From the IMG/VR virus record IMGVR_UViG_3300014039_000006: a stretch of 64,000 bases of DNA. The stretch is one strand, 5' to 3'. Origin of the DNA: a virus. Shown piece after piece: positions 1 through 64,000 of the stretch (positions are counted from its first letter, which is position 1; each line of letters opens with the position of its first letter). Made by a program: the position numbers and the translations under genes. The notes below the pieces were generated by a model. The model had not been told where the DNA came from. It worked only from the letters and a program-made list of their open reading frames with translations, and did no database searches.

Positions 1-1
1 T

Positions 2-391
2 CTTGGAAAAACCGCATACGCAAGAGGTCAGAAGCTAACGGGTACAATGCCGAACAATGGAGCGGTTACGGGAGAAATCACGGACAAAGATACGGATTAC
101 ACAGTTCCTCTTGGTTTCCATGACGGATCCGGAAAAGTGGGAATTGCAACAGCAGAAAAAGCAAAGATTATTGCCGGAAACATTAAGCAAGGCGTAACCC
201 TTCTTGGAGTTGAAGGTACATATTCCGGTGAGGGGGTAAATTTACAAGCTAAAACAGTTACTCCGTCAAAAACTGCACAGACGGTACAGGCAGATGCCGG
301 ATATGATGCCTTATCTTCTGTTACTGTAAATGCAATTCCTTACACGGAAACAGCTAATGCCGCCGGAGGAAAGACGGCAACAATCGGTTAA
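2..391 (+). CDS. tail fibre protein, C-terminal part (5' end outside window)
   Basis: Frame is open from the window edge. G/T/V-rich beta-strand motifs (KLTGT, VTGEI, GVTLLGVEGTY) are typical of Firmicute phage fibres. Lies directly upstream of the DGR target. Confidence 0.55.
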   Translation, partial: LGKTAYARGQKLTGTMPNNGAVTGEITDKDTDYTVPLGFHDGSGKVGIATAEKAKIIAGNIKQGVTLLGVEGTYSGEGVNLQAKTVTPSKTAQTVQADAGYDALSSVTVNAIPYTETANAAGGKTATIG

Positions 392-405
392 AGGAGCAAT
401 GGATT

Positions 406-1245
406 ATGGCAATTAATAAAGTGGAATATAGCGGAAATACATTAATTGACTTGACTTCTGACAGCGTGACACCGGAATCTTTGCTTTCCGGTGTCACTGC
501 GCATGATGCGTCAGGAAATTTGATTACAGGAGAACTTAATCCGCAAAAAATATTTGATAATGCCGGATATCACAACAGTATTTTTCGCGGAAAGAACTTG
601 GGAACGTCTGTCACGGAAGAACAATACGAAGCTATTTCTTCCGGAGAGTTCACAGATTTATTTGTTGGCGATTACTGGACTTTGAATAACGTAGTTTACC
701 GTATCGTCGGCTTTGACCTGTTTTTACATACAGGAGATACAGAACTTACAACGCATCACGTTGTTATTGTTCCTGATAAAAATATGTACAGTCACGCGAT
801 GAACGATACAAATGTGACTACAGGTGGTTATTATAACAGCAAAATGAAACAAAGTGGTCTGACACAGGCTCTGACTACGGTAAAGGCGGCATTTGGTGAA
901 AGTCACATAGTAAAAAGAAGAGTAATTTTGACGAATGCCATAAGTGGAGATAATCCATCCGGATGGGCGTGGTACGATACCTACATTGACCTTATGACAG
1001 AACGGCAGGTATATGGATCTCCTGCATGGGGACAGGCGGCACATAATGGATATGATGCCGGATGTGAGTATTCAAGACTCCCATTGTTTACACTTGCACC
1101 GGAATTTATCACAAATAGAGCATGGTATTGGCTGCGAGATATCCGGTCGTCGTCTGCCTTCGCCGATGTCGGCAGCCTTGGCGGTGCCGACGGCGCCGGC
1201 GCGTCCTACTCCGGCGGGGTTCGCCCGCTTTTTTTAATCTCTTAA
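406..1245 (+). CDS. DGR variable target protein 1 (fibre-associated receptor-binding candidate, CLec/DUF1566- or DUF6273-like C-terminus)
   Basis: 279 aa. N-terminus repeats fibre motifs (SGVTAHDASGNLITGEL). C-terminus WYWLRD..SSSAF..GGVRPLF is encoded by VR1. Confidence 0.9.
   Translation: MAINKVEYSGNTLIDLTSDSVTPESLLSGVTAHDASGNLITGELNPQKIFDNAGYHNSIFRGKNLGTSVTEEQYEAISSGEFTDLFVGDYWTLNNVVYRIVGFDLFLHTGDTELTTHHVVIVPDKNMYSHAMNDTNVTTGGYYNSKMKQSGLTQALTTVKAAFGESHIVKRRVILTNAISGDNPSGWAWYDTYIDLMTERQVYGSPAWGQAAHNGYDAGCEYSRLPLFTLAPEFITNRAWYWLRDIRSSSAFADVGSLGGADGAGASYSGGVRPLFLIS
1142..1226 (+). repeat. DGR variable region VR1
   Basis: Manual alignment to TR 1849-1933: 85 nt, 21 differences, all at TR adenines (21 of 25 A changed), no non-A differences. 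Confidence 0.9.
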
Positions 1246-1247
1246 TC

Positions 1248-1279
1248 GTCAATCGCCGCCCCGTGTGGGCGGAGTTGAC
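1248..1279 (+). promoter_or_regulatory. GC hairpin downstream of VR1 (DGR target-recognition hairpin candidate)
   Basis: GTCAA-tcg-CCGCCC-cgtgt-GGGCGG-ag-TTGAC. The same CGTGT loop follows VR2 and VR3. Confidence 0.7.
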
Positions 1280-1295
1280 GGAGAAAGGAACATAT

Positions 1296-1823
1296 ATGTC
1301 AGAAATACCAAAGTCAAGAAGAAAAGAATCAAAATTAGAAGTAATCCACAAAGCATATAGACTACGTTCAAGAATAACAAATGAGCTAATATGCAGTTTC
1401 GGATATTCTCAAAAGAAATATGAAGCACATTTAAACAAGGCGGTAAGACATATTCGGGATGAAACAGAACGTAAGGAGAAGAAAGAAGTTTTACGCAAAA
1501 TGGAAGAAAACTTTGATTTCTGGATTATTGAAAAAGAAAGAGATGATATCCTGCATTACACAAAAGGGATCGTAAATCATCTTATATCTGCAAACACGAT
1601 ATATCCGGTCAACGTACCGGAATATGAAGAGCGAAGACTGGAAATGGACAGGGCATTAGTGTGTTGCACGTGTCTTCAACAGGAATTGCAGTACATTGCA
1701 GAAGTTCTTCCGTCCGACAAGAATAAATACATGAACATAGTGCTTGAAATTCAAACGATTCGAGAAATGATAAAGGGACTTCGACAATCTGACAACAGAT
1801 TTTTAAGAGATATTAAGAAATAA
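1296..1823 (+). CDS. Avd-like DGR accessory protein (four-helix-bundle type)
   Basis: ATG at 1296 after GAAAGGAA. Basic helical protein with an ..ISAN..Y..R..L..A.. pattern, located between VR and TR. The longer track ORF from 1122 is just read-through of VR1. Confidence 0.6.
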   Translation: MSEIPKSRRKESKLEVIHKAYRLRSRITNELICSFGYSQKKYEAHLNKAVRHIRDETERKEKKEVLRKMEENFDFWIIEKERDDILHYTKGIVNHLISANTIYPVNVPEYEERRLEMDRALVCCTCLQQELQYIAEVLPSDKNKYMNIVLEIQTIREMIKGLRQSDNRFLRDIKK

Positions 1824-1848
1824 GAAGTATGTTAGGGTAACCTTTGTA

Positions 1849-1933
1849 TCCAGTCGTCGTCTAACTTCGCCAATGTCAACAACAATGGCAATGCCAACAA
1901 CAACGACGCGTCCAACTCCAACGGAGTTCGCCC
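1849..1933 (+). repeat. DGR template repeat (TR)
   Basis: 85 nt with 25 adenines, many in AAC triplets. Non-coding position just upstream of the RT. Matches VR1, VR2 and VR3. Confidence 0.9.
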
Positions 1934-2068
1934 GATTTCACAACTACCTACTTGACATAGATTCTACTGGTAGCAATGGGAAAGGAAAGGTTATCCATTC
2001 AGTGGAAACTGATAAAAGAAAATTCCGATATACTAAGTTACGACAAGGTATTAGAAACGGGGTTAAAT

Positions 2069-3292
2069 ATGAATCCATTAATAGATGCGAATAGTTTATA
2101 TGACGCCGGAACACTTGCAATAAAAAGCAGCAGCTTCAAGTACAAAACACAATTATTTGAAATGAACCATCTTTTGGAAACTGCATTATTGCAGAGAGAA
2201 TTGCAAGAAGGAACGTATAAGCCGGAAAAAGGAACAAAGTTTCTGATCCATGAAAGAGGAAAAATCAGATACATCACAAGCAACACGATGAGGGATAAAA
2301 CGGTTAACCATGTGTTGTGTGATGAAATCGTCATACCATCCATAGAAAAGTACTTGATTTACGACAACAGCGCTTCGCAGAAAGGCAAGGGAACTTCTTT
2401 TGCCAGAAAGAGACTGGAAGAACACTTGCACAGTTATTATAGAAAATATGGAACTAATGACGGCTATATCTTGTTGATGGATTTTTCTGGTTATTATGCA
2501 AATATTCCACACGATAAATGCAAGGACATTCTGTATAGAATGGTTTTCCGAGACGGACTTGAAGAAGAACCGACCAAAACAGTAATTGAAAATATTTTTA
2601 AATCCTACGAAATGGATGTTTCCTATATGTCTGATGAAGAAATAAAAGTCTTGTATAGCACAAAGGTAGATCCTGTAATGAACCAAAACGTTCCGAAAGA
2701 ATTGCTTACAGAACAAAAGATGCTAAAGAAAGGAGCGGACATAGGAAATCAGCTTGCTCAAGCAATAGGAATTACTTTTCCTTATAAGATTGATAATTAT
2801 GTGAAAATCGTAAGAGGGTGCAAATTTTACGCCAGATATACGGATGACAGCTATATTATTTCGAGCGATAGGGAATTTTTGTTTGATGTTTTGGACGGTA
2901 TTAAAGAAATTGCGGATGAACATGGAATCATATTGAACAAAAAGAAAACGAGGATAGTAAAGATTTCCTCGTTTTTCAGATTTATGCAGATAGGATATTC
3001 CCTAACTGCCACAGGAAAAGTGATAAAGAAAATAAATCCTAAAAATGTGAGAAGGGAAAGGGTGAAGCTGAAAAAATATAAAAAGTTGTTAGATAATGGA
3101 AAAATGACATATGCAGACATAGAAAATTGCTTTAAGTCTTGGATATGTACATACTGGAAAATTATGTCGCACCAACAATTATACAATATGAACGCCCTGT
3201 ATAAGGAGCTGTTTGGAAAGGGAATAAAATGGAAAACGAAAAATTCACGATTACATTGGTTGATGGAACACAGTTCACCGGACTTTCAATGA
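2069..3292 (+). CDS. DGR reverse transcriptase
   Basis: RYTDDSYII (YxDD) motif. IGNQLAQ resembles the DGR-RT (I/L)GxxxSQ motif. The ORF is open from 1976, but ATG 2069 clears the TR. Confidence 0.9.
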   Translation: MNPLIDANSLYDAGTLAIKSSSFKYKTQLFEMNHLLETALLQRELQEGTYKPEKGTKFLIHERGKIRYITSNTMRDKTVNHVLCDEIVIPSIEKYLIYDNSASQKGKGTSFARKRLEEHLHSYYRKYGTNDGYILLMDFSGYYANIPHDKCKDILYRMVFRDGLEEEPTKTVIENIFKSYEMDVSYMSDEEIKVLYSTKVDPVMNQNVPKELLTEQKMLKKGADIGNQLAQAIGITFPYKIDNYVKIVRGCKFYARYTDDSYIISSDREFLFDVLDGIKEIADEHGIILNKKKTRIVKISSFFRFMQIGYSLTATGKVIKKINPKNVRRERVKLKKYKKLLDNGKMTYADIENCFKSWICTYWKIMSHQQLYNMNALYKELFGKGIKWKTKNSRLHWLMEHSSPDFQ

Positions 3293-3528
3293 ATGGTAAC
3301 TGCTTCATTAGTAGTACGGAGATTGAGAAAGACAAACTTGCCGATGACAATCTTTTGACTGTCACAATTAACGAAGAAACGTATGAGAATATGACTTGCG
3401 ACAATCTTTGGGAGGATAATGGAGAATGGTGGTTTATCTTGCGTGAAAAGACCACAGAGGAACTGAAAGAATTAGAACTGAATGCAAAGATTGAGTTCTT
3501 GATGGCGATGCAGGGGGTAATTGAATGA
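3229..3528 (+). CDS. hypothetical protein (position equivalent to XkdW)
   Basis: 99-aa ORF. ATGA overlap with the next gene. Confidence 0.5.
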   Translation: MENEKFTITLVDGTQFTGLSMNGNCFISSTEIEKDKLADDNLLTVTINEETYENMTCDNLWEDNGEWWFILREKTTEELKELELNAKIEFLMAMQGVIE

Positions 3529-3659
3529 GCAAAAATTTTAAAAAAGTACAAATGTACTACAAGATGGGTATTTACAATAAGCAGATAGTTAAAATGCTCG
3601 TATGGAAGCTGATTACTTCCGACGAGTACGAATTAATCACCGGAGAAAAGTATGAATAA
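3525..3659 (+). CDS. XkdX-family small protein
   Basis: 44 aa: MSKNFKKVQMYYKMGIYNKQIVKMLVWKLITSDEYELITGEKYE. Matches the XkdX pattern (YY.MG.Y....V...V....IT..EY..ITGE.Y). Confidence 0.65.
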   Translation: MSKNFKKVQMYYKMGIYNKQIVKMLVWKLITSDEYELITGEKYE

Positions 3660-3891
3660 TCCAGAAGAAAAATTTACAAGATCTGATGTGGAAATAGCGA
3701 TAGAAGAAGCCATTGACAGTTATACATTGCGCCTTATGGTTGCGGATAGTAAAAAACCCGATCTGCTTATTCAATCGTACAAAAGATTGCATGAAGATGG
3801 AAAGATATTAAAGAAAGATCTTCTTGATCGTGTAATGTGGGAAATCATTACACAGGAAGAATACAATTACATAACCGGACAGGAGGTATAA
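3652..3891 (+). CDS. hypothetical protein with XkdX-like C-terminus
   Basis: 79 aa ending ITQEEYNYITGQEV. Confidence 0.5.
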   Translation: MNNPEEKFTRSDVEIAIEEAIDSYTLRLMVADSKKPDLLIQSYKRLHEDGKILKKDLLDRVMWEIITQEEYNYITGQEV

Positions 3892-3895
3892 GTAT

Positions 3896-4261
3896 ATGGA
3901 AGAATGCATTAAATTAATTGCTGTATTGGCAATCCTAGCGTTGGCAAACATTGTCGGCGGTGTGGTAAACAATGTTAAGTTAAAGAAGTTTTCTTTCAGC
4001 TGGAAAAAACTGCTGAATGGAGTGATTCAGTTTTTAGGAATTGGATTTATGTTTGTAGCGTTGGCATATTGCATAGAAACCATTCCAGAAATTGGAAATG
4101 CTCTGGGCGTACAACCCAAAACAATGATATTAGCTGCTATTACCATATATGCAAAGAAGATTTTCGAGCAGCTTAATGATTTTATCAATTTAAAGAAGGA
4201 AATAAAGGCAAATTCGGAAGAAGAAAAAGAAGAAGTAGACACAGAATATATGGATATGTGA
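3896..4261 (+). CDS. holin
   Basis: 121 aa with 2-3 hydrophobic helices and a charged C-terminal tail. Immediately upstream of the endolysin. Confidence 0.7.
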   Translation: MEECIKLIAVLAILALANIVGGVVNNVKLKKFSFSWKKLLNGVIQFLGIGFMFVALAYCIETIPEIGNALGVQPKTMILAAITIYAKKIFEQLNDFINLKKEIKANSEEEKEEVDTEYMDM

Positions 4262-4271
4262 GGTGGCAGAT

Positions 4272-5477
4272 ATGGAAGTAAAAGAGTTTATTGATAAAAT
4301 TGCAGAAAAAACCATTGCATCTTGCAAGGATGTAAACCTGTTGCCGTCACCGTCCATTGCACAGGCAATTATAGAAAGTGCGCATGGGACCAGTCAGCTT
4401 GCGGTAGAAGCTAATGCGTTGTTTGGAATTAAGGCAGACAGTAGATGGAGTGGAAAAACGTATCAGAAATCCACAAAAGAATTTCAAAACGGACAGTATG
4501 TTGATGTTGTGGCAAAATTTCGAATGTATGATACATGGGAAGAGTCTATTGAAGATCACGCACAGTTTCTTATAAAAAACAAAAGGTATTCAAACCTTGT
4601 AGGAGTAACGGATTACAAGGAATACTGCAAGTTGATAAAGGAAGACGGATATGCTACTTCGCCTACATACATCCAAACACTTATTGATTGCATTGAAAAA
4701 TACAACCTCACGCAGTATGATACCGATGAGGACCAGGAGGAAAAGCCGAAACAACCGAAAAAGATTCGGTCATTCAATGTTCATGCTGGGCATAACCCTA
4801 GCGGCAAAGTTGCTTGCGGTTCGGTGGGTTATCTGAACGAGTCCGATGAAAACCGGAATGTCTGCAATGGATTGATTGAAAAAATCAAGAACGCCGGACA
4901 CGTAGTTTATAACTGCACCTGTGATGACGGTACAAGCCAAAAAGATGTATTGCAAAAGATTGTAGCAAAGTGCAATCAACATACGGTTGATCTTGATATT
5001 TCCGTTCACTTCAATGCCTTGTCAAAGGAATACATTTCAGACAGTAAGACAAAGGGCGTTGAGGTGTGGATTCATCCGAATAACAAGGGAAAAGAAGTTG
5101 AAAAAACTGCACAGGCAATTTGTGACAGCGTAGCCAAATTGGGATTTACAAACCGTGGCGTCAAGTATTCTGACGGTCTTTATGTTCTTAAGAACACAAA
5201 ATCTCCGGCGATGCTGATTGAGTGTTGCTTTGTAGACGATGTAGACGATTTCCAGCTTTATGAATGTTCCAAAATGGTACAGGCTATTTATGACGGTCTT
5301 TCCATTGAAACAGTGGAAGATAAGGAAGAAAAGAAGTTGTACTATGTCATTGCCGGTGTATATTCTTCGGAAGAAAATGCAAAGGCATTTGCGGAATCAC
5401 TTGCAAGCAAGGGTTACCTGATGAATGCAGACGGCAACCTCATCCGTGGAATTACAACGCAGATTAAAGAAATGTAA
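4272..5477 (+). CDS. endolysin: GH73 glucosaminidase + Amidase_3-like + SPOR-like C-terminus
   Basis: AQAIIESAHGTSQLAVEANALFGIKA (GH73 motif). HAGHN...SVHFNA (amidase). C-terminal YYVIAGVYSSEENAKAF (SPOR-like). Confidence 0.85.
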   Translation: MEVKEFIDKIAEKTIASCKDVNLLPSPSIAQAIIESAHGTSQLAVEANALFGIKADSRWSGKTYQKSTKEFQNGQYVDVVAKFRMYDTWEESIEDHAQFLIKNKRYSNLVGVTDYKEYCKLIKEDGYATSPTYIQTLIDCIEKYNLTQYDTDEDQEEKPKQPKKIRSFNVHAGHNPSGKVACGSVGYLNESDENRNVCNGLIEKIKNAGHVVYNCTCDDGTSQKDVLQKIVAKCNQHTVDLDISVHFNALSKEYISDSKTKGVEVWIHPNNKGKEVEKTAQAICDSVAKLGFTNRGVKYSDGLYVLKNTKSPAMLIECCFVDDVDDFQLYECSKMVQAIYDGLSIETVEDKEEKKLYYVIAGVYSSEENAKAFAESLASKGYLMNADGNLIRGITTQIKEM

Positions 5478-5483
5478 GAAAAT

Positions 5484-5514
5484 GGGGATGTCATTACGGC
5501 ATCCCCTTATTTTT
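5484..5514. terminator. bidirectional rho-independent terminator
   Basis: GGGGATG-N8-(G)CATCCCC followed by a T-run, between convergent genes. Confidence 0.7.
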
Positions 5515-6307
5515 ATCTCACGCCTAAAGTCCCGTCAGAATTTAGAAATCCGACAATATATCCGATTTTATCATCAATGTCCCTATCTTTAAATACAAGG
5601 TTGCTATTGATAACGGAAATGTATTCCCATATTTTCTTCCCATTGACAATTCTATGAGTTTTCTGCACCAGATAAATATATCCGTCAAGGGTAACAATGC
5701 ATAATTCATTGTCAAGTGCGTCACGGTCAGCAGAAATCAAGATAATTTCACCTTGCATAAAATGTGGCATATAATAGTTACACGGCATTTTCAAACCGCA
5801 GTAAACCTTATTTCTGATGGATTCGGGTAAGTCATTGATGCATAGGGTTTCCGTGACATTGGTTGTCATTAAGTGGCTGTCGAGATATTTGGGAGTAAAG
5901 ACGGAAATGTATTTCTTCTTCCATTCAAGTTTCGAGTATATTTTCTGCTGATGCCGGATAAAATATCTCACCATGTACAAGGAATGTTCCGGAAGTGTTT
6001 TGCATATGGCAATAGATTCTTGCGTAACCGGGTTGATGCAATTTGCGCCAATCAAATCGTCAACACTGATTTTAAGAGCCTTTGCAATGGAAACGACCGT
6101 TGATAGCTGAATATCCTTTTTCCCCTTATCATAAAGGATATTATTTAGCGTTGCGGTAGATATTCCGGTAATTTCTGCAAACTCGCTTTGCGTCATATCC
6201 GGTTGCCCGGTATACAACATGATGTTGTTTCTCAAATTCTCAATACAATTTTCTGAATCATTTGAGAGTTTTGTCGATAAATAACGTATTCTTTCTTCTG
6301 TTAACAT
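5513..6307 (-). CDS. XRE-family HTH regulator with degenerate S24-like C-terminal domain (CI-like)
   Basis: HTH: MTQSEFAEITGISTATLNNILYDKG. The C-terminal beta-rich domain has no obvious Ser/Lys dyad. Confidence 0.75.
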   Translation of the reverse strand: MLTEERIRYLSTKLSNDSENCIENLRNNIMLYTGQPDMTQSEFAEITGISTATLNNILYDKGKKDIQLSTVVSIAKALKISVDDLIGANCINPVTQESIAICKTLPEHSLYMVRYFIRHQQKIYSKLEWKKKYISVFTPKYLDSHLMTTNVTETLCINDLPESIRNKVYCGLKMPCNYYMPHFMQGEIILISADRDALDNELCIVTLDGYIYLVQKTHRIVNGKKIWEYISVINSNLVFKDRDIDDKIGYIVGFLNSDGTLGVR

Positions 6308-6657
6308 AGTTTTCCCCTTTCACAAACGTGTTAAGATGTAAGTGTCTTCCATGAAAGGAAGATACAAGTTCCGGTTTGAGGGCGGTGTTTATTGGCGTTT
6401 TCACCGTCCTCATTTAAAAATATTATAAATCGGCGTAAAAAATCTCACAAGAAAAGATCATGTAAAATATTGCATTATGTGATAAATTGTTTGATAATTT
6501 AATTGTGTAAAAAGGGAATTGGGAGGTGCAAAATGGAAGAAGAGGATTATAAAAACAAAATCATTAAAATGATTAATGAAATGGAAAACGAAGATTTTCT
6601 TTTCAAAATTTATCATTATATAATTCCAAAATATAAGAAAGAAAAAGAAGCAGGAAA

Positions 6658-7026
6658 TTAATCCTGCTTCTTATATTTTTCCGACATTCCTTTAGCTATC
6701 TTTCTAAGAGCCTTCTTACTGTCTTCATCAAGTCCCATATAAACTGTAATTAAAGACTTTATAAAATCATCATCTGAATCATCGATCTCGGAAAGCAACT
6801 CTGTAAAGGTTCCGTCCTTTTCTTTGTAAACGTTTCCAGTGCCATTAATCAACCAATCTTCATTGACATTAAATTCCTTGCATATCAAAGCAAGAGTCTG
6901 ATCTGAAGGAAAATTTTCTCCGCTTTCTATTTTACATATTGCAGATCTTGAAATTGATAATTTTTTCGCAAATGCATTTTGACTTAATCCAGAATCGTTT
7001 CTGATTTTTTTGATTCTTTCATTCAT
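6658..7026 (-). CDS. XRE-family HTH repressor
   Basis: MNERIKKIRNDSGLSQNAFAKKLSISRSAICKIESGEN, with an AGGAGG RBS. Divergent from the early promoter. Confidence 0.8.
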   Translation of the reverse strand: MNERIKKIRNDSGLSQNAFAKKLSISRSAICKIESGENFPSDQTLALICKEFNVNEDWLINGTGNVYKEKDGTFTELLSEIDDSDDDFIKSLITVYMGLDEDSKKALRKIAKGMSEKYKKQD

Positions 7027-7088
7027 AACACAACCTCCTTTCTGAAAATATATTAGCATACAATGTTCATTTAGTCAACATAAAAGTA

Positions 7089-7117
7089 TTGACACATATC
7101 ATTTAATGTGCTAATAT
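7089..7117 (+). promoter_or_regulatory. early rightward promoter with overlapping palindromic operator
   Basis: TTGACA-17 nt-TAATAT. The ACACATAT...ATATGTGT palindrome spans the spacer and the -10. Confidence 0.65.
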
Positions 7118-7149
7118 GTGTACATCAGATGAACAAAGGAGGTGGATTT

Positions 7150-7317
7150 ATGGCAGATGTATTAGGAATGGTTATTCCGGAAAATGAGCAGGAAGAAATC
7201 AAAGAGTTTGTTTCAACATTATTGATTCTTCCAAAAGAAGATAGAGCGGTACTTCTTTCAAATGCTAATGCATTTAAGGTTCGTAGAGATATTGAAAAAG
7301 CAAAGAATGCGAGATAA
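7150..7317 (+). CDS. hypothetical early protein
   Basis: AGGAGG RBS. First gene after the early promoter. Confidence 0.5.
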   Translation: MADVLGMVIPENEQEEIKEFVSTLLILPKEDRAVLLSNANAFKVRRDIEKAKNAR

Positions 7318-7461
7318 GGAGTGGAATGGAGAACAATATTGATCTTTTAAAAGAAACTCTCTGTCAACAGTTGCAGCTATTGGCAGAGAGAAGCAAAAAA
7401 GAGGATATATCGGTGAAAGAACTTTGCGATATATCCAATGAAATGAACAAACTGGTAAGTG

Positions 7462-7656
7462 CTATTTACGGCTTAAGTGTTCGTTCAATATAGATTGAAT
7501 GTCGCTAATATTTCTTTGGATTGCTGGTAGTTCAGTAAGCATATCGTTTTGAGCCATATTTTGAACTGCACAACATTTCCTATTAAGACTATTAAAATAC
7601 CAAGCGCATTTATCTTTAATGCAATCTTGGAAGTTGTTTATAGGACATTTAGACAC
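7462..7656 (-). CDS. hypothetical Cys-rich protein
   Basis: 64-aa ORF with an AGGAGG-like RBS on the minus strand. Confidence 0.4.
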   Translation of the reverse strand: MSKCPINNFQDCIKDKCAWYFNSLNRKCCAVQNMAQNDMLTELPAIQRNISDIQSILNEHLSRK

Positions 7657-7705
7657 GGTATCACCTCCTTATAGGAGAGTATAACACACGGAAAGGAGAA
7701 ACGAA

Positions 7706-8500
7706 ATGGAGGAACTTGTTAAGGTGGACATGAGAACACCTATTGAAATTGCCCTTGATATTGATAATGAGGGAATGACAACGGCTAGAAAGTTGTATGA
7801 GTTCTTAGAACTTGATACAAGCCATTATTCAAGGTGGGTAAAGGCAAATATCATTGAGAATGAATTTGCTACGGAAAACGAGGATTATTTTTACTCGCCA
7901 TCAATGGCGAATGAACAAAGTAGGGGTAATTTTGCAGAAGATTATAAGTTGACGGCGCACTTTGCAAAGAAATTATCTGTCAAGGGAAATGGGGAAAAAG
8001 CAGAACAGGCAAGAGAGTATTTTACTACCGTAGAGGAACGAGTCAAGCAGAAAGCAATTGATATGTCACAACTTTCTCCGCAGATGCAAATGGTTATGTC
8101 TATGGCAGAGGGAATGGCAAGACAGGAATTGGAGCAGAAGCGACAGGCGAAGAAGATTGAGGAAGTACAACAGACCGTCAGCAATATGAAAGACATTTTC
8201 ACAACGCCGATTGGTGATTGGAAAAATGAGATTAACGCTAGGGTTCGCGAGATCGCCATTAAGAGTGGTATTCCTTATCAGGAGTTATACGGTCAGCTTT
8301 ACGGAGAACTGGAAAACAAGGCGCATTGCTGTTTAAGCCGTTTACAGGAAAACAAGAAAAAGAGAATGGAAAATGCCGGAAACACAAATACGGCAATTAA
8401 AGAAGGCACAACTAAGATTGCGGTTATTTGTGACAAACCACAGCTTAAAGAGATTTTTGAAAGTATCGTGAGGACTTATGCGATGCGGTACTGTTCGTGA
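7706..8500 (+). CDS. antirepressor (AntA/AntB-like N-terminal domain)
   Basis: ARKLYEFLELDTSHYSRWVKANIIENEF..EDY and KLTAHFAKKLS fit the AntA pattern. Confidence 0.7.
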   Translation: MEELVKVDMRTPIEIALDIDNEGMTTARKLYEFLELDTSHYSRWVKANIIENEFATENEDYFYSPSMANEQSRGNFAEDYKLTAHFAKKLSVKGNGEKAEQAREYFTTVEERVKQKAIDMSQLSPQMQMVMSMAEGMARQELEQKRQAKKIEEVQQTVSNMKDIFTTPIGDWKNEINARVREIAIKSGIPYQELYGQLYGELENKAHCCLSRLQENKKKRMENAGNTNTAIKEGTTKIAVICDKPQLKEIFESIVRTYAMRYCS

Positions 8501-8796
8501 AAGGAGTAGAAATGAAAACATATACACAGTTAAGCGGAGAAGTGATAAGAGGAAATGAGGAAGAAATTTATTTGACTAGAGTGCGGTCAAGTAACATTTT
8601 ACAATCTTTTTTCTGCAATGAAGAAAGGCTATATTGCATTTCTTCCCATGATTCGAAATTGATTCACAAAGATAAATCATATGAAGATGCAGTAACAATG
8701 ATTGTTGCAGAAGAGAAAGAAGAGATTACGCATTATTGTTACATAGTGATTGCAAATTGCTCTGGAACTTTTATATCTGAATGGGAGGATGTTTAA
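8497..8796 (+). CDS. hypothetical protein
   Basis: Overlap-coupled ORF in the early operon. Confidence 0.45.
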   Translation: MKGVEMKTYTQLSGEVIRGNEEEIYLTRVRSSNILQSFFCNEERLYCISSHDSKLIHKDKSYEDAVTMIVAEEKEEITHYCYIVIANCSGTFISEWEDV

Positions 8797-9209
8797 TGAA
8801 AAACCGAGAGAAATACGCAGACTTTCTTATTGAGTGTGCGATACGTGGAACAGGTGTTGCGGTTAACAAGGACGGCAAGCCTTGTAATTGCATGGATTTA
8901 GAGTGCGGAGATTGTCTTTTTAACAATCCGTCTGTGGATTGTGCAGAAATGACGAGAAAATGGGCGTACGCAGAGTATGAAGAGCCGAAAGTCGATTGGA
9001 GTAAAGTGCCGGTTGATACGAAGATGTGGGTTAGAAGTGCGAAAGATAAGCCGTGGATTCCGAGACATTATTCAGGAATGAGAGATCGCTCGGGAAATCC
9101 GCTTGTATTTGAAGATGGTTGCACATCGTTTACTTGCGAAAGAGATTCTTGCGGAAAGCCATTTTTAGGAGTTTATCTTGATTACAGATTTGATGAGGAT
9201 ATCTTATGA
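8796..9209 (+). CDS. hypothetical Cys-rich protein
   Basis: ATG 8796 after GGGAGG. Confidence 0.5.
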   Translation: MKNREKYADFLIECAIRGTGVAVNKDGKPCNCMDLECGDCLFNNPSVDCAEMTRKWAYAEYEEPKVDWSKVPVDTKMWVRSAKDKPWIPRHYSGMRDRSGNPLVFEDGCTSFTCERDSCGKPFLGVYLDYRFDEDIL

Positions 9210-9613
9210 GAAAGAAATTGATTGTGTTTCTTCCTATTATAATGGCGTTTCTTTTATCCATTCCAGTCAAAGCCAATAACGAACCGTTTGTGATGCACAC
9301 CACGGCATATTGCCAGGGAACGATAACTGCAAGCGGAACAAAGGTCAGACGTGGCATATGTGCCGTGAAGAAAGAATGGTTGGGAAAACTTGCCATTGTC
9401 TACGAATACAAGGACGGAGAGATCGGGGATGTTATCGGATATTATGAGTGCCTTGATACAGGATTTGGTGGCGATGCTGATGGTGACGGTATTGGAAGCA
9501 TAGAAGCCGGAAGGTGCATTGATATTTATTTTCCAACTTTGGAAGAATGTAAGGATTGGATGAAGCAGACAGGTGGAAAAGTATATGTCCAGCTTGTGGA
9601 TGCGGAAGGTTAG
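9206..9613 (+). CDS. secreted 3D-domain (MltA/RlpA-like double-psi barrel) protein
   Basis: Signal peptide MRKKLIVFLPIIMAFLLSIPVKA. TAY..GTITASGTKV..G.CAV ... D.G..I...RCIDIYF pattern. Confidence 0.65.
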   Translation: MRKKLIVFLPIIMAFLLSIPVKANNEPFVMHTTAYCQGTITASGTKVRRGICAVKKEWLGKLAIVYEYKDGEIGDVIGYYECLDTGFGGDADGDGIGSIEAGRCIDIYFPTLEECKDWMKQTGGKVYVQLVDAEG

Positions 9614-9955
9614 GGAGAAGGTGAAGAAATGTACATACCACCGTTTTGGTGCGGAGTGATTGCCACGATCTTATTTGAACTGGCAGTAACAATTATTATG
9701 GCATTTGCCGTAAGGACGAAACCGGAGAAAGGAGAGGAAGACGATGATCGTAACTAATTTTAATGAGATGAGCATTGAAGAACTGGAAGCTATTTGTGAC
9801 ACGCTCCACATGGAATTATCCATTAACGACGGAAAGATCGTAGGGGCAGAGGAATAGCACCTACAACGACCGGAAATCAGAATAGGTGCTATAAAGTGAA
9901 TCAGCTATTGCTTTTTCATGCCCTATTATACCGGAGAAAGGAGAAAAAGTCAAAC

Positions 9956-10324
9956 GTGACAAAAGATAGGATAGAAAAAATTCTTATGAATATGGGGATA
10001 TATCCATATCATGTTGGGTTTAAGTATCTTGTAGAAGCGATCCCGTTAGCTTTTGAAACCTTAGGAAAAACATCATTTGCAATGTATATCTATTGCGAGG
10101 TTGGAGAGAAATGCGGAGTTGATTACAGGTGCGTAGAACGTGGAATAAGAGAGTCGCTAAAGAACATCAAAAGAGATAGCAGCGATTTCAAAAAGTACAT
10201 CGGGATTAACAAGAATGAAAAGGTTACCACGAAGAAATTTCTTTCCATGTTTGCATACAATTCTTTAAAAGAAAGGGGTGAAAGAATTGAACGAGATACA
10301 AATAACAGGAACGGTATTGGATAA
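9956..10324 (+). CDS. Spo0A C-terminal (DNA-binding) domain-only protein
   Basis: GIYPYHVGFKYLVEAI...YCEVGEKCGVDYRCVERGIRESLKNI parallels Spo0A GVPAHIKGY.YLREAI...IAKK..TT.SRVERAIRHAIE. No receiver domain. GTG start after AGGAGA. Confidence 0.65.
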   Translation: MTKDRIEKILMNMGIYPYHVGFKYLVEAIPLAFETLGKTSFAMYIYCEVGEKCGVDYRCVERGIRESLKNIKRDSSDFKKYIGINKNEKVTTKKFLSMFAYNSLKERGERIERDTNNRNGIG

Positions 10325-10901
10325 TCCGAAATATTCACATTCGATCGGAGATTGCGTGATTTATTCATTTCCACTTGCGACCAGAAGATTAAGCAGAAAT
10401 GTAGATTATGTAATGGTGCATATTTACGAAGAAATTAAAGACCAGTTTTACTTCGGTAAAAAGATTTCTATTTCTGGTGAAATGAGGACTTACAGGAGAA
10501 GAGGGGATGACGATAAACTTCATCTTTATCTGTATATAATGCCATATGCAATAGATACAAATTCGGAGTTACTTGGAGAGGACGAAGACACCGGAGTTAT
10601 CGAAGGGGAAATTCAATGGATTATTCCCTTGAGGAAGACTCCCAGAGGTCGAACAATCGTTGATTTTTGCTTGAAAAGTGAAAGGTTTAACGGAAAATAC
10701 GACACCATTCCTTGTATTGCATGGGAAGAAAATGCGAATGATATTTCCTTATTGAAACCTGGAGATAAATTGAAAGTGAGAGGACGGTTGCAGAGCCGTG
10801 AATATGTAAAGAAATTTGAAAGCGGAGAAGCGGAAGTAAGAACCGCCTATGAGTTTTCTGTTTTTGAAGTGGAAGGGAGAAAAAATGGACTTAAACAGTA
10901 A
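10278..10901 (+). CDS. tandem OB-fold, SSB/PriB-like protein
   Basis: Two segments with an SSB-like pattern (ITGTV..NP.., KLKVRGRLQSREY....G...RTAYEF.V.EVE). Confidence 0.45.
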   Translation: MKELNEIQITGTVLDNPKYSHSIGDCVIYSFPLATRRLSRNVDYVMVHIYEEIKDQFYFGKKISISGEMRTYRRRGDDDKLHLYLYIMPYAIDTNSELLGEDEDTGVIEGEIQWIIPLRKTPRGRTIVDFCLKSERFNGKYDTIPCIAWEENANDISLLKPGDKLKVRGRLQSREYVKKFESGEAEVRTAYEFSVFEVEGRKNGLKQ

Positions 10902-11196
10902 AGAAAAAGAGGAACTATTTCAAAAAATGAACAGTGCAAATGTAGATACGGTTTACGAGATCATCAAGAAAGATCAGCTTATCTTGATGATGCACGAATT
11001 AAAGGTGAAACAAGGTGCCGATCAAAAATTAACAACAACAGCGCTTCAAGCATTTTGCATATTGTTAGGAACTCTTGAAGGAGAAACAGGCTGCATAATT
11101 AAGAAAGTTGCATATGATCTTCTGTTTTCAATAATTGATATGAGATTGCGCATGGAATATGAAGCAGAGAAAGGAGAAAAGGAAGATGAAAATTAA
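10885..11196 (+). CDS. hypothetical protein
   Basis: ATG 10885 after GGAAGGGAG. Confidence 0.45.
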   Translation: MDLNSKEKEELFQKMNSANVDTVYEIIKKDQLILMMHELKVKQGADQKLTTTALQAFCILLGTLEGETGCIIKKVAYDLLFSIIDMRLRMEYEAEKGEKEDEN

Positions 11197-13141
11197 ACAC
11201 GTATTTGCACAGAATTTCTGCAAGTTTACAGGAACAAAAACGATTGATTTTGATTTTTCAGACAAGACGATCGTTTCCGGAGCAAATGAAGCCGGAAAGT
11301 CTACAATTAAGACACTGATTTATTGGATCCTGAATTGCCGTGATGAAAACGGTAAGGAGATTACAGGAATCAGACCGCATGATAAGGACGGCGTGTACAT
11401 GGACAACGTAGAAACGGTTGGAGCGGTTACATTTGACATTGACGGCGAAGAAAAGACCATGAAGAAGGTATTCCGGCAGAATATTAATAAGAAAGGCGAG
11501 TTTACCGGAAACGTCACGGATTATTATGTCAATGATATTCCGAAGAAAGCCACGGATTATGCGGATTTTATTGGCGAACGGATTGTTTCTGACGGTAAAT
11601 TACCGTACTGCATTAATACCATGACTTTACTGCTTAAAAACTCCACAGAACAGCGTGCGTTGTTACATGATACGTTCGGTCAACATACCGATGCGGATAT
11701 CTGCGATATGTTTCCGGAGTTTGAGCCGTTGAAATCTATTCTTTCAGACGGAACAATCGAGGAACTGAAAAAGCGATGTAACACACAGTTGAACGGCACA
11801 AGAGGTAAGAACGGTAGCAAAGGATTGAATGACTTGCTTGACGAAATCCCTAGCCGTATTGATGAGGTCAGCAGACAGAAAGTTGACCTTGACTTTGCGG
11901 AACTTGAACTGCAAAAGAACGGGATCCTTGAAAGAATTGCACAAATTGACAAGTCATTATCAGACAATGAAGAACTTCTTGAAGAGGAAAAGAAGAAATC
12001 GGACGGCATTCTGGAATTGAAATTCAAGATTTCAGAATTGCAGAACGAAGCCAACAGGAAAAACGACAAGAAGCGTGCTGATATCCGGTCACAGATTAGC
12101 CGTTTGGAGAACAACAGAGTGCAGTTGGATTCCGAAATTAAGGATCTTACCTTCAAGGACAAGTATCTTTCCAATTCGATCCTTACAAAAACAGAAGAAC
12201 GAAAGAAACTCGCGGAGAAGTGGAAGGTAGAACATGACCGTGTATTTGACGATTCTACACTGGTTTGTCCTTATTGCGGTCAAGAATACCCAGAAGAGAA
12301 AAAAGGCCAGTTAAAGGCTGAATTTCAACAACACAAGGCCGATGAACTGAAACACATCGAAGAAGAGGGAATGAATCTGAAATCTTACATTGACGATGGC
12401 AATGCAGAGATTTCAAAGATGCATGAATCTATTGAAGAAAAGAACACAGAATTGCAGAAGATTATTGATGAAATTGCAAATTTGAATGCAGAATACAATG
12501 CAATTTCGGCTGTTGTGGATATTTCCGATACGGAAGAGGTAAAGGAAATTCAGAAACAGATTTCAGAAATGGAATCTGCAATGAAGAAAGAAAATTACAT
12601 TGATGATATCAGGGTGAAACACAAAGCGGAAAGAGACCTTGCGAATGCAGAATTAGCAGAGGTTCAGGCTAAAATTGCAAAGTCAGCATTCAATGCACAA
12701 TTAGATGACAGAATCGCAGAACTGGAAGAGGAAAATAGAAATATCGCACAGAAAATTACGGACGTTCAAGCACAACTTGACCTGTTAAAACGGTTTAGTC
12801 GGAAGAAAAATGAACTTCTGGAAGCAGATGTGAACAGTTACTTGAATTTCTGCAAGGTGAAAATGTTCCGTCCTCTTATTAACGGTGACACAGAAGAATG
12901 CTGCGAGTTTATTTACAACGGAGAGCCATACGGACAAAGATTAAACCATGGAGCAAGGATTCTTGTAGAAATTGACATTTGCCGGGCATTTCAGAAGAAA
13001 TATGGAGCAGAGATCCCAATTATCGTTGATGATACAGAGTCCGTTGATGATTGGCGTATTCCGGAGATTGAAAGTCAGCTTATTTTATTGAAAAGAACGG
13101 ATGAAAAGGAATTGTTCGTGAAAGGAGTCACGAATGGGTAA
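11186..13141 (+). CDS. Rad50/SbcC/SMC-like AAA ATPase with long coiled coil
   Basis: N-terminal Walker A SGANEAGKST, a central coiled coil with a CPYCGQ zinc hook-like motif, and C-terminal IIVDDTES (Walker B/D-loop). Confidence 0.8.
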   Translation: MKIKHVFAQNFCKFTGTKTIDFDFSDKTIVSGANEAGKSTIKTLIYWILNCRDENGKEITGIRPHDKDGVYMDNVETVGAVTFDIDGEEKTMKKVFRQNINKKGEFTGNVTDYYVNDIPKKATDYADFIGERIVSDGKLPYCINTMTLLLKNSTEQRALLHDTFGQHTDADICDMFPEFEPLKSILSDGTIEELKKRCNTQLNGTRGKNGSKGLNDLLDEIPSRIDEVSRQKVDLDFAELELQKNGILERIAQIDKSLSDNEELLEEEKKKSDGILELKFKISELQNEANRKNDKKRADIRSQISRLENNRVQLDSEIKDLTFKDKYLSNSILTKTEERKKLAEKWKVEHDRVFDDSTLVCPYCGQEYPEEKKGQLKAEFQQHKADELKHIEEEGMNLKSYIDDGNAEISKMHESIEEKNTELQKIIDEIANLNAEYNAISAVVDISDTEEVKEIQKQISEMESAMKKENYIDDIRVKHKAERDLANAELAEVQAKIAKSAFNAQLDDRIAELEEENRNIAQKITDVQAQLDLLKRFSRKKNELLEADVNSYLNFCKVKMFRPLINGDTEECCEFIYNGEPYGQRLNHGARILVEIDICRAFQKKYGAEIPIIVDDTESVDDWRIPEIESQLILLKRTDEKELFVKGVTNG

Positions 13142-13565
13142 GCCAGTTCAAGAAAGTCGATTTGAATACAAAGGATATCCTTGCGTTGTTTTGTTTCAAC
13201 CTATCGGATTCAGGACTGGATATGTCGGGATTCGTTCTGAAAAGACGATAAAGGCAATAAATATTGAAGAAATTAATTGTCACGGTGGAATTACCTACGC
13301 AAAAAATCATCTGTACGGACAGAAAGATCAAGACATCTTTTGGATCGGTTTTGACTGCGGACATTGTTTTGATGGGTATGATGCTGAAAAAATTAAAGAG
13401 TATTACAAGGACAATGAACGGGTAATGAAGTCGTTTGTAATAATGCAGACATTTTACCGGGAACGAAACAAAGAATTAGAAGTAAGAACTTTGGAATATG
13501 CAGAAGAAGAGTGCAAGAAAATTGTAGAACAGTTGGTTTTACTTGAAAAGGAGGAAGAAAAATGA
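13134..13565 (+). CDS. hypothetical protein
   Basis: 143-aa ORF, overlap-coupled. Confidence 0.5.
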   Translation: MGKPVQESRFEYKGYPCVVLFQPIGFRTGYVGIRSEKTIKAINIEEINCHGGITYAKNHLYGQKDQDIFWIGFDCGHCFDGYDAEKIKEYYKDNERVMKSFVIMQTFYRERNKELEVRTLEYAEEECKKIVEQLVLLEKEEEK

Positions 13566-13873
13566 AGTTGTATTTTCACTTTTTAGATTCCAGTGTTATC
13601 GGTGGGGTTCGTGTTGAAGAGTGTGAGGTTAATGAAAAGCCAAAATCATATACGGCGTCTACGAAGTTTCCGGAAGGCTATACGGATAGGATAGTAAGAA
13701 AGACGGAAATCGGTGTAGTTATTGGCAGATTTAATCCGGTTGTCGTGCACTATGAGAAAGACGAAGACCGTGCAAGAAACTTGTTTATTAGAAAAGTTAT
13801 CGAGAAAATGAACGTTCTTGATGATGAAGAAGCAAGGTTGAAAAAGTTATATGAAATTTTAAATCAAAAATAA
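13562..13873 (+). CDS. hypothetical protein
   Basis: 103-aa ORF, overlap-coupled. Confidence 0.5.
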   Translation: MKLYFHFLDSSVIGGVRVEECEVNEKPKSYTASTKFPEGYTDRIVRKTEIGVVIGRFNPVVVHYEKDEDRARNLFIRKVIEKMNVLDDEEARLKKLYEILNQK

Positions 13874-13886
13874 ATGGAGGTAGGAA

Positions 13887-14159
13887 ATGAAAATTGAAAA
13901 GACCACAAACATATGTGCCAAAACGACAAATGGCGTAGAAATCAAAGTTGGTGATTCCCTGTTATTTACGGCAGAAGGAAAGAGCATTGTAGGAAAGTTT
14001 AAGGGATTCGGTAAACGCGGATCCTTGGAATTTGAAAACATTCTTGACGGTAGCTTGTTTGCGTTGATGCCGAAGAGCATTGAAAAGATTTATCCGGCGA
14101 AATTGGTTGTTGATGATGATTTCCCTATGAACAAACCGGAAGAAAGTGAGGTTAAGTGA
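13887..14159 (+). CDS. hypothetical protein
   Basis: 90-aa ORF with a GGAGGT RBS. Confidence 0.5.
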   Translation: MKIEKTTNICAKTTNGVEIKVGDSLLFTAEGKSIVGKFKGFGKRGSLEFENILDGSLFALMPKSIEKIYPAKLVVDDDFPMNKPEESEVK

Positions 14160-14161
14160 TT

Positions 14162-14911
14162 ATGGCAGAAACGGCAGAGGTAGCAGTTAAAAACAAGGCA
14201 GAAGTCAAGGAAAGCACAAACAAGGTTACAGATTATAGCCTTGGAATCTTTGGAACTTCGGACAACTTCATTATGGCAATGCAGATGGCAAAGGCGCTTT
14301 CTGAATCGACCATTGTTCCGCAGATTTACCAGAAGAATCCGTCAAACTGTTTGATTGCGATTGAACAGGCGCAACGACTTAATATCAGTCCGATTATGGT
14401 TATGCAGAATTTGTTCCCGATTCAGGGAAAACCGTCATGGGCGTCGAAATTCTTGATTGCCATGATAAACCAGTCCGGAAAATTCGACATGGAATTGCAG
14501 TATGAAGAGACGAAAGACAAGGACGGAAAGCCGTATTCTTGTGTGGCTTGGACTACGAAGAACGGCAGAAAAATTGAAGGTATGGAAGTCAATATGCAAA
14601 TGGCAAAAGACGAAGGGTGGTACGGAAAGAACGGCAGTAAGTGGAAAACCATGCCACAGCTTATGCTTCGCTACCGTGCAGCTTCATTCTTTTCTTCCTT
14701 AAACTGTCCTGAACTTACACTTGGCATTCACACAAAGGAAGAATTAGAGGACGGAGATTTCAAGGAATATCCAATGGAAGATTTACAGAAGATTGTACAG
14801 AAGGACATTGAACAGAACGCCAACGCACAGGAATTTGAGGAAGTTGCAGAGGGCGAAGTTGTAACCGAACCGGACGGACAGGCGGTAAAGGCTCCGTTTG
14901 CAGAGGGATAA
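14162..14911 (+). CDS. recT: RecT-family single-strand annealing recombinase
   Basis: MQMAKALSESTIVPQIYQKNPSNCLIAIEQAQRLNISPIMVMQNLFPIQGKPSWAS fits the RecT pattern. Confidence 0.8.
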   Translation: MAETAEVAVKNKAEVKESTNKVTDYSLGIFGTSDNFIMAMQMAKALSESTIVPQIYQKNPSNCLIAIEQAQRLNISPIMVMQNLFPIQGKPSWASKFLIAMINQSGKFDMELQYEETKDKDGKPYSCVAWTTKNGRKIEGMEVNMQMAKDEGWYGKNGSKWKTMPQLMLRYRAASFFSSLNCPELTLGIHTKEELEDGDFKEYPMEDLQKIVQKDIEQNANAQEFEEVAEGEVVTEPDGQAVKAPFAEG

Positions 14912-14948
14912 GGCATGATGAAACAGGGTGATGCGAGGAAGGAGTTTT

Positions 14949-15374
14949 ATGCAAGCAGAATGGAAGATTAAAGGTATTTACAAGGCAGACGCTCAAAAGA
15001 TTGCGGATGAAATAGGGGACAATAAGATTTCTCCGCAAGAATTACTAGAAAAGGCAAGGAATGAAGATTCTGAACTTCATAAGTGTTTTGAGTGGGACGA
15101 TTCCGTAGCTGCCGAAAAGTACAGATTGATACAGGCGAGACAGATAATTGTGAACCTTGTGTATAAAAAGGCCACAAAAGAGGAACAGCCTGTAAGATGC
15201 TTTCAGATTAGTTCCGAAAGAACCGTCTATCAGCCAACGACACAATTTCTTGTGCAAGAGGACGAATATCAGGCATTGCTTAAACGGGCGAAATCGGAAC
15301 TTGAAAGTTTCAAAAGGAGATATTCTACACTTACTGAATTGGAGTCGGTATTTGAAGCAATAGAAGCATTATAA
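14949..15374 (+). CDS. hypothetical protein
   Basis: ORF with the motif FEWDDSVAAEKYRLIQARQII. Confidence 0.45.
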   Translation: MQAEWKIKGIYKADAQKIADEIGDNKISPQELLEKARNEDSELHKCFEWDDSVAAEKYRLIQARQIIVNLVYKKATKEEQPVRCFQISSERTVYQPTTQFLVQEDEYQALLKRAKSELESFKRRYSTLTELESVFEAIEAL

Positions 15375-15540
15375 AGGAACAAAAATATATTTAGTGTACT
15401 GGTAGGTGTTATGTTGGCATTAAAGTCAATAATTCAGAAAAGGAAACTACAGATAAGAGAAGCAAAATACAAAACATAGGAAATAACTAAAAATTGATTT
15501 TAAAGCTGACACAATGCCTATCAGTACAAAAGGCATTTTC

Positions 15541-15677
15541 AAGTGTCTAGTAGGTAAGTTGATTTCTTACCAAAACACTACAGAACAGCAAACTACAGAG
15601 CAGAAAACTATAATGCAGAACAGCGTAGCAAAAAAATAGATAAACCACATAGATTTTGACTTACCTGTTAGGCACTT
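15541..15677 (+). ncRNA. structured leader or RNA element upstream of 15702 gene
   Basis: 19-nt arms at 15541-15559 and 15659-15677 pair with 16 Watson-Crick and 3 G-U pairs on the plus-strand RNA only. They enclose ACUACAG / CAGAACAGC repeats. A third half-site copy lies at 15393-15410. Confidence 0.45.
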
Positions 15678-15701
15678 GATGATGCAAAAGAAAGGAGAAA
15701 A

Positions 15702-16379
15702 ATGGCAAAAGCAAAGAAAATCACAATCGAACCGCTGAAAGAAACTACAATGCTTATTTCTCTTGTTGGAGATACTGATTTGATTTTATCTTCTAGAAAC
15801 AGGCTGTATGTTCAATCGGAAGTTTGGAGACAATCACACGATAAAGGAAGTGATCTACCGGATATATTTAAACAATCAAAGAACATCTGGGAGAACAGAA
15901 TTACTTCTATTCACTGGAAGAATCCTATTGAATATCACGATGAAGATATTTCTCTTTACACGGAAGATGAATGGAAGAAGTACATGAAAGAAAATCAGCC
16001 TTGCTTGCTCGGAATTGGCTTTAGAAAAAGTTTTAAAGAAGCGTTTGTTACTTTTTACAAGGACAGTACAGGTAAAAACGGAACTGATTTTACAAGAGCA
16101 TTGTGTATGGGAGACACCATTTTTCCTATTACGTTTTCTTCTGTAAGAATTGAAGATACTCTTGTCCCGACTAATGAAATGTGCACAACCTCTGTTATAC
16201 AGACACAGAATGTTTTTAGCGGTTGGAAATGCGATATTTTGATTAGTTGCGTTGACATTGTTTTTCCGCCGGAAACAATCTTATCTGTTATTAATACAAC
16301 AGGAAAATATATCGGCATTGGATCGCAACGCAAGAACGGAATGGGAAGATACCACATTGAAAATGTAAAAATGGTTTAG
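15702..16379 (+). CDS. hypothetical protein with C-terminal GhGxxxxxGhG glycine-rich loop
   Basis: 225 aa ending ..GKYIGIGSQRKNGMGRYHIENV. The loop resembles the RAMP/Cas6 signature. No other similarity recognised. Confidence 0.55.
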   Translation: MAKAKKITIEPLKETTMLISLVGDTDLILSSRNRLYVQSEVWRQSHDKGSDLPDIFKQSKNIWENRITSIHWKNPIEYHDEDISLYTEDEWKKYMKENQPCLLGIGFRKSFKEAFVTFYKDSTGKNGTDFTRALCMGDTIFPITFSSVRIEDTLVPTNEMCTTSVIQTQNVFSGWKCDILISCVDIVFPPETILSVINTTGKYIGIGSQRKNGMGRYHIENVKMV

Positions 16380-16393
16380 AAAGGAGTTTTTCG

Positions 16394-16621
16394 ATGAGAG
16401 TTATAAGTCAGGACGGAACACTTGATATTCCGTATGAAGGCCATATATTCGGTGCAGATACGGAAGAAAATTGCATAATAGCGGTACATTTTAAAAACCC
16501 TAGTCCATGCATGGCTTGGTATTCTACGAAAGAAAAAACACTTAAGGCTCTTAAAATGTTGCGCGAAGCACGTAAAAACGGATGCGTAGTATTTCAATTT
16601 CCAAAGGAAGATGAGGTATAA
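16394..16621 (+). CDS. hypothetical protein
   Basis: 75-aa ORF with an AAGGAG RBS. Confidence 0.5.
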   Translation: MRVISQDGTLDIPYEGHIFGADTEENCIIAVHFKNPSPCMAWYSTKEKTLKALKMLREARKNGCVVFQFPKEDEV

Positions 16622-16623
16622 AT

Positions 16624-16980
16624 ATGAAGATTATTGAGGGAAAAGAAAAAGAATACAAGGAATGGTACGACAAAAATAGCGATGCTTATAGCAGAGCATG
16701 TTTTACATTCGCAGAAAGATGGGCGGAACTTTTGGAAGAAAAAATAGACAACTCTTCCGATTGCCCGATGAAGGTAATTGTCGATAACGCAGAACAATTA
16801 AGTGACGAAGCAGACACAGAAGGAATCACGGGATTTATGTATGGTTGCGCTGTTAATATTCTCTCGAGAGAATGGGAATACGGCGATGAATTGAGAAGAT
16901 GGCATAACGGAAAATACGATTATCAGGGCGAAGGAACTGTAAATCCGGCTATTCTTACGGTTGGTGGCAAAGATGATTAA
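16624..16980 (+). CDS. hypothetical protein
   Basis: 118-aa ORF. Confidence 0.5.
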   Translation: MKIIEGKEKEYKEWYDKNSDAYSRACFTFAERWAELLEEKIDNSSDCPMKVIVDNAEQLSDEADTEGITGFMYGCAVNILSREWEYGDELRRWHNGKYDYQGEGTVNPAILTVGGKDD

Positions 16981-17677
16981 TCTGAAATGCCTATCTTCCG
17001 GAAGTAAAGGGAACTGCTATCTTCTGGAAGCTGATAACGGAGAAGTGCTTATCATTGATGCCGGAATACCAATCATGGATATTAAGCGTGGTCTGAACTG
17101 GAATGTAAGAAGTGTAGTCGGTGCGGTTGTTACGCACCGGCACACAGACCACAGTAAAAGCATTGATGATTTACGTCACATGGGAATAAGGGTTGTTGCA
17201 CCGTATGAATCCGGAAATGTAAAGTCCATGAGTTTTTCGATGGGAAGTTTCAAGATGCAGGCTTTTGATGTTCCACATAACGGTTGTTGGAATAACGGAT
17301 TTTTGATTAAGACTCCGGACGGACAGAAAATCTTGTATATGACCGATTTGGAGTATTGCCCGTATTCTTTCCGGAAGCAGAGCGTAGACCATATGCTTAT
17401 CGAGTGCAATTACATGAAATCACTGGTTGATACGGACGCTCCGAATTATGTTCACAAGATTCGAGGTCACTGTGAACTGGAAACGACAAAAGGAATCGTC
17501 AAAGAGAACGCAACAAATAGCCTTGTAAACGTTATATTGTGTCATTTGGGGCGTGATACTTGCGAAGAGGACAAAGTTATCGAAGAAGTAAAAAAGATCG
17601 TTCCTAAAGCCAATGTGGACGTTGCAAAAGTCGGTAAGGAATGGATTTTAAGAAAGGGCGGTGAGTGTCCGTTTTGA
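16973..17677 (+). CDS. MBL-fold metallo-hydrolase (candidate recombination nuclease)
   Basis: HRHTDH motif. Sits between RecT and SSB. Confidence 0.75.
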   Translation: MINLKCLSSGSKGNCYLLEADNGEVLIIDAGIPIMDIKRGLNWNVRSVVGAVVTHRHTDHSKSIDDLRHMGIRVVAPYESGNVKSMSFSMGSFKMQAFDVPHNGCWNNGFLIKTPDGQKILYMTDLEYCPYSFRKQSVDHMLIECNYMKSLVDTDAPNYVHKIRGHCELETTKGIVKENATNSLVNVILCHLGRDTCEEDKVIEEVKKIVPKANVDVAKVGKEWILRKGGECPF

Positions 17678-17846
17678 GTACTTGGATTTCTATTTTTGAT
17701 GCAATATCAATAGTGATAGATAGTCTTTGTGTATCATTTTGGTATTTGCAGTTTAAGAAAGAACAATCACAAAAAAATTTGTTTTGGCTTATTGTGTGTT
17801 CGGTATTATTGATAAAAACAATTATTTGAAAGCGAGGTAAAACGCA

Positions 17847-18278
17847 ATGAATAAAGTAATTATATGTGGAAGACTTGTCCGTGATCCGGAAGTGAGATAT
17901 TCACAGGGAGAAAAGTCAACGGCTATCGCAAGGTACACGGTAGCGGTAGACCGGAAATTTAAAAAAGACGGAGAACAGAGCACAGATTTTATTAGCTGCA
18001 TTGCTTTTGGAAAGCCGGCTGAATTTGCGGAAAAGTATCTCCGCAAGGGAATTAAGATGCTGATTGTCGGTCGCATTCAGACCGGAAGTTACACAAACAA
18101 GGACGGTCAGAAAGTCTACACGACAGACGTTGTTGTTGAGGAACAGGAGTTTTCAGAAAGCAAAAATTCTTCTCAATCTGCAAATCAGAACACGCAAGCA
18201 CCTCCCGTTGGCGAATCTACTGGCGATGAATTTATGAGCATTCCGGACGGAATCGACGAAGAACTACCATTTAACTAA
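17847..18278 (+). CDS. ssb: single-stranded DNA-binding protein
   Basis: MNKVIICGRLVRDPEVRY...IVGRIQTGSYTNKDGQKVYTTDVVV with an acidic tail DEELPF. Confidence 0.9.
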   Translation: MNKVIICGRLVRDPEVRYSQGEKSTAIARYTVAVDRKFKKDGEQSTDFISCIAFGKPAEFAEKYLRKGIKMLIVGRIQTGSYTNKDGQKVYTTDVVVEEQEFSESKNSSQSANQNTQAPPVGESTGDEFMSIPDGIDEELPFN

Positions 18279-18290
18279 GGAGTGTGCGAT

Positions 18291-18677
18291 ATGAAGAAAA
18301 AGGAACTTGCATATACCATGCTTCAAGGTGGCGCATCCATTAATGAAGTAGCTGAAAAGACAGGATTCAGTAAAGTCTACGTTAGGGAAATAAGAAGAAG
18401 TGCCATTCCTAAAATTACAATTTCGGATTATGAAGACAAAATTTGTTCCATGAGAGAAGAGGGAAAAACATATGAAGAAATCGGCAGAGAAATCGGATAT
18501 AGCGAATCGACAATCAAAAACTTTTTGCAGAAAGTCAGACAGGAAAGGAAGATCGTAGAAAACGCCCAGGAAGAAAGGAATCTTACATACGCTTCCAATA
18601 AACCTCCGAGAAGTTACCGGGTTTCCTATCATGGGAAACGGTATCTTTGCGAAAATGAGTTTTATATTCCGAGATAA
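18291..18677 (+). CDS. HTH DNA-binding protein (two resolvase/sigma-r4-like HTH motifs)
   Basis: GASINEVAEKTGFSKVYVREI and KTYEEIGREIGYSESTIKNFL. Confidence 0.55.
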   Translation: MKKKELAYTMLQGGASINEVAEKTGFSKVYVREIRRSAIPKITISDYEDKICSMREEGKTYEEIGREIGYSESTIKNFLQKVRQERKIVENAQEERNLTYASNKPPRSYRVSYHGKRYLCENEFYIPR

Positions 18678-18686
18678 TGGAGGTTT

Positions 18687-18869
18687 TTGATGAAAACAAG
18701 AATTGGACGTTTGAAAATTGGAGATTGCTTCACTTGTGATGGAATTATGTACAAAATAATTTCATTAGAAGAAAATCTAAGCGGATATGTTGTTTGCCGC
18801 GATCTGGAAATCGGTAAGATGTGGCTTTTTCAGATTGATGAAAAAGTTGAAGCGGTTATATTAAGGTGA
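18687..18869 (+). CDS. hypothetical protein
   Basis: 60-aa ORF with a GGAGG RBS. Confidence 0.4.
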   Translation: MMKTRIGRLKIGDCFTCDGIMYKIISLEENLSGYVVCRDLEIGKMWLFQIDEKVEAVILR

Positions 18870-18884
18870 TTGGAGGAAAAGAAA

Positions 18885-19451
18885 ATGAAGGTAAAAAGAA
18901 CAGTAACAATGAAAGTTAGCAATTTTGAGGTTGGCGATCGGATCACCGTAAAACTTTCTGGATATGGGAAGTTTACGGCTACGGCACACGAGATCACAGA
19001 CAAGGGAACACTATTTATCTTTGATGATTGTGTTTGTGAAAGACAAATGAACGAAGAAAATACGAATGAAGGTGGATATTTGGAATCAGACCTTAGAAAG
19101 TTTGTGGCACAGGATCTGTTAAAGGCATTTCCGGATAAACTTTTGGAGAGAATGGCAAAGGACGATAACGGAGATCTACTTTCCATTCCGACCTACGGAC
19201 AGGTTTTGGGTAAAGACTGGGACGATGAGTGGGATGAGAAAAACATTGAGATCGACAAGAGAGAACAATTGCCACTGATGCAGAAAAGAAAGAACCGGAT
19301 TGCAGATTTACAAAACGAATGGACATGGTACTGGTTGCAAAATAAAGTCCTGTCGTCGTCTGCCTTCGCCGGTGTCGGCGGCGATGGCTATGCCGGCTAC
19401 GCCGGCGCGTCCGACTCCGGCGGGGTTCGCCCAGCTTTCCTAATCAAGTAA
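18885..19451 (+). CDS. DGR variable target protein 2 (remote)
   Basis: Paralog of 25030-25599. C-terminus WYWLQNKVLSSSAFAGV..GGVRPAFLIK is encoded by VR2. No signal peptide. Confidence 0.85.
   Translation: MKVKRTVTMKVSNFEVGDRITVKLSGYGKFTATAHEITDKGTLFIFDDCVCERQMNEENTNEGGYLESDLRKFVAQDLLKAFPDKLLERMAKDDNGDLLSIPTYGQVLGKDWDDEWDEKNIEIDKREQLPLMQKRKNRIADLQNEWTWYWLQNKVLSSSAFAGVGGDGYAGYAGASDSGGVRPAFLIK
19348..19432 (+). repeat. DGR variable region VR2
   Basis: 85 nt aligned to TR: 21 differences, all at TR adenines. Confidence 0.85.
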
Positions 19452-19459
19452 TCATTAAT

Positions 19460-19480
19460 CCACGCCCCGTGTGGGCGTGG
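19460..19480 (+). promoter_or_regulatory. GC hairpin downstream of VR2
   Basis: CCACGCCC-cgtgt-GGGCGTGG, 28 nt after VR2. Confidence 0.7.
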
Positions 19481-19511
19481 AAATGGAAGTAAATTAAAGG
19501 AGTGACAAGAA

Positions 19512-19754
19512 ATGAAAATTGAATGTTTGGATTTAAGACCTTGTAAATATGATGGAAAAAACTATCTTTTTCATTGTTGGGAGCATTTTTCAGAGATTGT
19601 GGAACCATCACCATTGATGGGAGGACATTGTGGTGGAGTAGTTGGTTGTACTTTTGGAATTGTGGAAGATGAAAACGGAAAAGTTTTTCGGGTTCCAGCC
19701 TACGAAATTACATTTACTGATAACAAGTTTAGAGAATATTGTTTTGTGGATTAA
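19512..19754 (+). CDS. hypothetical protein
   Basis: 80-aa ORF with an AAGGAG RBS. Confidence 0.5.
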   Translation: MKIECLDLRPCKYDGKNYLFHCWEHFSEIVEPSPLMGGHCGGVVGCTFGIVEDENGKVFRVPAYEITFTDNKFREYCFVD

Positions 19755-19776
19755 ATTAAAGGAGTGAAAATAAAAG

Positions 19777-19944
19777 ATGAATGAAAATTATTACAAGAAT
19801 ATGCCGGAAGACTTCCGGAAAGCGGTAGCGGTAATCAAGGATTACTGCCAGAATGAAGAATGTGCAGCAGACTGTGAATGTGACAACTGTCCGTATCCGT
19901 TAAGCATGATACGGTGTGGGGATCGTTTAAAGGAAGTAAATTAA
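19777..19944 (+). CDS. hypothetical small Cys-rich protein
   Basis: 55 aa: MNENYYKNMPEDFRKAVAVIKDYCQNEECAADCECDNCPYP.. AAGGAG RBS. Not in the ORF track (too short). Confidence 0.4.
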   Translation: MNENYYKNMPEDFRKAVAVIKDYCQNEECAADCECDNCPYPLSMIRCGDRLKEVN

Positions 19945-19961
19945 AGTTTAGGAGGACAAAC

Positions 19962-20288
19962 ATGCAGGAAGCGTTTAAAAGAATTCTGTCAAAGCTTGAG
20001 GGAATAGAAGTACACTGTTTAGAAATGAGTGATTGGCAAGGACAGAATGCGATTGAAAGTGCTATTGAAATTGTCAAACAGGAACAACAAAGTTACATTG
20101 GAAATTGGATTCCATGTAGCGAAAGGCTCCCTGATAAAGAAGGAAGCTATTTGGTTGTAGGAAAGACAGGCGGTGCCGTTGTTACAAGATGGTATGCACC
20201 AAGCAAATATTATCCGAATGGTCATTTCGGTGGAAATTGTGCAGATTACATCAGATATTGGATGCCAAGACCGATAGCACCAGAATAA
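19962..20288 (+). CDS. DUF551-like protein
   Basis: WIPCSERLPDKEGSYLVV...RYWMPRPIAP. Confidence 0.65.
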   Translation: MQEAFKRILSKLEGIEVHCLEMSDWQGQNAIESAIEIVKQEQQSYIGNWIPCSERLPDKEGSYLVVGKTGGAVVTRWYAPSKYYPNGHFGGNCADYIRYWMPRPIAPE

Positions 20289-20327
20289 AAAGCGGAACTA
20301 AACTGAAATTTAGGAGGAATAATAAAA

Positions 20328-20528
20328 ATGGCAAAATACACTGTATATGGAAACTATATCTTTCCATGCGTTTTGGGTGAATATGAAGCTGATTCACAGG
20401 AAGAAGCTATTCAAATGGCATTAGACGATGCAGAACCCGATATGGGATTATGTTATACCTGTTCCAGAAAATTTTCGGATAGTGGAATGCTTGATGAAGA
20501 ATCTTGCACAGCAGAAATTGAAGATTAA
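20328..20528 (+). CDS. hypothetical protein
   Basis: 66-aa ORF with an AGGAGG RBS. Confidence 0.5.
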   Translation: MAKYTVYGNYIFPCVLGEYEADSQEEAIQMALDDAEPDMGLCYTCSRKFSDSGMLDEESCTAEIED

Positions 20529-20540
20529 CGGAGGTAAACC

Positions 20541-20846
20541 ATGAAATATGTAATTGAATTAGAACCAATCAAGGGAACAAACCTTTATAAGGCGAAAGGA
20601 TTTAACACACTGGTGTTTGATGAGTACGGATTGCAACAGCTTACACCGTATGAGGTCATTAGATTACCCCGAATTGGAGATACCATAAGAAACGAGAACG
20701 GAACAGCACTTTATGAGTTCAGAGGTTATGACAAAAATGGAAGAATCAATGCGGTAAATAAATCGAGTGGAAGGTTTGCAAATTTAAGCAGAGACCATAT
20801 CGTCGTTGTAGACGATAAAACTAATCCGGAAAAAATAGAGTGCTAA
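20541..20846 (+). CDS. hypothetical protein
   Basis: 101-aa ORF with a GGAGG RBS. Confidence 0.5.
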   Translation: MKYVIELEPIKGTNLYKAKGFNTLVFDEYGLQQLTPYEVIRLPRIGDTIRNENGTALYEFRGYDKNGRINAVNKSSGRFANLSRDHIVVVDDKTNPEKIEC

Positions 20847-20862
20847 AGGAGAACGATGCAGA

Positions 20863-21447
20863 TTGAGTTATCAAGATATAAGAAAGCAAAAGGCGATAGA
20901 GCAGAAGAACCGGAAACGACTGTTGGAAGTGAATGGGAGCCTTGATGATAGTAGCGGAATTTACTTTTTGACACGAACGGACGAAAACGGCATTAAATAC
21001 GCCTACATCGGACAGGCAAAGCACATTCTCACAAGGCTTGCACAGCACCTTGTCGGTTATCAGCATATCGACCTCTCGTTGAAGTCTCATGGTTTGTATT
21101 CTGTTGATAATATTTACGGTTGGAAGATTGGGTTTCTGCATTTTCCGTTAGAAAAACTGGACGAAAAAGAACAATATTACATAAGGCAGTATGCAGTGAA
21201 TGGTTATCAGCTTCGGAACAAAACCGGTGGCGGTCAAGGAAAAGGGAAAGAGAAGATTGACGAATACCGACCGGTGAAAGGCTACTATGACGGATTGAAA
21301 CAAGGTAGAAAGAACCTTGCGAGGGAATTGTCCTGTATCATTGAAAAACACCTTGTTATTTCTTTGAAAGCGGAGAAACAGGGAAATAAGGTTTCACAGA
21401 AGCAGTACGAAAAGTTTATGGATTTGCTAAAGGTTGGTGATGAGTGA
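20863..21447 (+). CDS. GIY-YIG nuclease domain protein
   Basis: SGIYFLTRTDENGIKYAYIGQAKHILTRLAQH. Start codon uncertain. Confidence 0.65.
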   Translation: MSYQDIRKQKAIEQKNRKRLLEVNGSLDDSSGIYFLTRTDENGIKYAYIGQAKHILTRLAQHLVGYQHIDLSLKSHGLYSVDNIYGWKIGFLHFPLEKLDEKEQYYIRQYAVNGYQLRNKTGGGQGKGKEKIDEYRPVKGYYDGLKQGRKNLARELSCIIEKHLVISLKAEKQGNKVSQKQYEKFMDLLKVGDE

Positions 21448-21570
21448 CATAGAAGAAATCCAAGGTAAAAGAGAGTATTGCAAGCGAAAAGAAGATCAAG
21501 CTGATTAAGAAAAAATAAAGAAAGGAATAAGGTTGTGCGCACATAAAACCATGGTTTCCTTTCGAGAGAA

Positions 21571-22407
21571 ATGAAAAAATTAAAATGCGAAATTTACAGA
21601 GATTCAATGCAAAACTACAAGAAATATGCAATCCCTCCGGCACAGCTTATTATTGCCGATGTCCCTTACAATGTAGGGAATAACTTCTACGGAAGCAACC
21701 CTATGTGGTATCAAGGTGGGGACAATAAAAACGGAGAAAGCAAACTTGCCGGAAAAGCCGCTTTTAATTCAGACTTCAACTTTAATCTTTATGAGTATTT
21801 TCATTTTTGTTCAAAAATGCTTAAGAAAGAGCCTAAGAAATCCAGCGTAAGAGGTAGAAGTTCAGAAGCACCATGCATGATTGTATTTTGTTCTTTTGAA
21901 CAGATGTACACATTGATTGAAGCGGCTAAAAAGCACGGATTTGTTCATTACATACCACTTGTATTTGTCAAAAATTACAGTCCGCAAGTATTAAAAGCAA
22001 ATATGAGAATTGTGGGAGCTACGGAATATGCCCTTGTGCTTTACAGGAATAAGTTGCCGAAATTTAGAAACGGTGCGAAGTTTGACGAAGAAGGTAAAAC
22101 CATTCGTGGAACTGGAAAGATGATCTTTAACTGGTTTTCATGGGAGAAAGACGGAAAAGATATTCCGAAAATTCATCCGGCACAGAAACCAGTAGTGGTA
22201 CTAAAGAAGCTAATCGAGATTTTTACAGACGAAGGAGATGTTATTATAGACCCTTGTTGTGGAAGCGGAAGCACGTTAAGAGCCGCAACAGAAATGGGTA
22301 GAAGTGCTTTTGGATTTGAAATTGACCGGAATTTCTATCAAAGAGCCAAAGAAGAAATGCTTAATTTTGAAAAAGAAAATCAAATGAGCATATTCGATTA
22401 TGAATAA
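21571..22407 (+). CDS. DNA methyltransferase (N6-A/N4-C, beta class), orphan
   Basis: IIADVPYN (DPPY-type motif IV) precedes DPCCGSGSTLRAA (motif I). No cognate endonuclease seen. Confidence 0.8.
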   Translation: MKKLKCEIYRDSMQNYKKYAIPPAQLIIADVPYNVGNNFYGSNPMWYQGGDNKNGESKLAGKAAFNSDFNFNLYEYFHFCSKMLKKEPKKSSVRGRSSEAPCMIVFCSFEQMYTLIEAAKKHGFVHYIPLVFVKNYSPQVLKANMRIVGATEYALVLYRNKLPKFRNGAKFDEEGKTIRGTGKMIFNWFSWEKDGKDIPKIHPAQKPVVVLKKLIEIFTDEGDVIIDPCCGSGSTLRAATEMGRSAFGFEIDRNFYQRAKEEMLNFEKENQMSIFDYE

Positions 22408-22457
22408 ATATATTCTAACTGGAATAAGAAAATTCACGGAACTTGAAAGGAGTAAAA

Positions 22458-23021
22458 ATGCCAAAACATTATGATGATCCACAGGAAATTGCAAGAATGA
22501 TGGTGGAATTGAAACGTTTACGGCAGACGGCGCAGAGAAGTCCGTTTACCGGATTGCTTACCATTTTCTGCTATGTCCTTTGGAAAGATTACAAATATAG
22601 CCAAACAAAACTTGCGAAATTCTGTGAGGACTTTTCAAAGTACGATGCAGAATATGACGGACAGAATATTTCCGAACTTGATAACGGGTTATGGGATTAT
22701 GCCGATTGGAAAGTGGAATTTACGCCGTATACTGAAAAGGATTATCCGTTTTACAAGTCCCCTATGGCACAGAAAGTAGTACGGGAACAGGTGAAAGCCA
22801 ACAACGAAATTAATGAGAAAGCGACGAGGTATTTAACCTACGGATTTACGGTTTTGATGAATGACGGAACGAAGAAACAGAAGTTGACAAACATCAAAGA
22901 TAAAATCCAGAAGCGCATTGATGAAGTGACCGCCGATGAAAGAGACAAGTGCATCATGGATTTGTGGAAAGAGTTGGTTGACGAAGCCGGAATTTACATT
23001 GAGAAACCGGTGATCGATTAA
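22458..23021 (+). CDS. hypothetical protein
   Basis: 187-aa ORF with an AAGGAG RBS. Confidence 0.5.
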   Translation: MPKHYDDPQEIARMMVELKRLRQTAQRSPFTGLLTIFCYVLWKDYKYSQTKLAKFCEDFSKYDAEYDGQNISELDNGLWDYADWKVEFTPYTEKDYPFYKSPMAQKVVREQVKANNEINEKATRYLTYGFTVLMNDGTKKQKLTNIKDKIQKRIDEVTADERDKCIMDLWKELVDEAGIYIEKPVID

Positions 23022-23040
23022 AGGAAAGGAGTTGTTATGA

Positions 23041-23736
23041 GTGAAAGGAAAACGAACGTTTGACATAAAGCTTGTTAGTTCCGACACTTTTCTTAATATG
23101 CCGATATCTGCACAATGTTTATTCTTCCACCTTTGCATCAGGGCAGACGATGAAGGATTTGTTGACCGTGTAAAAAGCATTATAAAACAGTGCGGTGCTA
23201 CGGATGAAGATTTGGAAGTGTTGAAGAAAAAGAGATACGTTCTTACATTTCCAGAATCGAATGTCATCGTGATTAAACACTGGAAACTTCACAATCTGAT
23301 TGACAAGGACGAGTTTGAATCTACGGTATATGCCGAGGAAAAGTCAAAACTGTACGAAAAAGAGAACGGTGCTTATACCTTTGATTCACGCAAGGCTGAA
23401 AAGTTGAGTGACAAATTGAATATTGGTGAAAGAAAAACTCAATTAGATACCGTAAAAGAAGTGATTTCCTATTTAAACGAGAAATGCGGTACGAAATACC
23501 GTTACTCCACGCTTGCTAATCAGAGAGGAATCGTTGCAAGGCTTAATGAGGGAAATTACACCGTTGAAGATTTTAAGGCAGTGATTGATAAAAAGGTGGC
23601 TGATTGGGGAAATAACCCTACAATGTGCACCTATTTACGACCGGAAACTTTGTTCGGAAACAAGTTTGAAAGCTATCTTAATCAGTTATCTTCTTCCGGA
23701 AAAACTGAATTTGACGAATGGGGTGATTGCCGTTGA
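23041..23736 (+). CDS. phage replisome organizer (conserved phage C-terminus, Phg_2220_C type)
   Basis: LNEKCGTKYRYSTLANQRGIVARLNEGNYTVEDFKAVIDKKV..W......YLRPETLFGNKFESYLNQ. Confidence 0.7.
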   Translation: MKGKRTFDIKLVSSDTFLNMPISAQCLFFHLCIRADDEGFVDRVKSIIKQCGATDEDLEVLKKKRYVLTFPESNVIVIKHWKLHNLIDKDEFESTVYAEEKSKLYEKENGAYTFDSRKAEKLSDKLNIGERKTQLDTVKEVISYLNEKCGTKYRYSTLANQRGIVARLNEGNYTVEDFKAVIDKKVADWGNNPTMCTYLRPETLFGNKFESYLNQLSSSGKTEFDEWGDCR

Positions 23737-24359
23737 CACGTGATGAAACAATAGAAATTTTGATGATGGTTCAAGCCGCTTACCCGAATTTTAACGTACC
23801 GGACAAAAAAGTCACGGTCAACACATGGTTTCTCTTCTTTGAGAATTACTCGGTTGATGTGATTAAGGGAGCATTAATGGCATACATCACAAGTGATAAG
23901 AACGGATTCGCTCCGGCAATCGGACAGATTATCGAAATTGCAGAGTCCATGACAAACGCACAGGAACTTGACAGTATGGCGGCGTGGTCTCTTGTCAGTA
24001 AGTCATTGCGAAATGGATATTATCACGCAAGGGAAGAGTTTGAAAAACTGCCGAAACTGGTACAACAAGCGGTCGGAAGTCCGGACAATCTTCGAAATTG
24101 GAGTACATCGGATTATAGTGCTATCGAAACTGTGATCCAGAGCAACTTCTTACGGTCTTACCGGATATGCGTTGAACGTGACAAGAAAATGCGTTGTATG
24201 CCGGAACAAATCAGAAACCAGATCGAAAACAATATACCTGTTTTTCATCTTCCGGAATCAGAACCGAAACCGATGATTGAGCAAAATAAAACGGACGGAA
24301 TTTCAGAAAAAACGGAAAAGTTGCTGGAAGAGTTTAAAAGAAAGGAAATGATGAATTGA
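23727..24359 (+). CDS. G39P-like helicase loader/inhibitor family protein
   Basis: TRDETIEILMMVQAAYPNFNVPDKKVTVNTWFLFFENY pattern. Non-ATG start. Confidence 0.5.
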   Translation: MPLTRDETIEILMMVQAAYPNFNVPDKKVTVNTWFLFFENYSVDVIKGALMAYITSDKNGFAPAIGQIIEIAESMTNAQELDSMAAWSLVSKSLRNGYYHAREEFEKLPKLVQQAVGSPDNLRNWSTSDYSAIETVIQSNFLRSYRICVERDKKMRCMPEQIRNQIENNIPVFHLPESEPKPMIEQNKTDGISEKTEKLLEEFKRKEMMN

Positions 24360-24766
24360 TGAAAGATTATTGTATTTTCCACGAACGAATGAAAAGCAGA
24401 ATGAATCTTTGTTGTATGACCGGAAGAGAACTTTCCGAAAAGACGGGAATAACAGAAGTTTCAATAAGCAGATATTTAACAGGGCAAAGAGTTCCAAAAG
24501 CGACAGAAATAATAAAAATTGCAAATGCTTTGAATTGCTCTTGTGATTATCTTTTAGGGAAAAATCCGAAGAAAAATTTATCCATCAAAGAAGCTATCAA
24601 CATTCTTGAATTAAATAGACCTTTTGAAGAAAATGAACTTCAAAATGCGCTTGATATTGCGATCGAATCGTTAAAAATGCAAATAAAAATGGAAAAAGAA
24701 TGTTCTACTTATGATGAGTGCCGCAAGTGTAATATTTGCCTTAGCGATTTCATTATAGAAAAGTGA
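24356..24766 (+). CDS. XRE-family HTH protein
   Basis: MTGRELSEKTGITEVSISRYLTGQRVPKATEIIKIANALNCSCDYLLG. Confidence 0.7.
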   Translation: MMKDYCIFHERMKSRMNLCCMTGRELSEKTGITEVSISRYLTGQRVPKATEIIKIANALNCSCDYLLGKNPKKNLSIKEAINILELNRPFEENELQNALDIAIESLKMQIKMEKECSTYDECRKCNICLSDFIIEK

Positions 24767-24808
24767 ATGAACGGAAACATGAATATCCAGTATTGAGAAA
24801 GGATCCTT

Positions 24809-25012
24809 ATGAAGCAAACATTCATAGTAAGAATTAAAACTAATCACAAAAGTTTTAACAAATGGATTAAAGAACATGATAAGACAGTAAGAGAAAAAGT
24901 ACTCGATGATGCGATTCTTTATTTTGAGAAGCACGCACACGAGGTATACGACCATGTGAGCGCAAGGGATTTTATTTGCGACAGGTTGGAAGAACTTAAA
25001 AACAAAAATTAA
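24809..25012 (+). CDS. hypothetical protein
   Basis: 67-aa ORF. Confidence 0.45.
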   Translation: MKQTFIVRIKTNHKSFNKWIKEHDKTVREKVLDDAILYFEKHAHEVYDHVSARDFICDRLEELKNKN

Positions 25013-25029
25013 GAATGGAGGAATTTAAA

Positions 25030-25599
25030 ATGAAAGCATGGAGAAAAGTAAAAATGGAGATCAAAAACTATGAGGTCGGAGATCAGATCGCGGTGAAACT
25101 CAAAGGCTTCGGAAAATTTACTGCAACGGCACAGAGAGTTTATGACGATGGAAAAACGCTGTTTCTTTTCGATAACTGCGTTGCAGAACGGCAGATGAAC
25201 GAAAACGGTTCAAATTCCGGAGGTTTTTATGAATCCGACTTATGCAAGTGGATGAATACAGAATTGGTGAAAACTTTTCCCACTAAACTTCTTGACCGCA
25301 TGATTTATACGAACGAAGAACATGAATGCCTGCTTCGAATTCCGACAAGAAAGGAAATGTTCGGAGAAGATGAATATAGTCAATATTACGAACCGGATAA
25401 CGAGGAACAATTTGAACTTATGAAAGACAGAAAAAACCGTGTTTGTTCTCTTCCTGATGATGAATATGCATGGTATTGGTTGATGAATGCGCATCTCCGG
25501 TCGTCGTCTTACTTCGCCCCTGTCAGCGCCAGTGGCCGTGCCAACGGCTTCGGCGCGTCCAGCTCTGGCGGGGTTCGCCCGGCTTTCCTAATCAAGTAA
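25030..25599 (+). CDS. DGR variable target protein 3 (remote)
   Basis: Paralog of 18885-19451. C-terminus WYWLMNAHLRSSSYFAPV..GGVRPAFLIK is encoded by VR3. Confidence 0.85.
   Translation: MKAWRKVKMEIKNYEVGDQIAVKLKGFGKFTATAQRVYDDGKTLFLFDNCVAERQMNENGSNSGGFYESDLCKWMNTELVKTFPTKLLDRMIYTNEEHECLLRIPTRKEMFGEDEYSQYYEPDNEEQFELMKDRKNRVCSLPDDEYAWYWLMNAHLRSSSYFAPVSASGRANGFGASSSGGVRPAFLIK
25496..25580 (+). repeat. DGR variable region VR3
   Basis: 85 nt aligned to TR: 19 differences at TR adenines plus one C-to-T at TR position 71. Confidence 0.85.
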
Positions 25600-25607
25600 T
25601 CATTAAT

Positions 25608-25628
25608 CCACGCCCCGTGTGGGCGTGG
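25608..25628 (+). promoter_or_regulatory. GC hairpin downstream of VR3
   Basis: CCACGCCC-cgtgt-GGGCGTGG. The roughly 58 bp after the VR are identical to the VR2 flank. Confidence 0.7.
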
Positions 25629-25665
25629 AAATGGAAGTGAAATTAAAATTTCGGAGGTAAAGTAG

Positions 25666-26253
25666 ATGGCACAATATAGAACAAAATCATGTGAAATTGA
25701 AGCAATTCAATGGACTGATAATACAAATGAAATAAAATCATTTTGTGGAAATAGTTGCACATATTCCGTAGAAGAACAGTGCATGGGAAGTTGGAAAGGC
25801 ATTCCGATCGAGAGATTGATTATTCACACATTGGAAGGAGATATGGTTGCAAGCAGAAACGACTACATCATAAAAGGATTGAAAGGTGAATTTTATCCAT
25901 GCAAGCCAGATGTATTTAACCAAAAGTATAAATTAATAAATGATACTATGGAAATACAAGAAGAGCAGAGATGGATACCGGTAACTGAAAGGTTGCCAGA
26001 AGAACTTACACCAGTAAATATTACGTGGATAAATAGAAATCCTGAACAATATTATGCGGATATAAAGGATGTTCCTTTTTCCACTACAGGAGTTTTTCAT
26101 CGCGGAAAGTGGTATTGGTGGTCTACGGTAGTTGTTGATTATCTTTCAGAATATGGAAGATATGACATGGATTTGGTAGATAAAGATATTGAAATTATAG
26201 CATGGCAACCGTTGCCGGAGCCGTACAAAGGAGAAAATAACCACAATATGTAG
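25666..26253 (+). CDS. protein with C-terminal DUF551-like domain
   Basis: RWIPVTERLPEEL...IIAWQPLPEPY. Confidence 0.6.
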   Translation: MAQYRTKSCEIEAIQWTDNTNEIKSFCGNSCTYSVEEQCMGSWKGIPIERLIIHTLEGDMVASRNDYIIKGLKGEFYPCKPDVFNQKYKLINDTMEIQEEQRWIPVTERLPEELTPVNITWINRNPEQYYADIKDVPFSTTGVFHRGKWYWWSTVVVDYLSEYGRYDMDLVDKDIEIIAWQPLPEPYKGENNHNM

Positions 26254-26279
26254 CAATCCCGGATTACAAGATATTGTAT
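26238..26279 (+). repeat. 42-bp direct repeat, copy A
   Basis: taaccacaatatGtagcaatcccggatTAcaagatattgtat. 39/42 identical to 37271-37312. Has internal dyad symmetry (acaatat..atcc c ggat..atattgt). Confidence 0.8.
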
Positions 26280-26284
26280 GGAAA

Positions 26285-27061
26285 GTGAGGAAAATAATGG
26301 CAAGGAGAGAATTGTTACACATAAGTAAATTAAATGATTTTGGGAAATGGCTTGAAGAACAAGGATATATGATTTTACCAACGAGCAAAAATCCATATGA
26401 GGTTTTAAGAGCAAAAAAGGATAAGGATATAGTAATCATTTATTGCAAAGCAAGTAGTAAGGAACATTTGTCCATAATGGATAAGGATTATTCTTTGATT
26501 CGAAGATTTATCAACGAAAGTAAGAAGAATGTCAATGTCGACCGAATTGAGAACATGACGGAGAATGAAGCGGTTAAGTATATGAAGATAGAAAGAGAGT
26601 GCATTAATCGAAATTGCGACAGGAATTGCGCAGAATGCGATATTGTACAGGAAGTAGATGATCTGAACAGTGCTTATGATGTCGCGATTAAGGCGTTGAA
26701 AGACATTTCTTGGTATCAGGCATTGGGAAATAAAGAAGAATGCCAAAAAGCATTTATTCTTTACAGGGAAATGTATAAGCGAAAGTTTACGCTTGAAATC
26801 GTGGAAGAGTACATGAAGTTTGAAGACGAATGTCTAAGAAAGAACTTTACTTTTAAGAGTTTGATCGAAGCAAGAGAAAAGCAGACACCAAAGCAGCCAT
26901 GTCTTGAAGGTGACGGATACGCAGATGGACATCTTGTATATAACACGTGGATCTGTCCTTGCTGCGGCAAGTATTATGAGATTGACTATGAAAAATATGA
27001 TTACTGCCCGAATTGCGGACAGGCTGTAGATTGGAGTATGGAAAATGAAGATATTGATTGA
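26285..27061 (+). CDS. hypothetical protein with C-terminal zinc ribbon
   Basis: 258 aa. CPCCGKYY...CPNCGQ. Confidence 0.5.
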   Translation: MRKIMARRELLHISKLNDFGKWLEEQGYMILPTSKNPYEVLRAKKDKDIVIIYCKASSKEHLSIMDKDYSLIRRFINESKKNVNVDRIENMTENEAVKYMKIERECINRNCDRNCAECDIVQEVDDLNSAYDVAIKALKDISWYQALGNKEECQKAFILYREMYKRKFTLEIVEEYMKFEDECLRKNFTFKSLIEAREKQTPKQPCLEGDGYADGHLVYNTWICPCCGKYYEIDYEKYDYCPNCGQAVDWSMENEDID

Positions 27062-27506
27062 TATTCCAAAAGAATTTGAGATTGATTACCGTACAGACAG
27101 ATTCGCTGACTTTTTTGGTCGTGTTGAAGCTGACATGGATGTGATATGCGGCAACTATGAGAGAGAAACAGCGGATATGATGGTAAATGCTTTTGCCGAA
27201 AGCAGACCATACGATTTGGACGTAGTTATGGAGCAGTTAGAATCGAGAACGGATATTGACAAAATAATAGGGAAAAAGAAAGAATACGGAAGGTGGATTC
27301 CAGTAGAAGAATACCTACCTCCGATACCAGAAAGCGAATACATACACATTCTTCATTCAAGCGAAGTTGTTGCCGTATTATCTGATTGCGGAAACGTATT
27401 TATTGCTAAATACAACTTTGGTATTGAAAGGTGGATAGGGGCATCGGATCATAAAATTACTCATTGGACTCCATTACCGGAAACACCCGAGAAAGGAATA
27501 AAATGA
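27045..27506 (+). CDS. protein with DUF551-like domain
   Basis: RWIPVEEYLPPIPE...ITHWTPLPETP. Confidence 0.6.
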   Translation: MKILIDIPKEFEIDYRTDRFADFFGRVEADMDVICGNYERETADMMVNAFAESRPYDLDVVMEQLESRTDIDKIIGKKKEYGRWIPVEEYLPPIPESEYIHILHSSEVVAVLSDCGNVFIAKYNFGIERWIGASDHKITHWTPLPETPEKGIK

Positions 27507-27745
27507 ACATAAGCAAAAAACTAATTGATTTTATGTGGATTCCTGTTTCCAAAAGGCTGCCGAAAGAAGATTTGTATTGCAAGGGAGCAAGTAAACCTTG
27601 TTTGGTTGCAGCGAGAAAATACGGAGTTTTTGATGCATATTATGATTTTGAAAACCATGAATGGGCTTTTCTTGAAGAAGAATGCTATGCTTCTACAAAC
27701 GAAGTTACCCACTGGATGCCAATTTCGGAAGCACCGTGGAAATAA
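27503..27745 (+). CDS. DUF551-like protein
   Basis: MWIPVSKRLPKED...VTHWMPISEAP. Confidence 0.6.
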   Translation: MNISKKLIDFMWIPVSKRLPKEDLYCKGASKPCLVAARKYGVFDAYYDFENHEWAFLEEECYASTNEVTHWMPISEAPWK

Positions 27746-27799
27746 AAATTATCTTCATAATAGATTAAATAACCTCATATAATGAAAGGAAAACGGCTT

Positions 27800-28003
27800 A
27801 TGAAGTTGTCCAAACTTACAAAGCCGGAACTTGACAAAATACTTCAAAATGCCAATTTTACGAAAGATGAAGAAGAAATATTTTTAATGTTGTCAAAAGG
27901 AAAATCTATAACAGAAATTGCTTGCGCTTTAAATTTGTGCAATCGTTCTGTAAACAGGAAAATTCTTCTTTTGAAATCTAAAATAAAAAGATTGGAGTTG
28001 TAA
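27800..28003 (+). CDS. sigma-70 region 4 / LuxR-type HTH protein (late-gene activator candidate)
   Basis: FTKDEEEIFLMLSKGKSITEIACALNLCNRSVNRKI. Confidence 0.5.
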   Translation: MKLSKLTKPELDKILQNANFTKDEEEIFLMLSKGKSITEIACALNLCNRSVNRKILLLKSKIKRLEL

Positions 28004-28120
28004 AATGGTTAAAGTTACTCTGAATGGCGAAGAAGTTAAAACAGAAGAATTAGAACTTTCACAAAAGATCATAGAATATATAGTTTCTTTGTTGGATTGA
28101 CAGAAAAATATTATAAGAGT

Positions 28121-28155
28121 AAAATGCCGTATATCGTGATGTATGCGGCATTTTT
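28121..28155. repeat. palindrome upstream of int (terminator and/or recombination site candidate)
   Basis: aaaATGCCGtATAtcgtgatgTAtGCGGCATttt. Its right arm recurs inverted at 29636-29652. Confidence 0.5.
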
Positions 28156-28179
28156 ACTAAAGAAAGGAGTAGTGTTTTA

Positions 28180-29544
28180 ATGAATTGTGTCGCATATATG
28201 CGTGTTTCAACGGAGAAACAAGCAGAAGAAGGAAATGGATTGGATAGTCAAAAACGGGATATCGAAATATATTGTCGCAAAAATGAGTTGATTATATCCG
28301 ATTGGTATATTGATGACGGATATACAGGAGCGAATACCGATAGACCGGCTTTGCAAAGGCTGATTACGGATTGTTCAAAACACAGGATAAAATGCATAGT
28401 TGCTTTTAAACTGGACAGGCTTTCACGTAGCATGGTTGATGGAATATACTTGATAGAGAGAGTTTTCATGCCAAATCAAGTAGAATTTAAGTGCGTGCAT
28501 GACAGTGTAAGCTATGATAGTCCTATGGAACAAGCATACACACAAATGATGGCTGTATTTGCACAACTTGATAAAAACACGATGCTGTTGAGAATGCGCG
28601 GAGGAATGCTTGAAAGAGTAAAAAAAGGATATTGGATGGGCGGTGGAAATACACCTTATTGTTACCGATATGATACTGAATCCGGTACACTGATTCCGAT
28701 ACCTGAAAGAGCAGAACAGGCAAGGCAAGCGTTAGAAATGTTCATAAACGGATATTCTGATGAACAAATAATGAAAATGTTTGGATATAAAAGCGAATTT
28801 GTTGTCAGAAGAATACTTACCGGAGTTGTAAACATTGGGATGATACCGTACAAAGGAGAGGTTTTTCAAGGACTTCACGAACCTATCTTTGATAAAAGCC
28901 GGTTTGAACTTGCACAGGAAATAAGAAAGTCCAGAAGAATAACAAGGACAAAATGCTTTGACCGAGAAACAAATTTGCTTACTGGATTATGTTATTGTGG
29001 CGTGTGCGGTTGCAAAATGAGATACCAGAAATGGACTCATGGAAAGCACAGGATTTATTGCTGTTCCAGAAACAAGGATTTAAACTATCTTCCGAACTGG
29101 TCTGAAAATTGCGATAATTCTCTTGTGTGGGCGATTGATATTGAGAAGCAAGTTGAAAAAGAGATACTGAAAATATCCGTTAATCTTTCAAAAAGCAAGC
29201 CAAAAGAGAAGAAAAGTAAACTTGAAATCATGGAATCACAGCTTGATAAAGAGAAAGTAAAGTTAAAAAGGCTTTATTCTTTATACGCAGACGGAAACGA
29301 CACCGTTCTTGACATGATTAAAGACCTAGAACTGAAAATTGATGGGATGAAGATGAAAATAACAGAAGAAGCCAAAAGTCCGTTGAATACACAGAAGAAA
29401 GAGTTTGTTTATGAAAATATAAAAAACCTTGCCGATATGTGGGGTCACATTGACAAGGCTAAGAAAAACTCTATATTAAAAAGCATAATATCTAAAATTG
29501 TAATTGTCAATGATGATATTGAAATACAATTAAAAAACTTTTAG
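28180..29544 (+). CDS. large serine recombinase (integrase)
   Basis: AYMRVSTEKQ catalytic-Ser motif, a recombinase domain, a Cys-rich zinc ribbon (CYCGVCGC...YCCS) and a coiled-coil C-terminus. Confidence 0.9.
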   Translation: MNCVAYMRVSTEKQAEEGNGLDSQKRDIEIYCRKNELIISDWYIDDGYTGANTDRPALQRLITDCSKHRIKCIVAFKLDRLSRSMVDGIYLIERVFMPNQVEFKCVHDSVSYDSPMEQAYTQMMAVFAQLDKNTMLLRMRGGMLERVKKGYWMGGGNTPYCYRYDTESGTLIPIPERAEQARQALEMFINGYSDEQIMKMFGYKSEFVVRRILTGVVNIGMIPYKGEVFQGLHEPIFDKSRFELAQEIRKSRRITRTKCFDRETNLLTGLCYCGVCGCKMRYQKWTHGKHRIYCCSRNKDLNYLPNWSENCDNSLVWAIDIEKQVEKEILKISVNLSKSKPKEKKSKLEIMESQLDKEKVKLKRLYSLYADGNDTVLDMIKDLELKIDGMKMKITEEAKSPLNTQKKEFVYENIKNLADMWGHIDKAKKNSILKSIISKIVIVNDDIEIQLKNF

Positions 29545-29864
29545 AACGTAACGCCATAACGATAGCATTGCGTAGAGATATACTGTTAGCAGAAGCATAG
29601 TGCAAGTCCTACGGCGAATAGTCTCTGCTAATTTGATGCCGCATATATCACGGTTTTAAGCCATTTTTGAAAAATAAATGTCGCTAAAGTGTCGCTTTTA
29701 TGTCACTTTTGGCGTCTTTTTTTATGCAAAAATTTAGACATAAGGAGACGAAAACATGTTATTTAATTTCAGTTCAGTAGACTCTCCGGAACAACCACTT
29801 TTTCTTACACAAGATGAAACGGATATTTTGGTAGAATCAGAAAAACTTGATAGGAGGTCAGACC

Positions 29865-30365
29865 ATGCAACCGTATGTAAACCCGAACTACTTTAATGCT
29901 CAACCTCAATATGGAGTTGGCAATTATTATTCGTATCAACCGCAGAGAATTAATCCGGCAGAACAGAATTATGCTTCTTATTCTCCACAGATGCAGACCG
30001 GTCCCATTCAGCAAAATCAAGGCATTCACGGAAAATTTATCCAGATGCCGGAAAACATTGTTGCTAATGATGTGCCTATGGACGGATCCGTTGCCATTTT
30101 CCCTATGCAAGATATGAGCAGCATCTTTGTTAAAAGTTGGGGAGCAGACGGCAAAATCGCTACGGTCGTTTTTAAGCCTGTTTTGAACGATAGCACTAAC
30201 AATTTACTGTTCGATGCAGAAAAAGCGAAATTTGACCTATCAGACGAAGCCACAGCGGTATTTATGAAACGCTTTGATGAACTGGAACAGAAGATTGAGC
30301 AGTTAAAAACTTCGCAGACGCAAAAGAAAACTTCAACTTCGCAGAGAAAGGATGATTCAGAATGA
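29865..30365 (+). CDS. hypothetical Q/N/Y/P-rich protein
   Basis: MQPYVNPNYFNAQPQYGVGNYYSYQPQ.. low-complexity N-terminus. AGGAGG RBS. Confidence 0.55.
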   Translation: MQPYVNPNYFNAQPQYGVGNYYSYQPQRINPAEQNYASYSPQMQTGPIQQNQGIHGKFIQMPENIVANDVPMDGSVAIFPMQDMSSIFVKSWGADGKIATVVFKPVLNDSTNNLLFDAEKAKFDLSDEATAVFMKRFDELEQKIEQLKTSQTQKKTSTSQRKDDSE

Positions 30366-30601
30366 TGGGTATAAATCCAATGCAGCTTATGCAGATGTTT
30401 AAGGGAAATCCACAACAGGCTATGCAACAGCTTATGGGTAATAGTCAGATCATGTCCAACCCAACAGCTAAAAACGCTTTGAATATGGCTCAAAAAGGAG
30501 ATTTCAAAGGAATAGAGCAGATAGCAAGAAATATGTGCAAAGAAAACGGTGTAAATCCGGAAGAAATGTACAACAACGTAAAAAGTCGTTTTGGTATGTA
30601 G
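30362..30601 (+). CDS. hypothetical Q/M/N-rich small protein
   Basis: 79 aa, overlap-coupled. Confidence 0.5.
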   Translation: MMGINPMQLMQMFKGNPQQAMQQLMGNSQIMSNPTAKNALNMAQKGDFKGIEQIARNMCKENGVNPEEMYNNVKSRFGM

Positions 30602-30668
30602 CATATTAGAGGTGCGCGCAAATCTTAAGACCTCTTTATGAAATAATTTTATTAAGGAGGACAATAAT

Positions 30669-31466
30669 ATGTTCGAATCAAACACACCCTTTACAATGCC
30701 CGTAATGCCTGCTACCGGTGGCTATGATAACGGTGGAGCATGGGGAGACGGCGGATGGTTATGGATCATCGTTGTGTTTGCCTTACTCTTTGGCTGGGGA
30801 AATAACGGCTGGGGAGGATTCGGCGGTGGCAACGGTGGCGGTTATGTCGCAACGGCAGCTACACAAGCAGACATTCAGCGTGGATTCGATAATTCCGCAG
30901 TAATCTCAAAACTTGACGGTATTACAAACGGATTATGTGATGGTTTCTATGCAGTAAATAATGGTATGCTTACCGGGTTTAATGGAATCAACACAAACAT
31001 CTTGCAGACCGGATACGGAATCCAACAGGCAATCAACGCAGACACAATAGCCAATATGCAGAACACAAACGCCTTACAGGCTCAACTTGCAAACTGTTGC
31101 TGTGAAACCCGTGAAGCTATTCAGGGAGTAAACTACAACATGGCACAGAATACCTGTGCATTGCAGAACACCATGAACAGTAACACGAGAGACATTATTG
31201 ACAGCCAGAACGCAGGAACCCGTGCGATCTTAGACTATTTGTGTCAGGAAAAGATCTCTTCCTTACAGGCAGAGAATAACGATCTCCGCAGAGCAGCTTC
31301 ACAGGATCGTCAGAGCGCATTACTCACTACTGCAATGTCTGCACAGACAAACCAGATTATTGATGCGATCCGTCCGACACCTGTTCCGGCATTCCCGGCA
31401 TCTAACCTTTACGGATATTCCGCATACAACGGATATGGATGTAATAGCGGTTGCGGTTGCGCATAA
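30669..31466 (+). CDS. hypothetical G/W-rich membrane-anchored protein with N/Q/T-rich repeats and Cys clusters
   Basis: GAWGDGGWLWIIVVFALLFGWGNNGWGGFGGGNGGG, then ..CCCETREAIQ.., ending CNSGCGCA. Confidence 0.55.
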   Translation: MFESNTPFTMPVMPATGGYDNGGAWGDGGWLWIIVVFALLFGWGNNGWGGFGGGNGGGYVATAATQADIQRGFDNSAVISKLDGITNGLCDGFYAVNNGMLTGFNGINTNILQTGYGIQQAINADTIANMQNTNALQAQLANCCCETREAIQGVNYNMAQNTCALQNTMNSNTRDIIDSQNAGTRAILDYLCQEKISSLQAENNDLRRAASQDRQSALLTTAMSAQTNQIIDAIRPTPVPAFPASNLYGYSAYNGYGCNSGCGCA

Positions 31467-31693
31467 TGGGTGACAACAACAACGGTTGGTCTTTTCTTGA
31501 TATGCTTACCGTGTTTTCGGTCTTACTGCAAATGATGGGTTATCAAAGCGACCAGAAGCAAGCGTCCAATGACGATATTTTGAGAGAGTTGCAAAGACAG
31601 AACATGGATTATCTGGAAAAGATCACGGCACAACAAAAGAAAATCATGGAAATTTTATCTGAAATAAAGTCAGATTTCGCCAATAATGGCTGA
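31466..31693 (+). CDS. hypothetical small protein
   Basis: TAATG overlap with the upstream gene. One hydrophobic helix. Confidence 0.5.
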   Translation: MGDNNNGWSFLDMLTVFSVLLQMMGYQSDQKQASNDDILRELQRQNMDYLEKITAQQKKIMEILSEIKSDFANNG

Positions 31694-31750
31694 TAACAAA
31701 GGGGTAGGCGAAAGTCTACCCCTTATTTTAATAACAGGAGGTAAAAATTT

Positions 31751-32179
31751 ATGGCTTGCAGAAATGTATGTAAATTGTGCGACAATCTTATCATTTCCCA
31801 GTCGGTCACGTTTACAGACGGAAACCTTATCATCAATCTTCCAGCCGGAAGTTATGCAAACGGAAAGAAAGCCTGCATCGTTGTAGCGCAGGCAATTCCG
31901 GATGCAACAACGATTAATGCTCCGGTGTACATTACCATCGGAACAGGAACGGTGCTTTATCCACTTACAAAGCGTAATTGCCGACAGGTAACAGCTTGTG
32001 GATTAAGAACACGGACAAGATACAGTACTTGCGTAGAAACCACACCTACAGGCGGTTTATTCCGACTTCTCGGAGATCCTTGCTGTTCTCCAAATAACAA
32101 TCTTACATCAATTAATGGAACAGCTCCGGTTGCGCCGACAAATGATGTACAGACTCAAAGTGTGAAAGGAGTGAAGTAG
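31751..32179 (+). CDS. hypothetical Cys-rich protein
   Basis: 142 aa: MACRNVCKLCDN...GDPCCSPNNN. GGAGG RBS. Confidence 0.55.
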   Translation: MACRNVCKLCDNLIISQSVTFTDGNLIINLPAGSYANGKKACIVVAQAIPDATTINAPVYITIGTGTVLYPLTKRNCRQVTACGLRTRTRYSTCVETTPTGGLFRLLGDPCCSPNNNLTSINGTAPVAPTNDVQTQSVKGVK

Positions 32180-32180
32180 T

Positions 32181-32867
32181 ATGCATATCAAAAGAATCCA
32201 TGAAATGTTAGAGTGTCTTACCGAAGTAGCAAAGACACAGCTTGATAAAGGAGCCAGTTGCGTAAACACGGACGAAATGGGTAAGGTGGTAGACATGATT
32301 AAGGATCTTACCGAAGCGGAGTATCATGCCCTTATCGCAAAGTCCATGGAAGAATACGAAGAAGAGGAAAAGGAAGCCGAGAAATTCCGTCTGCATCTTT
32401 TTGAGGAAAGGTTTGGAGAAGATGAAGGAAGAAGATTTTACGACCATTACAGATACGCTAATGGAAGATTCGCACCTAAAGGATCCGGAACATATAGACG
32501 TAATTATACTCCTTATCTTGGCAGTTCTTCTTTCATGCCTGAATGGGACGAAAACGAACCCATGTCCCAAAGAAGAATGAGGGACATGGACAGGCACGAC
32601 GGAAGAATGTATTATACCGAACCGTCTTATCAGAGTAATAGCCGTGAATACAGTGAAAGCCGATATGACAAGGCAAGACGTATGTACACGGAAAGCAAGG
32701 AAATGCATAAGGCGAATACACAGACCGATAAAGACCAGAAGATGAAAGACCTTGAAAACTATTTCAAGGAGATTTCCGAGGACTTAACCGATGTGATTTC
32801 TGACGCTACGGCAGAGGAAAAAGCCATGTTGAGAACAAAATTAACCGGACTTGCCGGAAGAATTTAG
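32181..32867 (+). CDS. hypothetical charged (E/R/K/Y-rich) protein
   Basis: 228-aa ORF, tightly coupled. Confidence 0.55.
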   Translation: MHIKRIHEMLECLTEVAKTQLDKGASCVNTDEMGKVVDMIKDLTEAEYHALIAKSMEEYEEEEKEAEKFRLHLFEERFGEDEGRRFYDHYRYANGRFAPKGSGTYRRNYTPYLGSSSFMPEWDENEPMSQRRMRDMDRHDGRMYYTEPSYQSNSREYSESRYDKARRMYTESKEMHKANTQTDKDQKMKDLENYFKEISEDLTDVISDATAEEKAMLRTKLTGLAGRI

Positions 32868-33001
32868 ATGATAGGGGCAGAAATGCCCCTATTCCTGTAC
32901 ATTGACAACTAAATAGTGGCTAGTGATTAAGGCGTCTAAAGTTGATTAATTTTATCGAATATGGTAGAATTTTCCCATCATAAAAGAGAGGGGATATACA
33001 T

Positions 33002-34351
33002 ATGAAGATTTGTCCTAAATGCAGTTCATTTGCAAATGATGATTCAAATTTCTGTCCAAGATGTGGATCTAACCTTGATACCAATATTCCGGTTTCTAAT
33101 CATTCACAATTAAGAACGGAGAAAAACAAGAATAAAGTGTCTGCATCTGCAATAGTAGCTACTGTTATAGGAACTATTGCTTTGTGCCTGTACTTTAGTT
33201 ATTTTTCATTATTTGTTGGAACGGTAGGTATAATTGTTGGAATTATTGCGATTGCGCTATCAAGATCGGATAGGAGCAGATTTATTTCAATAATCGGAAT
33301 TTCATTTTCAGTATTGGCTTTTATTACATTCTTTGCCTTTCAAAGAGAACAGGCTAATAATGAAAAACCAAATGAACAAAAAGAAGAAATTGCCGTTGAA
33401 ACACCTAGTCCGACCGTTGAACCGACAGAAGCACCTATAAACTATAAAGAAGTTTTTCTCTATGATTTGATTTTGAATAGTACATCGTATGTAAATCAAT
33501 ATGTGGAAACTTCATTTTCCATACATTATTGTTATCCAAAAGAAAATGATGGATTAACGGAAATTGCGAGTGAATATACGGATTATGACTTAACCGGAGA
33601 AATGGATAATATTTTTATTTATCTTGACGGGTTAGTGGAGTATGAAATGGATCAGTATATTACTGTCCGAGGAAGGTTTGTATACAAAGATTCTAGATAC
33701 TGTATTATTGATGCCGAGGTTACCGACATTGGTTCGCAATCCGAGAAGAGTTTTCAAGACGGTCTCATCATTTACACGCATTACCGGAACGAGGAATTAC
33801 AGGCAAGCAAGGAAAGTTTTATTGCAAGTTGTGTGGAAGTGTCCTATGATGATCTTTTGCGTTATCCGGAAACCTATCAAGATGTGCCGATTAAACTCAC
33901 CATAGTTGCATCTGATGTAAAAGCAGACGGTTGGATTTTCAAGGGAGATATTCTTGCGGAGTATCAAGGCGGCGACTTGATTGTGTTTGACGATCGAGAA
34001 GTCCGTGAGCCGAGACTTGTTAACGGAGATAAGGTGACCGTTTATGCGACAGGTGACGGACTTGGAAAGATGAAGATAAAAGAGGATCGTTTCATATACG
34101 AAAAGACCGTAGATGATTACAACGTACCGCAGATAAGCATTAAGTACACGGAGTGGGATAAAGCGTTTACGGAAATGGATAGCAGTTCAAAGGCAAGCGA
34201 CGACGGCGACCTCTATGATGAAGGTAAGCGTGCCGGAGATGACCTTGCAGAAACACTAGGAGAAATTGATTGGGACGAAAACAAGGAAGATGCGAGAGAA
34301 GCCGGAGAAGAACTTGCGGAATACATAAACGAAATAATAGGTGCAGAATAA
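33002..34351 (+). CDS. zinc-ribbon membrane protein with extracytoplasmic domain
   Basis: CPKCSSF..CPRCGS, about three TM helices, a globular domain and an acidic tail. Confidence 0.65.
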   Translation: MKICPKCSSFANDDSNFCPRCGSNLDTNIPVSNHSQLRTEKNKNKVSASAIVATVIGTIALCLYFSYFSLFVGTVGIIVGIIAIALSRSDRSRFISIIGISFSVLAFITFFAFQREQANNEKPNEQKEEIAVETPSPTVEPTEAPINYKEVFLYDLILNSTSYVNQYVETSFSIHYCYPKENDGLTEIASEYTDYDLTGEMDNIFIYLDGLVEYEMDQYITVRGRFVYKDSRYCIIDAEVTDIGSQSEKSFQDGLIIYTHYRNEELQASKESFIASCVEVSYDDLLRYPETYQDVPIKLTIVASDVKADGWIFKGDILAEYQGGDLIVFDDREVREPRLVNGDKVTVYATGDGLGKMKIKEDRFIYEKTVDDYNVPQISIKYTEWDKAFTEMDSSSKASDDGDLYDEGKRAGDDLAETLGEIDWDENKEDAREAGEELAEYINEIIGAE

Positions 34352-34357
34352 GGGAAT

Positions 34358-34392
34358 TGGGGCGGTTTAATCCGCTCCTTTTCTTTTTTTTA
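34358..34392 (+). terminator. rho-independent terminator
   Basis: GGGGCGG-tttaat-CCGCTCC followed by a T-run. Confidence 0.7.
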
Positions 34393-34401
34393 AATTTGTG
34401 C

Positions 34402-34443
34402 TTGACTTTTTGTAGCGACAGTATTATATTTACTGTAGCGACA
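34402..34443 (+). promoter_or_regulatory. promoter with duplicated operator
   Basis: TTGACT-17 nt-TATATT. TGTAGCGACA occurs at 34411 and 34434. Confidence 0.6.
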
Positions 34444-34464
34444 AAAAAGAAATGAGGTGAGAAG

Positions 34465-34644
34465 GTGTCGCCAGAAAGAGGAAGACCAAAATTAGACAAT
34501 AAAAAAGACACTATGCTTAGAGTTCGTATTGATGATGATGTAGTTAAGAAATTGGAAATCGCTTCAAATAACTTGAACATAACGAAGTCTGATGTTGTTA
34601 GAAATGGTATAGAAAGTGAATACCAAAGGTCATTAAAAAAATAA
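34465..34644 (+). CDS. ribbon-helix-helix (CopG/Arc-like) small regulator
   Basis: GTG start after GAGGTGAG. ..DTMLRVRIDDDVVKKLEIASNNLNITKSDVVRNGI.. Not in the ORF track. Confidence 0.45.
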   Translation: MSPERGRPKLDNKKDTMLRVRIDDDVVKKLEIASNNLNITKSDVVRNGIESEYQRSLKK

Positions 34645-34767
34645 AGTGTTGCTCCGCTACCAACGACAACAACACTTTAAGAACCGAGATTTCTCTCATG
34701 TGAAATATTCTATCACACGGGAAAATCTCTTTCAAGTAAATTTTAATTTTTGAAAGGTGGTAGAATA

Positions 34768-35007
34768 ATGAATAAGTTTCTTGAAATTATTTACATGAAC
34801 CAGATTATGGACAAGGACTGGGGCAAATGCGAAGAGAACTTCGCAAAGTTCACGAACAGGCTGAAAGAAATCGTAAGCGAAGAGATTTTCGAGGAGTTAG
34901 ACGAACTTCTCACGGACTGCATCACCGAAAACAACGCCATGTATGCCGTAGACGGTATGAAGCTTGCAATCGGCGTTCTTGACGGAACGTTCATTCCGAA
35001 AGCGTAG
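34768..35007 (+). CDS. hypothetical protein
   Basis: 79-aa ORF with an AAGGTGG RBS. Confidence 0.5.
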   Translation: MNKFLEIIYMNQIMDKDWGKCEENFAKFTNRLKEIVSEEIFEELDELLTDCITENNAMYAVDGMKLAIGVLDGTFIPKA

Positions 35008-35019
35008 GAGGTGACCACT

Positions 35020-35157
35020 ATGAAAAATTCTTACACAATGGTTACCATTCCACAAGAAAGATACGATCGCATGGTGGAATCCTACGACAAGGCACTGAAA
35101 GAACTGGAAGAACTTCGGAAGGAGTTGGAACAGTTCAAGAAGGGCGGTGCTTGCTGA
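35020..35157 (+). CDS. hypothetical small coiled-coil protein
   Basis: 45 aa with an AGGAGG RBS. Not in the ORF track. Confidence 0.4.
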   Translation: MKNSYTMVTIPQERYDRMVESYDKALKELEELRKELEQFKKGGAC

Positions 35158-35846
35158 TGAATGAACTTGTAAACATTGAGGGAACGGATTTAAGAATTCG
35201 CGAGTGGAACGGTCAAAGAGTGGTTACGTTTAATGATATTGATGAAGTTCACGGAAAAAGGCCAGGAACTTCGAGAAGAAACTTCAACAGATATAAGCAA
35301 TATTTTGTTCAAGGTGAAGATTTCTTTTCTCTGACAAGAGAATGTTCTAATGAGACAAATTGTCCCAATAGAAACATTAAAATACCAAACAAAGGTATTG
35401 TGGTGTTGACAGAAAGCGGTTATTTGATGATAACAAAGACTTTCAATGATGAACTTTCTTGGAAAGTACAACGATCTTTGGTCGAAGTTTATTTTCATTG
35501 CAAGGGATTACAGGAAGAAGTTGATCCAGAAACCGATGATGCGGACATTGACTTGATCGAGGAAAAACCGCAAGTGCCACTTATCAAAGGGTGGCACAAC
35601 CGGAACAAGGGCAGACTTGCAAGGATTCAGAGCCGTACCGGACTCACATTGACAAGGATTTACCATTGCATCCTTAAGAATGTCGGCGAAAAATACGACC
35701 TCAAGGAAGCAAACAATATGTACAAGAAATGCACCGGAAAAGAACCGGAATACGCAATGGACATTGTAGAATACTTTCCGGAACTTGCGGAAGCTGCCGA
35801 CAGGTATCTGGACGGCGTAGAACGAGCATTGAACGCAAGGAGGTAG
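35157..35846 (+). CDS. ORF6N/antirepressor-like DNA-binding protein
   Basis: LRIREWNGQRVVTFNDIDEVHGKRPGTSRRNFNRYKQYFVQGEDFF fits the ORF6N pattern. Confidence 0.65.
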   Translation: MNELVNIEGTDLRIREWNGQRVVTFNDIDEVHGKRPGTSRRNFNRYKQYFVQGEDFFSLTRECSNETNCPNRNIKIPNKGIVVLTESGYLMITKTFNDELSWKVQRSLVEVYFHCKGLQEEVDPETDDADIDLIEEKPQVPLIKGWHNRNKGRLARIQSRTGLTLTRIYHCILKNVGEKYDLKEANNMYKKCTGKEPEYAMDIVEYFPELAEAADRYLDGVERALNARR

Positions 35847-35853
35847 AGAAACG

Positions 35854-36135
35854 ATGACGGAACCTAAAATATTGAACCATTGCCCGTTATGCGGTGCAAA
35901 CATGAAATACATGGCAATCAGACAATATGGGGAAGTGCATGAAATCACTTCAAGAGGTCACATCAAAGCTAATTCAAGAAGAGAAAGCATAGATTCAGTT
36001 AACACAAACTATCTGATCTGTTGTAGTGACGAATGTAATTTTATAGCGGAAAATCTTCTGTCTGAAGATCACCCAGAAATCAAGATTTTTAAAGAAAGAG
36101 GTACATTTTATTATACCGTGGAGGACAAGGAATGA
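35854..36135 (+). CDS. hypothetical zinc-ribbon protein
   Basis: CPLCGAN...CCSDECNF. Confidence 0.5.
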   Translation: MTEPKILNHCPLCGANMKYMAIRQYGEVHEITSRGHIKANSRRESIDSVNTNYLICCSDECNFIAENLLSEDHPEIKIFKERGTFYYTVEDKE

Positions 36136-36452
36136 GAAAGAAATATCAGGATTTTCTGCTTGAAGCACTGGACTTACTGGACTGCATACCTCCGGCAGAG
36201 GAAGATCGACCGCCGGAAATGGTAGCCAGAGATTACAGTAACGCCGTGTTTCTTATGCAGAGAATGAGACAGTATGTAGATGCCATGAACAGGATCGAAC
36301 CGAAGATTTTGCATGAAAGAAAGTACCGTGACGGAAGATACAACCTTGAAGAAATCACCGGAATGTTTAACAAGTACGGGGAAGAAGCAGAAAAGGAAAT
36401 GATCCGGTACAAGGCTTTCATCAATCAGAGAAAAGCGGAGAACTGGAGATAA
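36132..36452 (+). CDS. hypothetical protein
   Basis: 106-aa ORF, overlap-coupled. Confidence 0.5.
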   Translation: MRKKYQDFLLEALDLLDCIPPAEEDRPPEMVARDYSNAVFLMQRMRQYVDAMNRIEPKILHERKYRDGRYNLEEITGMFNKYGEEAEKEMIRYKAFINQRKAENWR

Positions 36453-36513
36453 CAGTAAAGACCACTAGCCATTATTGGTTGGTGGTTTTTATTTTGACAA
36501 AAGGAGGTAGCAG

Positions 36514-36837
36514 ATGTATTTTACAGTGAACAATAATACGTGGGTGCTGAAATTCGTAAACCCACAGAGCAAAGACTTACAGAGAAGCGACGGAACTTAC
36601 ACGTTTGGAGTCACGGACAACTCCGTGAAAACCGTCTTTATCATGTGCGGAATGTCACCGGAAATGACGGAAAGAGTGCTATGCCACGAGATCACACACG
36701 TTTTCTGCTTTGAGAACGGTATTTCTATTCCGATTGAACTGGAAGAACGACTATGTAACTTCATGGCTGATTATGGGAAAGAAATCATTTATCTGTTGGA
36801 CGATTTGTTGAAAAACATTGAGAGGATCGCAATATAA
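36514..36837 (+). CDS. minimal HExxH metallopeptidase-like protein
   Basis: VLCHEITHVF. Paralog-like to 53618-53983. Confidence 0.5.
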   Translation: MYFTVNNNTWVLKFVNPQSKDLQRSDGTYTFGVTDNSVKTVFIMCGMSPEMTERVLCHEITHVFCFENGISIPIELEERLCNFMADYGKEIIYLLDDLLKNIERIAI

Positions 36838-36933
36838 GTAAAAATCGTAGTAATCGCGTACTAATGATTTTTGAGATTTTCCGTGAAAACCGATTTTCAA
36901 AAATCTCGGGAAAAACGCCAAAAAAAGATGTCA

Positions 36934-37174
36934 CCCCAAAAAAGTCCGGGAGAAAAAAATTTCTTTCTTCCTCCCGGCTCCCTTCGCCCAACTCTAACGG
37001 CAATGCGATTATTTATATTGTACCCATACCGACTACACACCGGCGAAACTCCGGCATCATACCGGCATTAATACGGCGGCGGTTGTGTGCGCTACTGCCT
37101 ACGCTGAAATCCGCACACGGCGTTAGAGGGGCACAATCAGACCATACAAGCATAAATATATTATGGTATGGTAC
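36934..37174 (-). ncRNA. stand-alone structured RNA candidate (about 240 nt)
   Basis: Minus-strand TTGACA (37209-37204)-17 nt-TATTAT (37186-37181). Long-range helices GUACCAUACC/GGUAUGGGUAC, CUCUAACG/CGUUAGAG and GUGUGCG/CGCACAC. Terminator CCGGGAG..CUCCCGG followed by a U-run. No credible ORF. Confidence 0.5.
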
Positions 37175-37270
37175 AATGCCATAATAAAGCCTATTAGCGG
37201 CGTTGTCAAGGTGCATTCTGATCCGTATTGTGTCAACCTGTCTACTTTAAAAGTGACAAAATAACACTTT

Positions 37271-37312
37271 TAACCACAATATATAGCAATCCCGGATCGC
37301 AAGATATTGTAT
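37271..37312 (+). repeat. 42-bp direct repeat, copy B
   Basis: 39/42 identical to 26238-26279. Confidence 0.8.
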
Positions 37313-37325
37313 AATTTTGAATAAA

Positions 37326-37369
37326 ACCACCGCCCGGAATCGAACCGGGCAAGCACTCAATACGGTGGC
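37326..37369 (-). ncRNA. acceptor/T-arm minihelix (tRNA-like) 1
   Basis: GCCACCG-13 nt-CCCGG-UUCGAUU-CCGGG-CGGUGGU, then UUUAUU. Perfect tRNA T-loop consensus. No D or anticodon arm. Confidence 0.45.
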
Positions 37370-37482
37370 TAACGCTCAAGTTCAAAGATCGCCCAGCGCA
37401 AAGCTGCGACCGCTTCCGTGTCGTTTTCTTTCTCTGCACGCTCCAACAGGGTGTATAAGGTGTCTATCTTTTTGTTTTCCAT
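37369..37482 (-). CDS. hypothetical 37-aa ORF
   Basis: AAGGAG RBS. MENKKIDTLYTLLERAEKENDTEAVAALRWAIFELER. The TAG stop overlaps minihelix 1. Confidence 0.3.
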   Translation of the reverse strand: MENKKIDTLYTLLERAEKENDTEAVAALRWAIFELER

Positions 37483-37514
37483 AGTTGCATACTCCTTTCT
37501 TTTATTTTTGTATA

Positions 37515-37568
37515 TGGCAAAGCCGGGGAATCGAACCCCGGAAAATACCGTCTATTCTTGTCTATGCC
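37515..37568 (-). ncRNA. acceptor/T-arm minihelix (tRNA-like) 2
   Basis: GGCAUAG-20 nt-CCGGGG-UUCGAUU-CCCCGG-CUUUGCC-A. Its 5' strand contains the TAG stop of the upstream ORF. Confidence 0.45.
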
Positions 37569-37834
37569 AAAATCATTCTAGCCGTACTATATACATACTG
37601 TCTATTAAAACGGTGATGCTTGAAATCTCCAACGCTTTCAATTCTTTCTGCCGTGTTGGGATATTTCAAAGAAAAAACCGTGAAATACTTATCGAGCAGA
37701 TCATCCGGACACTCTAAACAGTTTATCGCGCTCTGAATCTCGCTTTTGTTACTGTTCTGGTAGATCCCGTCAATCTTCACGCCTTTTTCTTCCTGTAATT
37801 GCTCCAATTTCTTAAGCATTTCGTATTTTGTCAT
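37562..37834 (-). CDS. hypothetical protein
   Basis: 90 aa starting from MTKYEMLKKLEQ, with an AGGAAG RBS. Confidence 0.5.
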   Translation of the reverse strand: MTKYEMLKKLEQLQEEKGVKIDGIYQNSNKSEIQSAINCLECPDDLLDKYFTVFSLKYPNTAERIESVGDFKHHRFNRQYVYSTARMILA

Positions 37835-37854
37835 AATATTTTCTTCCTTTCTGC

Positions 37855-37918
37855 CCTGTCTCATCGGTACAGGTGGGGCGGTTCCTGTAGACGGTGGATT
37901 TTCCACCGTTTCGACTAT
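37855..37918 (-). ncRNA. hammerhead-like motif HH-2 (type II topology)
   Basis: UAGUC-GAAAC-GGUGG-aaaau-CCACC-GUC|UACAGG-aaccgcccca-CCUGUA-CCGAUGA-GAC. Core position 4 is C, not U. Confidence 0.45.
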
Positions 37919-38058
37919 CTACAACTATTTAATTCAATGCATTTGTGGTTGCAATCTTCAATGCTTCCGGCAAATACGATTATATCGTTTCCGTCCTCAC
38001 TCTTTTCTACTACGCAAAAGCCAAAATAATTATGATATGTTATATAATATTCGTTCAT
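37915..38058 (-). CDS. hypothetical 47-aa ORF
   Basis: GGGGAAAGG RBS. MNEYYITYHNYFGFCVVEKSEDGNDIIVFAGSIEDCNHKCIELNSCR. Confidence 0.4.
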   Translation of the reverse strand: MNEYYITYHNYFGFCVVEKSEDGNDIIVFAGSIEDCNHKCIELNSCR

Positions 38059-38074
38059 TCCTTTCCCCTTCTAG

Positions 38075-38137
38075 CCTGTCATCATCGGAGCCGGGCGGCT
38101 GTCCCACGGCTGACGCTCCGGAGAGCGTTTCGACTAT
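38075..38137 (-). ncRNA. hammerhead-like motif HH-1 (type II topology)
   Basis: UAGUC-GAAAC-GCUC-uccg-GAGC-GUC|AGCCG-N13-CGGCU-CCGAUGA-U-GAC. Stems covary with HH-2. Confidence 0.45.
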
Positions 38138-38319
38138 TTGTTTTCAATTTCTTCTTTATATCTTTCTGCTTCTTCCAGTGTTGCGAAGTGTTTGCCAAAT
38201 CCGCAATATGCAAATGTCTTTCCACCGTCAACGCTTCTAAAGATCATAGCGTTGTAGTTGTAAATGTTTGCGACTGGAAAATGTAATTTCTGGATTTCTA
38301 CCTTTTCGATTGTTTTCAT
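38134..38319 (-). CDS. hypothetical protein
   Basis: 61 aa with an AAGGAGAG RBS. First gene of the minus-strand small-ORF operon. Confidence 0.5.
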   Translation of the reverse strand: MKTIEKVEIQKLHFPVANIYNYNAMIFRSVDGGKTFAYCGFGKHFATLEEAERYKEEIENK

Positions 38320-38359
38320 ATTTGACTCTCCTTTTTGTTTGGTTTGTTTTCTTGTTGAT

Positions 38360-38525
38360 ATTAATATAACACGATAACGTCATATTTGCAATATAAAATA
38401 TGTAACAAAATTAATAAAAAATCGCATCCATTAATTGTTTAATATGTATAACGATAACGTTGTAATAATAACACGATATAATATTTGTTGACATGGATAA
38501 AACAATATGCTATCGTTATATGCAG
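38360..38525. promoter_or_regulatory. divergent promoter region with four ATAACnCGATAAC-type operator repeats
   Basis: Copies at about 38365, 38447 and 38467, plus an inverted one at 38509. Minus-strand promoter TTGCAA (38391-38386)-17 nt-TATATT (38368-38363). Plus-strand TTGACA at 38488. Confidence 0.5.
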
Positions 38526-38565
38526 ATAATATAAAACATAGCCAATAGAAAGCGAGGTAGTAAGA

Positions 38566-38769
38566 ATGCCGGCAACAAAAGCACATATTAAAGCAACAAC
38601 CAAATACGAGAAAAAAGCGTATTTTAAAACTTTGGTAAGATTTAAAAAATCAGATGAAGAAAAGATCAGAGAAGCAGCAGCCGGAAATCTAAATGGATTT
38701 ATAGTTGATTGTGTACTGAAAGCAATTAATGACGTAAGCGAAAATAATTTAATAGGTGCAAAAGAATAG
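38566..38769 (+). CDS. small RHH/Arc-like regulator candidate
   Basis: 67 aa. Shares Y..K.Y....V.F.K...EKIRE.....NGF..CVLKAIN with the N-terminus of 38956-39372. Confidence 0.5.
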   Translation: MPATKAHIKATTKYEKKAYFKTLVRFKKSDEEKIREAAAGNLNGFIVDCVLKAINDVSENNLIGAKE

Positions 38770-38790
38770 GGACGGGAAACCGTCCTTTTT
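38770..38790 (+). terminator. rho-independent terminator
   Basis: GGACGG-gaaa-CCGTCC-TTTTT. Confidence 0.75.
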
Positions 38791-38824
38791 CTATGGGATC
38801 CCCGGATATGGAATAGTTATATAA

Positions 38825-38935
38825 CATGATATATAATAATTTCTATATGGTAATTATTATATAGTGATTCTGTATGATATTTACTATATAATAATTCTGT
38901 GTTAAAATTACTATATAGTAATTCGTATATAATAA
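38825..38935. promoter_or_regulatory. array of about 19-bp TTAYTATATARTRATTC direct repeats (operator candidates)
   Basis: At least four copies, at about 38829, 38853, 38881 and 38908, upstream of 38956. Confidence 0.5.
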
Positions 38936-38955
38936 TCATAACAGGAGGTTTTACA

Positions 38956-39372
38956 ATGGCATTACCGAAATATGTTAAAAAGGCGCAGAATAACTATAAT
39001 TCTAAGTTTGATCTTGTGCAAATTAAACTACCAAAAGGAACAAAGGAAAAGATCCGGGAAATAATCAAAGAAAATGATACTATAAGCGGATTCTGTTTAA
39101 AAGCTGTCCTAAATGCAATCGAAAACGGAAGCAGTGCGCAGGATCCCGGAGCAGTACCCGGTGAATCGGATCCGGATTTTGAGGAATACGACGAGAAGAG
39201 ACAACAGCAAGAACTACAAGCCATGCTGGACGCTGCCAGAGCGAGACACGCAGCCAATAATTACGAGGACAGGGAGCAGAAGCGCAGAGATACCATCGCG
39301 GCAGCTTCGGACATCAACGAAGGAGTGGCTGACTACAAGAAACCCGACCCGGAGACCTACTTAAACGATTGA
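38956..39372 (+). CDS. regulator candidate, paralogous N-terminus to 38566 protein, acidic/Q-rich tail
   Basis: MALPKYVKKAQNNYNSKFDLVQIKLPKGTKEKIREIIKENDTISGFCLKAVLNAIENG. GGAGG RBS. Confidence 0.5.
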   Translation: MALPKYVKKAQNNYNSKFDLVQIKLPKGTKEKIREIIKENDTISGFCLKAVLNAIENGSSAQDPGAVPGESDPDFEEYDEKRQQQELQAMLDAARARHAANNYEDREQKRRDTIAAASDINEGVADYKKPDPETYLND

Positions 39373-39683
39373 AATTTGATTTTTACCCATTAGGTGGATA
39401 AATTATCAAGAAAAGATTTAAAAACCTTGTATAAGACGATTTGAACCCTTAAAAAGGTTTTTAGTGTAACGGGTCAGCCAAAAGAGAAAACCGGACAATT
39501 TTTTCCCAACCCGGCACTTTTATTCCTGACCTCTGCCCCTATTATATTTATAACAGTAGTGTATATTAAAGGTCTCTGTATGTAAATTCTTGGCTACTCA
39601 CTACAGTTTAGAAAAAATATAGATTATGAGGGGGAATAATGGCCGGAGTTGCGGATGCAACCCGGAGCGCAGCGGAACATGGA

Positions 39684-39799
39684 GGATATAAATAAACATC
39701 TTTTCAGTTTATTTATATCCGACCGAGTGATAAATAAACATCTTTTCAGTTTATTTATCACGAGTACAGATATTGAACATCTTTTCAGTTCAATATCTG
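39684..39799 (+). repeat. three tandem hairpins sharing the loop AUCUUUUCA
   Basis: H1 39684-39720 (14 bp), H2 39727-39761 (13 bp), H3 39767-39799 (12 bp). H3 has a different stem sequence but the same AAC-loop-GTT. Confidence 0.7.
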
Positions 39800-39824
39800 A
39801 ACACTACTGATATACCTAAACAAT

Positions 39825-39942
39825 CTCAACGTAAATAAAGCCAATAAACTATCGTTTAGTCAATACATTGTTTTTATAACACTCTCAACGTAGATACTAC
39901 CAATAACTTACCGTGTAGCCAATAACTTATATTTATAACACT
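39825..39942 (+). repeat. 59-bp imperfect tandem direct repeat x2 (iteron-like)
   Basis: CTCAACGTA at 39825 and 39884, CCAATAA at 39841 and 39900, TTATAACACT at 39874 and 39933. All are offset by 59 bp. Confidence 0.65.
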
Positions 39943-40274
39943 ATTATTTACACTGTATATATTATATATAAGGGGAAGTGATTTTGAAACCGACAAATTG
40001 TTGACGAAAATTAGTTGTTGCATCATTCCGGTATTTAGTGTATCGTTAAATCATAAGTTGAACAGTGAAAACTTAATATCGTACAACACACATTAGTTTT
40101 ACCAGTTATGCAAGTTTTATTTTTGTTTGATTCATCAAAAAGAGTTTTACAGTTTACAGTTACATTTACGATTTGATTACCAAGGAAGTGTTTAGAGATT
40201 GACGCTATAATTGCGTTTATTTCTTGATACTTCCTTTTTTGTTTGCCCAAAATACCGAGAAAGGAGCCGGAACG

Positions 40275-41054
40275 ATGAACGAAGAAAAGAAAGTTGAAGT
40301 TGTCAGTTTTGCGGATCAGGTAGAAGCCGAATTTATCCGGCTTTATGAACAGTACCGGATAGCAGACGCCCCAGAGCGAAGAGTCCCGGATATGATCGAC
40401 GCTATCTGGCCGAAGATCTACAAGAAGATTTTTGAACTGGATGAGTCCGAATCCTGGATTAATTGCAGTCATACAAGATTAAGGACTTGGAGATATTTAG
40501 ACGTTGAATCTGTATGTGACGCCTATATAAATCTTTGCCGTGTATACGGTGGAAAGATTAAACTTAATTCTTTCTGTGAATTAACTGGTATACATAGATA
40601 TACTCTAGATCTATGGCATGAAAAAAATATAAATAATACTGTTATATTTGAATTATCCGAAAAAGATATAGAGAAAGAATATAAGGAGACCGTATATATA
40701 TTTAATAATATAAATGGCGAGGATATTGTTAGAAGACCTGAATGGAATGAGATGAGGTTAAGTACTAAAAGAATCGACGTGCGACAAAAAATTGTCACTG
40801 CTGCCCGAGAGCAGAGCCGAAATGCAAGGTCAATTGACACTGTTGGTAATATCCAGATGAGCAACAATGATGAGGAACTCGGTTTCTTGTATGATACTAA
40901 ACGAGATTTCAGAAAAGAGAGCATCAGACAGGCGTTAACAGTGGATGATCTGCCAAAACTGGGAAATCTTAACAGGGGCACAGAAACACAAGATATAGTA
41001 TGTAACGCAATACCGAATACTACATATGCGAAAATGACAGAAAATAGCGAATAA
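40275..41054 (+). CDS. hypothetical protein (possible HTH; small-terminase role not established)
   Basis: 259 aa with an AAGGAG RBS. The NSFCELTGIHRYTLDLW segment is HTH-like. Confidence 0.5.
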   Translation: MNEEKKVEVVSFADQVEAEFIRLYEQYRIADAPERRVPDMIDAIWPKIYKKIFELDESESWINCSHTRLRTWRYLDVESVCDAYINLCRVYGGKIKLNSFCELTGIHRYTLDLWHEKNINNTVIFELSEKDIEKEYKETVYIFNNINGEDIVRRPEWNEMRLSTKRIDVRQKIVTAAREQSRNARSIDTVGNIQMSNNDEELGFLYDTKRDFRKESIRQALTVDDLPKLGNLNRGTETQDIVCNAIPNTTYAKMTENSE

Positions 41055-41361
41055 AAATAGAGTATAGTCTATTTTTACGCATGAAAAATTGTGCAATATG
41101 ACCAACGAATCCGGAATGACTCCTTGACTACCAGAAGCACCCGGGAGGGGTTACACGGGAGCCGCCGAAACCGCCCGCTTAGCCCCACAACCACCCGCAA
41201 AATCAAAAGCCGTTTATCCAAAACAGATAAACAATGCAAGGACAATCCAATCCTTAAAAAATTTTTTAAAAACAAAAAGGAGAAAGATAAAATGAGAAGA
41301 TAAAACGCACAATGGGAAATTTAAAAAATAAAAGACCTCTCCGAAGAGAAGTCCTTTACAA

Positions 41362-41520
41362 TTATTTCCCAATGCTTTTTAAATAAGCATCCAGGGATTT
41401 ATCCAATATTTTACTCATTGGTATGCCGCTTTCGTCGGAATACTCCTTTAATCTCCGGTGTATTTCCTTGTCAATAGAACTTGAAATAAAAATACGGTTT
41501 TTCAATCTTCTGTCAGCCAT
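41362..41520 (-). CDS. ribbon-helix-helix small regulator
   Basis: 52 aa: MADRRLKNRIFISSSIDKEIHRRLKEYSDESGIPMSKILDKSLDAYLKSIGK. Divergent from the resolvase. Not in the ORF track. Confidence 0.5.
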   Translation of the reverse strand: MADRRLKNRIFISSSIDKEIHRRLKEYSDESGIPMSKILDKSLDAYLKSIGK

Positions 41521-41648
41521 GTAATCACCTCCTTTGGTGGATTATACAATAAAATTCCATATAGTTCAATAAGCTACTTGAAATTTTATCTAAAATGCTA
41601 TATACTTATAGAAAAGTACATAAGCATTTATAAAAAGGAGATTGGACT

Positions 41649-42224
41649 ATGAAAATTGGGTATGTGAGAGTTTCAACAGTGGATCAGAATGAAGATCGAC
41701 AGATTGAGGGACTTGAAAAGTATGGAATTGAAAAATGGTACATGGAGAAGGTTTCCGGGAAAAACATGAACCGGGAGCAGCTACAGGAAATGCTTTCTTG
41801 CATAAAAGAAGGAGATACCGTTTATGTACATGATTTTAGCCGATTGGCAAGAAGTACCAAGGATTTATTGGAAATCGTAGAAGTCCTTAATAAAAAGGGC
41901 GTTCACCTTGTAAGTAACAAGGAAAACATTGATACGTCTACTCCACAAGGAAAATTGATGGTAACAATGCTTGCTGCAATTTACGAGTTTGAGAGAACAA
42001 ATATGCTTGAACGTCAGGCAGAGGGAATTGAAATTGCAAAGAGGAAAAAGGTTTACAAGGGAAGAAAGCCGAAAGATATTTCCAGAGAGCAGATAATTGA
42101 CGGCCTTAAGAGATACAAAGACGGACTTGTTACGAAAAAGGATCTCGCAAAGGAAATCGGGGTTTCGATTCCGACGCTTAACAAGAACTTTGACGAATTT
42201 GATCTTGGGAACAGTAAAGAATGA
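41649..42224 (+). CDS. small serine recombinase (resolvase/invertase family)
   Basis: MKIGYVRVSTVDQNEDRQ. 191 aa with a C-terminal HTH. Confidence 0.9.
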   Translation: MKIGYVRVSTVDQNEDRQIEGLEKYGIEKWYMEKVSGKNMNREQLQEMLSCIKEGDTVYVHDFSRLARSTKDLLEIVEVLNKKGVHLVSNKENIDTSTPQGKLMVTMLAAIYEFERTNMLERQAEGIEIAKRKKVYKGRKPKDISREQIIDGLKRYKDGLVTKKDLAKEIGVSIPTLNKNFDEFDLGNSKE

Positions 42225-42367
42225 AAATTTTTGGAAAAGAAATAAACGACGAATGTAAAAATTGCGGAAAGATTCTTGAATGCGAATTATTCCGTCAAGG
42301 TCACGGGATTGGCGTTGAGCGTACCAATGTATCAGAAATGGTACGATGCCAATTAGACCACTATCAA

Positions 42368-42440
42368 AGGGATATCGCCAAGCGGTAACGGCACAGGATT
42401 TTGATTCCTGTATTCGTGGGTTCGAATCCCACTATCCCCG
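42368..42440 (+). tRNA. tRNA-Gln (anticodon UUG)
   Basis: Manual cloverleaf. D arm GCC(A)/GGC, anticodon stem CAGGA/UCCUG with loop UUUUGAU, T arm GUGGG-UUCGAAU-CCCAC. The acceptor has an A1-C72 mismatch. No encoded CCA. Confidence 0.75.
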
Positions 42441-42639
42441 TTTGGGTTACTTTTTCATAGCCCATGACATTTTCTCCTTTATACGTAAACCCACTAGCGG
42501 AAAGCTGTTAAGGACCGTCACAAGGTCCGGTGGGATTCTATGGATGGTGCATTCCATAACCGTAAAGACGGACACCAAAGAAATCCTTTCTAAGTGTTAA
42601 ATGTACAGTGCCGGTTCTGATGCACGGAGCCGGTGCGCA

Positions 42640-42717
42640 TGGATAGTATGCAAACGGGTAAGCAAAAGGTCGAAAGACCGGATCAGCATTGCAAGGTTCA
42701 AGTCCTTGCCTATCCAC
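42640..42717 (+). ncRNA. tRNA-like RNA lacking an anticodon loop
   Basis: 7-bp acceptor UGGAUAG/CUAUCCA, a D-arm-like UGC-AAACGGGUAA-GCA and T arm (G)CAAGG-UUCAAGU-CCUUG(C). The anticodon arm is replaced by GGUC-GAAA-GACC. Confidence 0.55.
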
Positions 42718-42887
42718 TCTCCGTAAGGCCATACGGAGCCTAGGAGCCGGTCATAGATATGTTGCAAGCAGAAATGACGGTGAAAAACTTATATTCGTGG
42801 TGAGAAGCTAAAACGTGAGACAACATAGCCGTTTGGTAGCGAATAGCATTCTTGAAGTTTCAAATGGGTTTATAGGGGATGCCATAA

Positions 42888-43003
42888 CGGATAGTAGCTC
42901 AATAGGAAGAGCAGTATTTGAAAAATGTGTTAACAAAACACTAACAGCAATTACTTTTTTCAGGGGCGCATACGTGTTGGCGGTTCGAGTCCGTCCTATC
43001 CGA
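42888..43003 (+). ncRNA. tRNA-like RNA with about 60-nt extended arm in place of the anticodon stem-loop
   Basis: Acceptor CGGAUAG/CUAUCCG, D arm GCUC-AAUAGGAA-GAGC, T arm GGCGG-UUCGAGU-CCGUC. The arm has helices GUAU/AUAC, UGAAAAA/UUUUUCA and GUGUU/AACAC. Confidence 0.55.
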
Positions 43004-43149
43004 TTTACAACGCACACAGCAATTACAATGGACAAAACAGATAATTTTGAAACCAATAAATGCGTTGTTTTTATACAACCCTAACAGCAAACAATAATTA
43101 TTTTTCTTTGGGCAAAAATGAAAAACAAGGGTTGGGAAAGGTGAAAAAA

Positions 43150-44610
43150 ATGGAATTTTCAGAAGCAATGAGAAATGACGGGAAGTTTACAAGAACGGAA
43201 AATGGTGCTGTTGCGTTAAACACAACAGGAAATTCGTGCCTTGATCTTTTTGGAACGATAGGTTCATTAAGATGCGCTGATAAAGTAAGGATTGAAACCA
43301 TGTTTGCGGAAGCATACAAAGAAAATCCATTACTTGCTACAAAATGCGTATTTTACGCAAGAGACATTAGATGCGGTCTTGGCGAGAGAAAAACATTTAG
43401 AACACTTATTAAGTATATGGCAGAAAATCACCCAGAATCTATTCGCAATAATATTGATTTGATTGGCTTTTACGGAAGATATGATGATCTTTATTCTCTT
43501 GTCGGAACGCAACTTGAAGATGAAATGTTTTCTTCGATGAAAGATCAGTTTGAAAAAGATCTGGACTCCATGGAAAAAGGTTGCGCAGTTTCGCTTCTTG
43601 GAAAATGGATTAAAACAAGCGCAACCAGAAACAAAGACGGTAAGCAACTTGGAATTTTGACGGCTGAAAAATTAGGATATGAGAACAAAGAATTTAATAT
43701 TCTTGTTCGTAAATTACGGTCTTATATAGGGATTGTTGAAAGGGATATGTCTGCCGGAAACTGGGATAAAATTAAATATCCGGAAGTACCTAGCCGTGCA
43801 ATGATGCTTTATAGAAAAGCGTTTGAAAGACACGATGCAGAAAGATTTTCGGATTTTACAAGAAAAGCGTTATCTGGCGAAGAAAAAATCAATTCTTCTA
43901 CGCTTTACCCATATGATATTGTCGAAAAAATATTATATAGTGGAAAAAATAGTGAAGTATTAGAAGCACAATGGAAGCAACTTCCTGACTACGTGGAAAA
44001 AGGAACAAATGCTTTGGTTATGGCAGATGTATCGGGATCCATGTATGGAAGACCAATGGCAACATCAATTGGCCTTGCAATTTACTTTGCAGAGAGAAAT
44101 GTCGGTGCATATCATAATCTGTTTATGACATTTTCCAGTATGCCAAAAACAGTTGCCTTAAAGGGAGAAACGCTTGAACAGAAGATATGCAATGTGAGCA
44201 GAGCGAATTGGAGCATGAATACAGATCTTCAAGCGGCTTTCTATAAAGTCCTTGAAATTGCGAAAAAAAACAATGTTTCACGGGAAGAAATGCCAAAATC
44301 TATTATTGTTATTTCTGATATGGAAATTGATGCTTGCGGAGACGAAGACTGGTCTTTCTATGACAATACGGCAAAGAAATTTAATGAGTCCGGTTATGAT
44401 ATTCCAAACATTATTTTTTGGAATGTAAACAGCAGAAGCAATGTATTTCACGCAGATGCGGACAGAAAAGGAGTTCAAATTTGCAGCGGACAGTCAACCA
44501 CAGTCTTTAAGCAATTGATTGGTTGCATTGGCTTTACTCCGGTTGAAATGATGAAAAAAGTTTTATGCTCTGAAAGATACGAGAATATTTCGATAGTGGG
44601 GAAAGCCTAG
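43150..44610 (+). CDS. DUF2828-like protein: N-terminal helical-repeat domain + C-terminal vWA/MIDAS (Ro60/TROVE-like architecture)
   Basis: FTRTENGAVALNTTGNSCLDLFG near the N-terminus. MIDAS VMADVSGSM. 486 aa from ATG 43150. Confidence 0.7.
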   Translation: MEFSEAMRNDGKFTRTENGAVALNTTGNSCLDLFGTIGSLRCADKVRIETMFAEAYKENPLLATKCVFYARDIRCGLGERKTFRTLIKYMAENHPESIRNNIDLIGFYGRYDDLYSLVGTQLEDEMFSSMKDQFEKDLDSMEKGCAVSLLGKWIKTSATRNKDGKQLGILTAEKLGYENKEFNILVRKLRSYIGIVERDMSAGNWDKIKYPEVPSRAMMLYRKAFERHDAERFSDFTRKALSGEEKINSSTLYPYDIVEKILYSGKNSEVLEAQWKQLPDYVEKGTNALVMADVSGSMYGRPMATSIGLAIYFAERNVGAYHNLFMTFSSMPKTVALKGETLEQKICNVSRANWSMNTDLQAAFYKVLEIAKKNNVSREEMPKSIIVISDMEIDACGDEDWSFYDNTAKKFNESGYDIPNIIFWNVNSRSNVFHADADRKGVQICSGQSTTVFKQLIGCIGFTPVEMMKKVLCSERYENISIVGKA

Positions 44611-44611
44611 A

Positions 44612-44713
44612 ATGATCTTGAATTGCATAAATTGTGGCGCACCGATTGATAATACGAAAACGAAATGTCCGTATTGCGACACTCCGTATAAGTTAAATGG
44701 ATTTACTGGTTAG
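44612..44713 (+). CDS. zinc-ribbon small protein (frame stays open past its TAG to 44887)
   Basis: MILNCINCGAPIDNTKTKCPYCDTPYKLNGFTG-TAG. A further 57 sense codons follow in frame. Confidence 0.45.
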   Translation: MILNCINCGAPIDNTKTKCPYCDTPYKLNGFTG

Positions 44714-44889
44714 ATTTCAGAGGAAAGTGGACGTGGCGTATTAAATATAGGCGGTCATTTCTACGATGTTTATTTATCCAGTGTAGAAGTGAAAAATGAT
44801 TGCTACATGGGATATAGGGATAACACAGGAAGACTGATAAGAAAATCCGGGTACATTCACAGAATGTTTACATTGGAGACTTACTAAAC

Positions 44890-45378
44890 ATGATGATAAA
44901 TATTTTGTTTCTCGTGGATTCAATAGAAGATGCCGCATTAGAAACATACATAACTGAAAATGTCGTGAAAGATAAACGGGGAATTTTTGACATTGATTAT
45001 GACAATGCAATGATAAGCATTAATAACATAAAAGTGTGGTTTTGCGCTCCAGAAGCTGAAAGATGCATTTCTCCAATATTGTTTTGCAATTGTGTAGTTG
45101 TAGATGTAAATACGGCTAAAGGAATTTTGGAAAAAGAAAATCTGCAAAGGATGTGTAAAACGATACCGTTTTATGACAGGGCGTGTTTTTATAAAACAAT
45201 GATTGACGAATGGGAGAGGAAGAACGTGAAAAAGAGTATTATTGACCGCTGGAAGAAACACGGAGAATTTACAAGGCGTTGCATGATAGCCGGATTTTCA
45301 AAAGACTTCATTCCTACACGTTTTGAATATGCGATTACAGGCACTAAACTTCATAAGTTGATTTATGGGAGAAACTGA
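44890..45378 (+). CDS. hypothetical protein
   Basis: 162-aa ORF. Confidence 0.5.
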   Translation: MMINILFLVDSIEDAALETYITENVVKDKRGIFDIDYDNAMISINNIKVWFCAPEAERCISPILFCNCVVVDVNTAKGILEKENLQRMCKTIPFYDRACFYKTMIDEWERKNVKKSIIDRWKKHGEFTRRCMIAGFSKDFIPTRFEYAITGTKLHKLIYGRN

Positions 45379-45524
45379 TGTCAGAAAGAGAACTTAAGTT
45401 GAAAATTGAAGAATGTGCGGAACAGATAGCTAAGTCTTTGTGCAAAGGCAAGGATATTGAGATTCGAAAGTCTGCAAATGGAATCAGCGTTGCGGAAATA
45501 AGCAAGAAAGTTGTGAGACGATGA
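45378..45524 (+). CDS. hypothetical small protein
   Basis: 48 aa: MSERELKLKIEECAEQIAKSL.. TGATG overlap. Not in the ORF track. Confidence 0.4.
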   Translation: MSERELKLKIEECAEQIAKSLCKGKDIEIRKSANGISVAEISKKVVRR

Positions 45525-45697
45525 AAAAGAAAATAGAACGAATTATTGACTTTTTGGATTCTTTTTTCTATTATCCAAAGATGAAGAGATATTTTATCGA
45601 TAAGGGGTTGTTTAGCTACAATCCTTGGCAATATGAAAAATTTGCCAGAATAAAATATGCGTGGTGGCATTGTCACCATGGAAAATTGAGAGATTAA
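45521..45697 (+). CDS. hypothetical small protein
   Basis: 58 aa: MKKKIERIIDFLDSFFYYPK.. ATGA overlap. Not in the ORF track. Confidence 0.35.
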   Translation: MKKKIERIIDFLDSFFYYPKMKRYFIDKGLFSYNPWQYEKFARIKYAWWHCHHGKLRD

Positions 45698-45781
45698 ATC
45701 TAACGGCACAACAGATATGGTTGTTGTGCAACAAGTCAAAATGGAGACTTCTTTTATTTTGCAAAGGAGGTCTCTTTCTTT

Positions 45782-47533
45782 ATGTCTGTTGAACTCCAAC
45801 AAACAGTTCAAGGTTATGAAAATTACATACAAAGAAAAGGCATAGATGAAGAAGTCATTTATGCAATGCTAGAAGCGTCCACAGTAGCCATTAAGACGGA
45901 AAAGGATATTCAGTACGGACTTGTCCTTGCGGATAAAACCAAAAGTCTTATAGACTCATATACGGCATTGCATACAGACGGAGGAAGTATATGGGATCTT
46001 GAAGCATACGCTCAAAAGCACGAAACAGAGTACAAACTTGTTAATTGGGAATATGATCTTTTGTGGCTTGAAGCAAGAGAAAGATTTGAAAGTTTTATGC
46101 TTTACCTTGAAAAACGCCGTCCAGTAGAAGAAAGGTTTTATCAACCTAGAGTTATTCCGCTTAGAAGAGTTGCTAATGGCATTCAGGATCTTGTCGATGA
46201 CAAACTGGACGAATTGTTTGTAAACTGCCCGAGCCGTGTTGGAAAAACACAAATTGTTAAGTTGGGATTCGTTTGGTATGGATCTAAATTTCCAGAAAAA
46301 TCCAACCTTTACACTGCATATTCGGACAAGATTACCGGCGGATTCTATGACGGCATTCTTGAAATTATGACCGATCCAACATACACATATGCAGATATTT
46401 TTCCTGAAAACGTAGAAAAGAAGCTGATTACAGATGGAAAAGACACAACGATTGACCTTATCCGAAAGAAAACTTATCCAACGTTTACCATGCGAAGTAT
46501 TTATGGAACGCTGAACGGAGCCTGTGATTGTTCTGGAATGGGAGTTGCAGACGATTTGTTTAGTGGTATTGAGGAAGCATTAAGTCTAGATCGTCAGATC
46601 ACCGTATGGGGGAAATTTGATAACAACTTTATGAAGCGTCTTAAGCGTAAGGCGAAATTGATTAATATGGGAACTAGATGGGCGCCTTTAGACGTTCAGG
46701 GAAGAAGAAGAAACCTTCTTGAAAACAAACCGGAATATAAAAACAGAAGGTGGAATGCGATTGTAATTCCGGCTTTAAATGAAAACGAAGAAAGTAACTT
46801 TGATTACCCGTATAATCTCGGATATTCTACCGAAGATTATTTGATGATTCGGTCTTCTTTTGAGGAAAACGATGATATGGCATCTTGGTATGCACAGGAT
46901 CAACAGGAGCCGATTGATCGTCATGGAGCATTATTTACCACTGACAACATGAAATATTTTAATCCTACACAGGATTTACCGGATCGAGTACCGGATCGTA
47001 TATTTGCAGCAGTGGATCCGGCATATGGTGGTGGTGACTTTGTGGCAATGCCTATTTGCTATCAGTTTACAACAGATTACTTTGTGGTAGATGTGGTTTA
47101 CAACAACGGGGACAAAGAAGTTACAGTCCCGGAAGTAACGCAAAGAATAGCTTTTCACCTTGAAAAATTCGCACCAAAAACAGCAGAGGTGCATTTTGAG
47201 GAAACAAAAACAACTACAGAATACCGGACTTTATGCCAGGAAGAATGGAAAAGATTAAATGCACCGGTAAATGCTACGCATGACGCAGCACCAAACAACA
47301 TATCCAAAGTTGACCGAATAAAAAACCATGCTCCGGATATTAGGAAACTGTATTTTGTTGATAGGGAGCATCGAACAAAAGAGTACAACCAGTACTTTCA
47401 GAACATATTGACTTTTAAAACAGACGGTAAAAATAAGCATGATGACGGAATAGATGCCACGGCGCAGCTTTGCGATATGATTTATGGCAGAAGAAGAACA
47501 CGAAACACTGTTATTATTCAGAGTCCAATTTAA
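45782..47533 (+). CDS. terminase large subunit
   Basis: Walker A CPSRVGKT, Walker B GVADD, nuclease-domain AAVDPAYGGGD and KHDDGIDA. Confidence 0.9.
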   Translation: MSVELQQTVQGYENYIQRKGIDEEVIYAMLEASTVAIKTEKDIQYGLVLADKTKSLIDSYTALHTDGGSIWDLEAYAQKHETEYKLVNWEYDLLWLEARERFESFMLYLEKRRPVEERFYQPRVIPLRRVANGIQDLVDDKLDELFVNCPSRVGKTQIVKLGFVWYGSKFPEKSNLYTAYSDKITGGFYDGILEIMTDPTYTYADIFPENVEKKLITDGKDTTIDLIRKKTYPTFTMRSIYGTLNGACDCSGMGVADDLFSGIEEALSLDRQITVWGKFDNNFMKRLKRKAKLINMGTRWAPLDVQGRRRNLLENKPEYKNRRWNAIVIPALNENEESNFDYPYNLGYSTEDYLMIRSSFEENDDMASWYAQDQQEPIDRHGALFTTDNMKYFNPTQDLPDRVPDRIFAAVDPAYGGGDFVAMPICYQFTTDYFVVDVVYNNGDKEVTVPEVTQRIAFHLEKFAPKTAEVHFEETKTTTEYRTLCQEEWKRLNAPVNATHDAAPNNISKVDRIKNHAPDIRKLYFVDREHRTKEYNQYFQNILTFKTDGKNKHDDGIDATAQLCDMIYGRRRTRNTVIIQSPI

Positions 47534-47547
47534 AGGGGAGGCATTTT

Positions 47548-47958
47548 ATGACAACACAGGAATACTTAAGTCAGGTAGAAAGATATAACCGCATGATTAA
47601 AAATAAACTGGAAGATATTGGAAAACTTCGGGCAATGGCTACGTCCATTACTTTAAGTCCAAAAGATGTTGATGTTCAGAAAACAACGGAAAAAGATAAA
47701 ATCGGATCCGTTGTTGTAAAAATTATCGACATGGAAAAAGAAGTTGACGCCTTGATTGACAAAAGATGCCGCATTATTAATCAGATTGAAAGCGTGTCGG
47801 ATCAGAATATGTATGAGGTTCTTGCGCAGAGATACATAAAAAACATTCAGCCTAAGTCAATCTGCATTGAAAAAATTGGTTCGGAGAGACACATTCGCCG
47901 GATTTTAAGATCGGCAGAGACAGAGTTTGAGCGTATGTACGGAGCGGAATATATGTAA
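47548..47958 (+). CDS. hypothetical protein (sigma-like / DUF1492-like candidate)
   Basis: 136 aa. C-terminal MYEVLAQRYIKN...IGSERHIRRILRSAETEF resembles an HTH. Confidence 0.45.
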   Translation: MTTQEYLSQVERYNRMIKNKLEDIGKLRAMATSITLSPKDVDVQKTTEKDKIGSVVVKIIDMEKEVDALIDKRCRIINQIESVSDQNMYEVLAQRYIKNIQPKSICIEKIGSERHIRRILRSAETEFERMYGAEYM

Positions 47959-48109
47959 TGTCCGCAAATGTCCGCATTTGTCATTATATGTCAGTTGAAA
48001 TACGAAAAACCGTATTTTATAATTAAAATCGAAATAGTACCGATAGAAGTATTCCTCATTTGTATCACCCCAATGCGAGAGCACCGTCTTTGTAGATGGT
48101 GCTTTTTGC

Positions 48110-48325
48110 ATGATGAAAAGAGATTTTATGAAATACAAACCCAAAACCATATACTGTCCACAATGCAACCGCAAGGTAGGAACACATGATGGACGATCAA
48201 CAAACAATCTTATTTGCAGATGTAAGAAGTGTAAAAAGAGAGTTATTTATTATCCGGCAACTATGGAAACGGAAGTAAAGCCACTTCCGAAAAGAACCAC
48301 AAGCAGCGGAATGACATTTATCTAG
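48110..48325 (+). CDS. zinc-ribbon protein (Com-like)
   Basis: CPQCNRKV...CRCKKCKKR. Confidence 0.45.
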   Translation: MMKRDFMKYKPKTIYCPQCNRKVGTHDGRSTNNLICRCKKCKKRVIYYPATMETEVKPLPKRTTSSGMTFI

Positions 48326-48333
48326 GAGTAATT

Positions 48334-49869
48334 ATGCAGACAGGAAGAACCGTTTTATACACTGATGTGCCAGAAATTACATACGATAACGTTATTGAAG
48401 TCTTAAGAAAAGCAATGTCGGGGCATACGGTCAATTCTGCAAGAATAAAGTTTTTGCTTGAATATGATGCCGGATATCAGCCGATTTTAAGAAAGAAAAT
48501 AGTACGTCCTGAAATTGATTGTCAATGTGTAGATAACGTAGCAAATGAAATAACAGAATTTTGGTGCGGTTTTTGTGGAGGAAATCCGATTACCTTAGTT
48601 CAAAACGGAGATAGCACTAATCCTAGAATCGCAGAAGGAATCAAGGCATTAAACAAAGAATACGATTTAGCAAAGATAAAAACCAAAACGCAAGAAATAT
48701 TTCGATATATGTTTGTTTGCGGAATTGGCTATGTACTGATTGACGTAAATACGGAATGGAAAAAAGGGAAAAGTCATTTTACTTACGATGTTCTGGATCC
48801 TAGAACGGCATTTGTTGTTAAGTCAAGTTATTACCCAGATCACAGGGTAATGCTTGGAGTTACTTATAGACATGATGATTCATCCGGAAATACATATTTT
48901 ACTTGTTATAGTAAAGATGCTCGATATGAAATCAAGAATCAGGTAGAGCATATGGAAAGAAGCGGAGAAATCAATTTCCTAGGAACCATTCCGATTATTG
49001 AATATTTCAGATCCTATGATCGTATGGGGGTATGGGAAAGACAGATTCCGGAAATGGACAACTTGAATTTGATGATATCTGATTTTTCCAATGATGTAGA
49101 CCAAAACACACAGGCTATCTTCCATTCAAACGATATAGAATTTCCTAAAGTTACTGTAGAAAATGAAGATGGAACAGTTACAGAAGAAGTTAAAAAGCCC
49201 AAAAATGGAGACTGGTTACAAACGTTTACTACGTCAGAAGGAAAAACACCGATTATTGAGCCAATATCAATAGATTATGATTATTCTGGAATGCTGAATA
49301 ACATACAGGTAAGAAGACAAATGATATTGGAAAAATGCAATGTTCCGCAAAGAAACGATAATTCTGGTGGTAGTACCGGAGTTGCAATGAGCGATGCAAC
49401 CGGATGGAGTCATGCGGAAATGGCAGCTTCAAAACAGCAGATGATTATTGATTCTTGCAAAATGGAAGAGGTCGAAGTCGTTCTCGCAGCTATTAATATT
49501 TCCCAAGAAGTGGAACAGGAGAATCCGCTTAGGGAACTTAGCTTAGAAGATATAGAGCCAAACATTAAACGGCAAAAAACATATGAAATGTCAACGAAGG
49601 TTAATTCTATGGCAACTTTATTGAGTCATGGATTTAGCCTTGAAGATGCGGTTAATTCAATTCCGTTTTTTGATGATCCTAATGAGGTTTGCTTGAGAAG
49701 TGGAGAAGGGATAAAGAAATACCAAGATAGTATATTCAATAAAACTTCACAGAATCAGGCACAAGGTGGAGAAGGAGAACAGAAACCAAACTCTGACAGG
49801 ACAATGCAGGATCTTTCCGATCAGGTTTCCAACAGTCCGGTGATTGATAAGAGCCGAACGGATAAGTAG
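48334..49869 (+). CDS. portal protein
   Basis: 511 aa. Follows the terminase and precedes the MuF-like head morphogenesis gene. Confidence 0.8.
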   Translation: MQTGRTVLYTDVPEITYDNVIEVLRKAMSGHTVNSARIKFLLEYDAGYQPILRKKIVRPEIDCQCVDNVANEITEFWCGFCGGNPITLVQNGDSTNPRIAEGIKALNKEYDLAKIKTKTQEIFRYMFVCGIGYVLIDVNTEWKKGKSHFTYDVLDPRTAFVVKSSYYPDHRVMLGVTYRHDDSSGNTYFTCYSKDARYEIKNQVEHMERSGEINFLGTIPIIEYFRSYDRMGVWERQIPEMDNLNLMISDFSNDVDQNTQAIFHSNDIEFPKVTVENEDGTVTEEVKKPKNGDWLQTFTTSEGKTPIIEPISIDYDYSGMLNNIQVRRQMILEKCNVPQRNDNSGGSTGVAMSDATGWSHAEMAASKQQMIIDSCKMEEVEVVLAAINISQEVEQENPLRELSLEDIEPNIKRQKTYEMSTKVNSMATLLSHGFSLEDAVNSIPFFDDPNEVCLRSGEGIKKYQDSIFNKTSQNQAQGGEGEQKPNSDRTMQDLSDQVSNSPVIDKSRTDK

Positions 49870-49876
49870 GTGACCT

Positions 49877-50473
49877 ATGGACAAATTAAATGTATTGTCG
49901 TTTGATCGCTATTTTGGAGAAATGGAATTATCCGAAGAACAAAAGAAAATGAGGATTGAAGAAGCAGAAAAGTTTGAAAAAATGATGTTTTTTATCTTTG
50001 AACTGGTTTCTATTATGTTGGATTACCAATACATAAACAAGGAATATTTGGAGCAAGAATTGAAACAGCGTTATTTAAACATAGCTGAAAAGTATTCCGG
50101 CATTGATGATTATGTAGAGGATTATGCACAGGAATTTGCTTCTTTAACCATTCAGGTTACCTTAGAAAACCTGTCAGATGATTACTATACGTCAGAAGAG
50201 AGAGCAACTCTGATAGCGGAGAATGAAGCCAATAGCAATATCAATTATTTTGACATGAAACAGGCTATTGAAGAAAGAAAAACAAAAAAGCGTTGGAAAA
50301 CACAACGGGATAAGAAAGTAAGGGAAACACATAGACGGATTGACGGACAAGAAATTGACATTGAAGACGCTTTTCTTGTAGGTGACAGTTTAATGAGGTT
50401 TCCAAAAGACATTTATTACGGTGCAAGACTTGAAGAGATAGCCGGATGTAGATGTGTAGTTGAATATTTATGA
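49877..50473 (+). CDS. head morphogenesis protein (Mu F / SPP1 gp7-like)
   Basis: RWKTQRDKKVRETHRRIDGQEIDIEDAF. Confidence 0.7.
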   Translation: MDKLNVLSFDRYFGEMELSEEQKKMRIEEAEKFEKMMFFIFELVSIMLDYQYINKEYLEQELKQRYLNIAEKYSGIDDYVEDYAQEFASLTIQVTLENLSDDYYTSEERATLIAENEANSNINYFDMKQAIEERKTKKRWKTQRDKKVRETHRRIDGQEIDIEDAFLVGDSLMRFPKDIYYGARLEEIAGCRCVVEYL

Positions 50474-50598
50474 TATTAAGCCATTAGGAATTTTTCTAGT
50501 GGCTTTTTATATGCCCCAGAGAAGGGGTTTTTAAATTTCGCAAACGTCAGAGAAAGACGGAATAACGAGCAAAATTATTGAAAGAAAGAGGTAAAAAC

Positions 50599-51204
50599 AT
50601 GGAAGCAACAGAAACCAAAACACAGTTACCAGATCAGCAGGTAAAGACGGATGCAAAACAGGTTCCGGAAGAATCTTCAAAGGAAAAGAATCAGGAAACT
50701 CCTAAAGCACCAAGCGTAGAGGAACTTATGGCACAACTTGCCGCGCAAAAAGCAGAAACTGAAAAATACAAAAATCAGTATAACAAGGCCAGTTCCGAAG
50801 CGGCAGAATCCAAGAAGCAGTTAAGGTCTAAGCAGACGGCAGAGGAAATCGAAGCAGCTGCAAAAGCAGAAGCAGAGAGAATCAAGGACGAAAAACTTGA
50901 AGCCATGAGCAAAGAACTTAATCACATTAAGGCTGTTGCTGCTTATAAGAATGTTTCTGAAAAATCAATTGAAACCTTAATTGAAGCGGTTTCTGAAAAC
51001 GACCATGCAGCAATCGCAACCATTATTGAAAACGAAGTGAAAGCTGGAATCACGAACGCACAGGCAGAATGGATGAAGAGCAGACCGAGAGTAAATGCCG
51101 GGAAAACTGCTTATTCCGGAATGACTGCGGATCAGATCATGGCTATCGAGGATAGAAGCGAAAGAAGAAAAGCAATCGCTTTAAATCCGGAATTATTCAC
51201 CTAA
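50599..51204 (+). CDS. scaffolding protein
   Basis: Helical, A/E/K-rich, about 200 aa, immediately upstream of the capsid gene. Confidence 0.7.
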   Translation: MEATETKTQLPDQQVKTDAKQVPEESSKEKNQETPKAPSVEELMAQLAAQKAETEKYKNQYNKASSEAAESKKQLRSKQTAEEIEAAAKAEAERIKDEKLEAMSKELNHIKAVAAYKNVSEKSIETLIEAVSENDHAAIATIIENEVKAGITNAQAEWMKSRPRVNAGKTAYSGMTADQIMAIEDRSERRKAIALNPELFT

Positions 51205-51220
51205 AACAGGAGGTTAGGAA

Positions 51221-52366
51221 ATGGCAGCAGAAGAGAATTTAATTAAGAAAGAAGACCTTGCGAGAGCAAGAGAGATTGAATTTGTAAACCTTTTTGGATA
51301 TTCCATTAAAAAGTTAATGGAAGCATTAGGGGTTACCAGAAAGATTCCGAAGGAAGCCGGGACTGTACTTAAGTCTTACAAGGCTACCGGAACATTGCAG
51401 GACGGAAATGTTGCAGAAGGTGAGATTATTCCGCTTTCTAAGTATAAGACCGAGCCTGTAAATTATGACGAAATTACATTAAAGAAGTGGAGAAAAGCCA
51501 CTTCCGCAGAAGCAATTATTGAAAGAGGTTATGATCAGGCAGTCCAGATGACAATGGATAAAATGCTTCAAGATGTGCAAAAGGGAATCAGAAAGAATTT
51601 CTTTGATTTTCTTTCTACTGGAACCGGATCTTGTTCTGGAAAAACATTCCAGGCGGCTTTAGCGCAGGCTTGGGGACAGTTACAGGTATTGTTTGAGGAT
51701 GATGAAATCGGCGCGGTTTATTTTATGAATCCGCTTGATGTAGCTGATTATCTTGCAACAGCGCAGATCACCATTCAGACTGCTTTTGGTATGACTTACG
51801 TTGAAAACTTCCTGAATCTCGGAACCGTTATTTTTAATGCTTCCGTACCAAAGGGAACTATCTACGCAACGGCAAAGGATAACATTGTCCTTTATTACAT
51901 TCCTACCAATGGAGCAGATCTTGATGAGGTATTCTCCTTTACCAGTGATCCGACCGGATATATCGGAGTACATGAAAGTCCGGATTACGACAACATGACC
52001 GCAAAAGACACCGTAATTTCCGGTATTGTTTTGTTTGCAGAAAGAATTGACGGTATCGTTGTTTCTACAATTACCGGTGACAACACCCTTGGAACACTTA
52101 CTGTAAACAGTGTTGCAGGAACAGCGGTTGGAGATACAAAAGTAACCGTAAGTCCGTCTCTTACAAGTGGAAATTCCTATAAGTACAAGGTTGCAGACAC
52201 AGAGCAGGAAGTGACCTATGGAAAGAGCGTACAGGTATGGAGTGCTTGGAACGGAACCTCTGATATCACCGCAGAATCCGGAAAGGTAATTACGGTCGTT
52301 GAGTGCGACAGTGCTTACAAGGCAGTAAAAGCCGGTCACGCAACAGTAACATCTAAGCAGTCTTAA
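51221..52366 (+). CDS. major capsid protein with C-terminal Ig-like extension
   Basis: 381 aa, called by position. C-terminal TLTVNSVAGTAVGDTKVTVSP..YKYKV is beta-rich. Confidence 0.8.
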   Translation: MAAEENLIKKEDLARAREIEFVNLFGYSIKKLMEALGVTRKIPKEAGTVLKSYKATGTLQDGNVAEGEIIPLSKYKTEPVNYDEITLKKWRKATSAEAIIERGYDQAVQMTMDKMLQDVQKGIRKNFFDFLSTGTGSCSGKTFQAALAQAWGQLQVLFEDDEIGAVYFMNPLDVADYLATAQITIQTAFGMTYVENFLNLGTVIFNASVPKGTIYATAKDNIVLYYIPTNGADLDEVFSFTSDPTGYIGVHESPDYDNMTAKDTVISGIVLFAERIDGIVVSTITGDNTLGTLTVNSVAGTAVGDTKVTVSPSLTSGNSYKYKVADTEQEVTYGKSVQVWSAWNGTSDITAESGKVITVVECDSAYKAVKAGHATVTSKQS

Positions 52367-52376
52367 GGAGTAGATT

Positions 52377-52754
52377 ATGTCAGCATACACAGTATTGGAA
52401 CAGGTAAAGATCCGTTTAAAACAATTTCATATGGAAACGGTTGAAAGCGATGGCCTTACTTCCAGTACTGTGATGTTTGACCGTAAGGAAGATAATCCAC
52501 TTTTGGAGCAGTTAATCAATCAAGCTACGGAAGATATCAAGAACAAAAGAAGATATCCAAGTGATTATACAAAAGAAGAAATCGAGGAAGACCTTAAGCG
52601 GTATGAATCCGTTCTTGTTAATGTTGTCGTTTATGACCGTATGAAGTTGGGGGGAGATTTCCAACAGTCAGACAGTGAGAATGGGAAATCGAGAACATGG
52701 GTTGACCGAAATACGTTATTCAAAGAGATATATCCGATAGCTAGGATTGTTTAG
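52377..52754 (+). CDS. head-tail connector (gp6-like)
   Basis: 125 aa, called by position. YTVLEQVKIRLKQFH... pattern. Confidence 0.55.
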   Translation: MSAYTVLEQVKIRLKQFHMETVESDGLTSSTVMFDRKEDNPLLEQLINQATEDIKNKRRYPSDYTKEEIEEDLKRYESVLVNVVVYDRMKLGGDFQQSDSENGKSRTWVDRNTLFKEIYPIARIV

Positions 52755-52860
52755 AAGATTGAGCGTTATGTTTTGCTGAAAACAGCAGAATGTAGCAGGG
52801 CGCATACTTTTAAGTGGCGGTGGGCAGTATGCAAAATAAACGAGAAGGGCGGTATATGAT

Positions 52861-53175
52861 GTGACTATAGAGATTTCTACAGCAATCATTATCAGCGTTT
52901 TATCGCTTGGTTTTTCTGTATTTATGGGTTTGAAAAACAGCAAGAGAACAGATACAAAAGACATTGAAGAGAGGGTAAAAGAAAATACCCGTATCAATAT
53001 GAAACTTGACGGTATCACCAGTAATACGGCAGAAATCAAAGCTGAACTTTCTGAAATGAGAAAAGAAATTAATTCTCACGATTCAAGGCTTGTAAAGATC
53101 GAAGAAAGCGTTAAGTCGGCGCATCACCGGATCGACGGAATTGAAAAGGTGGTTCGGTGTGAAAAAGAGGAATAG
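52861..53175 (+). CDS. membrane-anchored coiled-coil protein
   Basis: GTG start. N-terminal TM IEISTAIIISVLSLGFSVFMGL, then a coiled coil. An unusual location inside the head-tail genes. Confidence 0.4.
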   Translation: MTIEISTAIIISVLSLGFSVFMGLKNSKRTDTKDIEERVKENTRINMKLDGITSNTAEIKAELSEMRKEINSHDSRLVKIEESVKSAHHRIDGIEKVVRCEKEE

Positions 53176-53177
53176 CA

Positions 53178-53609
53178 ATGCTTGATATTAATAAGCAGAA
53201 AATGTTTTACTCGCTGATTGGCGGTAAAGTGCCGGTTTATGAACTGGACAAAGACGGAAAAGTTAAGACAGTTACTGTTGATGGTAAAGAAGTGCCGAAG
53301 ACAACAGGGGAGTATCGGACAGGTTATGGAAAGCCTGTCTGTTTTTATGCCAATATCAGCAATGCACTTGATGAAGCACTGGCTAAGTCGTTTGGTATTG
53401 ATGATTCAACCAACTATGTACAGATTTGCGCAGAAAAGAATGAATTGCCATTGACCGTAGGAACCGTAATTTGGAAAAGATCGGCGGTAGCCTATGAAGA
53501 TGTCAACCAAACGATTGTAGACTCTCTATCAGCCGATTACACGGTTAAGGGCGTAGCTGATGAAGGACTTACCGTTGATCTGTTCTTATTGCAGAGAAAT
53601 GTAAAGTAG
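53178..53609 (+). CDS. hypothetical head-tail joining protein
   Basis: 143 aa, called by position. Confidence 0.45.
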   Translation: MLDINKQKMFYSLIGGKVPVYELDKDGKVKTVTVDGKEVPKTTGEYRTGYGKPVCFYANISNALDEALAKSFGIDDSTNYVQICAEKNELPLTVGTVIWKRSAVAYEDVNQTIVDSLSADYTVKGVADEGLTVDLFLLQRNVK

Positions 53610-53617
53610 GTAACCAT

Positions 53618-53983
53618 ATGGAATCTATAAAAGTAAATATTCTTGGAACGGAATACACGATTGAAACCCATAAGATTTCAGAAGATCCTTTTATGAAAAA
53701 AAGTAACATTGAAGGTTGGTGCGGAGAAGATGCAAAACTCATTGCAATAGCAGACCTTGATGAAAAAGAATTTTATGAAGATATGACAGAAGAAGAAAAG
53801 ATTAATAGAAGAAAAAACATTCTTCGACATGAAATTACTCATGCTTTTCTTAATGAAAGCGGATTATCTGCTTGTGCTTCTGTTCCTATTGGACCGTGGG
53901 CGAAAAATGAAGAAATGGTGGATTGGATTGCCATTCAATCACCTAAAATTTTCAAAGTTTTTCAGGAATTAGATATTTTGTAG
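53618..53983 (+). CDS. minimal HExxH metallopeptidase-like protein
   Basis: ILRHEITHAF. Resembles 36514-36837. Confidence 0.5.
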   Translation: MESIKVNILGTEYTIETHKISEDPFMKKSNIEGWCGEDAKLIAIADLDEKEFYEDMTEEEKINRRKNILRHEITHAFLNESGLSACASVPIGPWAKNEEMVDWIAIQSPKIFKVFQELDIL

Positions 53984-53991
53984 GTAACCGC

Positions 53992-54540
53992 ATGTCAAAG
54001 ACAATCAACGTTAACATTTTATCGAAAAAATCCATACAGAACGCCATTAAAGAAATCCGTGATTATCAGAATGATTTTCACGGGAAGCTGAAAATTTTTG
54101 TTTCACGACTTGCAGATGCCGGAATTGAAGTGGCGCAGAACAACGTTGGAGGTTTTGGAAGGTACATTGTTTTTTCAAAAGAAGTTGATCCGGCAGAAAC
54201 AGGGTGCACGGTTATTATTCATGCGAAAGAAACCGGAAAGATTATTAGCAGTTGGTTGACAAAAGAGGGAAGAAAAGATGCAGAAGTATCACCGCTGCTT
54301 ATGGCAGAGTTTGGATCCGGTTTCGGTGCTGAAAATCCAAAAAACATTCAGGGAGTAGGACAAGGGACATTTCCGGATCAAACACATGCAAAAGATCCGG
54401 AAGGTTGGTATTGGAAAGATTTGGACGGAAATCTGCATCATTCCAGAGGAATAGAAGCCAGAATGCCAATGTACAAGGCAAGCCTTGAAATCATTGAGCA
54501 GTGCGGAAGAATTGCAAAGGAGGTATTTTCCAATGGTTAG
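53992..54540 (+). CDS. hypothetical head-tail/tail completion protein
   Basis: 182 aa, called by position. Confidence 0.45.
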   Translation: MSKTINVNILSKKSIQNAIKEIRDYQNDFHGKLKIFVSRLADAGIEVAQNNVGGFGRYIVFSKEVDPAETGCTVIIHAKETGKIISSWLTKEGRKDAEVSPLLMAEFGSGFGAENPKNIQGVGQGTFPDQTHAKDPEGWYWKDLDGNLHHSRGIEARMPMYKASLEIIEQCGRIAKEVFSNG

Positions 54541-54961
54541 GGAAGATAACTGGGCGTTTGAAATCGAATCGGAAATCTTTACAACCGTAAAAGCAAAAGC
54601 AATGCCGATTTTGCAAGAGCAATTTCCAGAGACAGATTTTTCAGAATCTTTTACGAATGTTAAGGGAAGTCTTGATAAAGCGGTTTTTCCGACAATTTAC
54701 ATTCACGAATTGCCGGGAGTGCAAAAGGGGCAGACACTTGATGCAGTTGGAATTGATGCAGTCCTTGAAAGTTTTCAAGTCGATGTCATCACAAATACAA
54801 GTCAAGGAGATACAAAAAAGATTCTCGGAATTATCTTGAACGTGTTTAGTATGCTTCGGTTTTCCGTAACGGCAATGCCGGAGTTTAACAACGAAAGTGA
54901 AAAGAAATTCCGATGTACTGGAAGAGTTCGGCGCCTAATCGGCGCAAGTGATTCTTTATAA
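54533..54961 (+). CDS. hypothetical tail completion protein
   Basis: ATG 54533 after AAGGAGG. 8-nt overlap with the upstream gene. Confidence 0.45.
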   Translation: MVREDNWAFEIESEIFTTVKAKAMPILQEQFPETDFSESFTNVKGSLDKAVFPTIYIHELPGVQKGQTLDAVGIDAVLESFQVDVITNTSQGDTKKILGIILNVFSMLRFSVTAMPEFNNESEKKFRCTGRVRRLIGASDSL

Positions 54962-55021
54962 AAACAGTAACAAAGAGCCAATAGGCTCTATTTTTTTATG
55001 CAAATTTAAGGAGGTACAGAT

Positions 55022-55495
55022 ATGGCAGTAGCTGGTTTAGCGTCACTCGGCATTAGACTGGGTTATGCAGTAGAAGCAACAAAAGATACGAAGCCGTCCG
55101 CATTTACTGGTCTTACCAGAATTAATACGATCGGTGGAATTACCATCGACCCGGAGACCATTGATGCGTCTGCATTGGAAGATCTGATTACACGTAACAT
55201 TAAGGGACGTGCGGATACAGGCGGTTCATGGCCGGTAACCGTAAATATCACTGATGATACCATTACAGAATGGACTACACTGATTGCGGCTTATAAGGCA
55301 TTGTCCGATGGAAAGCGTATGTGGTTTGAGGTTTATCACCCGGATCTCGAAAAAGCGTTTTTTGTTATTGCTCAGCCGCCGGAAGATATTCCAATGCCTG
55401 AAAGTTCTCAAAATGCTCTTTGGACGGTCGATATGAACCTTACCGTTGAAGAGTACAAGGGACTTGATACAAAGGTAGCAGTATCGGGGGAATAA
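55022..55495 (+). CDS. major tail (tube) protein
   Basis: 157 aa with a strong AAGGAGG RBS. Followed by a terminator and the chaperone pair. Confidence 0.65.
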   Translation: MAVAGLASLGIRLGYAVEATKDTKPSAFTGLTRINTIGGITIDPETIDASALEDLITRNIKGRADTGGSWPVTVNITDDTITEWTTLIAAYKALSDGKRMWFEVYHPDLEKAFFVIAQPPEDIPMPESSQNALWTVDMNLTVEEYKGLDTKVAVSGE

Positions 55496-55580
55496 GTAGT
55501 CAATCACGCTCCAAGAAAAGCAAAGCCGTTGTGATTGACGAAGAAGATACGGCAGACACAGACATTTATTGACAGAGTTT

Positions 55581-55606
55581 AGGGCGGTCTTCGGACTGCC
55601 CTTTTC
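55581..55606 (+). terminator. rho-independent terminator after tail tube gene
   Basis: AGGGCGGTC-ttcg-GACTGCCCT-TTT. Confidence 0.65.
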
Positions 55607-55639
55607 CCTATAACTAGGGAGGGAAAAGTGAGGTAGAAT

Positions 55640-55972
55640 ATGAAAACATTTGAAATCAACGGGAAAAAGTACAAGTCAAAGGAATTTGACCTTAACATGA
55701 TCTGCGATCTGGAAGACATGGGAATTTCCATGGAAGATGCAGAAAAGAAACCTATGTCCATGGTACGTGCATATTTTGGACTTTGCGCCGGATTTAACAA
55801 GGAAAAAGCTGGAAAAGAGATTCAGGCACACATGATTTCCGGTGGTAAGTTTGACGGAATCATGGAAGCTATGGGGGATGAAATGAATAACTCCGATTTT
55901 TTTCGAGCTCTCTCGGAGAAGAAGAAAGAGGAAAATCCAGAGGGAGAAGCAGCGGAGAAGCCGGAGAAATAA
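55640..55972 (+). CDS. tail assembly chaperone (G)
   Basis: 110 aa with an acidic C-terminus, upstream of the tape measure. Confidence 0.7.
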   Translation: MKTFEINGKKYKSKEFDLNMICDLEDMGISMEDAEKKPMSMVRAYFGLCAGFNKEKAGKEIQAHMISGGKFDGIMEAMGDEMNNSDFFRALSEKKKEENPEGEAAEKPEK

Positions 55973-56367
55973 CAAGAAAACAGTACAGTTCGTTCCGGGA
56001 ACTGTTTTTAGACCTGTGGTATCCGGAGTTGTACCCAATGGGAATAACACTGGAACAATTTTGGAGTTTAAACCCACGGAAAATAAAGGCAATTCTTAAG
56101 GGGCATAACAATTTGCTTAAGGAAAGAGATCGTGAGAATTGGATTAACGGTCAATATATGATATCTGCCATTGCTACGGCATTTAACAGCAAGGCAAAGT
56201 ATATTGAAGAGCCGCTTCTCGAAAAGGCTGAAAGGGAAAACAAACCATTTAGCCATGAAGAGCAAATGGAAAAGGTTAAGAGGGTATTCCAGTCCTTGCA
56301 GATTATGCAAAGCAACTTTGAGTTGTCAAAGATGAAAAAAGAAAATGAGGGCGGTGTGGTGTCATAG
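55640..56367 (+). CDS. tail assembly chaperone G-T fusion via programmed -1 frameshift
   Basis: T7 run at 55897-55903 (U UUU UUU in the G frame). The -1 frame is open from 55891 to 56367. Confidence 0.55.
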
Positions 56368-56396
56368 CTACGCCGTCTATTTTGCGAGGTGAGATT

Positions 56397-59300
56397 ATGG
56401 CAGAAATTGATGATTTAACCGTGAAAGTCAATGCCGATGCGAAACAAGCGGATAGTGCACTAGAAAAACTGGTATCTCAATTAGAAACAGTCAACAGCGC
56501 ACTTGGCAAGATCATGTCTGGAAATGCTTTTTCAAATATGGAAGAGAGTGCAAAAGCGGCATCTGCATCTATGCAAGGTATATCTACCTCTACAAAGCGT
56601 GTATCAGACGAAATAGGCTCTCAAATGAAAAAGGCAAGCAATTCTATTAAGGGAGTTGAAACGCCCGTAAAAGAGACGTTTAAGAGCATTGAGGACGTTA
56701 TTGCCAAGCTTGGACAGAAGTCTATTGATATAAAGCCACAAATTGACACTGCCAATCTTGCCGGAGAACAGAAGAAATACACTGAACAGTTAAAAAATAT
56801 GCAGAATGGCATCAATCGTGTTTTAAATTCTGCGCATCCAGAAAAGAAAATTGGTACTTTGGATTCTCTTGTTGTAAGGTTGAACGAAGCAAAGAACGCA
56901 TTGAAGGAAATCGAAAAACTGCAAGGTTCTGTATCAACTTCTACTTCTGAAATGCCAGAAGTTAAATGGTATTGGGAAGACAAAAGAGATCCTAAGGATA
57001 TTATAGAAGAGTACAAGTCAGATCTTGATAATTGGAAGCAGTACTTAGAGAACTTCAATCAGGGAAATTACAAAGCGCCTACATCGCACATGGTAGAAGC
57101 AATAGGAAAATCTATTGAAGAACTTAAGTCTAAATTTCCAGAAGCAAAGGAAACCATTGCTGAATATGAAAAATTATTTGAAGATTTCTCTGCCGTTGCA
57201 GTTCCTAGTAAAGTTTCAAGCAATGCACAAATTAAAAATCCGTTAGAAAATACAGAAAAAGAAATTGATAGATTTAAAAAGGCTCTTGACTCCGTTGAAC
57301 CATTAGAATTTAGCGGAAATTTTTATGAAATGGAAAAGTGGGTTAGCGATCTAAATACAAAATTAGATTTACTCATTGGAAAAAGAGAAAAACTGACGGA
57401 TTTAGGTGCAAACATGGACACGCAAAGAATCCAGTCCATGACCTACGATATTGAACAACTCATAAAAACCATAGATAAATATGGAGTTCAAGTTGAAAAA
57501 GCAAGGCAAGCCGGAGAGTTAGAAATAGTAACACCCTCCCTAGATGCTTCGTTTTTAGAATCAGAAAGAAAAGCACAAAAATCTGCGAATACCATTGCCG
57601 AAATATTTAAGAATAGCAAAATTATTGTTCCAACAGAAGGATTTAAGGAAGTACAAAAAGAAATTGAAAAGGTAGAAAAAAGATTTAATGAAGTAGCGGC
57701 AAGTATAAAGAATAAATCCAGATCAGTAGAATTTTATGGCGCAACAGGAGATTTTAAAAGAAAGCAAGCAGAAATAGTTGCTCTTGGAAATGAATATCAG
57801 AGATTAATCAATAAGCAGAAAGAAATGGCTATTCTGCGATTTGATTCTAAGGGATTTACGGACGGTCTTACAAAACTGCAAGGATTTGTCTCTAAGACCT
57901 CAAATACACTTGGAAGAATCAATAAGAGAATTAATGAGTTCGGAAGAAAACTACTATCCCTTGTAGCACCGACACAAAAAGCAAGAGCAGCACTTAAGGG
58001 ATTAGACGTTACCAACATCGGACTTGCAAATAGTTTACTCCGCACAACCAAAATGCTAAAGCTGATGATCGTAAGAATGGCTTTGCGTGGTGTGATTGAC
58101 GGAGTAAAAACCGGAATGCAGAACCTGGCAATGTATTCGGACGAAACGAATGCAAGTCTTTCTCTGCTGATGAACAGCCTTAATCAGCTTAAAAATTCCT
58201 TTGCGGCGGCAGTAGCACCTATTTTAAATGCCTTTGCACCGGCATTAGATAAGATTATTCAGTTATGCATTAAAGCCGTAAATGCCATTAATCAAGTGAT
58301 TTCCGCATTACTTGGAAATGGTACTTTTATTCGTGCTAAAAAACTGACAGACAGTTACAGAGATTCTATCAGTGGCGCATCAAGCGCGGCAGAAGAACTT
58401 AATAAGCAGTTACAGGGATTTGATAAATTAAATAATCTTACCACTTCAAAAAGCGGCGGTGGAGCCGGTTCTACAACAACGAATCCGGAAGATATGTTTG
58501 AAACTGTCAACATTGAAGATAAGTGGAAAGATTTGGCAGATAAAATCAAGAATATCTTAAGCAAAATTTTTGATCCACTGAAAGAAGCGTGGAAACGTGC
58601 CGGAGATTTTGTAATGAAATCTTGGAAGTTTGCACTTCAAGAAGTATGGAAACTAATTAAAAGCATTGCAAAAGATTTTCTTGAGGTATGGAATGAAGAA
58701 GAGACCATACAGGTTCTTGAAAATATACTTCTGATTATTGGAGATATTGGTTTAACAATCGGATATCTTGCACAAGGATTTCGTGAAGCGTGGGAAGAAA
58801 ACGACACCGGACTTCATATTTTGCAGAATATCCGAGACATTATCGGAGTAATCGTTGAGAACATTCTTCATGCGGCTGACGCAACGGTTGAATGGGCAAA
58901 AAACCTTGATTTTTCACCGTTACTTACAAAGATCGAGGAATGGACGGCATCATTAGTTACTGTATTCGATAATTTGTCCGGAATTGTTACTGATTTTTAT
59001 GAAAAAGTTTTACTTCCACTTGCAAAATGGACGCTAGAAAAAGGTCTTCCTGACTTGCTACAAGTGTTTATTGATTTCAACGAAAAAGTTGACTGGGAGA
59101 AACTTCGTAATAATTTAAAGACTTTGTGGGAACACATAGAGCCGTTTGAGGAAACAATCGGAGAGGGATTGATTATTTTTGTAAGAGATATATCAGATGC
59201 TCTTGCAAACTTTATAAATAGTCAAGAATTTGAGGATTTTCTGACAAAAATTGAAGAGTGGATGGACAACGTTTCTGCAGAGGATGTGGCAAATACCTTG

Positions 59301-60701
59301 AAAGATATAGCCGCCGGAATTATCGTCTTAAAAGTTGCAACAGCAACATTTAGCACATTATCACCGGCTATTGAGGTTATCAAGTCACTGGTAAACGTTC
59401 TAAGCGGAATCAAAATGGCAAAAGCCTTAAAGAATCTTGCTAAGTTGGGCGGGGGCGGTGCAACTGCATCGGCATCTACCGGAGGTGTGCTTAGTAGTCT
59501 TGGTGGACTTAAGGGTTTGCTTTTTGGAGACCTTGGAACTATTTTCGGTGCCGGAACAGCAACAGAAATTGCAGCCACAATTGGAGTCGGTCTTGTCGGT
59601 GCACTAGGAGCATGGTTTGCCGGAAACTGGACAGGAAAACAGTTGGGAGCATTGCTTTTCCCGGACATGAAAGAAGAGTATCTAAACTTCCATTGGCTTG
59701 GTGAAGGTGGATTTTTCGACCAGTTATTTGATAAGGAAGATTTTGCATCGTTTGACAGCATCAAGGATAAATTCAAAGAATTATCCGATGCGTGGGATAT
59801 GATGAAATCCGATTTTGCAGACAATCCTTTGATTGCTTCATTCACGACATTTATAGATTCAACGGTAAATAGTCAAAACCACTTAGGTAATTTAGTTGAA
59901 AAAATAAAAGAAGTACCGGAAGCGTGGGAAACAACCAAAACAAAGTTTTTGGAAATTGTGGATTCTGTAAAAGCAAAATGGGAAGAAATCAAGACGGGAT
60001 TTACAGACACCGTAGAAGAATGGAAGGAAAAGGCACTTGAACTAAAAGAAAATATCCAACAAAAGGTTACCGATTTTGTAGACGGAATCAAGGAAAAGTG
60101 GGAAAACATCAAGGCAGACTTTGATGAACTGAAAGAATCTATCGTACAAAAGTACGAAGATTTCAAAGAAAAGGTTGCAAACAAGTTAGATGAAATGAAG
60201 CAGTCATGGGATGATACGTGGTCTGCAATCGGAGAAGCCGTAGGCGGTACAGTAAAATCTATCATTGATGCAGTTACCAGTGCAATTTCGTGGATTCAGA
60301 GTTTGATTGGAAACATCAACGCAATTCCGCAAACGGTAAACATCGGCGTGAATATGGGTACGGAAATCGGAAAGAACGCCGCAAAAAAAGTCCGAGGTTA
60401 TGCTTCCGGTGGATTTATCGAACCGGCAACGTACTTCAAAGCCGGAGAAAACGGTGTACCGGAAATCCTTGGAACGGTCGGCGGTAAGTCGGCAGTAGCC
60501 GGTGGACAGGAAATTACCGGAATTTCCAATGCAATTTACAGTACCGGACAGACCGAAGCACAACTTTTATCGACGGCGGTACAGTTTTTACAGATTATTG
60601 CACAAAAAGATTTCAGCATCAATTCTTCCGATGCGTTCAACGCAATTCGGGAAGAAGCGCATTCATACGAGAAGCGGACAGGAGATAAGGCATTCACTTA
60701 A
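56397..60701 (+). CDS. tape measure protein
   Basis: About 1434 aa, with coiled-coil and hydrophobic G/A-rich segments, in the canonical position. Confidence 0.9.
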   Translation: MAEIDDLTVKVNADAKQADSALEKLVSQLETVNSALGKIMSGNAFSNMEESAKAASASMQGISTSTKRVSDEIGSQMKKASNSIKGVETPVKETFKSIEDVIAKLGQKSIDIKPQIDTANLAGEQKKYTEQLKNMQNGINRVLNSAHPEKKIGTLDSLVVRLNEAKNALKEIEKLQGSVSTSTSEMPEVKWYWEDKRDPKDIIEEYKSDLDNWKQYLENFNQGNYKAPTSHMVEAIGKSIEELKSKFPEAKETIAEYEKLFEDFSAVAVPSKVSSNAQIKNPLENTEKEIDRFKKALDSVEPLEFSGNFYEMEKWVSDLNTKLDLLIGKREKLTDLGANMDTQRIQSMTYDIEQLIKTIDKYGVQVEKARQAGELEIVTPSLDASFLESERKAQKSANTIAEIFKNSKIIVPTEGFKEVQKEIEKVEKRFNEVAASIKNKSRSVEFYGATGDFKRKQAEIVALGNEYQRLINKQKEMAILRFDSKGFTDGLTKLQGFVSKTSNTLGRINKRINEFGRKLLSLVAPTQKARAALKGLDVTNIGLANSLLRTTKMLKLMIVRMALRGVIDGVKTGMQNLAMYSDETNASLSLLMNSLNQLKNSFAAAVAPILNAFAPALDKIIQLCIKAVNAINQVISALLGNGTFIRAKKLTDSYRDSISGASSAAEELNKQLQGFDKLNNLTTSKSGGGAGSTTTNPEDMFETVNIEDKWKDLADKIKNILSKIFDPLKEAWKRAGDFVMKSWKFALQEVWKLIKSIAKDFLEVWNEEETIQVLENILLIIGDIGLTIGYLAQGFREAWEENDTGLHILQNIRDIIGVIVENILHAADATVEWAKNLDFSPLLTKIEEWTASLVTVFDNLSGIVTDFYEKVLLPLAKWTLEKGLPDLLQVFIDFNEKVDWEKLRNNLKTLWEHIEPFEETIGEGLIIFVRDISDALANFINSQEFEDFLTKIEEWMDNVSAEDVANTLKDIAAGIIVLKVATATFSTLSPAIEVIKSLVNVLSGIKMAKALKNLAKLGGGGATASASTGGVLSSLGGLKGLLFGDLGTIFGAGTATEIAATIGVGLVGALGAWFAGNWTGKQLGALLFPDMKEEYLNFHWLGEGGFFDQLFDKEDFASFDSIKDKFKELSDAWDMMKSDFADNPLIASFTTFIDSTVNSQNHLGNLVEKIKEVPEAWETTKTKFLEIVDSVKAKWEEIKTGFTDTVEEWKEKALELKENIQQKVTDFVDGIKEKWENIKADFDELKESIVQKYEDFKEKVANKLDEMKQSWDDTWSAIGEAVGGTVKSIIDAVTSAISWIQSLIGNINAIPQTVNIGVNMGTEIGKNAAKKVRGYASGGFIEPATYFKAGENGVPEILGTVGGKSAVAGGQEITGISNAIYSTGQTEAQLLSTAVQFLQIIAQKDFSINSSDAFNAIREEAHSYEKRTGDKAFT

Positions 60702-60704
60702 AAA

Positions 60705-61139
60705 ATGGGTGCCTTTTTCAATTATGGAGGTAAGCCAGTGAGTTATCAAGGATATATGTTTCAATTTGGCTCATACAAGTTTCCCAAAATGATTCGGGCA
60801 GATACTTACAAGATTACCCCGAATGCAAGACAGGATTTGGATTCATACCGTGACGCAAACGGAGAATTGCACCGGACGGCATTAGACCATACGGCTACAA
60901 GCGTCACATTTTCGATTCCGTTCCATACCGAAGCACAGCACGAAGAAATGATGGCTGCCATTCGTAGCAGCTACATAAACGAAAAAGAGCGTGACGCACA
61001 GTGTTCTTATTACGATCCGGAGACTTGCACCTATAAGACCGGACATTTTTACATTGATTCCAACTGGAGTTTTCAAGTATATGGAACGTATGACGGAATC
61101 ATGTATCAGGAATGCGAAGTTAGTTTTGTTGAGTATTAA
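60705..61139 (+). CDS. distal tail protein candidate
   Basis: 144 aa, immediately after the tape measure. Confidence 0.5.
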   Translation: MGAFFNYGGKPVSYQGYMFQFGSYKFPKMIRADTYKITPNARQDLDSYRDANGELHRTALDHTATSVTFSIPFHTEAQHEEMMAAIRSSYINEKERDAQCSYYDPETCTYKTGHFYIDSNWSFQVYGTYDGIMYQECEVSFVEY

Positions 61140-61156
61140 TCATAGAGGGAAAAGGC

Positions 61157-62503
61157 ATGAACGTATCAGATGCAACCAAAAATGAATACAGGAGTTCCAG
61201 TGTTCACAAGAACCTAACTATTAAATTTCCGGAAATTGGACTCACGATTGATAACACAAAAATTTATCAAGAAAGTATGAAACTCAAAGAGTCCATTCTG
61301 GAAAAGAATAACATTGAGTTTGTCGGTTGCATCGCCAGTTCCTTTTCCGTCCAGATTCAAGGACTTAAGGAAGATGTTAAGGGAAAAAAAATTGAAGCAT
61401 CTATTACCACGGACGGAAGCACCGATGAACCGATACCGTTATTTCACGGCATCGTAGACAGTGCCGTATTGCAAGACAACCGATTAAGCAAGACCATAAC
61501 GGCATATGACATTCTTTATACCAAAGGAAATACAGAGGTTTCCGGTTGGTACAATTCTCTGACATTTCCTATCACCATAAAGCAGTTTCGGGATTCCTTG
61601 TTTTCCTATCTTGGGATCACACAGGACGAAACATCACTTGTCAACGATGAAATTTCCATAAGCAAGCAGTACGACCCAAAGACGCTTAAGGCTTTGAATG
61701 TGATTAAGGCTATCTGCCAGATAAACGGAGTTTTTGGCATTATCAACCGTGACGGTTTATTTGAATACCGGACAACGCAAAGCGGTCTTTATCCGTCTGG
61801 AAACCTTTATCCGTCCGATGATTTGTACCCGTTTTCCGGTGACGAAACGGAACTTACCGAGGAAGAAGTTGCGGAAGCAATGCAGTATTACAAGAAAATC
61901 CGGTACGAGGAATTTAAGGTAAAGCCGGTTGACAAAATCACCATTAGGCAGAATGAGAACGATGCCGGAGTGACTTATGGAAGCGGCACAAACAACTACA
62001 TTATTCAAGGAAATATGTTCACTTACGGACTTTCCAATGAAACGCTTTTGCAAATGGCGCAAAGCATTTATCCGTATGTCGAGGGTTATTCCTACTATCC
62101 GTTTCAGGCATCGAACATGGGATTGCCGTTTGTGGAGTGCGGTGTTGATATTTTGTCTTACAAGGTGCGCAATCTTGATACTGGAGAAACGGAAAAGAAA
62201 TATTACAATGTGTTCAGCCGTGAATTGACCGGAATACAGGCGTTGAGCGACAGTTATACGGCAAAGGGCGAAGAGTACCAAAGTGAGTTTATCACGGATT
62301 TGCAGACCTCTATTGATGTTATCAAGCAACAAGACCAACAGTATCAGCAGACCTTTAATGACTTTGATTCAAGAATTTCTGAATTGGAAGCCGGAGGTGG
62401 CGGTGGTGGCGGTGGAATCAATATAGTTTCCGTGGCATCGTTACCGGCTAATCCCGATACAAATACGGTTTATTTGATTCAAGGAATTGTGGTGGTGGAA
62501 TAA
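61157..62503 (+). CDS. tail-associated (Tal-like) minor structural protein
   Basis: 448 aa. The N-terminal YRSSSVHKNLTIKFPE..IYQESMKLKESI pattern matches siphovirus tail-tip proteins. Gly8 linker near the C-terminus. Confidence 0.6.
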   Translation: MNVSDATKNEYRSSSVHKNLTIKFPEIGLTIDNTKIYQESMKLKESILEKNNIEFVGCIASSFSVQIQGLKEDVKGKKIEASITTDGSTDEPIPLFHGIVDSAVLQDNRLSKTITAYDILYTKGNTEVSGWYNSLTFPITIKQFRDSLFSYLGITQDETSLVNDEISISKQYDPKTLKALNVIKAICQINGVFGIINRDGLFEYRTTQSGLYPSGNLYPSDDLYPFSGDETELTEEEVAEAMQYYKKIRYEEFKVKPVDKITIRQNENDAGVTYGSGTNNYIIQGNMFTYGLSNETLLQMAQSIYPYVEGYSYYPFQASNMGLPFVECGVDILSYKVRNLDTGETEKKYYNVFSRELTGIQALSDSYTAKGEEYQSEFITDLQTSIDVIKQQDQQYQQTFNDFDSRISELEAGGGGGGGGINIVSVASLPANPDTNTVYLIQGIVVVE

Positions 62504-63756
62504 TGGGAAAACAGAGTTCAAGGATTTATTTTCAAGGAAAAGACCATAAGGATATTTGGTTTCAAGGAAATTACCACAATTCTATGTATATTGGAAGTCA
62601 ACTGGTGTGGAAAAAAATAATTGAAAAATATTGTGTAATTTCCGGAATGATATGCAATCTAATAAACGGGGAAAAAATAAATCCAAACGGAAGATTTTAC
62701 GTGAAGAAAAGCACTCCCAATTTTTCTATTGGAGAATATCGTGACGATGAAGGAAATAAATATCTAGCAATAACAAAAGATCTTCTTTACTGGAAAAGAA
62801 TAAGTGAAGTAGATGCTTCAAAAACATATTATATTTCGGCAACAGAAGAAGGTTTTTTTATATATTTAGTCGGAGAAGGAATTTATTATTTAAAAATCAT
62901 AAAAGATTTGAAGTATTCAATATCTAAAATAAGATCAACTATTTCCGGTTCATATGTTTCTCATAATCTATACGGAATATCAGATTATTTTTATTATATA
63001 ACATTGCAATATGTAGATAGCAAACTAACCTATATTCTTTATAAAGTTTCTCAAAGTGGAAATACAGAATCCGGGAATCTTGGTGGATACTTTGCAAACA
63101 CATACGCACAGAATACTGAATATTCAAAAATAGCAGTTGTAAGCGAAATAATTTACATTGTTGCAGATGGATCTTTAACAAGCGCGACAAATAAAGGTAC
63201 TCGTATTTTAAAAATACGTGATATGGATTTAGATAGCGTTTACACGGAATTGTTTATTGGAGAAAATAATTCGTATTTTGATGATTATGGAAGTGTGGAA
63301 GTTGTTTATGACGGATATCAAGTGGCTTATTTGGTGACGAACAAAGGTGGAAATAATTATGTCGGAGGTTATAGTTACAAATATAAATATGCAAAAATGC
63401 GATATTACGTTATAAATCCGATAGGAACACTTGGACTTGCAAAAGAGATTACAAACAGGGAAAATCTTGTAATTCCATTAAAGATAGGAACGTTGAACAG
63501 GGAACTTGTTATTAGTTTTACGGAAAATGGAGAACAAGGAGAAGATCAAGATTATGTTAATTGTAAAGATTTGAGGTGGGATAGTTCAGAAGATGAAAAG
63601 TTAGCCGGATTTCCCTCTACTTCTTTGATGATGAGTTCGGGAGCAAGAAATCAACAATGTTTAATTCCAAAATGGACAAGTGGGAAAACAGTTATTTATA
63701 TAGACAATTTATTTTGGGAAGATAGCGAAAACAACTTTGCTATTCAATACGACTAG
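62503..63756 (+). CDS. hypothetical baseplate/receptor-binding candidate
   Basis: 417 aa, Y/N/G-rich and beta-rich, ATGA-type coupling. Confidence 0.45.
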   Translation: MGKQSSRIYFQGKDHKDIWFQGNYHNSMYIGSQLVWKKIIEKYCVISGMICNLINGEKINPNGRFYVKKSTPNFSIGEYRDDEGNKYLAITKDLLYWKRISEVDASKTYYISATEEGFFIYLVGEGIYYLKIIKDLKYSISKIRSTISGSYVSHNLYGISDYFYYITLQYVDSKLTYILYKVSQSGNTESGNLGGYFANTYAQNTEYSKIAVVSEIIYIVADGSLTSATNKGTRILKIRDMDLDSVYTELFIGENNSYFDDYGSVEVVYDGYQVAYLVTNKGGNNYVGGYSYKYKYAKMRYYVINPIGTLGLAKEITNRENLVIPLKIGTLNRELVISFTENGEQGEDQDYVNCKDLRWDSSEDEKLAGFPSTSLMMSSGARNQQCLIPKWTSGKTVIYIDNLFWEDSENNFAIQYD

Positions 63757-63770
63757 AAAGGTGGTAGAAC

Positions 63771-64000
63771 ATGGCATACGTAAAGCAAACGTGGACTGAC
63801 AGACCGTCAAAGACAACGCCGATTAATGCGGCACGGCTTAACCACATGGAAGAGGGGATTTTCGCCACTAGCGAGAAGTTCAATGAAGATGGTATCAACT
63901 TCGGACGAAAAGCAGATACGACAGCCGGACGAAGAAGCACGGCAGAAGGATATAATACAACCGCTTCTGATACATACGCTCATGCCGAAGGGTATCAATC
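63771..64000 (+). CDS. tail fibre protein, N-terminal part (3' end outside window)
   Basis: MAYVKQTWTDRPSKTTPINAARLNHMEEGI is the classic Firmicute phage fibre N-terminus. Open to the window edge. Confidence 0.7.
   Translation, partial: MAYVKQTWTDRPSKTTPINAARLNHMEEGIFATSEKFNEDGINFGRKADTTAGRRSTAEGYNTTASDTYAHAEGYQ

Follow-up and report, generated by a model that had tools for sequence, protein, structure and literature searches.

A conserved tRNA-like RNA without an anticodon arm in a phage tRNA array

The 64,000-nt stretch of viral DNA analysed here (the window; IMG/VR record IMGVR_UViG_3300014039_000006) carries on its + strand, at positions 42640-42717, a 78-nt anticodon-less tRNA-like RNA, or mini-tRNA, a length that includes the discriminator C42717. 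The element is real rather than a chance fold and it is evolutionarily maintained; its acceptor/D/T parts are the most conserved stretch within an 800-nt non-coding block, and selection acts on this top half, decay being confined to the anticodon stub. Because only that stub is left of the anticodon arm, the RNA cannot decode. The element belongs to a block of co-oriented RNAs, not to the neighbouring cassette that encodes a Ro60-like protein, and related phages carry many other unannotated mini-tRNAs. As to its role, we lean tentatively towards one in RNA processing, which is weighed below against the rival readings.

Architecture and conservation of the element

The acceptor has 7 bp, formed by UGGAUAG (42640-42646) and CUAUCCA (42710-42716), and CCA is not encoded past the discriminator. 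In the D arm (42649-42664) a 3-bp stem, UGC (42649-42651) with GCA (42662-42664), encloses AAACGGGUAA, which provides the canonical A14, R15, G18, G19 and A21 if A42652 and A42661 are taken as an unpaired fourth stem position. A vestigial hairpin, GGUC-GAAA-GACC (42668-42679), occupies the anticodon position, and it is followed by a conserved single-stranded linker of 11 nt, GGAUCAGCAUU (42680-42690), the final U of which is placed as Y48 opposite A15. The T arm, GCAAGG-UUCAAGU-CCUUGC (42691-42709), has a loop that reads as canonical (U54 U55 C56 R57 A58) and a stem of 6 bp, not 5, so that the acceptor and T stems together form a 13-bp stack; an alternative register of this stack has 6 bp, a U-C mismatch and 5 bp. 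The element therefore combines the acceptor, D and T arms of a tRNA with the nucleotides of its tertiary interactions (U8, A14, A15/U48, G18 G19, A21, G53-C61 and U54-A58), and at the place of the 5-bp/7-nt anticodon arm it has, in the window, a 4-bp stem with a 4-nt loop. On the same strand, a GC-rich hairpin (42608-42636) ends 3 nt 5′ of the element, and a 7-bp hairpin, CUCCGUA/UACGGAG (42719-42738), starts 2 nt downstream, directly 3′ of it. All of the helices that the initial annotation had read from the sequence at 42640-42717 on the + strand (the acceptor, the D arm with its GG, the T arm, the stub and the downstream hairpin) are present, and its description of a tRNA-shaped RNA gene that is unable to decode for want of an anticodon arm stands.

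The minimum free energy of the element is -22.9 kcal/mol (z = -3.0), a value equalled by 1 of 200 shuffled sequences; when the element is folded in a 450-nt context, the acceptor helix is absent from the minimum free energy structure. A competing pairing of AUGC (42648-51) with GCAU (42686-89) was considered and rejected, being broken in the related locus L083 by a G-to-U change that preserves the D stem.

Standard finders largely pass the element over. ARAGORN makes no call at the element with its default or -ps settings, and with -ps80 it returns 42641-42717 as a tRNA of unknown type ('tRNA-???') with a 2-nt 'anticodon'. A 1.8-kb Rfam search at E ≤ 10 leaves the element unmatched; in a 111-nt search the score with the tRNA model RF00005 is 18.1 bits (cut-off 29), and the model aligns end to end, over positions 1-71, once the anticodon arm is skipped. 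The best-scoring family is a tie between this model and RF01684, which reaches 18.3 bits against a gathering threshold of 42.5 with a partial alignment, confined to the T arm and a portion of the acceptor. That the region is part of an already known large RNA or ribozyme (tmRNA, RNase P RNA, GOLLD/ROOL, HDV-like, hammerhead, hatchet, pistol or twister-sister) is disfavoured, 42441-42735 having no Rfam match at E ≤ 10; for tmRNA in particular, ARAGORN reports none and the element carries no inserted domain. Among phage GenBank records the matches were confined to the tRNA-Gln part of the region, a pattern scan of GTDB genomes gave two chance matches only, and a literature search on DUF2828 and on anticodon-less or mini-tRNAs in phages found nothing relevant. 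Some of the motifs may already be in a 2023 catalogue of ~10,000 candidate viral structured RNAs (PMC10690425). Open reading frames do run across the element (42601-42726 on the + strand and 42538-42732 on the - strand), but the A-run indels of relatives differ in length by 1-2 nt, not by multiples of three, which argues against coding, and gene callers are inconsistent here.

Model R1 and pattern scans recovered homologues of the element in 17 further loci, the distribution being limited to one small phage clade, L083 and an L060 type. Within the close clade only 2 of the 62 columns of the acceptor, D, linker and T parts vary (3%); in the same alignment the proportion of variable columns is 28% in the anticodon-position segment, 16% in tRNA-Gln and 11-42% in the spacers. 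The acceptor strands are invariant across the clade and L083. Compared with the window, L083 is 80-92% identical in the top half of the element (92% in its 3′ part) and 21-50% in the flanking spacers; it retains the linker sequence GAUCAGCAUU unchanged, the UCAGCA of which is also found in the L060 type, and its T loop is UUCGAUU. Judged by eye, a hairpin of unrelated sequence, UACCGC...GCGGUA, occupies the same place downstream of the element in L083.

Covariation, which had been proposed as a check on the structure, bears the helices out. The L060-type form, of 66 nt, aligns with the element and has the acceptor UACAUGG/CCAUGUA, with three double changes relative to the window, and the T stem GCGAGG/CCUCGC, with one, so that all 13 acceptor and T-stem pairs are kept through four double changes; this covariation comes from one divergent lineage, the homology of which is assumed from position and architecture. 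To it L083 adds a compensatory change in the D stem, where one G-C pair has become U-A.

The anticodon stub behaves differently. GGUC-GAAA-GACC is indeed in the window, as the initial annotation had it, but its GNRA cap is not conserved: the GAAA loop occurs in this window only, close relatives having AAAA, AAAAA, AAAAAA or GAAAA; where the loop is GAAAA, the 5′ stem strand reads GGUU (one C-G pair changed to U-G). In L083, a more distant relative, the hairpin is wholly absent and everything else is kept. The suggestion that a GNRA-capped helix functionally replaces the anticodon arm cannot be reconciled with these observations, that is, with the 28% of variable columns, the A-run loop and the deletion in L083.

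The RNA block, its neighbours and related mini-tRNAs

The block consists, in order and in one orientation, of tRNA-Gln, a 45-nt three-way-junction RNA, a middle domain, the GC-rich hairpin and the element. tRNA-Gln(UUG), at 42368-42440 (+), is the block's first gene; it is called by ARAGORN and scores 59 bits in Rfam. The middle domain (42535-42597, +) separates the three-way junction from the element and has the pyrimidine tract AAUCCUUUCU at its 3′ end; it varies in 2 of 62 columns in the clade and is 74% identical to L083, in which its hairpin shows compensatory changes (UAUGGA/UCCAUA to UAUGAG/CUCAUA). From tRNA-Gln to the long tRNA-like RNA described below, a simple consensus scan matched neither a sigma-70-type promoter on the + strand nor a terminator. 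In relatives the resolvase gene upstream of the block is replaced by a T5orf172/MUG113 gene or by other ORFs. A link of the element to the resolvase was considered and rejected, since relatives swap that gene yet keep the RNA block.

The three-way-junction RNA (42490-42534, +), with the sequence CCCAC-UAGCGGAAAGCUG-UUAA-GGACC-GUCACAA-GGUCC-G-GUGGG, is itself an anticodon-arm-less mini-tRNA and belongs to a widespread phage family. The family pattern comprises a 5-bp outer helix, a UAGC..GCUG hairpin, an A/U linker, a 5-bp stem with a 7-nt loop, a G and the return strand; the RNA is present in at least 100 phage loci, and both helices form in 101 of 125 pattern matches. The family shows covariation, its loops UAGCGGAAAGCUG and GUCACAA are invariant and its type-3 variants have a true D arm and T loop. 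It is absent from Rfam 15, and threading of the junction onto an HDV-like or hammerhead core failed by eye. The element lies outside this family, having a 7-bp acceptor, a larger D loop, a 6-bp T stem and no sequence similarity to it.

In other lineages the three-way-junction RNA is followed by ordinary tRNAs (Ser, Val, Lys, Met and others, at a distance of 105-270 nt) or by truncated tRNA-likes, among them a 46-nt stub and forms of 58, 65 and 66 nt; a strict scan downstream of this RNA found no tRNA-like element in 34 of 79 distinct loci. Over all fetched loci, scans for 40-69-nt acceptor/T-arm elements that ARAGORN does not call gave 21 and 25 distinct sequences, with 0 and 4 matches in the reversed-sequence controls. 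In L133 and L175 the 46-nt stub derives from an 82-nt tRNA-Ser(GCU) by deletion between TTGGAG repeats, a precedent that makes an origin of the element by deletion plausible by analogy. The initial annotation had named as adverse evidence an ordinary tRNA at homologous loci together with helices that show no compensatory changes. The tRNA half of this has a counterpart, since a tRNA-Met(CAU) lies near the same place in related loci, but descent of the element from it by deletion is not supported, alignment with the tRNA-Met(CAU) that L048-L079 carry at this position giving no convincing homology, and the helices do covary.

Downstream of the block lies the Ro60-like cassette. Its first part is a long tRNA-like RNA (42888-43003, +; Rfam tRNA 41.6 bits) with a 54-nt insertion, a hairpin plus ACAGCAA, in the anticodon arm; this RNA family comprises 85 distinct sequences, of which 80 have a CRGCRA-type motif, nearly all of them CAGCAA. 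The protein gene (43150-44610, +; true start at ATG 43150) encodes TROVE and vWA domains (Pfam DUF2828 and DUF7788) and corresponds to PHROG 850, 'RNA-binding protein', with homologues of 483-486 aa; an AF2 model of the protein finds its best matches in phage phiLo Ro60 (9l5y/9kop) and Deinococcus radiodurans Rsr (2nvo). The evidence, which includes this model, points to a DUF2828/DUF7788 protein that has a Ro60-like fold and moves, together with its own tRNA-scaffold RNA, as one cassette. The protein occurs in thousands of metagenomic sequences. The boundary between block and cassette is sharp: seven relatives keep 42220-42885 at 89-92% identity without 42886-44611, and have a clean junction 42885/44612. 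In L220 the element and the long tRNA-like RNA have recombined further, via the T loop that they share.

Candidate roles of the element

The reading that we favour, although we would place it short of an even chance, is that the element is a tRNA 'top half' that acts as processing punctuation and is released as a stable tRNA mimic. The stretch from tRNA-Gln through the element would be transcribed as one precursor, from which the element would be cut like a tRNA by RNase P and RNase Z; tRNA-like excision is proposed because RNase P, RNase Z and the CCA-adding enzyme recognise precisely the acceptor/T stack and the D/T elbow. The predicted RNase P cut at 42639/42640 would also create a hairpin-protected 3′ end for the upstream structured RNA, the hairpin at 42608-42636 then serving as its protective end, and cleavage after 42717 would free the downstream RNA. 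Once released, the 77-78-nt RNA would be stable and would mimic a tRNA without decoding; it may also serve a purpose of its own. Punctuation of this type would be comparable to that by mascRNA at the MALAT1 end or by the tRNAs in mitochondrial transcripts. The ends, the cleavage and the CCA addition are predicted from sequence, which appears to favour the proposal in that the conserved parts are the determinants of tRNA processing, in that hairpins flank the element 3 nt upstream and 2 nt downstream (the downstream position being taken in L083 by the unrelated hairpin) and in that tRNAs or truncated tRNA-likes recur downstream of the same three-way-junction RNA elsewhere. By eye, a GC-rich hairpin can also be seen ahead of the tRNA or tRNA-like gene in several other loci, e.g. 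L089, L090 and L091. Against the proposal, the stack has 13 bp (7+6) compared with the 12 bp measured by RNase P and CCA-adding enzymes, a nearby tRNA is to be expected anyway because the element sits in a tRNA array, and the invariance of GAUCAGCAUU and of the stem sequences between the clade and L083 would be poorly explained by pure punctuation, which hints at a sequence-specific partner.

Readings as a decoy, a decaying pseudogene or a Y-RNA-like RNA are possible and are less supported than processing punctuation. The same excess of conservation, which extends over GAUCAGCAUU, the D loop and both stems and exceeds structural need, speaks for a released mini-tRNA that acts in trans as a mimic, decoy or sponge and titrates a host or phage factor for which the acceptor end, T arm or elbow is the recognition site, be it a defence toxin that acts on tRNA 3′ ends by modification or cleavage, an enzyme of tRNA modification or CCA addition, or an aminoacyl-tRNA synthetase indifferent to the anticodon. 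This reading, which we regard as rather unlikely on the whole, is compatible with tRNA-like processing and is close to what the initial annotation had proposed: mimicry of RNase P, CCA-adding or modification-enzyme substrates, like a decoy role of the acceptor, T arm or elbow, would fit the parts that are conserved. A counter to tRNA-targeting defences is one role ascribed to phage tRNA arrays, and these phages conserve anticodon-less mini-tRNAs of several independent families, the three-way-junction family among them, which suggests that the class has a function of its own. The occurrence is narrow, however (one small clade, L083 and the L060 type); moreover, with the anticodon loop missing, the best-known tRNA-directed defence nucleases cannot be the target, so that a decoy for anticodon nucleases, as had also been envisaged, is implausible. 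The same narrow distribution would be expected of a functionless tRNA remnant, decaying after the deletion of its anticodon arm and conserved by recent clade ancestry alone. The slippage-type length variation of the stub and its loss in L083, the clear tRNA-Ser deletion product in L133/L175, the ordinary tRNA-Met near the same place in related loci and the recombination through the shared T loop in L220 all accord with such decay, which we nevertheless consider unlikely: the top half is the least variable part, its 3% comparing with 16% in a functional tRNA-Gln and 11-42% in the spacers; in L083 it retains 80-92% identity where the flanks have fallen to 21-50%; the L060 type preserves the 13 pairs through four double changes; and decay is confined to the stub.

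The position of the element, 433 nt upstream of a gene with a predicted Ro60 fold and on the same strand, invites the further reading that it is an accessory Y-RNA-like partner of that protein, comparable to YrlB, because Ro60 genes of bacteria and phages are typically preceded by one or more same-strand tRNA-like Y RNAs; in phage phiLo, Ro60 binds two Yrl RNAs encoded upstream (PMC12135203). There is a loose resemblance between the linker AUCAGCAUU and the ACAGCAA of the long tRNA-like RNAs of the locus, and the stub, GUCGAAAG, fits the YrlA motif GNCGAAN0-1G in this window alone. Both resemblances weaken on inspection: the linker scores at chance level with an ACAGCAA weight matrix (rank ~1000 of 64,000), the A that is invariant in the CAGCAA motif (80 of 80) is a U in the element, which is not a member of the long tRNA-like family, and relatives read GUCAAAAAG and similar sequences where the window has GUCGAAAG, so that the GNCGAA match, lost with their A-run loops, is not conserved. 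A 5′/3′ Ro-binding stem is not present. Despite its adjacency, the element is not co-inherited with the Ro60 gene, for 77 of 80 Ro60-like loci taken from viral contigs do not have it, and seven relatives keep it without either the long tRNA-like RNA or the Ro60-like gene at the site. It is therefore probably not the Y RNA of the Ro60-like protein, and we rate the partnership as very improbable; the protein-binding scaffold of the initial annotation, if this protein was meant, is disfavoured for the same reason.

It is also possible, if doubtful, that the element and the three-way-junction RNA are members of a large unrecognised class of anticodon-less mini-tRNAs, kept by phages within their tRNA clusters for a non-decoding job and are not debris of decay; such jobs would include diverting readers of the acceptor or elbow (toxins, CCA-adding or modification enzymes, synthetases) or serving as obligatory maturation modules for phage RNAs.

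Comparison with known systems

The tRNA clusters of phages are usually read as supplies that match codon usage or serve against defence, and what tRNA finders miss is ignored. As the element shows, conserved RNAs reduced to the top half of a tRNA have a place in such clusters as well, and its analysis has exposed, besides the three-way-junction mini-tRNA family, several further stub families of 46-69 nt. Should these RNAs be processing modules, the principle of mascRNA and of mitochondrial punctuation would extend to phages; should they be decoys, they would add a new layer to the conflict between phage and host over tRNAs.

With canonical tRNA (RF00005) the element shares the 7-bp acceptor, U8, A14/G18G19/A21, a Levitt-type A15:U48 pair, the T loop UUCAAGU and a place in a phage tRNA array; it differs in having no 5-bp/7-nt anticodon arm, a 13-bp stack, an 11-nt linker and no encoded CCA. 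The tRNA-like domain of tmRNA likewise unites an acceptor, a T arm and a D-loop analogue and lacks the anticodon arm, but tmRNA has an mRNA-like/pseudoknot domain inserted at that place, whereas the element has neither an insert nor G3:U70. Species 1 and 2 of phage T4 (rnaC/rnaD) are stable non-tRNA RNAs in the tRNA cluster, co-transcribed with it and matured by the tRNA machinery, and their function is unknown. They resemble the element by description only, as non-tRNA RNAs inside a phage tRNA cluster, and to our knowledge they have not been described as anticodon-less cloverleaves.

YrlA and the other Y RNAs of bacteria and phages that Ro60 binds, which are modified and processed by tRNA enzymes, also mimic tRNA with D and T arms, do not decode and are encoded on the same strand as the Ro60 gene that directly follows them (PMC4201824, PMC12135203). 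In YrlA, however, the acceptor-like stem is capped and the ends of the RNA leave as a Ro-binding stem at the anticodon side, whereas in the element the acceptor is open, nothing extends from the anticodon side and the conserved Ro-binding motif is missing.

A further comparison is with mascRNA and MEN-beta (RF01684), from the 3′ ends of MALAT1 and NEAT1, which are small non-decoding RNAs whose acceptor and T arm are complete and whose anticodon arm is reduced. RNase P cleaves at the 5′ end of mascRNA and thereby forms the 3′ terminus of the RNA upstream; mascRNA itself is set free by RNase Z and CCA addition. Those RNAs are eukaryotic and nuclear, whereas the element is preceded by a hairpin, with no triple-helix 3′ end evident, and its processing is putative. 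Like mascRNA, the element lies directly 3′ of a structured non-coding RNA, and its context, with that RNA and a hairpin upstream and with no + strand promoter or terminator match from tRNA-Gln to the long tRNA-like RNA, would fit a mascRNA-like 3′-end module.

Structure and conservation of the element

The element, 42640-42717(+), is a tRNA-like non-coding RNA of narrow distribution with the sequence UGGAUAG-UA-UGC-AAACGGGUAA-GCA-AAA-GGUC-GAAA-GACC-GGAUCAGCAUU-GCAAGG-UUCAAGU-CCUUGC-CUAUCCA-C. The initial annotation described it as a non-decoding tRNA mimic, i.e. a tRNA-sized RNA with its anticodon arm replaced by a GNRA-capped 4-bp helix; the outline is right and all of the proposed helices, together with a separate downstream hairpin (42719-42738), are present in the sequence, but the weight put on the GNRA loop was misplaced. 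The 6-bp T stem gives a 13-bp stack with the acceptor (in the relaxed ARAGORN call the stack is instead read as 6 bp and 5 bp separated by a U-C mismatch), and the D and T loops carry the nucleotides of the canonical tertiary interactions (U8, A14, A15 opposite U48, G18 G19 and A21), the T loop also being canonical at U54 U55 C56 A57 A58. The fold beats 199/200 shuffles (z = -3.0). Default ARAGORN leaves the element uncalled, reporting only tRNA-Gln(UUG) at 42368-42440, and it is not among the Rfam matches at gathering thresholds, which comprise tRNA-Gln, a type II hammerhead (38070-38135(-)) and, at 42888-43003, a second "tRNA" carrying an insertion of 54 nt. With only 111 nt searched, the element scores 18.1 bits against the Rfam tRNA model (cut-off 29) and 18.3 bits against mascRNA-menRNA (cut-off 42.5).

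Searches with a covariance model built on the element (R1) and with two patterns detected it nowhere but in a single small clade of uncultivated phages (loci L001, L081, L082, L084-L087, L209-L215 and L217-L219) and in the more distantly related L083 (76% identity between its Ro60-like protein and that of the window); scanning 185,579 genomes representative of species returned chance matches only. Variation concentrates in the stub, the hairpin at the anticodon position (42668-42679), with one stem pair changing from C-G to U-G. In the close clade 5/18 columns vary in the stub segment and 2/62 in the top half (acceptor, D, linker and T parts), compared with 16% in tRNA-Gln, 12% in the long tRNA-like RNA and 11-42% in spacers of the same alignment, and identity to L083 is 92% in the 3' part and 80% in the 5' part of the element versus 21-50% in the adjoining spacers. 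Purifying selection thus acts on the top half no less strongly than on a working tRNA. What was called a "GNRA-capped helix" is vestigial: GAAA occurs in the window only, the loop in other loci being AAAA, AAAAA, AAAAAA or GAAAA, and the 67-nt L083 version (UGGAUAGUAUUCAAGUGGGUAAGAUGAGAAGAUCAGCAUUGCAAGGUUCGAUUCCUUGCCUAUCCAA) has no stub hairpin, retaining the acceptor, D loop, linker and T arm.

Covariation support for the helices is thin. L083 has U-A in place of G-C at one pair of the D stem, and the 66-nt element found at the corresponding position of L060, L076 and L150 (UACAUGG...UCAGCA-GCGAGG-UGCAAAU-CCUCGC-CCAUGUA), once aligned, shows double changes at three acceptor pairs and one T-stem pair, all four coming from a single lineage whose homology to the element we infer. 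Locus L220 (2179-2256) carries a fusion in which the 5' three-quarters of the element run into the 3' end of the long tRNA-like RNA at a T-loop sequence common to both, GGUUCAAGUCC, with all sequence in between removed; the locus comes either from a recombinant phage or from a chimeric assembly.

The RNA block and the Ro60-like cassette

The window is phage DNA (SPP1-type portal, large terminase, serine recombinases), in which 42225-43149 is non-coding and the neighbouring genes all lie on the + strand. From the tRNA-Gln gene to the long tRNA-like RNA, a simple consensus scan gave no + strand sigma-70-type promoter and no terminator match. Two + strand hairpins flank the element, one ending 3 nt 5' of it, the other (42719-42738) starting 2 nt 3' of it and having a structural equivalent of different sequence in L083. 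A hairpin right after tRNA-Gln (42441-42466(+), GGGUUA...UAGCCC) likewise keeps its structure in L083 despite a changed sequence (GGACUU...AAGUCC). The most conserved stretch of the block (2/62 columns vary) is a middle domain between the three-way junction and the element, 42535-42597(+), comprising two hairpins with compensatory changes in L083 and a possible loop pseudoknot (GGUG with CACC); it ends in an anti-Shine-Dalgarno-like tract, AAUCCUUUCU, and in many loci the three-way junction is bordered by pyrimidine tracts of this kind.

The start of the downstream ORF is placed at 43150 because its homologues have 483-486 aa. The ORF (43150-44610(+)) matches Pfam DUF2828 and DUF7788 and PHROG 850 "RNA-binding protein". 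The best PDB matches of its AlphaFold2 model (pLDDT 77) are Ro60 of Thermus phage phiLo (9l5y/9kop; E ~1e-7, TM 0.54-0.60) and Deinococcus Rsr (2nvo), which identifies the product, at the level of a model, as a Ro60-like protein with a predicted TROVE ring and vWA domain. The homology search with this protein, over a list of at most 8,000 candidates, gave more than 7,900 significant matches, and literature mentioning DUF2828 makes no connection to a Ro60-like fold. In seven relatives (L209, L212-L215, L217 and L219) similarity to window 42220-42885 (89-92% identity) picks up again at 44612, the junction running from ...GGAAUGCCAU directly to the RBS and ATG of the gene after the window's Ro60-like gene. 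This break marks 42886-44611(+), by sequence comparison, as an insertion/deletion cassette, containing the long tRNA-like RNA (42888-43003), a leader with two further ACAGCAA motifs and the Ro60-like gene.

The long tRNA-like RNAs form a family of 85 distinct sequences in 1-5 tandem copies per locus (L001-L088), built on several tRNA scaffolds, each with a hairpin and ACAGCAA replacing the anticodon loop; one lies 5' of a Ro60-like gene in a bacterial-looking context (L088, 1125-1231). They are probably the Y RNAs of the Ro60-like protein family. The three ACAGCAA motifs of the window, at ~70 nt spacing, fall within the long tRNA-like RNA (42944-42950(+)) and in the leader of the Ro60-like gene (43016-43022(+) and 43084-43090(+)), are conserved in L060 and L083, and could be binding sites for the Ro60-like protein, permitting autoregulation.

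Three-way junctions and other mini-tRNAs

The three-way junction 5' of the element, 42490-42534(+), has the sequence CCCAC-UAGCGGAAAGCUG-UUAA-GGACC-GUCACAA-GGUCC-G-GUGGG. In RNAs of this architecture (45-53 nt), an outer helix of 5 bp encloses the invariant hairpin UAGCGGAAAGCUG and, after an A/U linker, a second stem of 5 bp that is capped by an invariant 7-nt loop, GUCACAA. A pattern of the unpaired conserved parts only gave at least 120 matches in viral contigs; both helices form in 101/125 matches (all fetched loci and the window), and those rejected resemble coding sequence. The RNA, which has no match in Rfam 15, occurs in at least 100 phage loci (L089-L208 and the window), usually 36-99 nt 3' of tRNA-Gln(UUG) and 105-270 nt 5' of another tRNA; among the matches listed, just 2/120 loci have a DUF2828 gene. 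Covariation in this family is strong in both variable helices, with double changes at 9/13 pairs (95 cells) among 39 distinct sequences, 0/500 shuffles in the control and much lower values when partners are slid; the sequences were pre-filtered for full pairing, making "100% paired" circular, which the variety of pair types is not. At Ro60-like loci there are variants with a genuine D arm and the T loop UUCAAAU (e.g. CCCAUC-UAGCUCAACGGAGCUG-AUUAAAG-GGGGC-UUCAAAU-GUCCC-G-GAUGGG), which makes the three-way junction itself a mini-tRNA lacking the anticodon arm.

In other lineages, ordinary or truncated tRNAs lie 3' of the three-way-junction RNA, the latter including tRNA-likes of 58 nt (L167) and of 65 nt with an 11-nt loop (L117, L188, L193). 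A 46-nt stub in L133 (~1599-1645) and L175, GCCACAA-UACCAUAAAGGAAUU-GGAGG-UUCGAAU-CCUCC-UUGUGGC, is plainly the 82-nt tRNA-Ser(GCU) of L093, L102 and L132 with the anticodon and variable arms taken out, the deletion apparently having formed between TTGGAG repeats; it offers a direct example of how anticodon-less tRNA-likes originate. Scanning for a 7-bp acceptor and T arm within 40-69 nt, ARAGORN calls excluded, gave 21 distinct sequences (62 instances) in the Ro60-like loci (618 kb) and 25 in the three-way-junction loci (995 kb), with 0 and 4, respectively, in reversed-sequence controls.

A conserved 51-52-nt mini tRNA-like without an anticodon arm, UCCAGUACUCCACGUUGGGUGGCUAGUUACGGUUCAAGUCCGUGUACUGGAA, lies 3' of the Ro60-like gene in many loci (L048 ~4739, L054, L055 and L057-L073, about 4630-4790). 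In the window, a 46-nt acceptor/T-arm minihelix, AGCCACCGUAUUGAGUGCUUGCCCGGUUCGAUUCCGGGCGGUGGUU (37325-37370(-)), lies ~700 nt from the hammerhead ribozyme (43.1 bits, cut-off 37) on the same strand, and comparable 44-54-nt minihelices occur in L139, L141, L143, L157 and L160. ARAGORN also calls, in these phage tRNA arrays, tRNAs with 4-nt (acca) or 2-nt anticodons or with anticodon UUA, which reads the stop UAA (L004 29-102, L006, L008, L012, L060 2331-2406, L066 4930-5005, L110, L119, L120, L192, L194 and L207), suggesting unusual decoding or more non-canonical tRNA-likes.

Possible roles of the element

A Y-RNA-like partnership with the Ro60-like protein, the reading initially favoured, now seems very unlikely: the element lies outside the cassette and persists in the seven relatives without it, and 77/80 Ro60-like loci fetched from viral contigs do not have the element, both of which argue against such a role. 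Two further candidate links were dropped. The YrlA motif GNCGAAN0-1G (PMC4201824) is matched by GUCGAAAG in the window, a match that is unconserved in relatives, and the linker AUCAGCAUU does no better than chance against a weight matrix derived from the ACAGCAA module of the cassette RNAs.

The most economical reading, put forward tentatively, is processing punctuation. It is established that the acceptor/T-arm stack and elbow guide recognition by RNase P, RNase Z and CCA-adding enzymes, none of which needs an anticodon arm in its substrate; the conserved part of the element is what these enzymes recognise and the decaying part is the dispensable one. Together with the flanking hairpins and the lack of an internal promoter or terminator match, this suggests that the element would be excised from a precursor in the manner of a tRNA, and that its excision would set the ends of the structured neighbouring RNAs. 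The linker is invariant and the stems are invariant at the level of sequence, so the released RNA may additionally bind a specific partner, which leaves room for a trans-acting mimic or decoy, an unlikely though not negligible role. That an RNA with so constrained a top half should be a functionless remnant is less probable again. The element points to a far wider unannotated class of RNAs. Within the processing reading, its likeness is to mascRNA, which sets the end of MALAT1 as the element would set those of its neighbours.

What the first reader, a model, noticed from the sequence alone, without database searches (positions are those of the whole stretch)
42888..43003. tRNA-like RNA carrying a 60-nt helical arm where the anticodon loop should be
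The acceptor (CGGAUAG/CUAUCCG), D arm (GCUC/GAGC), T arm and 5-nt variable loop are all perfect. Between positions 26 and 44 sits a 60-nt insert that folds into stacked helices (GUAU/AUAC, UGAAAAA/UUUUUCA, GUGUU/AACAC). The insert is too short for a group I intron. The motif ACAGCAAUUAC in the arm recurs at 43016-43026, just downstream. A long protein-binding stem fused to a tRNA body is the Y-RNA design principle.
Basis: seen in the sequence. Interest (0 to 1): 0.7.

Follow-up and report, generated by a model that had tools for sequence, protein, structure and literature searches.

The report
tRNA-shaped partner RNA of phage Ro60-like protein
The 116-base feature is a real, conserved tRNA-derived RNA whose anticodon arm carries a hairpin-plus-ACAGCAA module, repeated twice more just upstream of a Ro60-like phage gene, which points to an undescribed relative of the Ro60/Y-RNA particles found widely in phages.

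Summary
Window 42888-43003(+) scores as tRNA in Rfam (41.6 bits) with a 54-nt insertion in the anticodon arm, and ACAGCAA recurs at 43016 and 43084.

The next gene (43150-44610) is a DUF2828+vWA protein. Its AlphaFold model matches Ro60 structures over its full length.

In about 160 related phage and prophage loci (Lachnospiraceae), the same 100-130 nt tRNA-like RNAs lie beside this gene in one to four copies, mostly upstream. All carry one module: a covarying helix followed by ACAGCAA.

The module has two topologies:
- a hairpin inserted in the 5' strand of a tRNA anticodon stem (this finding);
- a closing stem around anticodon-arm-like or T-arm-like hairpins, the YrlA layout (window 43007-68 and 43076-134, the latter abutting the Shine-Dalgarno sequence).

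The helix-plus-ACAGCAA elements also flank DUF2828 genes in Myco-, Listeria, Enterococcus, Bacillus and Felix-O1-like phages. Rfam YrlA hits some below threshold.

Best reading: a Y-RNA-like tRNA mimic that binds the Ro60-like protein. It is not an intron, because excision does not restore an anticodon loop in this copy. Binding and expression are untested. This is a new variant of a known kind.

The parts
42888..43003 (+). tRNA-derived RNA with the module in its anticodon arm ('type 1' element). This is the finding.
   Evidence: Rfam tRNA 41.6 bits. Own model R1 128.6 bits, and R1 finds homologues in nearly all related loci.
42888..42894 (+). Acceptor stem 5' strand (CGGAUAG). It pairs with 42996-43002.
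   Evidence: All 7 pairs covary in the family.
42897..42912 (+). D arm (GCUC-AAUAGGAA-GAGC).
42914..42917 (+). Remnant of the anticodon stem, 5' strand (GUAU). It pairs with AUAC at 42970-42973.
   Evidence: Sequence. In relatives the same positions flank the insert and complete a 5-bp anticodon stem.
42919..42925 (+). Possible helix P2, 5' strand (UGAAAAA), pairing with 42956-42962. The A-rich stretch precedes the hairpin, as in the rest of the family.
   Evidence: Complementarity only. The MFE prefers another pairing. P2-like pairs occur in some subfamilies. A-rich linkers are listed.
42927..42941 (+). Module hairpin P3 (GUGUU-AACAA-AACAC).
   Evidence: In the MFE. Module model R2 gives 26.3 bits, E=1e-4, the best hit in the window.
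42944..42950 (+). Conserved single-stranded motif ACAGCAA, copy 1.
   Evidence: C, G and C of the motif are present in 140 of 141 unique elements.
42956..42962 (+). Possible helix P2, 3' strand (UUUUUCA).
42963..42969 (+). G-rich bulge GGGGCGC, the degenerate remnant of the anticodon loop.
   Evidence: Excision gives GUAU-C AGGGGCG C-AUAC with no U33 and a C.C mismatch. Close relatives give GUAUG CAAGGUG CAUAC.
42970..42973 (+). Remnant of the anticodon stem, 3' strand (AUAC).
42979..42995 (+). T arm (GGCGG-UUCGAGU-CCGUC).
42996..43003 (+). Acceptor stem 3' strand plus discriminator A. No CCA is encoded.
43007..43068 (+). 'Type 2' Y-like element A. Closing helix ACAACGCA(43007-14)/UGCGUUGU(43061-68), then ACAGCAA, an inner UGG/CCA helix and an anticodon-arm-like hairpin.
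   Evidence: Model R3, seeded without this clade, gives 46.4 bits, E=5e-9, with all pairs standard. The MFE reproduces the helices.
43016..43022 (+).
43033..43049 (+). Anticodon-arm-like hairpin CAAAA-CAGAUAA-UUUUG inside element A.
   Evidence: Relatives have CUGCUAA or CUGUUAA loops here.
43076..43134 (+). 'Type 2' element B in the mRNA leader. Closing helix CAACCCU(43076-82)/AGGGUUG(43128-34) with ACAGCAA.
   Evidence: MFE. Weak model scores: R2 14.3 bits, R3 14.4 bits. Position and motif are conserved in loci with 55% protein identity.
43084..43090 (+). ACAGCAA, copy 3.
43135..43141 (+). Shine-Dalgarno-like GGAAAGG, directly after the 3' strand of element B.
   Evidence: Sequence. The same juxtaposition (..UCCUG/UCAUG then GAAAGGAG) is seen in many loci.
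43150..44610 (+). Gene for a Ro60-like protein (DUF2828 + DUF7788/vWA, 486 aa).
   Evidence: Pfam. PHROG 850 'RNA-binding protein'. AlphaFold model plus Foldseek gives Ro60/TROVE as the top hits.
42640..42717 (+). Possible further tRNA-like element: acceptor UGGAUAG/CUAUCCA, a T arm, and GGUC-GAAA-GACC + GG + AUCAGCA in place of an anticodon arm.
   Evidence: Sequence and fold only. Not called by Rfam, ARAGORN, R1 or R2.
42368..42440 (+). Ordinary tRNA-Gln(UUG) at the head of the cluster. This is a neighbour, not part of the module system.
   Evidence: ARAGORN and Rfam, 59 bits.

Best explanation
The 116-nt feature is a non-decoding, tRNA-derived RNA. It serves as a scaffold for a conserved protein-binding module.

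The module is a short helix with two single strands at its base: an A-rich strand on the 5' side and (U)A-ACAGCAA on the 3' side. It sits where the anticodon arm should be.

Two further copies of the module follow within 150 nt, and in these the helix closes the element:
- the first encloses an anticodon-arm mimic;
- the second lies in the mRNA leader and ends at the ribosome-binding site of the next gene.

That gene encodes a Ro60-like ring protein with a vWA/MIDAS domain.

The most likely mechanism, all inferred:
1. The cluster is transcribed with, or just ahead of, the gene.
2. RNase P and RNase Z cut at the tRNA-like body. This releases the 116-nt RNA and sets the 5' end of the next element, which starts 3 nt later.
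3. The Ro60-like protein binds the helix+ACAGCAA module.
4. The result is a phage Ro60/Y-RNA-type particle whose RNA displays tRNA parts to host tRNA-handling or RNA-degrading factors.
5. Binding to the leader copy feeds back on the protein's own translation.

Shown here: the RNA family, its structure, its two topologies, its linkage to the gene family, and the Ro60-like predicted fold.
For: tRNA body:
- It is real and covaries.

Module:
- Its hairpin covaries in 6 of 7 pairs, with 102 double-change cells.
- The motif is nearly invariant.
- ACAGCAA occurs 415 times on the gene strand against 16 on the other strand in 142 distinct upstream regions.
- 318 of 345 distinct motif contexts carry the type-1 or type-2 helix signature. 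A helix of at least 8 bp flanks 64% of motif sites against 16% of random sites.
- The same helix is used in two strand orders. That fits a trans-acting binder better than splicing.
- In this clade both closing-helix copies read ACAAC/GUUGU where other clades have GUGAC/GUCAU, with compensating partner changes; the hairpin copy is also divergent (AACAC in place of GUGANNN).

Neighbouring protein:
- AlphaFold model, pLDDT 76.9. Its best Foldseek matches in PDB are Ro60/TROVE entries over about 500 aligned columns, with E of 1e-6 to 8e-4.
- The MIDAS DxSxS motif is invariant.
- Mycobacteriophage homologues are annotated 'Ro-like RNA binding protein'.

Distant phages:
- Helix+ACAGCAA elements flank the gene, on its strand, in Myco-, Bacillus, Listeria, Enterococcus and Felix-O1-like phages.
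- Some enclose a T arm, a closed acceptor-like stem and a D arm. These hit Rfam YrlA at 47.8 bits, E=4e-8.

tRNA mimicry in the enclosed segments:
- 44% of type-2 inner segments contain an anticodon-arm-like hairpin, against 3.5% of shuffles. 30% contain a T-loop motif.

Processing:
- The elements occur in tandem arrays with 2-5 nt spacers, as in tRNA clusters.

Literature:
- In the E. coli phage Bas63, the Ro60-like protein gp130 lies directly upstream of the tRNA genes. The authors suggest that some of those 'tRNAs' are Y RNAs (10.1101/2024.10.10.617714).
Against: - There is no expression, end-mapping or binding data.
- Ro60 likeness rests on a predicted fold. TM-scores are 0.54-0.59 for the phage entries and 0.39-0.42 for D. 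radiodurans and human Ro60.
- Pfam TROVE does not hit, and sequence profiles do not reach Ro60 in PDB.
- The motif differs from the GNCGAA motif of YrlA. Rfam YrlA gives no hit in the window even at E<=10.
- The thermodynamic signal is modest: z=-3.0 for the tRNA-like RNA and -0.2 for the leader.
- 75 of 141 relatives would give a canonical tRNA if the insert were removed. Excision in those copies therefore cannot be excluded.
- Leader copy B scores weakly with both models.
- The seed alignments for the helix counts were chosen by pairing, which inflates the percentage paired.
Confidence: 0.6

Rival explanations
1. It is an intron-containing tRNA. The 27-57 nt insert is a new kind of small intron that is cut out, perhaps with help from the Ro60-like protein and an RNA ligase, to give a working tRNA.
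For: - Excising one contiguous segment restores a 5-bp stem and a 7-nt loop with U33 and R37 in 75 of 141 unique relatives. The rate in shuffles is 2.4%.
- The restored anticodons are ordinary, for example UAC, UGG, GAA and GGU.
- A gene annotated as a tRNA-splicing ligase lies 1.3 kb from the DUF2828 gene in a Listeria phage.
Against: - In the window copy and its clade, excision does not give a canonical anticodon loop.
- The insert sits in the stem strand at varying positions (after nucleotide 26 to 33), not at 37/38.
- By inspection I saw no bulge-helix-bulge at the junctions. The insert is far too short for a group I or group II intron, and Rfam reports no intron family here.
- The same module occurs where there are no exons to join, in type 2 elements and the mRNA leader.
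- Near-identical bodies differ in the anticodon (GGU/GAU, GCU/ACU). Some anticodons (GCU, GGA, UGA) sit in bodies that lack the long variable arm of tRNA-Ser.
- No insert-free alleles were found in the loci.
Confidence: 0.1
2. The modules are cis-acting signals for the DUF2828 mRNA only. They act as processing sites, stabilising structures or operators for translational control. The tRNA-like bodies are just RNase P/Z punctuation, and no stable RNP with a trans function exists.
For: - The last module abuts the Shine-Dalgarno sequence in many loci.
- The elements are on the gene's strand. No + strand terminator-like site was found between them and the gene.
- The tRNA-like 3' end lies 3 nt before the next element.
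Against: - One to four tRNA-like copies, plus further closing-stem elements, is more than regulation of one gene needs.
- In mycobacteriophage and Felix-O1-like phages the elements lie downstream of the gene.
- The enclosed anticodon-arm and T-arm mimics are conserved. A mere operator would have no need for them.
Confidence: 0.15
3. The RNAs are tRNA decoys or sponges aimed at a host factor, such as an anticodon nuclease or a tRNA-modifying enzyme. The ACAGCAA module binds that host factor or another phage protein, not the DUF2828 protein. The linkage to the gene would then be a shared pathway and not direct binding.
For: - Intact-looking anticodon loops are kept next to the module in both topologies. 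Triplets turn over quickly between close relatives.
- DUF2828 genes sit in or beside tRNA clusters in several phage groups.
- A Ro60-like protein in the E. coli phage Bas63, gp130, is reported to counter the Ppl defence system.
Against: - The module follows the DUF2828 gene across phages of unrelated hosts (Actinobacteria, Firmicutes, Enterobacteria). A host-specific ligand does not explain this well.
- The helix variant tracks the protein clade.
Confidence: 0.1
4. It is a decaying pseudo-tRNA with a chance insertion and has no function.
For: ARAGORN does not call it, and its anticodon loop is degenerate.
Against: - Homologues exist in about 160 loci, with covariation in every helix and a nearly invariant motif.
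- The motif enrichment is strand-specific.
Confidence: 0.03

Closest known systems
YrlA, the bacterial and phage Y RNA-like RNAs (Rfam RF02553; Chen et al. 2014, PMC4201824)
   Same: - Encoded next to, and on the strand of, a Ro60-type gene.
- Built from tRNA parts.
- A helix plus a short conserved single-stranded motif near its base is the presumed protein site.
- Often present in several copies.
- Type 2 relatives in Enterococcus, Myco- and Felix-O1-like phages have the T arm, closed acceptor-like stem and D arm layout. They hit the YrlA model at 34-48 bits.
   Different: - The protein partner is DUF2828, not a Pfam TROVE protein.
- The motif is ACAGCAA, not GNCGAAN0-1G.
- No hit reaches the gathering score of 69, and there is none at all in the window.
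- In the finding itself the topology is inverted: free acceptor ends, with the module as a closed hairpin branching from the anticodon stem.
Metazoan and Deinococcus Y RNAs with Ro60, and the Thermus phage phiLo Ro60 with Yrl1/Yrl2 (PMC12135203)
   Same: - A Ro60-type ring protein with a vWA/MIDAS domain, plus small RNAs encoded beside it.
- The phiLo protein structures (9kop, 9l5y) are the best structural matches of the window protein.
   Different: - Those RNAs are stem-bulge-stem molecules with a CGAA-type motif and free ends in the binding stem.
- Their binding and PNPase recruitment were shown experimentally. Nothing has been shown here.
Intron-containing tRNAs (bacterial group I introns; archaeal bulge-helix-bulge introns at non-canonical positions)
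   Same: An insertion interrupts the anticodon arm of an otherwise normal tRNA gene. Many relatives would be canonical tRNAs after removal.
   Different: - The insert is 27-57 nt with no ribozyme core and no bulge-helix-bulge seen by inspection.
- The hosts are bacteria.
- The insert carries a module that also occurs outside tRNAs.
tRNA-like processing handles (MALAT1 mascRNA, tRNA-linked small RNAs) and tmRNA
   Same: A tRNA-shaped domain with free acceptor ends could recruit RNase P and RNase Z and define the ends of neighbouring RNAs. This rests on my own knowledge of those systems.
   Different: Those systems have no Ro60-type partner and no ACAGCAA module. Processing is only inferred here.

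Membership tests
tRNA (Rfam RF00005) | Cloverleaf body: 7-bp acceptor stem, D arm, and T arm with a GTTCRANYC loop. Score at or above the gathering threshold. | tested here: met
   41.6 bits against a threshold of 29, model positions 1-71. The helices covary in relatives.
tRNA (Rfam RF00005) | Anticodon arm of 5 bp with a 7-nt loop carrying U33 and a purine at 37. | tested here: not met
   About 60 nt occupy this place. No single excision gives a canonical loop in the window copy; the best is GUAU-C AGGGGCG C-AUAC. ARAGORN makes no call.
YrlA / bacterial Y RNA (Rfam RF02553) | Match to the family covariance model at its gathering score (69 bits). | tested here: not met
   No YrlA hit in 41500-43400 even at E<=10. 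The type 2 relatives in Enterococcus phage reach 47.8 and 34.4 bits.
YrlA / bacterial Y RNA (Rfam RF02553) | The 5' and 3' ends pair to form the protein-binding stem. The tRNA-like domain is apical, with the acceptor-like stem closed by a loop. | tested here: not met
   The finding has free acceptor ends, and the module is a closed hairpin. Neighbouring elements at 43007-68 and 43076-134, and many relatives, do have the closing-stem layout.
YrlA / bacterial Y RNA (Rfam RF02553) | Conserved GNCGAAN0-1G motif near the 5' side of the binding stem. | tested here: not met
   The conserved motif is ACAGCAA. In the Enterococcus phage it lies just 5' of the part aligned to YrlA, where YrlA has GGCGAAUG.
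YrlA / bacterial Y RNA (Rfam RF02553) | Encoded within a few kb of a Ro60 orthologue and on the same strand. | tested here: inconclusive
   It ends 146 nt upstream of, and on the same strand as, a protein with a Ro60-like predicted fold. That protein is DUF2828, not Pfam TROVE.
YrlA / bacterial Y RNA (Rfam RF02553) | Bound by the Ro60 protein in vivo. | not testable with these tools
   This needs immunoprecipitation or EMSA.
Ro60 / TROVE proteins (the neighbouring gene) | Ring of HEAT-like repeats followed by a vWA domain with a MIDAS motif. | tested here: met
   AlphaFold model, pLDDT 76.9. Foldseek top five hits are Ro60/TROVE entries with 502-525 aligned columns. D293-x-S295-x-S297 is invariant across distant homologues. 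This is a predicted structure only.
Ro60 / TROVE proteins (the neighbouring gene) | Sequence-level match to TROVE or Ro60. | tested here: not met
   Pfam gives DUF2828, DUF7788 and a weak VWA_2 hit only. A sequence search and two profile searches of PDB reach only a vWA protein.
Group I intron in tRNA | Catalytic core of roughly 200 nt or more, inserted in the anticodon loop. | tested here: not met
   The insert is about 43 nt, and no intron family appears in the Rfam scans.
Archaeal-type tRNA intron | Bulge-helix-bulge motif at the exon-intron junctions. | tested here: not met
   By inspection of the parsed inserts, where a junction helix exists it pairs directly at both boundaries without 3-nt bulges. 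Relatives come from Lachnospiraceae genomes.

The most novel reading that the evidence does not exclude
Helix+ACAGCAA RNAs are the previously unidentified RNA partners of the whole DUF2828 branch of Ro60-like proteins. That branch is present in at least 691 sequenced phages, including Felix-O1-like, Listeria P100-type, Enterococcus and mycobacteriophages.

The tRNA-embedded version found here keeps real-looking anticodon arms because the particle presents them as decoys or tethered substrates to host tRNA-targeting or nucleic-acid-degrading defences. That would make this a general phage counter-defence RNP.
Probability: 0.25. Interest if true: 0.9.

Novelty: new variant of a known kind. Interest (0 to 1): 0.74.

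Why it matters
- DUF2828 proteins are common in phages: 691 records in the phage collection, and more than 7,900 relatives in the protein database. I found no described RNA ligand for them.
- A defined module (helix + ACAGCAA) makes the question 'what does this Ro60 paralogue bind and do?' directly testable. Tractable systems are available, such as Felix-O1-like coliphages and Listeria and Enterococcus phages.
- It extends the Y-RNA/tRNA-mimic principle to a second protein family and a second motif.
- It adds a topology not described before: the binding module grafted into the anticodon stem of an otherwise complete tRNA.
- Practically, these elements are likely to be missed by tRNA finders (ARAGORN missed this one) or labelled as pseudo-tRNAs.

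Tried and rejected
- **Sequence homology of the protein to solved structures.** Single-sequence and two profile searches reached only a vWA protein, never Ro60. NCBIfam and PADLOC gave nothing.
- **Rfam at a permissive threshold over the locus.** It gave no family other than tRNA.
- **Literature.** Searches for DUF2828, for phage Ro60 with tRNA-like RNAs, and for small tRNA insertions found no description of these RNAs.
- **Pseudoknot idea.** A pseudoknot between the hairpin loop (UGU) and ACA of the motif was rejected. The 2-3 nt linker cannot span a 6-7 bp helix.
- **Codon-like pairing idea.** In one subfamily the insert has a segment (UUGUAA) complementary to the anticodon loop. This is not general and was dropped.
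- **Insert-free alleles.** A search for 'empty site' alleles of the interrupted tRNAs in all fetched loci found none.
- **Promoter and terminator scan.** Counts were no higher than in shuffled sequence.
- **Bas63 record.** I tried to locate the GenBank record of phage Bas63 to check that its gp130 belongs to this protein family. The accession guesses failed. The equivalence is therefore inferred from my recollection that Bas63 is a Felixounavirus and from the gene's presence in 251 Felix-O1-like phage records.
- **Second tRNA-like element.** The element at 42640-42717 could not be confirmed as a member by any model.
Full report
**1. The observation**

- Rfam's tRNA model matches it end to end at 41.6 bits (gathering score 29). 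It treats 54 nt in the anticodon arm as an insertion.
- ARAGORN calls only the ordinary tRNA-Gln(UUG) at 42368-42440.
- Acceptor, D and T helices are intact.

- GUGUU/AACAC appears in the minimum-free-energy fold.
The MFE pairs GUA.UUG with CAA.UAC instead.
- The fold energy of the whole RNA is moderately better than shuffles (z=-3.0).

ACAGCAAUUAC does recur at 43016-43026, and ACAGCAA occurs a third time at 43084-43090.

**2. Context**

The region 42441-43149 has no convincing ORF.

The next gene (ATG at 43150, preceded by GGAAAGG) encodes a 486-aa protein.
- Pfam: DUF2828 + DUF7788, with a weak VWA_2 hit.
- PHROG 850: 'RNA-binding protein'.
- Surroundings are phage: a serine recombinase, a large terminase and an SPP1-type portal.

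An AlphaFold model built on 16 homologues (pLDDT 76.9) has five best PDB matches, all Ro60/TROVE structures aligned over about 500 columns:
- the Thermus phage phiLo Ro60, three hits from two entries (9kop and both chains of 9l5y; E=1e-6 to 9e-5, TM 0.44-0.59);
- Deinococcus Rsr (2nvo);
- human Ro60 (9nen).

Everything after these matches only the vWA domain.

Other evidence on the protein:
- The MIDAS motif DxSxS is invariant in distant homologues.
- Sequence methods do not reach Ro60, so the likeness is structural and predicted.
- Mycobacteriophage homologues (35% identity, same Pfam domains) are annotated 'Ro-like RNA binding protein'.

**3. Relatives of the RNA**

I fetched loci through the protein: 80 viral contigs and 80 genome contigs. 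The genome contigs are nearly all Lachnospiraceae and related Clostridia.

A covariance model of the tRNA body alone (R1) finds one to four elements of about 100-130 nt beside the gene in nearly every locus. Most lie upstream. Many are in tandem with 2-5 nt spacers. In 76 distinct sequences the body helices are 98.2% paired, and 13 of 16 pairs show double changes.

Different tRNA bodies carry the same arm content:
- an A-rich linker;
- a hairpin, usually NNNUCAU-GUUY-GUGANNN or AAAUCCU-GNNN-GGGAUUU;
- 0-4 nt, usually two;
- then ACAGCAA.

The C, G and C of the motif are present in 140 of 141 unique elements. In 57 hairpins of equal length, 6 of 7 pairs show double changes, and the closing U.G pair is invariant. 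That seed was chosen for full pairing, so only the covariation counts as evidence, not the percentage paired.

**4. What the 'arm' really is**

In many relatives the module is an insert of 27-57 nt in the 5' strand of an otherwise normal anticodon stem, after nucleotide 26 to 33.
- Removing it restores a 5-bp stem and a 7-nt loop with U33 and R37 in 75 of 141 unique elements. The rate in shuffled controls is 2.4%.
- Examples: GUA|insert|CC AUUACAA GGUAC (Val-UAC), GCAG|insert|G CUUGGGG CCUGC (Pro-UGG), and AG|insert|GGA CUGAAAA UCCCU (Phe-GAA).
- The window copy and its clade do not restore a canonical loop. The window gives GUAU-C AGGGGCG C-AUAC, and close relatives give GUAUG CAAGGUG CAUAC.
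- Near-identical bodies differ in the triplet (GGU/GAU, GCU/ACU). Some triplets do not fit their body type.
- No insert-free alleles were found.

**5. The second topology**

ACAGCAA occurs 415 times on the gene strand and 16 times on the other strand in 142 distinct upstream regions. Inside the gene the counts are 10 and 7. Counts are highest 50-200 nt before the start codon, in three adjacent 50-nt bins.

There the helix strands come in the opposite order: 5'-(U)GUGANNN-(N0-2)-ACAGCAA-[25-80 nt]-NNNUCAUG-3'. The same helix now closes the element.
- Of 345 distinct motif contexts, 125 carry the hairpin signature and 193 the closing-stem signature.
- A helix of at least 8 bp flanks 64% of motif sites against 16% of random sites in the same regions.
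- The enclosed segment contains an anticodon-arm-like hairpin in 44% of cases against 3.5% of shuffles, although about a quarter of those loops read UUCRANU and so are T arms. Common true anticodon-type loops are CUGUUAA, CUGCUAA and CUUUUAA.
- A T-loop motif is present in 30%.
- The last element usually ends directly at the Shine-Dalgarno sequence.

A model of the short closing-stem class (R3) was seeded without the window's clade. On its seed alignment 98.4% of cells are paired and 7 of 14 pairs show double changes. It matches window 43007-43068 at 46.4 bits, E=5e-9, with every pair standard.

The leader element 43076-43134 is weak by both models. It is nevertheless conserved in position and motif in loci with 55% protein identity.

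In this clade both closing-helix copies read ACAAC/GUUGU where other clades have GUGAC/GUCAU, with compensating changes in the partner strand. The hairpin copy is divergent too: it reads AACAC where other clades have GUGANNN.

**6. Distant phages**

The protein family occurs in 691 phage records. In five of six distant loci examined, helix+ACAGCAA elements lie in the non-coding gap next to the gene, on its strand.

| Phage (locus) | Motif copies |
|---|---|
| Mycobacteriophage Nicholasp3 (L170) | two, plus one ACAGUAA |
| Bacillus phage Tsamsa (L171) | two, plus one ACAGCGA |
| Listeria phage LMTA-57 (L172) | three |
| Salmonella phage Mushroom, a Felixounavirus (L173) | four |
| Enterococcus phage Ben (L174) | three, plus one ACAGCGA |
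| Metagenomic fragment (L175) | none |

- In three of the five phages (Nicholasp3, Mushroom and Ben), elements enclose a T arm, a closed acceptor-like stem-loop and a D arm. This is the YrlA layout described by Chen et al. 2014 (PMC4201824).
- Rfam YrlA hits the Enterococcus elements at 47.8 and 34.4 bits, below the gathering score of 69. ACAGCGA lies just 5' of the aligned part, where YrlA has its GNCGAA motif.
- The gene sits beside tRNA clusters in Tsamsa and Mushroom. In Listeria it is near a gene annotated as a tRNA-splicing ligase.
- I could not retrieve the Bas63 record, so its membership of this protein family is inferred.

**7. Interpretation**

Shown here:
- a conserved, structured RNA family built on tRNA bodies;
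- a helix+ACAGCAA module used in two topologies;
- tight, strand-specific linkage to DUF2828 genes across very different phages;
- a Ro60-like predicted fold for that protein.

Inferred:
- The protein binds the module.
- The tRNA body provides RNase P/Z processing and stability.
- The particle works like a Ro60/Y-RNA RNP that displays tRNA parts.
- The leader copy allows autoregulation.

The two topologies and the presence of the module outside any tRNA argue against an intron. So do the degenerate loop in this copy and the absence of any known intron signature. Excision in those relatives that would yield canonical tRNAs cannot be excluded without RNA data.

**8. Comparison and novelty**

The closest known system is YrlA with Ro60. 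The element works like it in design, but it fails the family's tests on model score, motif and topology. The protein fails sequence-level TROVE membership.

I therefore rate it a new variant of a known kind: a second Ro60-like protein family with its own Y-like RNAs. It includes a form not described before, in which the binding module is grafted into the anticodon stem of a complete tRNA.

I found no description of these RNAs in Rfam 15 or in the searched literature.

Noticed in passing
window 38070-38135 (-): Type II hammerhead ribozyme match above Rfam's gathering score (43.1 bits against 37, E=1.7e-5), full length, in an intergenic stretch of the phage.
   Followed up: no
window 42640-42717 (+): A second tRNA-like sequence: acceptor UGGAUAG/CUAUCCA and a good T arm. 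The anticodon arm is replaced by GGUC-GAAA-GACC followed by GG-AUCAGCA, which resembles a minimal version of the module. No model or tRNA finder calls it.
   Followed up: partly
window 42609-42637 (+): A 12-bp hairpin (GUGCCGGUUCUG-AUGCA-CGGAGCCGGUGC) between tRNA-Gln and the tRNA-like elements, seen in the fold of the whole spacer. Its role is unknown.
   Followed up: no
L172 964-1515 (Listeria phage LMTA-57): A ROOL RNA-like match (88.5 bits, just under the gathering score of 99.1, E=6e-17). It lies about 1 kb upstream of the DUF2828 gene, with tRNAs and a gene annotated as a tRNA-splicing ligase in the same 6.5 kb.
   Followed up: no
L173 4225-5100 (Salmonella phage Mushroom, Felixounavirus): The four helix+ACAGCAA elements lie on the strand of the DUF2828 gene, in the spacers between tRNA genes that are annotated on the opposite strand. 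The last one encloses a T arm, a closed acceptor-like stem and a D arm.
   Followed up: partly
type 2 elements in L006-L164, e.g. L040, L054, L087: The hairpin enclosed by the short closing-stem elements has anticodon-type loops. The commonest are CUGUUAA (18), CUGCUAA (8) and CUUUUAA (7), which would read as anticodons GUU, GCU and UUU. It is flanked by a small UGG/CCA helix.
   Followed up: partly
L171 1-1876 (Bacillus phage Tsamsa): Seventeen tRNA genes, two of them annotated as 83-nt pseudo 'tRNA-OTHER', lie directly upstream of the DUF2828 gene. A 600-nt gap follows that holds the ACAGCAA elements.
   Followed up: no
window 43007-43134, L001, L002: This clade's closing-helix copies use ACAAC.../...GUUGU where most relatives have GUGAC.../...GUCAU. 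The change is concerted across the closing-helix copies in one genome, and the hairpin copy is divergent as well.
   Followed up: partly
literature hits for DUF2828: All five papers that mention DUF2828 concern eukaryotes (four on plants, one on a tardigrade genome). The protein family may therefore extend beyond phages and bacteria, and it is not known whether any such homologue has an RNA partner.
   Followed up: no
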